Source of the DNA: Oopsacas minuta | Taxonomy: Eukaryota; Animalia; Porifera | NCBI GenBank assembly: GCA_024704765.1 | Contig: JAKMXF010000310.1 | Location: 1,177,246 to 1,205,502 of the forward strand | Direction of reading: 5' to 3' | DNA length: 28,257 bases | Shown: piece by piece, positions 1 through 28,257 of the stretch | Layout of the letters: each line of letters starts with the position of its first letter | How positions within the stretch are numbered: the stretch's first letter is position 1 | Translations under genes and position numbers: made by a program | Notes under the pieces: model-generated | The model's input: the letters and a program-made list of their open reading frames with translations, nothing else | Told to the model about the DNA's origin: nothing | Database searches by the model: none

Positions 1-118
1 TCTGTTGTAATTGTGGTATTGATTGTGACATCTGGAGTATTATCGGGTTCTTCGTTAGGTGGTTGACTAATAGTTTCGTAGAAAGGTTCTTGAATCGTAA
101 AGATTTGTTGTATACTAC

Positions 119-171
<53 letters not shown>
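119..171. repeat. (ATT)n microsatellite, about 17 units
   Basis: Uninterrupted TAT/ATT run seen directly. Confidence 0.97.
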
Positions 172-173
<2 letters not shown>

Positions 174-721
174 CATTAAATATTAATTATATTTTCTTCG
201 TTAAAGCCCTGCAGCCAAAATTGGATATAATTAGGGTGATATGTGGTGTGAGAACTATTGAAGATATTCGTCGGGTGTGCTGCTTCCCCTTAGTAATTAA
301 TCGGACACCAAGTGCCACTACTAGCAAAAAATTATGAAAGGAAAGGTGCCCAAATTTTCTCAGATTTCGAAAGAGAATAAATTCTACACCTTTGTACTCT
401 TCTAGAATTTTTATATTTGTTATAGTTTTTTTGCTGAAAGTAAATGAAAAATATTCATTCTATAGCACTACGTCATCGGTAATAATTCTATTGTTCCTAA
501 ATGTTAAATATTTATTAGTTAAACAATAGGTACTTCTAGTGTTGTATATAATATGCATTCATTGAATATCTAAATTTAACGGTAGCGTTAATTATCTCGA
601 TAATATTTGTGAATATAATATTTTAAACATTAACCATGGATAATTTAAAAGATCTGTATTTGCCTGATTATATAGCCTTTGAATAATGGTAGAAAATTGT
701 TCTAAACAGCAAAAGGGGGTA

Positions 722-907
722 CAGTGGAGTCTCCCAAAACGGACATTCCGAAAAGCGGACAACTCCATGCAACGGACACACCTCGTGGCACGGATTGAAT
801 TTGCCAAGCATGTAATTAATACTTAAGCAGTCTCAGAGAAGCGGACAATTCTCTACAACGGACAGAAACCATGTCCCCAACGTGTCCGTTATTTGGAGAC
901 TCCACTG
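722..907. mobile_element. pogo/Tigger-type (Tc1/mariner superfamily) MITE, 186 bp
   Basis: Left TIR CAGTGGAGTCTCCCAAAACGGACA; right end reverse-complements to CAGTGGAGTCTCCAAATAACGGACA; TA on both sides (720-721, 908-909); internal CGGACA repeats. Confidence 0.92.
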
Positions 908-1040
908 TAATTCGATACGCTAATTCCGAATTTGTATCGAAGAAATCTCCTCCACCATTCCCTTCTATTAATATTATTTAGTCAACTGATAATTATTGCA
1001 TCCTATTTATTTGTAAATAAATTGTTTGATGGATTTTATA

Positions 1041-1277
1041 TCCTCACTCAGCTCGAACAAAAAGCAAAAATTCCATCCTGTGCCGACAGCTTCGTCTATT
1101 AAGTAATTTTGTTTAAAAAGTTGCACTATTAATTGGAGGCACTATGTGTAATAAGATTAAAACTAACCTTTCATGGTGCCTCCAATTAATTGTGCCACTT
1201 TTTAAACAAAATACTTAATAGACTATGCTTTATGCACAGGTTGTAATTTTTGTTTTTTGTTCGTAATTGATTGAGGA
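1041..1277. repeat. Long imperfect inverted repeat / fold-back element: ~105-bp arms, ~25-bp spacer
   Basis: 1041-1146 pairs with the reverse complement of 1172-1277 (e.g. TTTTGTTTAAAAAGTTGCACTATTAATTGGAGGCAC vs GTGCCTCCAATTAATTGTGCCACTTTTTAAACAAAA); roughly 80-85% identity by eye. Confidence 0.88.
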
Positions 1278-2370
1278 ACTGGTAAGGACTAAAAACTTTA
1301 AATTTGGCATGTATGTGGGAAATGATAAATCTAGGAATTATTCCAAGATCTAAGCGATATCTGAAAACTCTCAGAGTTAGGTGTCAAAATGTATTGACCA
1401 ATCAGATTCGAGGTTTGACCAATTTTGCTAATCATATTATATAGGCTCTAACCCAGTATAATTAGGATGCAATGGTTCCAATCAGGCAAAACTTTTCAAA
1501 TTTCAATTTGTGAAATCTGTAACTACGTTATCTAACCGCGCTAGATTTTGTATTGTAATCAGTGTGTATAATAGTAAAATACATCAAAGAAATTTGCTAT
1601 TAGGCGGTTTCCACTCTAGTTCAATATTCGCTTATTCGGTTACCAACTGAATATCGCTGTTGGTTGGCCCAAACCGAATATTATATTATCAGTAGTATAA
1701 GGTTGATTTAATCAGAGTATCCCTTCCCTGGTGCCTACTGTAGCTCAAGAACTAGCCAACTTTTGTATTCCAAATTTTGATAATTAGTATGAAGGCGTTT
1801 ATGGGTCATTTCTTATATTACCTGTGAAATGAACAAGATAAGATTTAAGTTCAACAAGGGATCAAAGAATGGCATAATCCACCAAAGTATGCTTACTTAC
1901 ATACGTATATTTTGACATAACCAAAAATATTTTAGCATATGTTACGAATGTTTTGGTCACCAAAATTCCATAGAGTATTGTTCCAGAGGGACAAATTTTT
2001 TTGGAAATTGGTCATATCCTAAATATTTGTGTACCCCGATGGCGTAACAAGGGGGGAGTGTTGGCCTATGTCCCGGGCGGCATATTACTTCCTAGATGCC
2101 AATTAATTCAGTAATATCTATATAACATACAGGCTAACTGCATTATATCAATCCCTCGACACGAGAATTTGTTTTCGCTTGCAACGTTCGCTTGTCCAAA
2201 TAATCCGCTTCCCTATAAAGTTGATTAACAACTGGCTCATCCAACAATCTAACAAAACCACTCTGATAATGACAGACTTGTGGATTTCATTTATCAAAAT
2301 CATTTTCAAATGATTGAGCGGTTGCGAACACTTCGTGTCCGCACTCGGGTCTAGGGCCCTCGAGTACATA

Positions 2371-2779
2371 ATCTTATAATCTTATAATCTTAACAGTAGC
2401 AAACATTTACTGTCATAATCTTTATATCTACTTACATTATGTCCCCAAAATAAACTAATATTTATGTAATGGTGTTCGCAATATCATATTTGGACTCAGC
2501 ATATTCGATTACCCCAGTATAGCCGTTGAAACTATGAATCACTAAGAATTGTAAATATGTTTACTTTATGTACCTAAAAAGTAAATAATGTTATTTCCAA
2601 TATCATAATTGGACTCAACATACTCGATTACCCCAGTACAATGTTGTTTGGTTGTTGTATGTTGTGTAATATTTGGTGCTGGACTTGTGAACTAAACCTA
2701 TATGTTTTTATTTTCGGGCGTGACAGACACACAAACACAAATTGAGATTTCATATTACAATTATCTTATATTTGCAGAT
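2371..2779 (+). mobile_element. Putative non-autonomous Helitron-like element with an internal ~119-bp tandem duplication
   Basis: ATCTTATA x3 at the 5' end; direct repeat CAATATCATATTTGGACTCAGCATATTCGATTACCCCAGTA (2479-2519) and a near-identical copy at 2598-2638; GACAGACACACAAAC microsatellite-like tract near a 3' ...AGAT end. Family call rests on general resemblance to Helitron-derived repeats only. Confidence 0.4.
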
Positions 2780-2817
2780 GGAGTGGCCAGTGGATTGATG
2801 TCTGGGTCCTCTTAGCT

Positions 2818-3395
2818 CAAGGGTGCTCAAATCGTGGCCCGTAGGTAATTCGCTTGCTTTATTTATTCATATATATACAGTAGATTGACGTGCTCCCATC
2901 GTCAGATAATAATTGGTTTTCTAATCACCATATAGAAATAATTATAGACTCTACAAATGCATTAATGTTCCTAGTATGAACAAAGTATTTGGCAACTATA
3001 GTTTGCGTTTACGAATTCTTTCAATTATCGGAGCTTCACAAGTATACTTAGGAAGCAGAACCTAAATTGAAATGGCGAGATTTTTCTGCAATGTTATTCT
3101 AGTATGAATAGTACATAATGTACCCCTAATCTAGGTTTAGTACTATTGTCCACTTGCTAGAAAACAAGCTAAGTTCAAAAGAGACATCAAATGATTCGAA
3201 TCCATTTAAAAGATTATAATTTAAGTCAATAATCTGAATATACAAGTAGAATCCATTGTTAATGCAATATGAGGTCAAATAGTATAGCTTGAAAATTGAT
3301 TAAACCAAAGCCAGAGGCGATCTATGATTTGTGGCCCGTAAAGCGGTACCAAATTTTTAAAGTGGCCCGTACATTTAGAAGTTTGAGCACCCCTG
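2818..3395. mobile_element. Non-autonomous hAT, Buster/Charlie type, 578 bp
   Basis: TIR CAAGGGTGCTCAAA / CAGGGGTGCTCAAA; 8-bp TSD TCTTAGCT (2810-2817) / TCTTATCT (3396-3403) with the central TA typical of Buster targets; GTGGCCCGTA subterminal repeats at both ends. Confidence 0.88.
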
Positions 3396-4420
3396 TCTTA
3401 TCTCAATATAGACAGAAATTATTATAATAGGTTCTAAAGCTGTCAACGCAAGTCTCTCATGAAGGACCCCAGATAAATCTCGCCTCCAGCTTCCAATGGA
3501 GTCGATTACGCTAGTTGAGGCAGCATTATTTTATTCCGCCATGGGCGGCATTTTGTCGTGGTACGCCACTGGTACCCCCAGCTTGGGATATTTATGTTTT
3601 GTCCACTTATTGAAAGGAAATTCTGTAGAAGAACACGGGAGCAATAAGGCATAAATAATCGAGATCAATTTGGTATTTTTGGCACTGTATCGTCATGCAA
3701 CTATAAGAATATTCCGCCTTACCATTTTTGAAATAGATGTCCCGCGCCTTTGGAAATGGATACGCCAAAATCTCTATGGAATATTCTTCCTATGACCATT
3801 TTCCCATAGAATTTCGTCATTGTAAAACAACTTTGGGGCACAAAGGGCGTCTTGGAATTGGAGAAAATCGCAACCCTACCTGCCTGGGGGCTAAGCAATT
3901 TAAAAAAACACAATTGAACTCGGGTAAGACCTCGGGAGACCAAAATTAGTGCCTACTAACCAAGTGTACGTAGTTTATGAATTCTATAGTATAGTGCAAC
4001 CCCTAATAAATTATTGGATCACTCGAAATTGCCTCCCTCCAATTTAGTAGAATTTTATCCTGGAGTATCCACCATCCTAAGCCCGCGATATCCAACGTAA
4101 TTTCATTTCCCCACCCAGGGAATTTGAGTTTCAGACACTTGTATTTCTAGTGCAAAATCTATAAGTTACATGTAGGCTTACACAGTGTGCTTATTAGGGT
4201 CACCATTATAACTAGGCATGTTTTATGTGGTCTATTGAGGAAATCGACACCATAAATTTCAAAATTTCGTTTAAATTTTCCGTATTATTACCACTATTGG
4301 AAATATGACGTCTCTTCGGTGATTTTATTCTTTTAATATTCATGGTTCAATAATATTTTTGTTATTTCTATTATTGAATTTCTTGTATCAAGTTAAGTTT
4401 CCTAATAGTATGGATTATAG

Positions 4421-5015
4421 TATATATGTTGTTGTCAGGGGCGGAATCAGGATATAATCTCCGGGGGGGCCAAGTTGCGAGCATAGCGAGTTATCCGTAA
4501 GGAGTGTCTGGGTGGCACGCCCCACACAAATCTTTAATGTTATACGGTGAAATAGCGAACTACAGCTATTTCTACTACTTATGGAGGGACAATTTAGGTG
4601 AATTTATCTTATTAGTTATTCATTTTGAGACAGAAATAGATTTCACAATCTCAGGGGGGTGGCTATGGCACCCCAGCCCCTGTATCTGCTCCTGGTAGTG
4701 GTGCAAACGCGAGTAGAGTTGTAATAGAAAGTATATTTCAGAAAAACTAATTATTTATATACGTAGTACACATATTGGATAACGTATTGGAGTGTATTGT
4801 GAAACTACCAGAACGCAATAGATTTCGAGAATAATCAATTTTTGTTATAATCTATAGACACTTCGCTACTTGACTACATACGTATATAAAAAATAGTTTT
4901 TTAAATATACCACTATTCTCTATTACAACTCTACTCGCGTTTACACCAGTGTGAACGCATGTCACTTGCATACATGCGTGTACGCCAATCTCGCGTTTAC
5001 ACTGCAACATATATA
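4421..5015. mobile_element. Palindromic / fold-back element with GCGTTTACAC motifs (PIF/Harbinger-like motif); left TIR interrupted by a hAT MITE
   Basis: Inner inverted repeat 4699-4770 vs 4872-4948 (~70-bp arms). With the 4436-4694 MITE removed, the left end reads TATATATGTTG..GTGCAAACGCGAG and pairs with CTCGCGTTTACACTGCAACATATATA (4990-5015). Confidence 0.65.
4436..4694. mobile_element. hAT-type MITE, 259 bp
   Basis: TIR CAGGGGCGGAATCAGG / CAGGAGCAGATACAGG; degenerate 8-bp TSD GTTGTTGT (4428-4435) / GTAGTGGT (4695-4702); G-rich and C-rich subterminal tracts. Confidence 0.8.
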
Positions 5016-5479
5016 TTTGTAACTAGCTATTAATATAATAATGAACCATGTGTAGTTTTTCCCTTTACTAATTTTCTTTAATTCATTATCATTCTCCATA
5101 CTATGCTATTATATAAGATATCATGGTAAGCGTTGTTTGAATGGGAGTTTGAGGAAGTCGTTTTCATGAACATCATCAAAGAGTTGCCGAGCATCACTAA
5201 TTAAGCTGTTAATGGAGATCCAGAACGAACCCAGCAATGCTTTTCATTTCTTCATAAGATGCAGTGTACAATTGCAGAATCTTACACCCCCCCAACTTTT
5301 TTAATGTGGTCAAAAATCCCTATATGCACCGTTCAAGAACTCGTTGAGAGAAGTTGATAGAGCTAAACAACTCCATAATCGGATTAAAAGTGACAAAGTT
5401 ACGAAAAATTTACTCCCTTAGCCAAATCCTATGGGGAAAATTGTATTACTCACTAAAGTCAAATTGTATTGATTTATAC

Positions 5480-8045
5480 CATGGGCGCAAAGTTTTACGT
5501 TTTGTGATAAAAGAGAGGGGGGCGCGAAGTTCCGATGAGTATTTTTTGCATTATTATTTGTATCTTGTATATTTGTTATTAGCATTATAGTATTAATATG
5601 TCTCAATCCTCTTCTCCCATATCTAAGAAATGTAAATCGTGTCATGAGCTTCAAGACAATCTTTGATGAGTCAGTTCATGGTTTGCACTCATCAGCATGG
5701 ACATTCGCACCCTGACTCGGACGCCAATATTCTCGCCCAGCAGCCCCAAACCTCGCCCCAAACCTCTCAGGGCAGCGGACAGACTCAGTCCAGGATGAAA
5801 GGACGTCAGTTTCGAGAAGAGTGGAAGATAACCTTTCCGTGGCTTGTAGCAAGGGACGCGAAATGTTTTTGCAACATGTGCTCGTGGATGACAGAAGGTA
5901 AACGCTGGTCTCCTACTGACTAGTTTTCTACCAAATTCACCGTGACTGGGTTCTCCAACTGGAAGAAAGCGCTGTCTGGAGCTATGAAGTCGGATGGGAA
6001 ACACTCTGCTGGAAGTTTTCAAAAGCATGAGCGAAGTAAAGCACATGCCAAGGCTCTAGTTGCTTTTACAACCTCGCAACAAAGGAATGATACTGCTAGC
6101 CTGCTCAGTGAGGCATTCAAAGCCTCAAAGATCAAGGGAAGAGTCGCTATGACTGCAATATTCAAGTGTTCCAGATTTTTGACCAGACAAGGACTTCCGT
6201 TTCGTGGACATCTTCAAAACACCGGAAATGCTACCGAGTTACTCAAGCTGTGCGGAAGGTTCGACCCCTCCATCGCAGAGTAGATCTGCCGATCGTCAAC
6301 CCAGGACAGTAGCAAATACACTTGGACTAACTGGGACACTCAGAATGGTGTGTTGCTGACTTTGTCACGCATGGTGCTACGCAAAATAGTCCAAGATGTT
6401 CGCAATTGTGGGTGTTGGTCTCTGTTAATAGACGAATCTCAGGATATGACAATAAAGGAGCAGGTTGTTTTCGCTGTGCGTATCGTTTACCCAGAAACCT
6501 TTGAAGTGTCCGAACGATTCTTCGGATTCGCAGAGACAGCTGAAACTACTGGGATGCACTGGCGAAGCTGGCGGAGGTATCTCTAACTGTAATAGGTCTT
6601 GACTTTCAGGGAATGCATGGGATGGCATTTGATGGTGCAGCTTCAATGACGGGCAAGAGCAAGGGAGTTCTAACCCGCCTGGGAAGCAAATGTCCGTTTG
6701 CACGGTTTTCATATTGTAAGGGACACTGCCTCAACCTGGTCCTGCAGGAAGCTATGAGACAGGGTGCTTCCATGAAGAGATGCATTGACATAATACAGTC
6801 AGTGACTGTCTATGTGAAGAGTAGCCCGAGAAGGCTTGCTTCGTTCACTGAATTCGATAACGGGCTTGAAGATTATGTGGAGACTGAGAAGTTGAAGAAG
6901 TTGTGCCCAACGCGATGGGTCATGCGGATGCCGGCTGTGAGAGCAATACTTCAGAACTACGCACACTTACTGGATTGGTTCCAGCAGTAAATCTCGGAAG
7001 GAAAAAGAGAAGACAAGCAAGCAGCCCTCATTCACATCGACAACCTTAGCGACTTCTCTGTTTTCTTTTCTTTGAATACTCTGATGCGGCTGTTCGAGAT
7101 GGTGCATCCAATCACAAGTGGGTTCAAGGAGTCAACATCCCGATTTCAGAGACCAGAAAGTCCTTCGCGACGCTTGCTAGACTGCTGCATTTTGAGGCTG
7201 TTGTCCAAGGGGGTGAGTTCTACCGCCAGTGCAAGGCTACTTCAGAGGAAATGGACATAGAGGCTCCCACTGTTCCACGGGGTCTGAATATTTCAGAGAG
7301 ACGTACTTCATGTCTCAGTATAGGGCTCTCTTTCAAACTGCTCTCGATGAGATCGAAGAACGTTTCCATGTGGACGAGGCTATTGTGGCCCTAGAAGATG
7401 TTCTGATTCGTTCTCCAGAGACTGAGGCATCAGAGGTGGCCATCATGACTGTTAGTGAGGTGTTCACAGTGGATGTGGATGCTAAGGCCCTTAGACGTGA
7501 GGTGAAGACAGTGAGGCTAATCAAACCGGACAGAGATGAGTGGCATGTTTTCGACTTTGTGTCAGAATTTCAGTCTGATTCCATGTTGCGCGTGGTCCTA
7601 CCTAACATTTGTTCCTGTTTACGTCTGTTCCTTGTCCAAGCTTCAACCACTTGTAATGCAGAGCGCGCCTTCTCTGTTATGAGGAGGCTGAGGGCTTACC
7701 TCAGAAGCATATGTGGTCAAGCTCGTTTCAATCACGGAGCAATCTGTCACGTGCACGCTGACCGCTTGGACAAAGTCGATATCCAAGAGGTAGTGGATGA
7801 ATGGAGAGATTCCAAAGGCATGGTGGTGAGACAGAACCAAGTGGCCTCAAGGGTGGAGTGGAACAACAAATAATATGTATGAAATTCAAATGACCCATAT
7901 ATTTAATCTGTACCAATATTGTTAGTACAATTTGAGTTAACATCTAAAGTCGGGCGCGGTTGTTACAGCCACTCTACTGGCCCCTTCTAAAATTTTCTAG
8001 GAGGGGCCGCATGCCCCCCTGCGCCCCCCCGTGTTTCCGCCTATG
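5480..8045 (+). mobile_element. Full-length hAT transposon (Tip100/ZMYM1-like transposase), 2566 bp
   Basis: TIR CATGGGCGCAAAG / CATAGGCGGAAAC; perfect 8-bp TSD ATTTATAC (5472-5479 and 8046-8053); encloses a hAT transposase relic. Confidence 0.95.
5663..7873 (+). pseudogene. hAT transposase pseudogene (TTF-type zinc finger, DUF4371-like region, RNase H-like core, hATC dimerisation domain)
   Basis: Motifs FREEWKITFPWL..CFCNMC..GFSNWKKA..HERSKAH, RQGLPFRGH, LLIDESQD, AFDGAASMTG, CKGHCLNL, CPTRW, STTCNAERAFSVMRRL. In-frame stops at 5921, 6281 and 6988; frameshifts at ~6552, ~7121 and ~7280. Confidence 0.93.
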
Positions 8046-8250
8046 ATTTATACATTACAATTACCATAGGAATGCTCATACTGTTGACATTTCGGTCATA
8101 CACGCTTGTTACTCTACTCTTTCATGTTCATTTGTTTGTTCTTCAGTGTATTTCACTGCACATAATTCTTTTACTTTAAAGTAAAGCTGGTGATAAGATA
8201 ATGCTGTCTGCAACACTAAATATACAGTGCGACATTTCATTGAATATTTT
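8046..8250 (-). repeat. Dispersed repeat, copy 1 (continues left of the hAT at ~5445-5479); inverted relative to copy 2 at 10857-11066
   Basis: The reverse complement of 8046-8137 matches 10950-11041 with about five differences over ~92 bp (CATGAAAGAGTAGAG.AACAAGCGTGTAT..ACCGAAAT.TCAACAGTATGAGCATTCCTATGG.AATTGTAATGTATAAAT); weaker similarity extends to 8250/10857. Confidence 0.88.
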
Positions 8251-8562
8251 ATACAATGGCCCCTCGATAATTCAAACCTAGTTAATAGATTCCCGATATG
8301 ACACATATATTTGCATATATTTGTTTCCTAAAATGGTAGTTCAATTTGTGTTACTCCGGCCAAGGCAAACCAATTTGATCTTTCGTTTGTGTTTGTATCA
8401 CTGTTAGAAACAATTCATGTACTATTTAATCGCATAGTTATTGATCCAGCTTCTCTCCAGGTGCGTTAGTAATGTTGCAACAAAGTTTCATGGATTTCTA
8501 CTTATGATAGTGGACAGAATATTATATATATATGGCACCCCATGGCTGGATATAATACTATG

Positions 8563-9242
8563 GGTAGTCGTTATATTTGGAGTAACTAATTAGTATTAAG
8601 CTTTCTATCTTCTACTTTAATTACAAATCTACAATATAACAAGTACTGCTATAAAAGAATCGCTAAAGCTGAAGTATGGTACAGTTAGACAACTGGATAT
8701 TGGTTCCTTATTTCCATGATAAGGTTGGAGAAACTAGCTTCTCCATATTATTTCTGCCAACAAACTTCAGATAAGTGAGTATCTAAAAGTATGGGGTTAG
8801 TAGTCATGCAATTCCTCAGCCTTTTCTTCGCGCCACCCCATGTACTCTCAACTGTTTTGCGTATGTACACCTATAGTAGGGTCAACAAAATTGAGGCTAT
8901 GGTTGACGGTGAGATGCTGAAAACTTGCAGGGGGGATAGAATTATACGAAGCCCATTCGTTAGAAAGTATGGTAGTGCCAGGAAGAATAGATCTCTGGAT
9001 GAGAGGGACTAATGTTGCAGCCGACCTGTCTTAAACAGGTATCACAAAGATATCTTTTGTCTCTCTATCTATTCCTCCAAATACCCATTGACCTGATAGC
9101 ATACGACCTCTTGAATACTTTCGATGTCCAAACTTTGATTCATCTATTTGTACAATATGCCCAGGCCCTCCAATTGGTTGAGGATTGACTAAAAATTCCT
9201 CAACACATAGGTCTCTGAGGAAGTTCTTCCAGTCTGTTATAG
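8563..9242 (-). mobile_element. Merlin (IS1016/ISXO2-like DDE) transposon, 3' half; truncated by the assembly gap
   Basis: Minus-strand translation DWKNFLRDLCVEEFLVNPQPIGGPGHIVQIDESKFGHRKYSRGR..WVFGGIDRE..ILPGTTILSNEWASY..HLTVNHSLNFVDP..HTQ.VESTW..EIRNQYPVV* (stop 8685-8687; internal stop 9031-9033; frameshifts). Candidate terminus GGTAGTCGTTATATTTGG at ~8563. Confidence 0.9.
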
Positions 9243-9876
9243 NNNNNNNNNNNNNNNNNNNNNNNNNNNNNNNNNNNNNNNNNNNNNNNNNNNNNNNNNN
9301 NNNNNNNNNNNNNNNNNNNNNNNNNNNNNNNNNNNNNNNNNNNNNNNNNNNNNNNNNNNNNNNNNNNNNNNNNNNNNNNNNNNNNNNNNNNNNNNNNNNN
9401 NNNNNNNNNNNNNNNNNNNNNNNNNNNNNNNNNNNNNNNNNNNNNNNNNNNNNNNNNNNNNNNNNNNNNNNNNNNNNNNNNNNNNNNNNNNNNNNNNNNN
9501 NNNNNNNNNNNNNNNNNNNNNNNNNNNNNNNNNNNNNNNNNNNNNNNNNNNNNNNNNNNNNNNNNNNNNNNNNNNNNNNNNNNNNNNNNNNNNNNNNNNN
9601 NNNNNNNNNNNNNNNNNNNNNNNNNNNNNNNNNNNNNNNNNNNNNNNNNNNNNNNNNNNNNNNNNNNNNNNNNNNNNNNNNNNNNNNNNNNNNNNNNNNN
9701 NNNNNNNNNNNNNNNNNNNNNNNNNNNNNNNNNNNNNNNNNNNNNNNNNNNNNNNNNNNNNNNNNNNNNNNNNNNNNNNNNNNNNNNNNNNNNNNNNNNN
9801 NNNNNNNNNNNNNNNNNNNNNNNNNNNNNNNNNNNNNNNNNNNNNNNNNNNNNNNNNNNNNNNNNNNNNNNNNNNN
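9243..9876. other. Assembly gap (634 N)
   Basis: N run; ORF 9185..9880 in the track is an artefact of it. Confidence 0.99.
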
Positions 9877-10856
9877 TTAGTTATATTTCCCTGATATTCC
9901 TTTTATACTTGACTTAAGATTGATCGTTTGGAATGTATTCTTTAATTATATGTAATAATTACATGTGGTTTGCATGCCACTTTCCTAAACCATTTGTTGT
10001 TCAACTCAGTCACCAACCAAGCAGCATTCCCATTATACTAAATTTTGATGTAATTGATACTGGTATAGCTATGAACACATCAATAAATCTATACAATAGA
10101 AATTAAATCTGAAACAACTTATTAGGACCACACTTCTCATGTTTAATCTTAAGCAAATTTTACTACATTTTAGGTGGTTGTTGGTTGTAAAATAAAAGTT
10201 ATGTAAATAATGAAAAATCTCATAATCCAATAAATTTCTCATTCGGATCGTTATATTGTCTTCCATGAATCATTGTTGATAACAATCGCTAGAAATAGGA
10301 TTAGATTGGCCTTATTAATTCCAAATTGAGCGATGTACCTAGTACCTAGCTTACTGCAATTTCCTAAATCAAGAGGAAATTGTCTTGATTGAGTCCGTAC
10401 CGGTCCAGAGCACTACGATATAATGAGATGTTTTGCAGTTACAAACTGATTACACTTGCTCAAGTTGACCTAAAATAGACATTTGAGCCAGGCAACATAA
10501 CACCATATTCTATTAGCTATCCAAGATTTGATACTTGTGATTTGCACTGGCTAAACATTCTCGGGGTATTACAGTGACAAGTGTCAACCTCATACTTGCC
10601 AACCTGAGTGAAGAAAAAAGCGGGACATAAGGGTCTAATTGAGCGTAACATCGTCGGATGTATCATATTTGTATTTGACTGGACTACAAAATAGAGGGAC
10701 AATTACGGGTTTTGGCAAATTTTGACCGGACATTAGCTTCATTGGCAGTCAACACATATCCGGGCGAGAAATCGGGATGTTCCCCAACCAATGGAACTTG
10801 GCAAATATGGTAACGTTTGAACGACTTCATATACAGGATGCAATTTAGTTGCAAGC

Positions 10857-11066
10857 AAAATATTCAGTACAATGTTGCATTATATATTTAGTTTTGATGA
10901 CAGATTTATCTTATATCCAGCTTTCCTTTAAAGTACTAAAATTAATAGCAAACAAATGAGCATGAAAGAGTAGAGAAACAAGCGTGTATAACCGAAATAT
11001 CAACAGTATGAGCATTCCTATGGCAATTGTAATGTATAAATCAATACAATTTGACGATAGTTAATA
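10857..11066 (+). repeat. Dispersed repeat, copy 2; holds the empty (pre-insertion) version of the hAT target site
   Basis: Reads GTATAAATCAATACAATTTGAC continuously, i.e. the reverse complement of both hAT flanks joined with a single ATTTATAC. Confidence 0.88.
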
Positions 11067-11210
11067 CAGTAATCTCCCGCTTAAGTACACAACTTGATCC
11101 GGAGTGGCGAGCGTGTACTTGTCTGGTAGGTGCGTACTTAGCAAAATTGCACAATTTTACGTCCTGTTTTACTTAACAATAGAAATAACAGAACATCAAG
11201 AAACAAATGT
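11067..11210 (+). mobile_element. pogo element 5' end (144 bp), separated from its body by an inversion
   Basis: TA + CAGTAATCTCCCGCTTAAGTACAC; 22/24 identical to the TIR at 11984 but in direct rather than inverted orientation. Confidence 0.85.
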
Positions 11211-11708
11211 ATGCAAACTGTTGTATCTCTTGAACCCGGTAAGACAATTAATTCAACCTGGTATACAGAGAGTTGTTTCCCTCTAGTCATAAAAAGCAAT
11301 AAATTTACAGCGTCCTGGCACAGGATTAAGGGAACTTTTTGCGCCACGATAATGCCAATTCTCATACATCAAAAATGACAAGACAATTCATTGGAGAATC
11401 AGGACTACATATTTTGCTACTCCCCTTATTCTCCAGATCTAGCACTCTGCGACTTCTGGCTCTTTCATAGAATAAAAAATACCTTAGAGGCAGAAATATT
11501 TCATCGAATTCTGATCTTGGGGGGGTCCCTCAAAGATGTGATCGGAGACATCAACGAAAATGAATTTGAAGAAGCTATTCAAGCTTGGTTTAAACGAATG
11601 AACAAGTGTATTCAAGCTAAATGATGCTATTTCGAACAATTATAGTAAAAATAAATACAGATTGATGCTTTTTGATTCTTAGGCAAAAAAGTTATTGAGT
11701 ACCCCTCG
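11211..11708 (+). mobile_element. mariner (DD34D-type) 3' half with right TIR
   Basis: TVVSLEPGKTINSTWYTESCFPLV..RPGTGLRG.FLRHDNANSHTS..SPYSPDLALCDFWLF..WFKRMNKCIQAK; terminus AGGCAAAAAAGTTATTGAGTACCCCTCG followed by TA (11709-11710). Confidence 0.92.
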
Positions 11709-11825
11709 TATTTTTACTAGCGTAAAGAATAATCAACTACAACGGATGGGAGGGCAGAACAAATTTCATTATCATCGTTTTCAACCTGCATGGAACGCAT
11801 ATTTGCAAATGGTTGATACTGAATA

Positions 11826-11862
11826 NNNNNNNNNNNNNNNNNNNNNNNNNNNNNNNNNNNNN
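11826..11862. other. Assembly gap (37 N)
   Basis: N run. Confidence 0.99.
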
Positions 11863-11983
11863 ATTCTACAAATTTGGGGATTTATTCACGATAATGTTAT
11901 CGAATAATGTCATAAAGTTATTATTGGTATGTTCTCGTATAAATATTCAAATATTCGCCATTTACCTACCATATGTAATTGTA

Positions 11984-13882
11984 CAGTAACCTCCCGCTTA
12001 AGTACGCATCCCGCATAAGTACGCAAAAATTTGTTAAAAATTCTGTGTTCAACTTTCTCAAGAATTTATTGAAAAACAAATAAAATGCCCATCAAAAACA
12101 AAATGTTCGCTTTGCTAAATTTACTCACTGTTTAAACATATCATGCATCGTCAGCTGACGCATGTTTTGTGCTCTTTTGCGTTTAGCTTCAGATGCCACT
12201 TGTCGCAGTTTACGCTGAAAATTTTCAAAGGTGTCTTTTAGCTCACCATAAGCATCTCCCGCTTGAGCTTGCACATCGGTGCACAACAACTGGTCCTCAA
12301 CTTCGAGTACTTTACGGTGAAGTTGTTCAAAGCCGTTGAATGTCACTTCATTCTCGATTGGTGCAGAAGCGTTGCTTTGGTCATCACTATCGTCGTCAGA
12401 GTCATCATTTTCTGTATGCATTGTAGCCAACACCTCATTAACATCGTCTAACATCGCCTGCGAATATTCTTCGTTGTTTTCGTCGTCGACATGCATGAAT
12501 TCATTGAGTTCATCTTCTTCAATCACAATATTTAAAGACCTGAATCTTAGCAGAACATCAGACACATCGCGTCGACATCCTCATCATAGCTACCTTGCAA
12601 TGATGTTAAAGAGCCTAACTCAGCCTTGATGAATGAGTTGATTATTGACGTGTCAGATACTAAATCCCATGCACGCTTAACATAAAAAGCGGCATCTAGC
12701 AGATGAGCAGGTTTACTATAAACAACACCAGCAGCTCCTCTAGGGAGCCTTTTCGCTTGCTCTTCTTTTCGGGCTTTCAAGTCCTCATCAAGATCGTAAA
12801 AATCAAGAACGTCCTGGAGATACAAATATTTATACCTCTTTTTCAGTGCTGCGATGATTCCCATATCACATGGTTGTTTCCAGCTCGTACAATTTGGAGG
12901 GAAGAATACTACTCTGACGTTATTCCGTTCAAAAGCTTGAAAATGGCCTGGAGCTTTGTCCATTAACAACAGAACCCGGCGTCCTGTTCTCTTTTTCACT
13001 TCAGGACCAAACACTTCATTAAACCACTTCCAACACGTATTAACGTCCATCCACGCTTTGCCCTGGCTAAAGTACTTTAACGGCCAGTCCCGATTCTTTA
13101 TACAGGCCGGAGATTTTGGTTTCCCGATCAATGTGCATGAAATTTTATGCGTTCCTGTGGCATTCGCACAAACAACCAGCGACAATCGTATTTAGCTTTC
13201 TTTTTCCTCGGTGCTGCTGACATCTTGAAACGGCATAAGCAGAGTATATCTGGGTAGCAGCCGAAAACATAATCCTGTTCATCCATGTTGTAAACACATT
13301 CTGGTTCATACTGCGCGATTATATCATACAAGCTGTTCAACGCAGCTAAAAGTTCCGGGTCCTGTTTGTCTACTTCTGCTCCTTTACCATGAAGTAGAAG
13401 TTTCTGAAGTCCTCAACGTTCTCTAAATCGGCTAAGCCACTGCCATGATGTTTTAAAATCATCCTTCCGAAATCGATAACTGTTCAGCGATTTGCTTTGC
13501 TTTTGCGATGGCCAGAGAGGGTGGAACAGGCAGGTTAGCACGGCGCATGCCATCAATCCAAAGGTATAACATGTCTTCCAGGTCCGAAAACCGACAAACA
13601 GAACCTCGAAACTTTTTGTTTTAGTCTGCTCGGACAACAAAGCAGAACGTTTTCGAATAACTTCTCTGTTCTTCCAAACCTTTCGGATAGCGCCTTTACT
13701 GACTTCGTACTCTCGTGCAAGACTTCGCTTACTTGGAGGAGTTGGCTCACTGAACTTGGCAATGACGTTCGATCTTTGTGATTCATTCAAACGCTTGCCT
13801 TTGCCTTTTCCTGACATTATGCAATCAGAAAAAAAAACTGTACTGTACAATAATGAACCTAAAAAATTTTCTATCGCTAGTG
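11984..13882 (-). mobile_element. pogo element body and 3' TIR
   Basis: TA + CAGTAACCTCCCGCTTAAGTACGC at 11984; transposase on the minus strand; no TIR at the right-hand end, where it abuts mariner sequence. Confidence 0.93.
12125..13817 (-). pseudogene. pogo/Tigger transposase pseudogene (CENP-B-type HTH + DDE_1, DD30D spacing, acidic C-terminal tail)
   Basis: ATG at 13817 (MSGKGKGKRL..SKRSLAREYEVSKGAIRKVWK); LEDMLYLWID, SWQWLSRFRER, VYNMDE, LVVCANATGTHK, KAWMD, LLLMDKAPGH, FFPPNCTSWKQPCDMGII (30 residues between the last two D). Several frameshifts and stops. Confidence 0.93.
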
Positions 13883-14661
13883 ACATGCTGTAATTGCTTA
13901 ACAAACAATACCTATTTTCAAGTGCTGAGTTCTGCGAACCTTTGTTGGGGAACCTTCTCCAATTTCACACCACTGACGGCTCTGCTGCTTTGTTTCTGGA
14001 TCATAGTGATAGATCCATGTTTCATCACCAGTTAATCTCTACTGTTGTCATTGTTGAATTTTGTAATCATTTCATGGCACCATTTCACTCGATTCTGCTT
14101 GTGCTTCTGCTCAGGATGAAGCTGATGTGGGATCCTGCGGGCGGCACAAAGTTTACGTCGCTGAAGGGATTGGTGTAAAACGGTGTGCACTGCTCCAGAT
14201 GAAATGCCAATTTCGTACTGAAACTTCTCATATGTAACATTTGTGTCTGCTATCACCATGTCCTCAATTGACTCAACTACACAGGGGGCCAGGGTGAGGT
14301 TGGTCTTCAAGATGAAAATTCCCATACTTAAATTCTCTGTACCATCTTTTCACTGTTTCCGCTGATACCTTGTTATTTGGAAAGGCTGTACAGAAATTTT
14401 CGTGACATTCTTTTATTGTTTTCAAAAGTTGGAACTGAAAAAGTACTATCGCACGAATATCACGCCTTGACAACTGTATTGAGGATTTGGTAACTAAAGA
14501 ATCCACGGATAATAAAACTAATGCTATCTGAAAAGTATACAAGATAAAGTTACAAGATTTTTAGCGAAGTATATTCATCCCATGTTTATTTGAAACAAGT
14601 AATGGTTACTTATATAAGAGCTCGCAACATAGTCAGGCTCAAAACTTATTGATTGCCCTCG
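13883..14661 (-). mobile_element. mariner 5' half with left TIR
   Basis: TA (14662-14663) + CGAGGGCAATCAATAAGTTTTGAGCCT, ~24/30 match to the TIR at 11708; translation QLSRRDIRAIV..VKRWYREFKYG..EDQPHPG..GISSGAVHTVLH..LCAARRIPHQL..TGDETWIYHYDPETKQQSRQW..PTKVRR..HV, ending at ~13883. Confidence 0.92.
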
Positions 14662-15121
14662 TATAAGAGATAACATAGTATTAACAATTATACATATAGT
14701 TTGTATTTAATGCTTTGATACAACTTGAATATATACTAATTTTGTTATCAATTACTTGAGATATCCATGATTTGTATTACTTGACATGGTCATCAACTGG
14801 GAGTATTATCAAGAATATTGTAATAAACAAAGTATTTATTGTTGATATTGAGTAGAGGATTGTTTAGACCATCATATATAGCTTTGCATTTACATGGATC
14901 AGTGTAAGTAGAACTGTCCGCTAAATAATATCAAGATTTTGACTAATAAAATTCCCAATAAATTCAATTAAATTACTTTATAACCAAATTGAACAGATAC
15001 GGAGTGCGTGATTTCCGGTACCGTTGCGTCACATCCGAAAAATCATAAGTTTTCTTCAATTTTGCTTGAAAGTGAACTTGGCTTTTATAGATTTACATGG
15101 GGTTTTGATGCAACTATATTA

Positions 15122-15633
15122 CTGGGTGACCAGATGGCCTTCTTTTTAGACTAACTGTCATCGTTTCATCTCGTCCTTTTGTCCTTATCCTTTTTTGTAC
15201 ATATTTTTCCGTTTTAAACATATAATATCATCCAAACCTAGATGTCTTAAATGAGTATTCCACTCTTTATTTGGTCAACATTTATTTTATATATCTACTA
15301 CTAACTAATATTAATATAGGAAATTTGGCCAAATTCTTAACCTTAATTTCCTTGTGGGATAATTCCCATGACATATATTCATGCAGGTTTTATTTAACAA
15401 TGTTAAGTCAAGCCTGCCATACATGATGCAACTTCGTTCATGCAACAAGGCAACATACACCGTGCATCAATGTTGATTAAATCAAATACATTTTCCTGCA
15501 ACTTAGTTGTAGGAAAATAGAACACGTTCCTTTTTCCATTAAACAGCTGCATTGTGTAAGTGTATGATGAGCTTTACACAAATGGTATTAATATAAAAAT
15601 GTCCTATTTGGCATGGAATATTTAGTCACCTTG
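15122..15633. mobile_element. Degenerate hAT/Tip100-like MITE (GGGTGACCAGAT-type ends)
   Basis: Left CTGGGTGACCAGAT; right end reverse-complements to CAAGGTGACTAAAT; GTCC motifs near both ends; the candidate TSD matches only 5/8. Confidence 0.4.
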
Positions 15634-16145
15634 CAAAATTTAATAATCTGGATAATTGAGTATATACGTTTATATTTCCGATTGTCAGTGCCCCAACTAT
15701 ACAATATTGTACAAACCCTATTCTATGGCTTTAGGAAAAAGTCCGGTTTCTCTCGAAGCAACTTTGTTAAATGTAGAAATCGACAATCGAAAAATTGTTC
15801 GATTGGATTGGATTGGCAACTCTGAAATATTGCCACATCTGGGAATTATGAAACTATATTTCAATATTTGCTACTATAAATCTTTTTAAGAAACCGTACA
15901 GGAAAACAATGATACAAGGAATGTGGATTGTCTAGCTAATGTGGTATCAGATTTCACCGTACTTACTGTTTTTTTAAGTTTCTAGCATGCCATTTGGTTC
16001 ATTATATGAAGTATCTAAGTCAATAAATAGTAGATTCTGAGGATTGTATAAGATAATTCATTCACACAGTTCGCTACATAATAGTACATGCGAATATTTT
16101 CAATGGCTCACTTCAACCCTATTATGATGTCTACAGGTCTATCTA

Positions 16146-17438
16146 CAGGGTGGCTTTTAAGTTCTGTCCCATGCAATAACTATTATTTATCAATATATAT
16201 GTATAGCCTGGTAATGATATTTATTCTTCTAATTTATGATTCAGAGACAAAACATATTTCGCGAAATTTATTCAATATAGCCCCCTCATTTTGTTTTTCA
16301 CGTGTAATTCTATCTGGCAAGGCCTCAATAGCAGCACGAAGGTTCTTTTGGGGAATTTTATTCCACTCTTGGCAAAGTTTCCTCTTCAGTGACTTTATAC
16401 TTGTGTGAGAGTTAACACAAGCTTTCGTCTCGAGAATTGACCGCAAAGAATAATCCATGGGATTCAGGTCAGGACTGTAAGGAGGCCATTCTTCCTTGGT
16501 TATAAAACCAGGAAAATTGTCATGTAAAGTAAACCATGACTGGGTAACATTAGAAGTGTGTGCTGGCACCCCGTCTTGCTGGAAACAAATGGAGTACCTC
16601 CAAACATGTCTCGGCCTATATTCTTCAATACTGGTTCCATAACCATTTCTCGACCCTTGCGGTACAAAAACCAATGGTGTCCGGCCCATTTTTGACACCC
16701 TTGCCCAATCCATCACCGACTTAGGGTTCTGTATTCGGCTAACATATCTGAACTTCTCGTCGACTTTGGAAGGAGATGATGCAAGTATGCTATCATTTTG
16801 TACGTTGGTTGCCTCCTGGATAGTGAATATTTTCTCATCTGAAAATAATATTTTTTCTAGATTTTCAACAGCATACCGGCCCAACGCACCTTTGTATCTT
16901 GCCACCCTTTTTTCCTTTACCAATTGAGAAAGGAAGTGTACCTTCTTACGCTTGAATGAACTCATCCCTAAATCCCTTTTCACAATTTTAGCCATTGCAC
17001 ATCTTGATACTTTCAGATCTAGAGCCATTTTCCTTATGGAACGTCTAGGATTTCGGCGAATTCGCTGGGCGATGACTTTCTCTAAGCTGTGGGTGGTTAC
17101 TGAGCACGGACGGCCTGATCTCGCTCTATCTTCAACTCTTCCAGTATCCTTGTATCGCCTAATAGTGCGGTACACAAATTCCTTTTGTTTAGATGGAGTT
17201 TCAGGATCTTCAAAATTTCCCTTGAAGGATGTCCTTTTGTAAATAATTTTACAATTGCCGACCTCTCACTTTCCATCACTGATAAAATTGAAATTTGTCT
17301 ACAATTGTACTCTGAAACTGTATATTTATGTTAAATACTGTAGAATAAGGTAAACTAATAAGATATATCTAATAGTAGAGACTCAGCATGGAAAAATGGT
17401 TCTTATAAATCATGGGACAGAACTTAAAAGCCACCCTG
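16146..17438 (-). mobile_element. maT-type (DD37D/Bmmar1-like) Tc1/mariner element, 1293 bp
   Basis: Perfect 28-bp TIR CAGGGTGGCTTTTAAGTTCTGTCCCATG; TA TSD at 16144-16145 and 17439-17440. Confidence 0.96.
16234..17279 (-). pseudogene. maT transposase pseudogene
   Basis: MESERSAIVKLF..(frameshift ~17180)..YRTIRRYKDTG..RSGRP..RSIRKMA..FSDEKIFT..QND..FQQDGVPAHT..WPPYSPDLNPMDYS. The last D-to-D spacing is 39 here and would be 37 without a 6-bp TTTACT insertion; compensating frameshifts at ~16580-16655. Confidence 0.92.
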
Positions 17439-18214
17439 TAGTATCGGTGTAATGCAACTAAAAGTATTTTATCAGTTATTTGTTGTTGTTGCTAACACTT
17501 GTATTACTTGGCTTCAAGATAACGGCTTGTTGGCAAGAGGAATGTTCTGCAAGTGTGGCTTAGTTATGGTGGCAGGTAAATTTTCAGGTGTGGCAGAAGA
17601 CCGAATTTGGAGGTGACCTTAGAGAAACTGCCGAAAGGTTGCATCTCTTAGAATAGGTTCCTTCTTCGAAGCCTCTAATTTGCCATTAATTGATCAGTTA
17701 GAATTTATATATCTTTGAGCAAAGGAATAATACAGACGCATTGGTAGAGAATCTGGGATTGTCAACAGCAACATTCACTAATTTGTAGAACTTTCCGAGA
17801 GATCTGTGTGTGGAGAAGTTTTTAGCGAATCCTCAGCCAATGGGTGGGCCTGAAGAAATTGTCGAGATAGACGAGAGTATGTTTGGTAGAAGGAAGTATC
17901 ACCGAGGAATACAACTTTCTGATCAGGGGAATTTTGGGGGTGGCTTGAGGAACCAAAGACATTTTCGTGGTTTCAGTTGGAGATTGTTCAGCTACAACTC
18001 TGATTCCAATAAAAACACCTATATTCTACCTGGGACTACTATAATATCTAATCAATGGGCATCTTATAACCTAATTCGTGGAACTCTCCCTTACTTGACT
18101 GTAAATCATAGTGAAAACTTGTTGACTCGACTACAGGTGTACATACACAGACAATTAAAGGTGCATGGGGACATATTTAAAGGCGAACAAGAAATCACAC
18201 CATTACTAATCCAG

Positions 18215-19979
18215 GGTAAACGGACAATTCGTCGCTTTTTATGACTTCGCTATTTAGTCTTTGTTTCATAAGAAGTATTGATTGAAGTTATGAAAAGTAA
18301 CTTGTTTATATCCCACTCTTGAAGTTTGGCATTGTCAGCTGATTGATATGTTGTCAATTGTAACATGATCAAAATAGTATCAAAATCAGTCAAAATGGGG
18401 ATTTAAAATGTCTTACTAGTACCAAGAAACTATGGCTACTTCCTTAACTTCTTCGTTTTCGATTGAAAGGATTCCGAGTGAAAGAAATAAAGATAAAGCA
18501 AGCATTCAAGGTTTTATTTATACTTTGAATAGAAAATCTCACGATATCGGATACTGGGTGTGTGAATAGCGCGGAATCTACAAAGCGAGGCTATACACAA
18601 GTAATAATCAAGTAGTCAAACCTACAGATCCTTCAATAATACCAAGTGAGCATTCGCATAGTTCTGATATAACTGGTGTTGAGATGCTAAGAGGGTATAC
18701 GAACCTCAAAAGAATCGCTCGAAATTCTGAATGAGGTACCCGAAATCTCCTTGCAACTTCAGTAGAAGGAATGACAGCAGAATTCATTAACAAATTACCA
18801 ACGCTTGACTCTGTTAAGAGAACTATTAGGAGGTGTAAGGGAAGAGAAGAAGAATTATGGAAACCCAAGTTCTTGCGCTGAAATAATAATTCCAGATATG
18901 TTTAAATTTACACTCAATGGTGAAAGCTTCCTATTATTTGATTCAGGAGAAGGCGATGATCACAGAATGATTCTCTTTGGAACTTCAAAGTTTGTATCTA
19001 TACTTAAAGAAAGTACCAACTGGTACTGTGATGGCACATTTAAAGTTGTCCAGAACATTTCTTCCAACTTTACACTATCCATGCACAAAGAGATGGATAT
19101 TTATTCCCTTGTGTTTATGCTTTATTTCAGGCTAAGACTGAAGAGACCTATGAAAGAATGCTCTTCAAACTGCTCCAACTATAGTCCGAATTAAATCCTA
19201 CATCCATAATGGTGGATTTCGAAAAGGTCGCGATAAATGCATTGGAAAATACTTTCCTTGTATGTGTCTATGGATGTTTCTTCCACTTACAACAGAGCAT
19301 TTATCGGAGAATTCAAGCTAATGGATTAGCTGCGGCGTATCAACAAGATAGGGATTTAGCTTTGAAGCTGAAGATGTTACCCTGCTGGCTTTCGTGCCTG
19401 AGATCGATGTTATTGATTGTTTTAACATCTTGATGCATGAATATCCTCAATCTGGGAAGACAGTTGCAAAATATTTTGAAGACAACTCTATTGGAAAACA
19501 GCTACCAAAAGGTTCTCGCAGGACGCCACCTTTTCCTATCAGAGTGTGGAACATGCATCAAAGAGTGATGGATCGAATCCCTCGAACAAATAATAGTGTT
19601 GAAGGTTGGCATAATGCTTTTAGTCATGGCATTGGTCATCCACACCCAGATTTCATAAAACTCTAAAGATTTTTGCAAAAAGAGCAATCACTTCAAGAGG
19701 CAATTTATGCAAAGTGGGAAGAAGAAATCTGAAGCAGCGGTCAAAATCAAGTGTAGAACGTGAAGAAAGGCTATATAGCATAGTTATTAAATATGATAAT
19801 CGCGAAACCATCGAATATCTTCGAGGGATAGCATATAATTTGAATTTTAATATTTACATCATATACTAGGTATCATAAGTATCATTTCCATCTACTGCTT
19901 ACCATCTTAATTTTATTCCTTTTTCCACGCGACGAATTGTCCACGAGACGAGTTGTCCGCGACGAATTGTCCGCAATTC
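18215..19979 (+). mobile_element. Mutator/MULE element 1 (FLYWCH + MULE transposase), 1765 bp
   Basis: Perfect 9-bp TSD CTAATCCAG (18206-18214, 19980-19988); TIR GGTAAACGGACAATTCGTCGC / GAATTGCGGACAATTCGTCGC; three GACGAATTGTCC-like repeats at the right end. Confidence 0.95.
18432..19850 (+). pseudogene. FLYWCH-MULE transposase pseudogene
   Basis: GFIYTLNRK..YWVCE*RG..KARL..EHSH; WYCDGTFKV; VDFEKVAINA; GCFFHLQQSIYRRIQ; YFEDN; PRTNNSVEGWHNAF; YLRGIAYN. Multiple stops and frameshifts. Confidence 0.93.
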
Positions 19980-20253
19980 CTAATCCAGACCTATTGGATA
20001 CCTACCTAGTCGAACATTGTGGCTTAAGAAGTTTGGACACAATTCATTCGGGAATATAATAATGGAAATTAGAGACAAATACCCTGTAGTTTAGTTGATT
20101 CTTAGTATTTTCATCTATACCTGTACGTAATTGTAGTATATTAGTGTTCTAATTAGTAATAATTATATTTCAAAGCTTTTAAAAATTATTGACAAATGAT
20201 TCGGGAGGTTAAAATAATTGATAATCCGACATACAAAGCCTACTTTACAAGAG

Positions 20254-20798
20254 CAGGCCCATCCGCAAACCCCTCCATAATTTCCAGGAAATAAAACTTT
20301 TGACAGAAGTTGCTTCCTCTTTGTTTTGTTTGTTTTAAAAGTAGATGGTTTTTGTTGAAGTTTGTTTTCTAGATGCCTAGTTTAGCTAATATTCCGCCTT
20401 ACTTCTTCTAGACTCTTGTCTCTCACTCAGTTTATTAGTCGTGTTATATATTTTAATAATTGTTTTAGTTTACTATCAAGATTCATTTTATTACACTCAA
20501 TTATGTCTTTGGGTGTCTGCTTCATTTTTCTCCTTTTGATAGACAGATTAGGTGCACAGCCCATTTTCTCTACAATTTTTTGTGTTTGATTGTTATTACC
20601 TTATTTTTAACCTTAATAATCTGTCTTCATTTCTGATTACCTATATTTTTCATCTAAAGCGCCAAGTCATAGAATTTTCTGGCAATTCAAGGCGAATGTG
20701 TTGATTAATTTAATTGATATTCCGAGCGAGGTGGTCTCCACGAGAAACGTGTTGCCAGGCCCAGGCCCTCCGTTCGCCAAATCATGACACCGCCTCTG
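20254..20798. mobile_element. hAT-like non-autonomous element, 545 bp, with dissimilar ends
   Basis: Perfect 8-bp direct repeat TACAAGAG (20246-20253, 20799-20806) immediately outside CAG...CTG termini; the right end reverse-complements to CAGAGGCGGTGTC and the left end is CAGGCCCATCC. Confidence 0.7.
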
Positions 20799-21202
20799 TA
20801 CAAGAGGGAATTCTAATTAGGCAAAATTTCTCAATCACGGAATCCCAAATCCCGAGATTGTAAGCCCTACTGATGGCTGACCAGTTGAGGCTCATGCAGT
20901 CTTTTGCAATTAACATTCAACAAGAATATTATGACTATCCTAAATTGTGGTAACCTCACGAATCCGTTATCATTTATACAAATAACGTCTCAAAATTATG
21001 ATGGAACTTGACTGAGTTAGTACATGAAAACGTCTACTAAAAGTCTTGGATATAATGCCCGCGAATATGTATACTGAAATTACCCATTCCGTAGAAAAAA
21101 TGTTAGTTCTATGGGCCACGAGTCAGCATATCTGCCCTACTTTATATTACTATACTAACATGGGCCGTCCCACTCTCCATGGGCTTCCTACTACTCTGAA
21201 TA

Positions 21203-21225
21203 CAGTAGAACCTCTATAGGTTGGG
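21203..21225 (+). mobile_element. Orphan pogo/Tigger-type terminus
   Basis: TA + CAGTAGAACCTCTATAG; no partner end found. Confidence 0.35.
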
Positions 21226-21986
21226 AGGTCAGACCGACGAATCTGCCGATAACCCCCACACTTCTCATGGATGAATTCAACTTTCAACTTTAGTAAAACA
21301 GCGGAGTCAATACTTACTACAATTATATCATATATGTTTACGAAAATATTGGTGTTAAAGGATTAGTTCTCGTTGACGTTTAGCATTTTCAAGTCCAGAG
21401 GGCCAGAAACGAATAACTTGAAAGTATATTGAACAACTTTGTGTATGTCAGTGAAATTTTTGGAGGCACAACGATTGAGAACTACTGCACTAGAATATAA
21501 ACTGTACTGGCAACACTGTACTAATGATTTACTATAGCTAATGCAGGATTTATTACAGTTAATCAACAAATGAACTCCATATCATTGTTTAGCATAAAAT
21601 ATTGCGAAACATTCACAGATCTAAGACTTGATAGTATAATTATAAGTTACATTTTGGCATGCTTAAGAAACCAGAGCAAAAGTTCGAAGTGTTTAATCAG
21701 CAATAGTGTGTAAATGAAATGTTTTCAATGATAGGATATACTCACTATGGAAGTATAAACCACAAAAAACTATCGAAATGCGCCTAGTATAATGTAAAGA
21801 AGATTTCCCATAGGATTGCCTCATAAACGATGAAATACAATAACTTGATGATTTTTCCTCGATTTTGGTACGATACTAAAATCGGACCTGAAAGTTTATA
21901 TATACTAATACTACATTCGACGGGGGGTGGCAGCATTTGTTAGAATTTTGAAGTAGTCATTTGTTAGAATTTCTACAGTTTGTACT

Positions 21987-22190
21987 TGTTAGAATGAGTT
22001 TTTAATGTGTTTGCACTTGTTAGAATTGTTTTCTCATATGTTTGCACTTGTTCGAATGGTGTTTTTCATATGTTTGCACTTACTAGAATGAGTTTTTTCA
22101 TATGTTTGCACTTAATAGGATGAGTTTTTCATGTGTTTGCATTTGTTAGAATGGGTTTTTCATTTGTTTGCATTTGTTAGAATGGTTATT
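21987..22190 (+). repeat. Tandem array of ~7 x 31-bp units (TTGTTAGAATGAGTTTTTCATATGTTTGCAC-like) in the left TIR
   Basis: Units seen directly; diverged from one another. Confidence 0.92.
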
Positions 22191-22359
22191 CATGATGTAG
22201 TGTTGAATGCACAACTCCAACGCCTTCATCATATATGCCTAAAATATTGTTGTTTGTCACTGAATTTGATCTCTCTGGAGGAACCAAACAAGTTCCCCAT
22301 CTGAATCGTATTTAATAACATTTTTGGTCTCTGGTATATATTTACAACTAATTATTTTG

Positions 22360-24168
22360 ATGGAATATACATTGATGGAATACAAACGTACTGTCAGAAA
22401 GTTTTTCACTACGTCAGGTCGAGACAAATACCGTAAACTGGGGCTACTTTGGCCCACTGGGTTTGCTTAGCCCAAATTTTGAAATTTCTTTACGTATCGA
22501 ATAGATATTGTATTTGTATTCGAAATTGTCTACCGATATTTGAAAATTTCGTTAAAAATTTGGCAAGTCATATTCAAGTATAATACTGAATCTAATCTAG
22601 GTTCTTTGAAACTTTGATATTTGGGCTAAAGCAAACCCAGTGGACCACAGTAACCCTAGACTACGGTACATTCTTTCTAAATCAAATGACAAATGTGTTT
22701 AGCTAAGGTGTGCATTATTCAGAGATAGTTGCAAAGGAACATGTAAACTCAATCGTGAAAGCGATCTGATTACTCCCTTAAATTCGCATAATCATGACCG
22801 TGAGGCGTATAAAACTGAATTATTTGCTCTCAAAATAAAATGTAATACAGTTGCAAGAAACTCGCAAATGAATCTCCGGAAGGTTTTCGATGATGTGACA
22901 AGAGATGATCCACGGGCATGTGAAATATCTTTTTCAGAATGCGAATTTACGATGTTTCGGGCGAGAAAAACTCTAGAACCTAAGATCCCTCAGACAGCTT
23001 TGGAATTTAGGACGTGTAACAACTACAAACTTCGGGAATTATTACAAATTTAGGGTCTATTGGCAATGAACTTCGTGTGGTATTCTTTTCAGAGCCGATG
23101 AAAGATATTTTATCACAAATTAATACGATGGGACATTCTTTACTGTACCCATTCAATTTTATCAGTTGTGGACTATTTTCATTTCAGTGGGAAGGCACAC
23201 TCTACCTGCGATACACTGTTTATTGACCAGGGAAACCAACAGCTATATCAAGCTATACTGGAAAGCATCACGTAGAATATTCCTCACTTTCGACCTCTGG
23301 CCTCAATGTAAGATTGAGAAGGCGCCTTTCGAAATGCGTTTAGAGAAACTTATCCCCAGGTAAAGATTTATGGATGCTGGTTTCATTTCACCCAGCGTAT
23401 TTGGGAAAAAACCCAAAAGCTTGGACTTCTAGATGGGTACCGTAACAAGCAAGAAATTGAAGAATATATTAAACAGCTGATGTCTATCCCATTTTGCCAG
23501 CCGCGTTAATCATTTCTACTCTTAATTTTATTCAAGTCCCAGAAAACTAGGAGGGAATAAAACTCGAAAAGCTGAAGAAACATTCAAGATGAGGTGGATA
23601 AATAAAATTTCCCCGGGAACTCTCCATTAATGACATAAATATCACAACCAACAACGGTTCCGAAAGTTACCATTCAAAGCTCAAGTCAAATATACGTACA
23701 AGTCATCCTAGGATATGGAGTTTTATTGGAATTCTAAACAACATAATTCAGGATGTGGACAATGATGTTGGTAGTTTGTGCCAAGGCAGAGAAATTAGTA
23801 GGCCCCCAAAAAGAATATTTAATGAACTTTGAACGTAGGTGTACTTTGAAGCAAAAGCTAAGTAACTGAGAGTACAATCCTTGGCAGATCCTGGAAGCTA
23901 TCAGCCACACTATTGGAAATTTATTTTCTCACTGTACTCTGACCTCGAGCGATAGCGAATTTTCGGACAACGAATCAACAGATGAAGGGGCCTACAGAAG
24001 AAACAAATGCATTGTTTGTTGGGGTCAACGTACAGCCACTTGGATATTCATGCCTGCAGGCACGCTTGTTGCTGTACCAGATGCAACCAGAGGATTAAAG
24101 ATCTAGGCCAGCCGTGCCATATATGTCGCTCAGATATTGAGAACACATTTCAAATATTTATTAATTAA
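22360..24168 (+). pseudogene. FLYWCH-MULE transposase pseudogene with a C-terminal C3HC4 RING finger
   Basis: After removing the 22431-22666 MITE: DKYILSKSNDKCV*LRC..SCKGTCKL..HNH; DGTFFTVPIQFYQLWTI; IYGCWFHFTQRIW; TNNGSESYHSKLK; RING CIVC..MP(C)RHACCCTRC..PCHICR (24008-24130). Heavily disrupted. Confidence 0.9.
22431..22666. mobile_element. TA-flanked MITE (Tc1/pogo-type, CCGTA termini), 236 bp, inserted in the MULE-2 FLYWCH region
   Basis: ~48-bp TIR CCGTAAACTGGGGCTACTTTGGCCCACTGGGTTTGCTT-AGCCCAAAT vs CCGTAGTCTAGGGTTACTGTGGTCCACTGGGTTTGCTTTAGCCCAAAT; TA at 22429-22430 and 22667-22668; removal restores the reading frame (GAC AAA TAC ATT CTT). Confidence 0.93.
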
Positions 24169-24240
24169 TTCTAATTCAAATATTGTTGTGTTTTCAGTCT
24201 ATTAAACTCATTCATATTCATTAAGTAAGGAACCCCATTC

Positions 24241-24365
24241 TAATAAATGCAAACATACGAAAAAAACATTTTAACAATGCAAACATATGAAAAACTCATT
24301 CTAACAATGCAAACATATGAAAAACTCATTCTAACAATGCAAACATATGAAAAACTCATTCTAAA
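24241..24365 (-). repeat. Tandem array of ~4 x 30-bp units (CTAACAATGCAAACATATGAAAAACTCATT) in the right TIR
   Basis: 24301-24330 and 24331-24360 are identical; 24271-24300 differs by one base. Confidence 0.95.
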
Positions 24366-27204
24366 AGTGCAAACTGTAGAATTTCTGACAAATGACTACT
24401 AAATTCTAACAAGTGCATGCACCCCGCGTTCGACACACATCCATGGTCCAAAATACCAATTAAGTTGTATGCAATTACCTAGTTGTCTTTTCACTCTTTT
24501 AGTTGATTCTTTGCTTTTCTCCTCAATGAGTTATATGTTTCCATCTGTCTTAAAGAGATTACCTGTATTCAACATTTTTCCCAGTGCAAGTTCTGCAACA
24601 TTTTTGGGGGATTGCTCTGAACTTACTATTGAAGAACTAGGGATTAGAAAACTAGAGTGTGGAAGCGCTCGTAATTTTTCTAAACAATCTATTTTTCAAG
24701 CAGGTATGGTTCGTTTCTTTATATTTCTCCATTGGAATTTCGAGTACAATTATAGAAGTAAGGCTATAGTATTAGGCTAAATTTCAATGCTGTAATAGGC
24801 TCAATCTATTCAATACAAGTTAGTTGAAGATACTTAGCCTGACGAATTTTTCCTATACTTTATTGCTTCAATTATTTGATGTTTTCTCAATTACCTTCAC
24901 TTTTTCTCACTTTTCAATTTGTTGGTATAATATTGAAGTTTATAGACGTGAATATTGTAATTTTCTCAAACCAAAAATTCATTCTATATGTGCTTAGTTA
25001 TCTCTGAAATGTTCAAACTTCCACCCTGTCCTATACCCTTATGCTAATCAACCCTGATTTTCCACTATACTATTTAAATCTAGGGTTAAGATGCTTTCAA
25101 AGTTTCAAAATATGGAAGTGATAATGGAATTATGTGCTAATACACTTGATGAATTTGAAAATTTCATGGCAAAGTGGAAAGTAAGCCTTGCATAGATTTA
25201 GTCCAAAAGGATTTTGGATAAATATATTATGTTTTAGGTTAAAATCCTATATTTCACCTATGCAAGACCACCATTTCAGAGGAATCCAAATATCATGACT
25301 GGGGGGCTGTTAATTATTTATTATTCTTTTATCGAATTTGGCATATTTTCGGATGAAATGTATATGATAAATGAAACAGTTAATATATAATGAAAAATCG
25401 ATGTGCTATTTATAAACCATGCGTTCAAACCCGTCAGGTTATTCAAATATATTCCTTAATTATATTTTCAAAAGCGTGAACTATGTAATATAAGGATTGG
25501 AAAGTACAATTATTTTCTGGTCCAGAGATAAATATGGAGTGTATTGTAGTTGATTTTCTCATGCTATTAGCAAATAGACTGAAAATATCTTCAAGTCTCA
25601 CAAATATGATGTAGTGAATCACCCATTTCACATCTAGAAGGTTATTTCTGGTCGAAAAGACGTCACGTGATCGCCTAATTGGCTGATATGTTGGGAATGC
25701 TCCAACTTTGAATCACTATGAAACGCGAATACATTACACCATCGATTATCTGAACACCTCCCTCACACACTTTCAATTTGGCGTTCTGATAACTGAAATA
25801 GTGTATTTCCTATTGGATGTTCACAGCTAAGGGATATTTGAGATTGTGAATTTTTAAATTTCGTCCATTTGACTGCGTATTTATCACAATATGGACCTAA
25901 AATGTTCACACCATACGAAAACTAATTATCCAAGTACAATGAAATCATTCTATTGAGATTAAATTGACAAATTTTACAAAGATTTGCTTCCAGCTGTTCG
26001 GATGGCCGAGGAGTCGGATAATTGAGGGTTCGCTCTATTGATCTTGAATTTTATTGTTCAAAAGAAATATACTACCGCGCTTCGCTTGCTAGATCGCTGT
26101 GCTATAGCTGAGTGCTCGAGGTTAGTTTAAGTATTATACAGTGAATTTTTAGTTTTATTTGTCGCTATGCGTCAAAATATTCTCTGCACTTCGCGCATCG
26201 AATTCACAAAATAGCCATAATTGGAATATTTTATTATACATTGTTCATTCTAATTAATTTAATGTTATTCTGTGGTAATAATAGAGTGGCTCCTTGTCTT
26301 TTAGTTAATAATCTTGGCACTTCGTGCCTTTAGCATTATGAAATTCTCAAAAATAATCAAATTTGGGAAACTTTGATATTTTATACAGTTATGATGACGT
26401 GATACTTCTATAATGAGTACGCATTTAATTACTAGATACAAATTTTGACACATTCATCAATATTTATGCATGTATTGATCAATAATTTGTTGTATATTCA
26501 TTCAGGCAAAATGCGCTGTTTCTGTAATATAGAGCTCACATAGGTTTGTTCTAGCGATTAACTTATCTCTAATCCAAATTCACAAGTTACTATTAGGCCT
26601 CTATCGAACTATTATGATTCACCATACGATTGTGTTTAAATGTGATAATGACTTGATCAGTTACAAGTATTATTGTATATCTTCTAAACCGGAGTTATGA
26701 TCATTCTAGTATTCCGTGATGTTATGTTGACTTAGCAGAAATCGAATAATTTTTGTAAATGTGTGCAAACGCTCATGAAACATCTAATATTTCGAAATCT
26801 CACTTTTTGAAAATTGTGCTTTCTCACCACCACCTCCACTATGGTGGCCAATATGTCCGCCCTGACAACTAAATCGTATCGATTATTTTCCCCATATTCT
26901 AGCCAATGTGTACTAAACTTTAGTGTCACATTTAATATCAATCGTGACCTACGTAATATAAGGCCTGACTATTGTGCATAGAATTTCCTACCATGGATTA
27001 CTTAAAGTGCATTTTATAATTCACCCATAATTGTAACACTCAAAATTGACATCATCTGAATTGCTGAAATTCTGTTGTAATCACTTCTCCCATATTGGTA
27101 AATGTATATTATTTGCTAGAGATTATGTTCCCAAACCTTTGGTTATTTAGGATTTTACATTTTTATCTTATTCTGCTATTCTGTTTCATCACTGATTAGC
27201 CTTG

Positions 27205-28257
27205 ATGCCTAACACTTGCTCTGCACCTGGATTCCGGAGTAATTATTGGGGGGAGCCATATACACCAGTATTCAGATTGCCCTCAAACTCTGCACTTAGA
27301 GAAAAATGGCTACACGCTCTGCACAGGCAGGATATTGAAGATCTAAACAACGTATTTGTTTGTTCTAATCACTTTCGTACTAAAAATGTCATCACTGAAA
27401 TGGATATGCCTCAACCTGATGGGTCATTACAAAATTACTCGGCGACCAATTCTACATAAGAACGCTATACCTTGTCTTCTTCCCAGTTGTCCCAAGTATC
27501 TTAGCTCACCATCCCCGAAGCCTGAACGTTTAGATCGTGGGAAGATCGAGAATAAATTGTTCTTTCAAGCCTTAGAACAGAGCCTTGATCTTCATATAGC
27601 TGAGGATAGTAAGTTCGGTGTCAAATCATTAGGAGACCTAAATTGTAAACTCGAAGAATTTGAACTACCTTCTTCTTGGGTTAAATGGTTTTCAGATGAC
27701 ACGTCTATTAACTTGCTAAAGCTGTCAAAAGACAAACATATATATATACCAGCATATGTTTCAATTAATGACTCCTTAACACCTACAATCCTCTCACAAT
27801 ACACAATCTCAGTGATATTCGAGAAATCGATACCATCATCAGCGAGGTTTCTGCATACACTAAGGACCCTTGAAAACTGTATTCGCCAAGCTACTTCTAA
27901 CATTGAAAGTACGATTTCGAAGATAGGAACTTCGAACGATATGCTAGAGAAATATTCAGAATTGTTACCCAGTTAAAATTTCTACTGTGCCAGCTTGAGA
28001 ATACACTAATTCTCAAAAATCGAAGACGGTACAATGTTGTTACAATGGTGCTAGCTCTAAAATCTCATTTTATATCTTCTACCTGCTACAGCTACTTACA
28101 GTTTTTGAGTTGTTTAATATTTCCCCACCCAACAACTCTACGTAGTCTTTATGGGACTATAGGCTTAGAGTGTGAGTTGCAAACATATTTGAAGGCTTCT
28201 ACTGCTAATTTCAATAACCAAGAAAGGAATGTTACATTACATATGGATGAAATACAT
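27205..28257 (+). pseudogene. THAP-domain P-element-type (THAP9-like) transposase, 5' part, running off the window
   Basis: THAP: MPNTCSAPGF(expected C)RSNY..VFRLP..REKWLHAL..VCSNHF..AIPCL; then RRRYNVVTM..YSYL..PHPTTLRSL..RNVTLHMDEIH (first catalytic D region). 1-bp frameshifts at ~27430 and ~27974. Confidence 0.88.

Follow-up and report, generated by a model that had tools for sequence, protein, structure and literature searches.

A segment of about 2.7 kb (as assembled, with an N gap inside it) has probably been flipped in Oopsacas minuta, so that two decayed transposons, a pogo and a mariner, swapped halves; this reading is drawn from alignment of the locus to related copies. The stretch of DNA analysed, in the following called the window, comprises 28,257 nt (assembly GCA_024704765.1, contig JAKMXF010000310.1, positions 1,177,246-1,205,502 of the forward strand; coordinates given below are those of the window). 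Its pieces follow each other in the order pogo 5' piece (plus strand), mariner 3' half (plus strand), spacer with the N gap, pogo body (minus strand) and mariner 5' half (minus strand), exactly as a preceding sequence-only reading had described them. Of the inversion interpretation offered there, one balanced inversion with two reciprocal chimeras as its products is retained, whereas the breakpoints, the motif, the argument of protein continuity and the restored element lengths have been replaced. The event is of a known kind, a transposon-transposon rearrangement at a microhomology, and constitutes a repair scar of an ordinary type.

The assignment of the elements to the pogo and mariner families is borne out by Pfam in the window and in intact relatives alike: the window pogo matches DDE_1 (1.5e-35) and, just below the Pfam cutoff, CENP-B_N (4.5e-4), with HTH_Tnp_Tc5 (1.8e-13) present in its relative L032; the 5' half of the window mariner carries HTH_48 (1.5e-13), the pieces of the 3' half being too short for Pfam scoring, and the intact mariner relatives L020 and L024 contain HTH_48, Transposase_1 and DDE_3. 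The pogo is divided into a 5' piece of 125 bp (11067-11191, plus strand; terminal inverted repeat and start of the 5' UTR), the counterpart of the initial ~125 bp in four intact pogos, and a body of 1941 bp (11984-13924, minus strand), which extends from the 3' terminal repeat at 11984 to the 5' UTR at junction 2 and includes the broken transposase ORF (minus strand, start ATG at 13817). A TA precedes each pogo end (the target-site TA at 11065-11066 and its partner at 11982-11983); the terminal repeats start with CAGT, are identical at 22/24 of their first bases and both lie on the plus strand, i.e. they are direct. The mariner is divided into a 3' half of 517 bp (11192-11708, plus strand; 3' terminal repeat ending in ..cctcg at 11708) and a 5' half of 737 bp (13925-14661, minus strand; 5' terminal repeat ending at 14661); its two ends match over ~27 bp, in line with the ~28 bp of mariner terminal inverted repeats, are flanked by TA at 11709-11710 and 14662-14663, and are likewise direct rather than inverted, as had been proposed for both elements. 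Restoration of the original arrangement yields a pogo of 2066 bp and a mariner of 1254 bp instead of the 2043 and 1277 bp given before; intact pogo copies measure 2034-2076 bp. Altogether five pogo copies were found, each with a broken transposase.

For the placement of the junctions, the locus was aligned with intact elements from this genome, four of them pogos and the others mariners. Intact pogos align with 11065-11194 and then with 13927 down to ~11984; intact mariners align with 14661 down to 13922/13925 and then with 11189-11711. According to these alignments, 11192-11206 is mariner and not pogo sequence, and 13887-13924 belongs to the pogo 5' UTR and not to the mariner. At the break point both families contain the hexamer CAGTAC, the core of which (GTAC) is a palindrome: junction 1 (11189-11194, plus strand) reads cagAac, with the break inside or beside it, and junction 2 (13922-13927) reads gtGctg on the plus strand, that is cagCac in element sense (minus strand). 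The fourth base of the motif thus differs from both family consensuses at either site (A at 11192; C, in element sense, at 13924), and the two sites of the window have CAG + N + AC in common. Since the overlap consists of the same hexamer at both junctions, these are exact reciprocals of each other: the exchange took place with zero bases gained or lost, and the hexamer site is present at both junctions. When break points in the pogo and the mariner were drawn at random in a simulation, a pair shared at least 6 bases with a probability of 0.002 and at least 4 bases with a probability of 0.02.

Both junctions lie in called sequence outside the N gap and both breaks are internal, 125 bp from the pogo end and 737 bp from the mariner 5' end, so that the earlier statements on these points, including the position of the breaks away from the terminal repeats, hold. 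No target-site duplication was detected at the breaks and no long homology at the breakpoints, the pogo and mariner alignments sharing 6 bases only. Neither junction was found elsewhere in the 61-Mb assembly, which contains only five 5' ends of the pogo family, and exact-protein look-ups in other assemblies with four ORFs crossing junction 1 or 2 returned no match. A cryptic signal of the RAG/Transib type was dismissed on inspection, as neither junction represents a head-to-head heptamer joint.

The surroundings of the mariner indicate what the locus looked like before the exchange. The left part of the spacer (11709-11825, minus strand) belongs to an old host repeat; this piece starts with the mariner TA and is inverted relative to the sequence from 14662 onward; the right flank (14662-14987, plus strand) comprises the second mariner TA, after which the host repeat continues. 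In at least eight paralogs of this host repeat (L052-L056, L058-L060), which are older, the reverse complement of 11709-11825 is directly joined to the counterpart of 14662 onward on the same strand, and in paralog L054 just one TA occupies the place of TA-mariner-TA in the window. From the colinear paralogs and the empty site of L054 it follows that the mariner halves derive from one insertion, the left half of which was flipped together with its flank. On the pogo side, the left flank (9877-11064) is a repeat copy of a family with at least 40 copies (~83% identity) whose homology stops at ~11062-11066 beside the pogo insertion, and the right part of the spacer (11863-11981) belongs to a small repeat family (four other copies, ~73%) whose homology stops at the pogo TA; no paralog joining these two families, both of which end at the pogo insertion, was found as an empty site. 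A link of the spacer parts via the host repeat was considered on the basis of a single weak colinear match (L056; 62%, 85 bp, E = 0.13) and was not accepted. A Pfam search of the host-repeat ORFs gave no match.

The separated halves also agree in their affiliation. Both mariner halves have their nearest relatives in the short subfamily L002, L003, L004 and L007 (3-6% substitution divergence), and the pogo 5' piece and body are equidistant from three of the four other copies (L032, L033, L034); an origin of the halves from different subfamilies, which the sequence-only reading had named as speaking against an inversion, was accordingly not observed. The lone discrepancy, the pogo located 39 kb away, is accounted for by a later gene-conversion tract. 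Between 12256 and 13923 (minus strand), the pogo body and this copy, which lies downstream on the other strand (C310:1230135-1232184), differ by 0/1668 substitutions and one single-base indel; outside of the tract, 7/124 sites plus two gap columns (5' piece) and 23/262 sites are different, both pogo ends being 6-9% diverged. The two loci have the pogo sequence alone in common, their flanks being unrelated, and the zero-substitution tract ends at junction 2. We read this tract as the probable outcome of an ectopic gene conversion that was blocked by the breakpoint. Stopping at junction 2, it lets the distant copy record the breakpoint, which an assembly error would not easily do. An assignment of the window as the conversion donor from counts of private changes was rejected: ten private changes of L031 cluster as if produced by one event, and the rates are equal without this cluster.

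With respect to the course of events, TA sites in repeat-rich DNA, separated by a few hundred bases, would have received a pogo (plus strand) and a mariner (minus strand), each of which would have decayed. One break in the pogo 5' UTR and another in the middle of the mariner, each within CAGTAC, may then have released the intervening piece, which would have been rejoined in reverse and loss-free to give junction 1 (11189-11194) and junction 2 (13922-13927). The likeliest route, as we infer, would be end joining of two double-strand breaks aided by the short identity; since the hexamer survives at either junction, staggered cuts or a precise rejoining are more compatible with the sequence than classical microhomology-mediated end joining (MMEJ). 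Afterwards, the inverted pogo body would have taken part in ectopic gene conversion with the pogo 39 kb downstream, up to junction 2.

Among the alternatives, template switching during replication (FoSTeS/MMBIR) fares best, albeit as a distinctly unlikely one: the nascent strand would have moved to the opposite strand at CAGTAC and back, or, in a variant comprising one event only, a broken pogo end would have been re-synthesised with the pogo 39 kb downstream as template, before being joined at the microhomology to the break in the mariner. The microhomology at both junctions with retention of both copies conforms to this scheme, the altered fourth base of the motif at both junctions would suit an error-prone polymerase, and junction 2 is the exact limit of the tract identical to the distant pogo, as if copying had halted there; moreover, MMBIR has been put forward to explain transposon-associated inversions (PMC9675761). 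However, duplications, deletions or insertions are usual at the ends of inversions generated in this manner, whereas the present exchange is exactly balanced, and the tract boundary is explained equally well if the heterology at junction 2 stopped a later conversion.

That the segment was mis-oriented during assembly or scaffolding, or that the copy 39 kb away served to fill in the pogo body, is improbable. Public reads, available as short unitigs from four runs of a single sample (most likely the one that was assembled), were compared with 10500-15000, and none of the unitigs over this interval was seen to span either junction or the N gap (11826-11862), which is located within the segment; 11709-11825 is covered only in run X1 and 11863-11981 only in run X3. 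A unitig of run X3 extends 424 nt leftward of 11863 without landing on 11439-11825, and one of run X1 extends 104 nt rightward of 11825, with 27 nt fitting the pogo end at 11982-12008; the true length of the gap is thus probably greater than the 37 bp given in the assembly. The unitig depths were too inconsistent between runs for copy counting. A unitig of run X2 hints that position 13924 may occur with the consensus base as well. As the gap lies inside the inverted segment, the link between the contigs rests on the scaffold together with the reciprocity argument, and, the gap being unbridged by unitigs, the inverted segment is of uncertain length. The gap, the lack of a bridging unitig, the coverage of the two gap sides in different runs and the 1,668 body bases that are free of substitutions relative to another copy would speak for an artefact. 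Against it, the junctions are situated inside contigs at a 6-bp identity far below the word size of any assembler; they are exact reciprocals in two different contigs, and turning either contig does not restore the elements. In two runs, unitigs terminate at 13923 and 13927, which is what a branching of the graph at junction 2 would produce, and assemblers do not collapse copies that are 6% apart. The case shows how paralogous empty sites, and a gene-conversion tract that halts at the breakpoint, can support a rearrangement independently of reads.

Still less probable is a cut by a Tc1/pogo-type transposase at two pseudo-ends of a segment CAGTAC...GTACTG: a 3-base stagger after CAG would leave four compatible overhangs, and the piece could religate either way without loss. 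The termini CAGTA..TACTG do resemble a Tc1/pogo end (5 bases match the real pogo end CAGTAA), the rejoining was balanced and loss-free, and the flanking CAG is intact at both junctions, the changed base being the first one after CAG on the ends of the flipped piece. However, the similarity to the terminal repeat ceases after 5 bases, with the consequence that a transposase binding site is missing, TA is absent outside the pseudo-ends, and all five pogo copies found are broken; besides, the idea is post hoc, and the junction sequences of the mariner inversion at C325 are different. The practically negligible alternative is the 4-bp microhomology of the sequence-only reading, ATGT at 11207-11210 and ACAT at 13883-13886: these tetramers do occur at the coordinates named, but both match by chance within uninterrupted element sequence (mariner from 11189, pogo to 13927), at least 4 shared bases being expected in 2% of random pairs, so that the junctions had been misplaced by ~15 and ~38 bp relative to the intact-copy alignments and the true motif is CAGTAC. 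The transition from '..HV' to 'ATVVSLE', by which the protein had been read through the junction, fails as an argument for continuity. By-eye junction calls can miss by tens of bases.

No sign of function was recognised in the rearranged elements, both transposase genes being broken, and neither a new gene nor a regulatory effect became apparent at the inversion. On the minus strand, the mariner 5' half does precede the pogo ORF, as had been pointed out, and the two form no fused reading frame. As a neutral scar within dead transposons, the single event is of little weight; its use is that of a base-resolved, clean case of a balanced inversion at a 6-bp identity. Independent small inversions were encountered in two other copies (C325 and C338) among the 25 of 44 mariner copies surveyed, and inversions of 0.8-2.7 kb split 3/26 family copies (window, C325, C338). 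These numbers hint that small inversions may be unusually common in the O. minuta genome. If the mariner inversions are real and not specific to the assembly, small, near-loss-free inversions have been fixed far more often than in well-studied genomes. That the event in the window might be an instance of a lineage-wide habit, due either to a bias in break repair or to cleavage of short motifs with a palindrome in them (here CAGTAC, which resembles a Tc1/pogo end) by a nuclease or transposase, the piece then religating in flipped orientation, is a speculative and rather unlikely extension. A hot spot in the middle of the mariner was not accepted: the break of C325 is 35 bp away from the site of the window and that of C338 is at position 1127, and three events are too few. 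A literature search found no report of the locus or of frequent small inversions in any comparable genome.

Several known systems share features with this inversion. Alternative transposition (reversed-ends Ac/Ds, P, hobo) generates inversions beside DNA transposons, as found here; its breakpoints, however, coincide with element ends and target-site duplications are made, whereas the present breaks are internal (125 and 737 bp) and lack a duplication. Galileo of Drosophila buzzatii produces inversions by ectopic recombination, which needs two homologous copies in inverted orientation: the two cases agree in that each breakpoint is occupied by a transposon and that the resulting chimeras have ends that do not match, but the pogo and the mariner have just 6 bases in common. 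The 1,668-bp tract bounded by 6-9% divergence and unshared flanks corresponds to ectopic gene conversion between dispersed repeats, from which it deviates in that one tract end is a rearrangement breakpoint. In MMEJ, annealing at the microhomology removes one copy and the sequence between. The short identity exactly at the joints (within the range of 2-20 bp) and the base changes beside the joint are in agreement with the MMEJ or polymerase theta-mediated pathway, yet both reciprocal joints keep the hexamer with no base missing, which points either to cuts at the same motif position or to a route other than MMEJ; these pathways have been reviewed (PMC12426944). Several features are shared with the non-homologous class of transposable element-mediated rearrangements (TEMR-NHE), which occur between unrelated transposons at short microhomology and include inversions of ~2.5 kb (median of the transposon-associated inversions 2,454 bp), with a microhomology of less than 5 bp in nearly 96% and small insertions in 35% of the events (PMC9675761). 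The breakpoints in two copies without long homology, the short microhomology and a size in the same range recur in the inversion in the window, which in turn is distinguished by its 6-bp family motif, by the lack of any loss or insertion, and by involving invertebrate DNA transposons instead of Alu or LINE-1.

In the window, which corresponds to G000:C310:1177246-1205502, the 5' end of the pogo lies on the plus strand at 11067-11191, preceded by a TA dinucleotide (11065-11066), and runs into the 3' half of the mariner (11192-11708, plus strand), which is bordered by a second TA (11709-11710); this TA begins 117 bp of a host repeat (11709-11825), followed by a run of 37 N (11826-11862), 119 bp of a second repeat (11863-11981) and a TA at 11982-11983. 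The remainder of the pogo, extending from the 3' end as far as the 5' UTR, occupies the minus strand (11984-13924) and is joined to the 5' half of the mariner (13925-14661, minus strand), with a further TA at 14662-14663. The family names given to the two elements from sequence alone stand, supported by Pfam domain matches: DDE_1 (1.5e-35) and, weakly, CENP-B_N in the pogo body and HTH_48 (1.5e-13) in the mariner 5' half; the longer open frames of relatives added HTH_Tnp_Tc5, Transposase_1 and DDE_3. Both elements of the window are dead, because their reading frames are fragmented (the pogo frame into at least four pieces, the mariner frame into several). No fused mariner-pogo frame was present in the window: the stop of the mariner frame lies at 14032 and the ATG of the pogo at 13817. 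The stretch at 9877-11066 belongs to a repeat family of at least 40 copies (about 83% identity), other members of which are longer by about 340 bases at the point corresponding to window 10394; another repeat, at 27102-28127, shares 90.5% identity with L057 (G000:C304:91428-92483) over 1,056 bp.

The orientation of the mariner halves can be judged from the surrounding host DNA, since an old repeat family includes both 11709-11825 and the sequence from 14662 onward. At least eight other members of this family (L052 to L056 and L058 to L060) carry the reverse complement of 11709-11825 and, 0-70 bp further along that strand, the homolog of 14662 onward; in L054 both parts meet at just one TA, in place of the TA, mariner and TA of the window. 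The colinear paralogs and this lone TA show that a single insertion at a TA gave rise to both mariner halves, and that the 3' half and its flank now lie in the wrong orientation; on the mariner side, the inverted arrangement proposed by the sequence-only reading is thus borne out. Both halves have their nearest relatives in common, at similar substitution distances (3-6%), so that the mariner halves do not come from different subfamilies. On the pogo side, no paralog spanning the insertion site was found, because both adjoining repeat families end at the TA of the pogo; its 5' piece and body are equidistant (roughly 5-10%) from the pogo copies L032, L033 and L034. Some copies of the host repeat around the mariner (window 11709-11825; L058, L059, L060) have a long open frame of up to 294 aa (L060) that includes ..RMG..N.FHYH....AWNAYL.., a motif readable in the window too; there was no Pfam match for this frame.

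Besides the window's own pogo, the assembly contains just four copies that have a 5' end (C310:1230135, C332, C99, C338), along with about 44 mariner copies that include the break region. Alignment of the intact pogos covers 11065-11194 and then runs unbroken from 13927 down to the 3' end; intact mariners from the short subfamily to which the window's element belongs (L002, L003, L004, L007) align from 14661 down to 13922/13925 and then unbroken to 11189-11711. At the break point, the intact pogo sequence is ..ATAACAGTACTTGAAAA.. and the intact mariner sequence ..GAACTCAGTACATCAAG..; the window reads ATAACAG-A-ACATCAAG at junction 1 and, in element sense, GAACTCAG-C-ACTTGAAAA at junction 2. 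These alignments place the breaks within a common hexamer, CAGTAC, at 11189-11194 and 13922-13927, and the exchange is exactly reciprocal, with zero bases lost or added. The ATGT at 11207 and the ACAT at 13883, previously taken for the junctions, sit within continuous mariner and continuous pogo sequence, respectively, and are a coincidence. With the segment turned back, the pogo measures 2066 bp (2034-2076 bp in intact copies) and the mariner 1254 bp. According to a simulation on these two elements, at least six bases are shared by a random pair of break points with a probability of 0.002, and at least three with a probability of 0.06. Among the copies compared, base 4 of the hexamer is T in all pogos and in 6 of 7 mariners; the window instead has A at junction 1 (11192) and, in element sense, C at junction 2 (13924). 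The two altered bases, which could be rejoining errors or older private changes, occupy the termini of the inverted segment, the adjoining CAG being unchanged at both junctions.

Two internal breaks were rejoined reciprocally in opposite orientation, with a common hexamer at the breaks. The repair would have been end joining of two double-strand breaks, the short identity guiding it or coinciding with it. Classical microhomology annealing keeps just one copy of the motif; a better fit would be two cuts at an identical motif position that were rejoined precisely, or staggered cuts within the palindromic GTAC core. Replicative template switching might also have produced the arrangement. Cutting by a Tc1/pogo-type enzyme at CAGTA pseudo-ends is a speculative reading of low probability that draws on a resemblance of five bases. 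Transposase action at the element ends is ruled out, in agreement with the sequence-only reading, because the breaks fall 125 bp and 737 bp in from those ends and show no new duplication; homologous recombination between inverted repeats is ruled out because the two elements have only six bases in common.

A full-length, broken pogo, L031, lies 39 kb downstream on the opposite strand (G000:C310:1230134-1232183; L031 1135-3184), and nothing except the pogo is common to the two loci. Over 1,668 aligned bases (12256-13923), the window's pogo body shows no substitution and one 1-base indel against L031; 7 of 124 aligned sites differ in the 5' piece (plus 2 gap columns) and 23 of 262 in the 3' end (11994-12255), the ends of L031 being 6-9% diverged from those of the window's pogo. 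These alignments show a pattern like that of ectopic gene conversion, with neither direction of transfer favoured. The tract has one internal end; at the opposite end it stops a single base short of junction 2, the point at which homology is lost. The simplest order would be inversion followed by conversion, the heterology having set the limit of the heteroduplex; one complex repair event, in which re-synthesis from the distant copy preceded joining to the mariner break, is also conceivable. In either case, L031, 39 kb off, bears the imprint of junction 2, which argues that this junction is biological.

The read evidence consisted of four public runs (X1 to X4) of one sample, kept as short unitigs; among the pieces listed, none crosses junction 1, junction 2 or the gap. 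Unitigs end at 13923 (X4) and 13927 (X2), which would fit a branching of the graph at junction 2; the X2 unitig has one mismatched letter, perhaps a sign that the consensus base is present at 13924 as well. A 712-nt unitig of X3 covers 11863-12150 and runs 424 nt further left without landing on 11439-11825, and a 302-nt unitig of X1 covers 11628-11825 and runs 104 nt further right, 27 of which fit the pogo end at 11982-12008. The unitigs of two runs therefore enter the N gap from opposite sides without meeting, one of them reaching a 27-nt pogo-type terminal repeat, and to judge from these overhangs the gap probably exceeds 37 bp; a further repeat or a polymorphic insertion may lie within it, and either a larger gap or heterozygosity for an insertion beside the TA of the pogo is possible. 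Coverage of 11709-11825 came from X1 only, at about half single-copy depth, and that of 11863-11981 from X3 only. The flipped segment (11192-13924) spans 2,733 bp in assembly coordinates, a minimum or estimate given the uncertain gap length. The inversion itself is deduced independently of the gap, because each junction lies within its own contig and the two are reciprocal.

Paired short probes flanking the break site, applied to all matching mariner copies, revealed one further copy with its halves on the same strand, on C325 (L061 1908-3203; G000:C325:11407-12702). Element positions of about 32-795 are inverted in place in this copy, so that the 5' terminal repeat leads into the first 765 bp in reverse complement, and these into a normal 3' part; one joint has lost about 3 bases, and four (AATA) are shared at the other. 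A third split mariner, on C338 (L067 908-2668; G000:C338:48907-50667), shows an inversion of about 1.26 kb with one break at element position 1127, positions 1126-1307 on the plus strand lying 1.1 kb from positions 603-1127 on the minus strand. The survey for further split mariners covered 25 other copies out of the approximately 44 in the assembly. Two copies are interrupted by insertions (G000:C316:351976-354040 and L068 3047-3948), with about 1.95 kb between the two break-flanking probes in one and about 0.9 kb near the 3' end in one. Immediately 3' of the break site (window 11195-11215), the short subfamily of the window's mariner (L002, L003, L004, L007) is without 24 bp that most copies have; this deletion, the window break and the C325 break all fall inside about 50 bp of the mariner. 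If such small inversions are validated, their frequency in this genome would be the finding of interest.

Rearrangements between transposon copies that lack long homology, with short microhomology at the joint, are well described, among them inversions of about this length (PMC9675761), and the window inversion is like those events in involving a transposon pair, a short microhomology and a similar size. Ectopic gene conversion between dispersed repeats is ordinary, and the window case is a fresh example of a kind already known.
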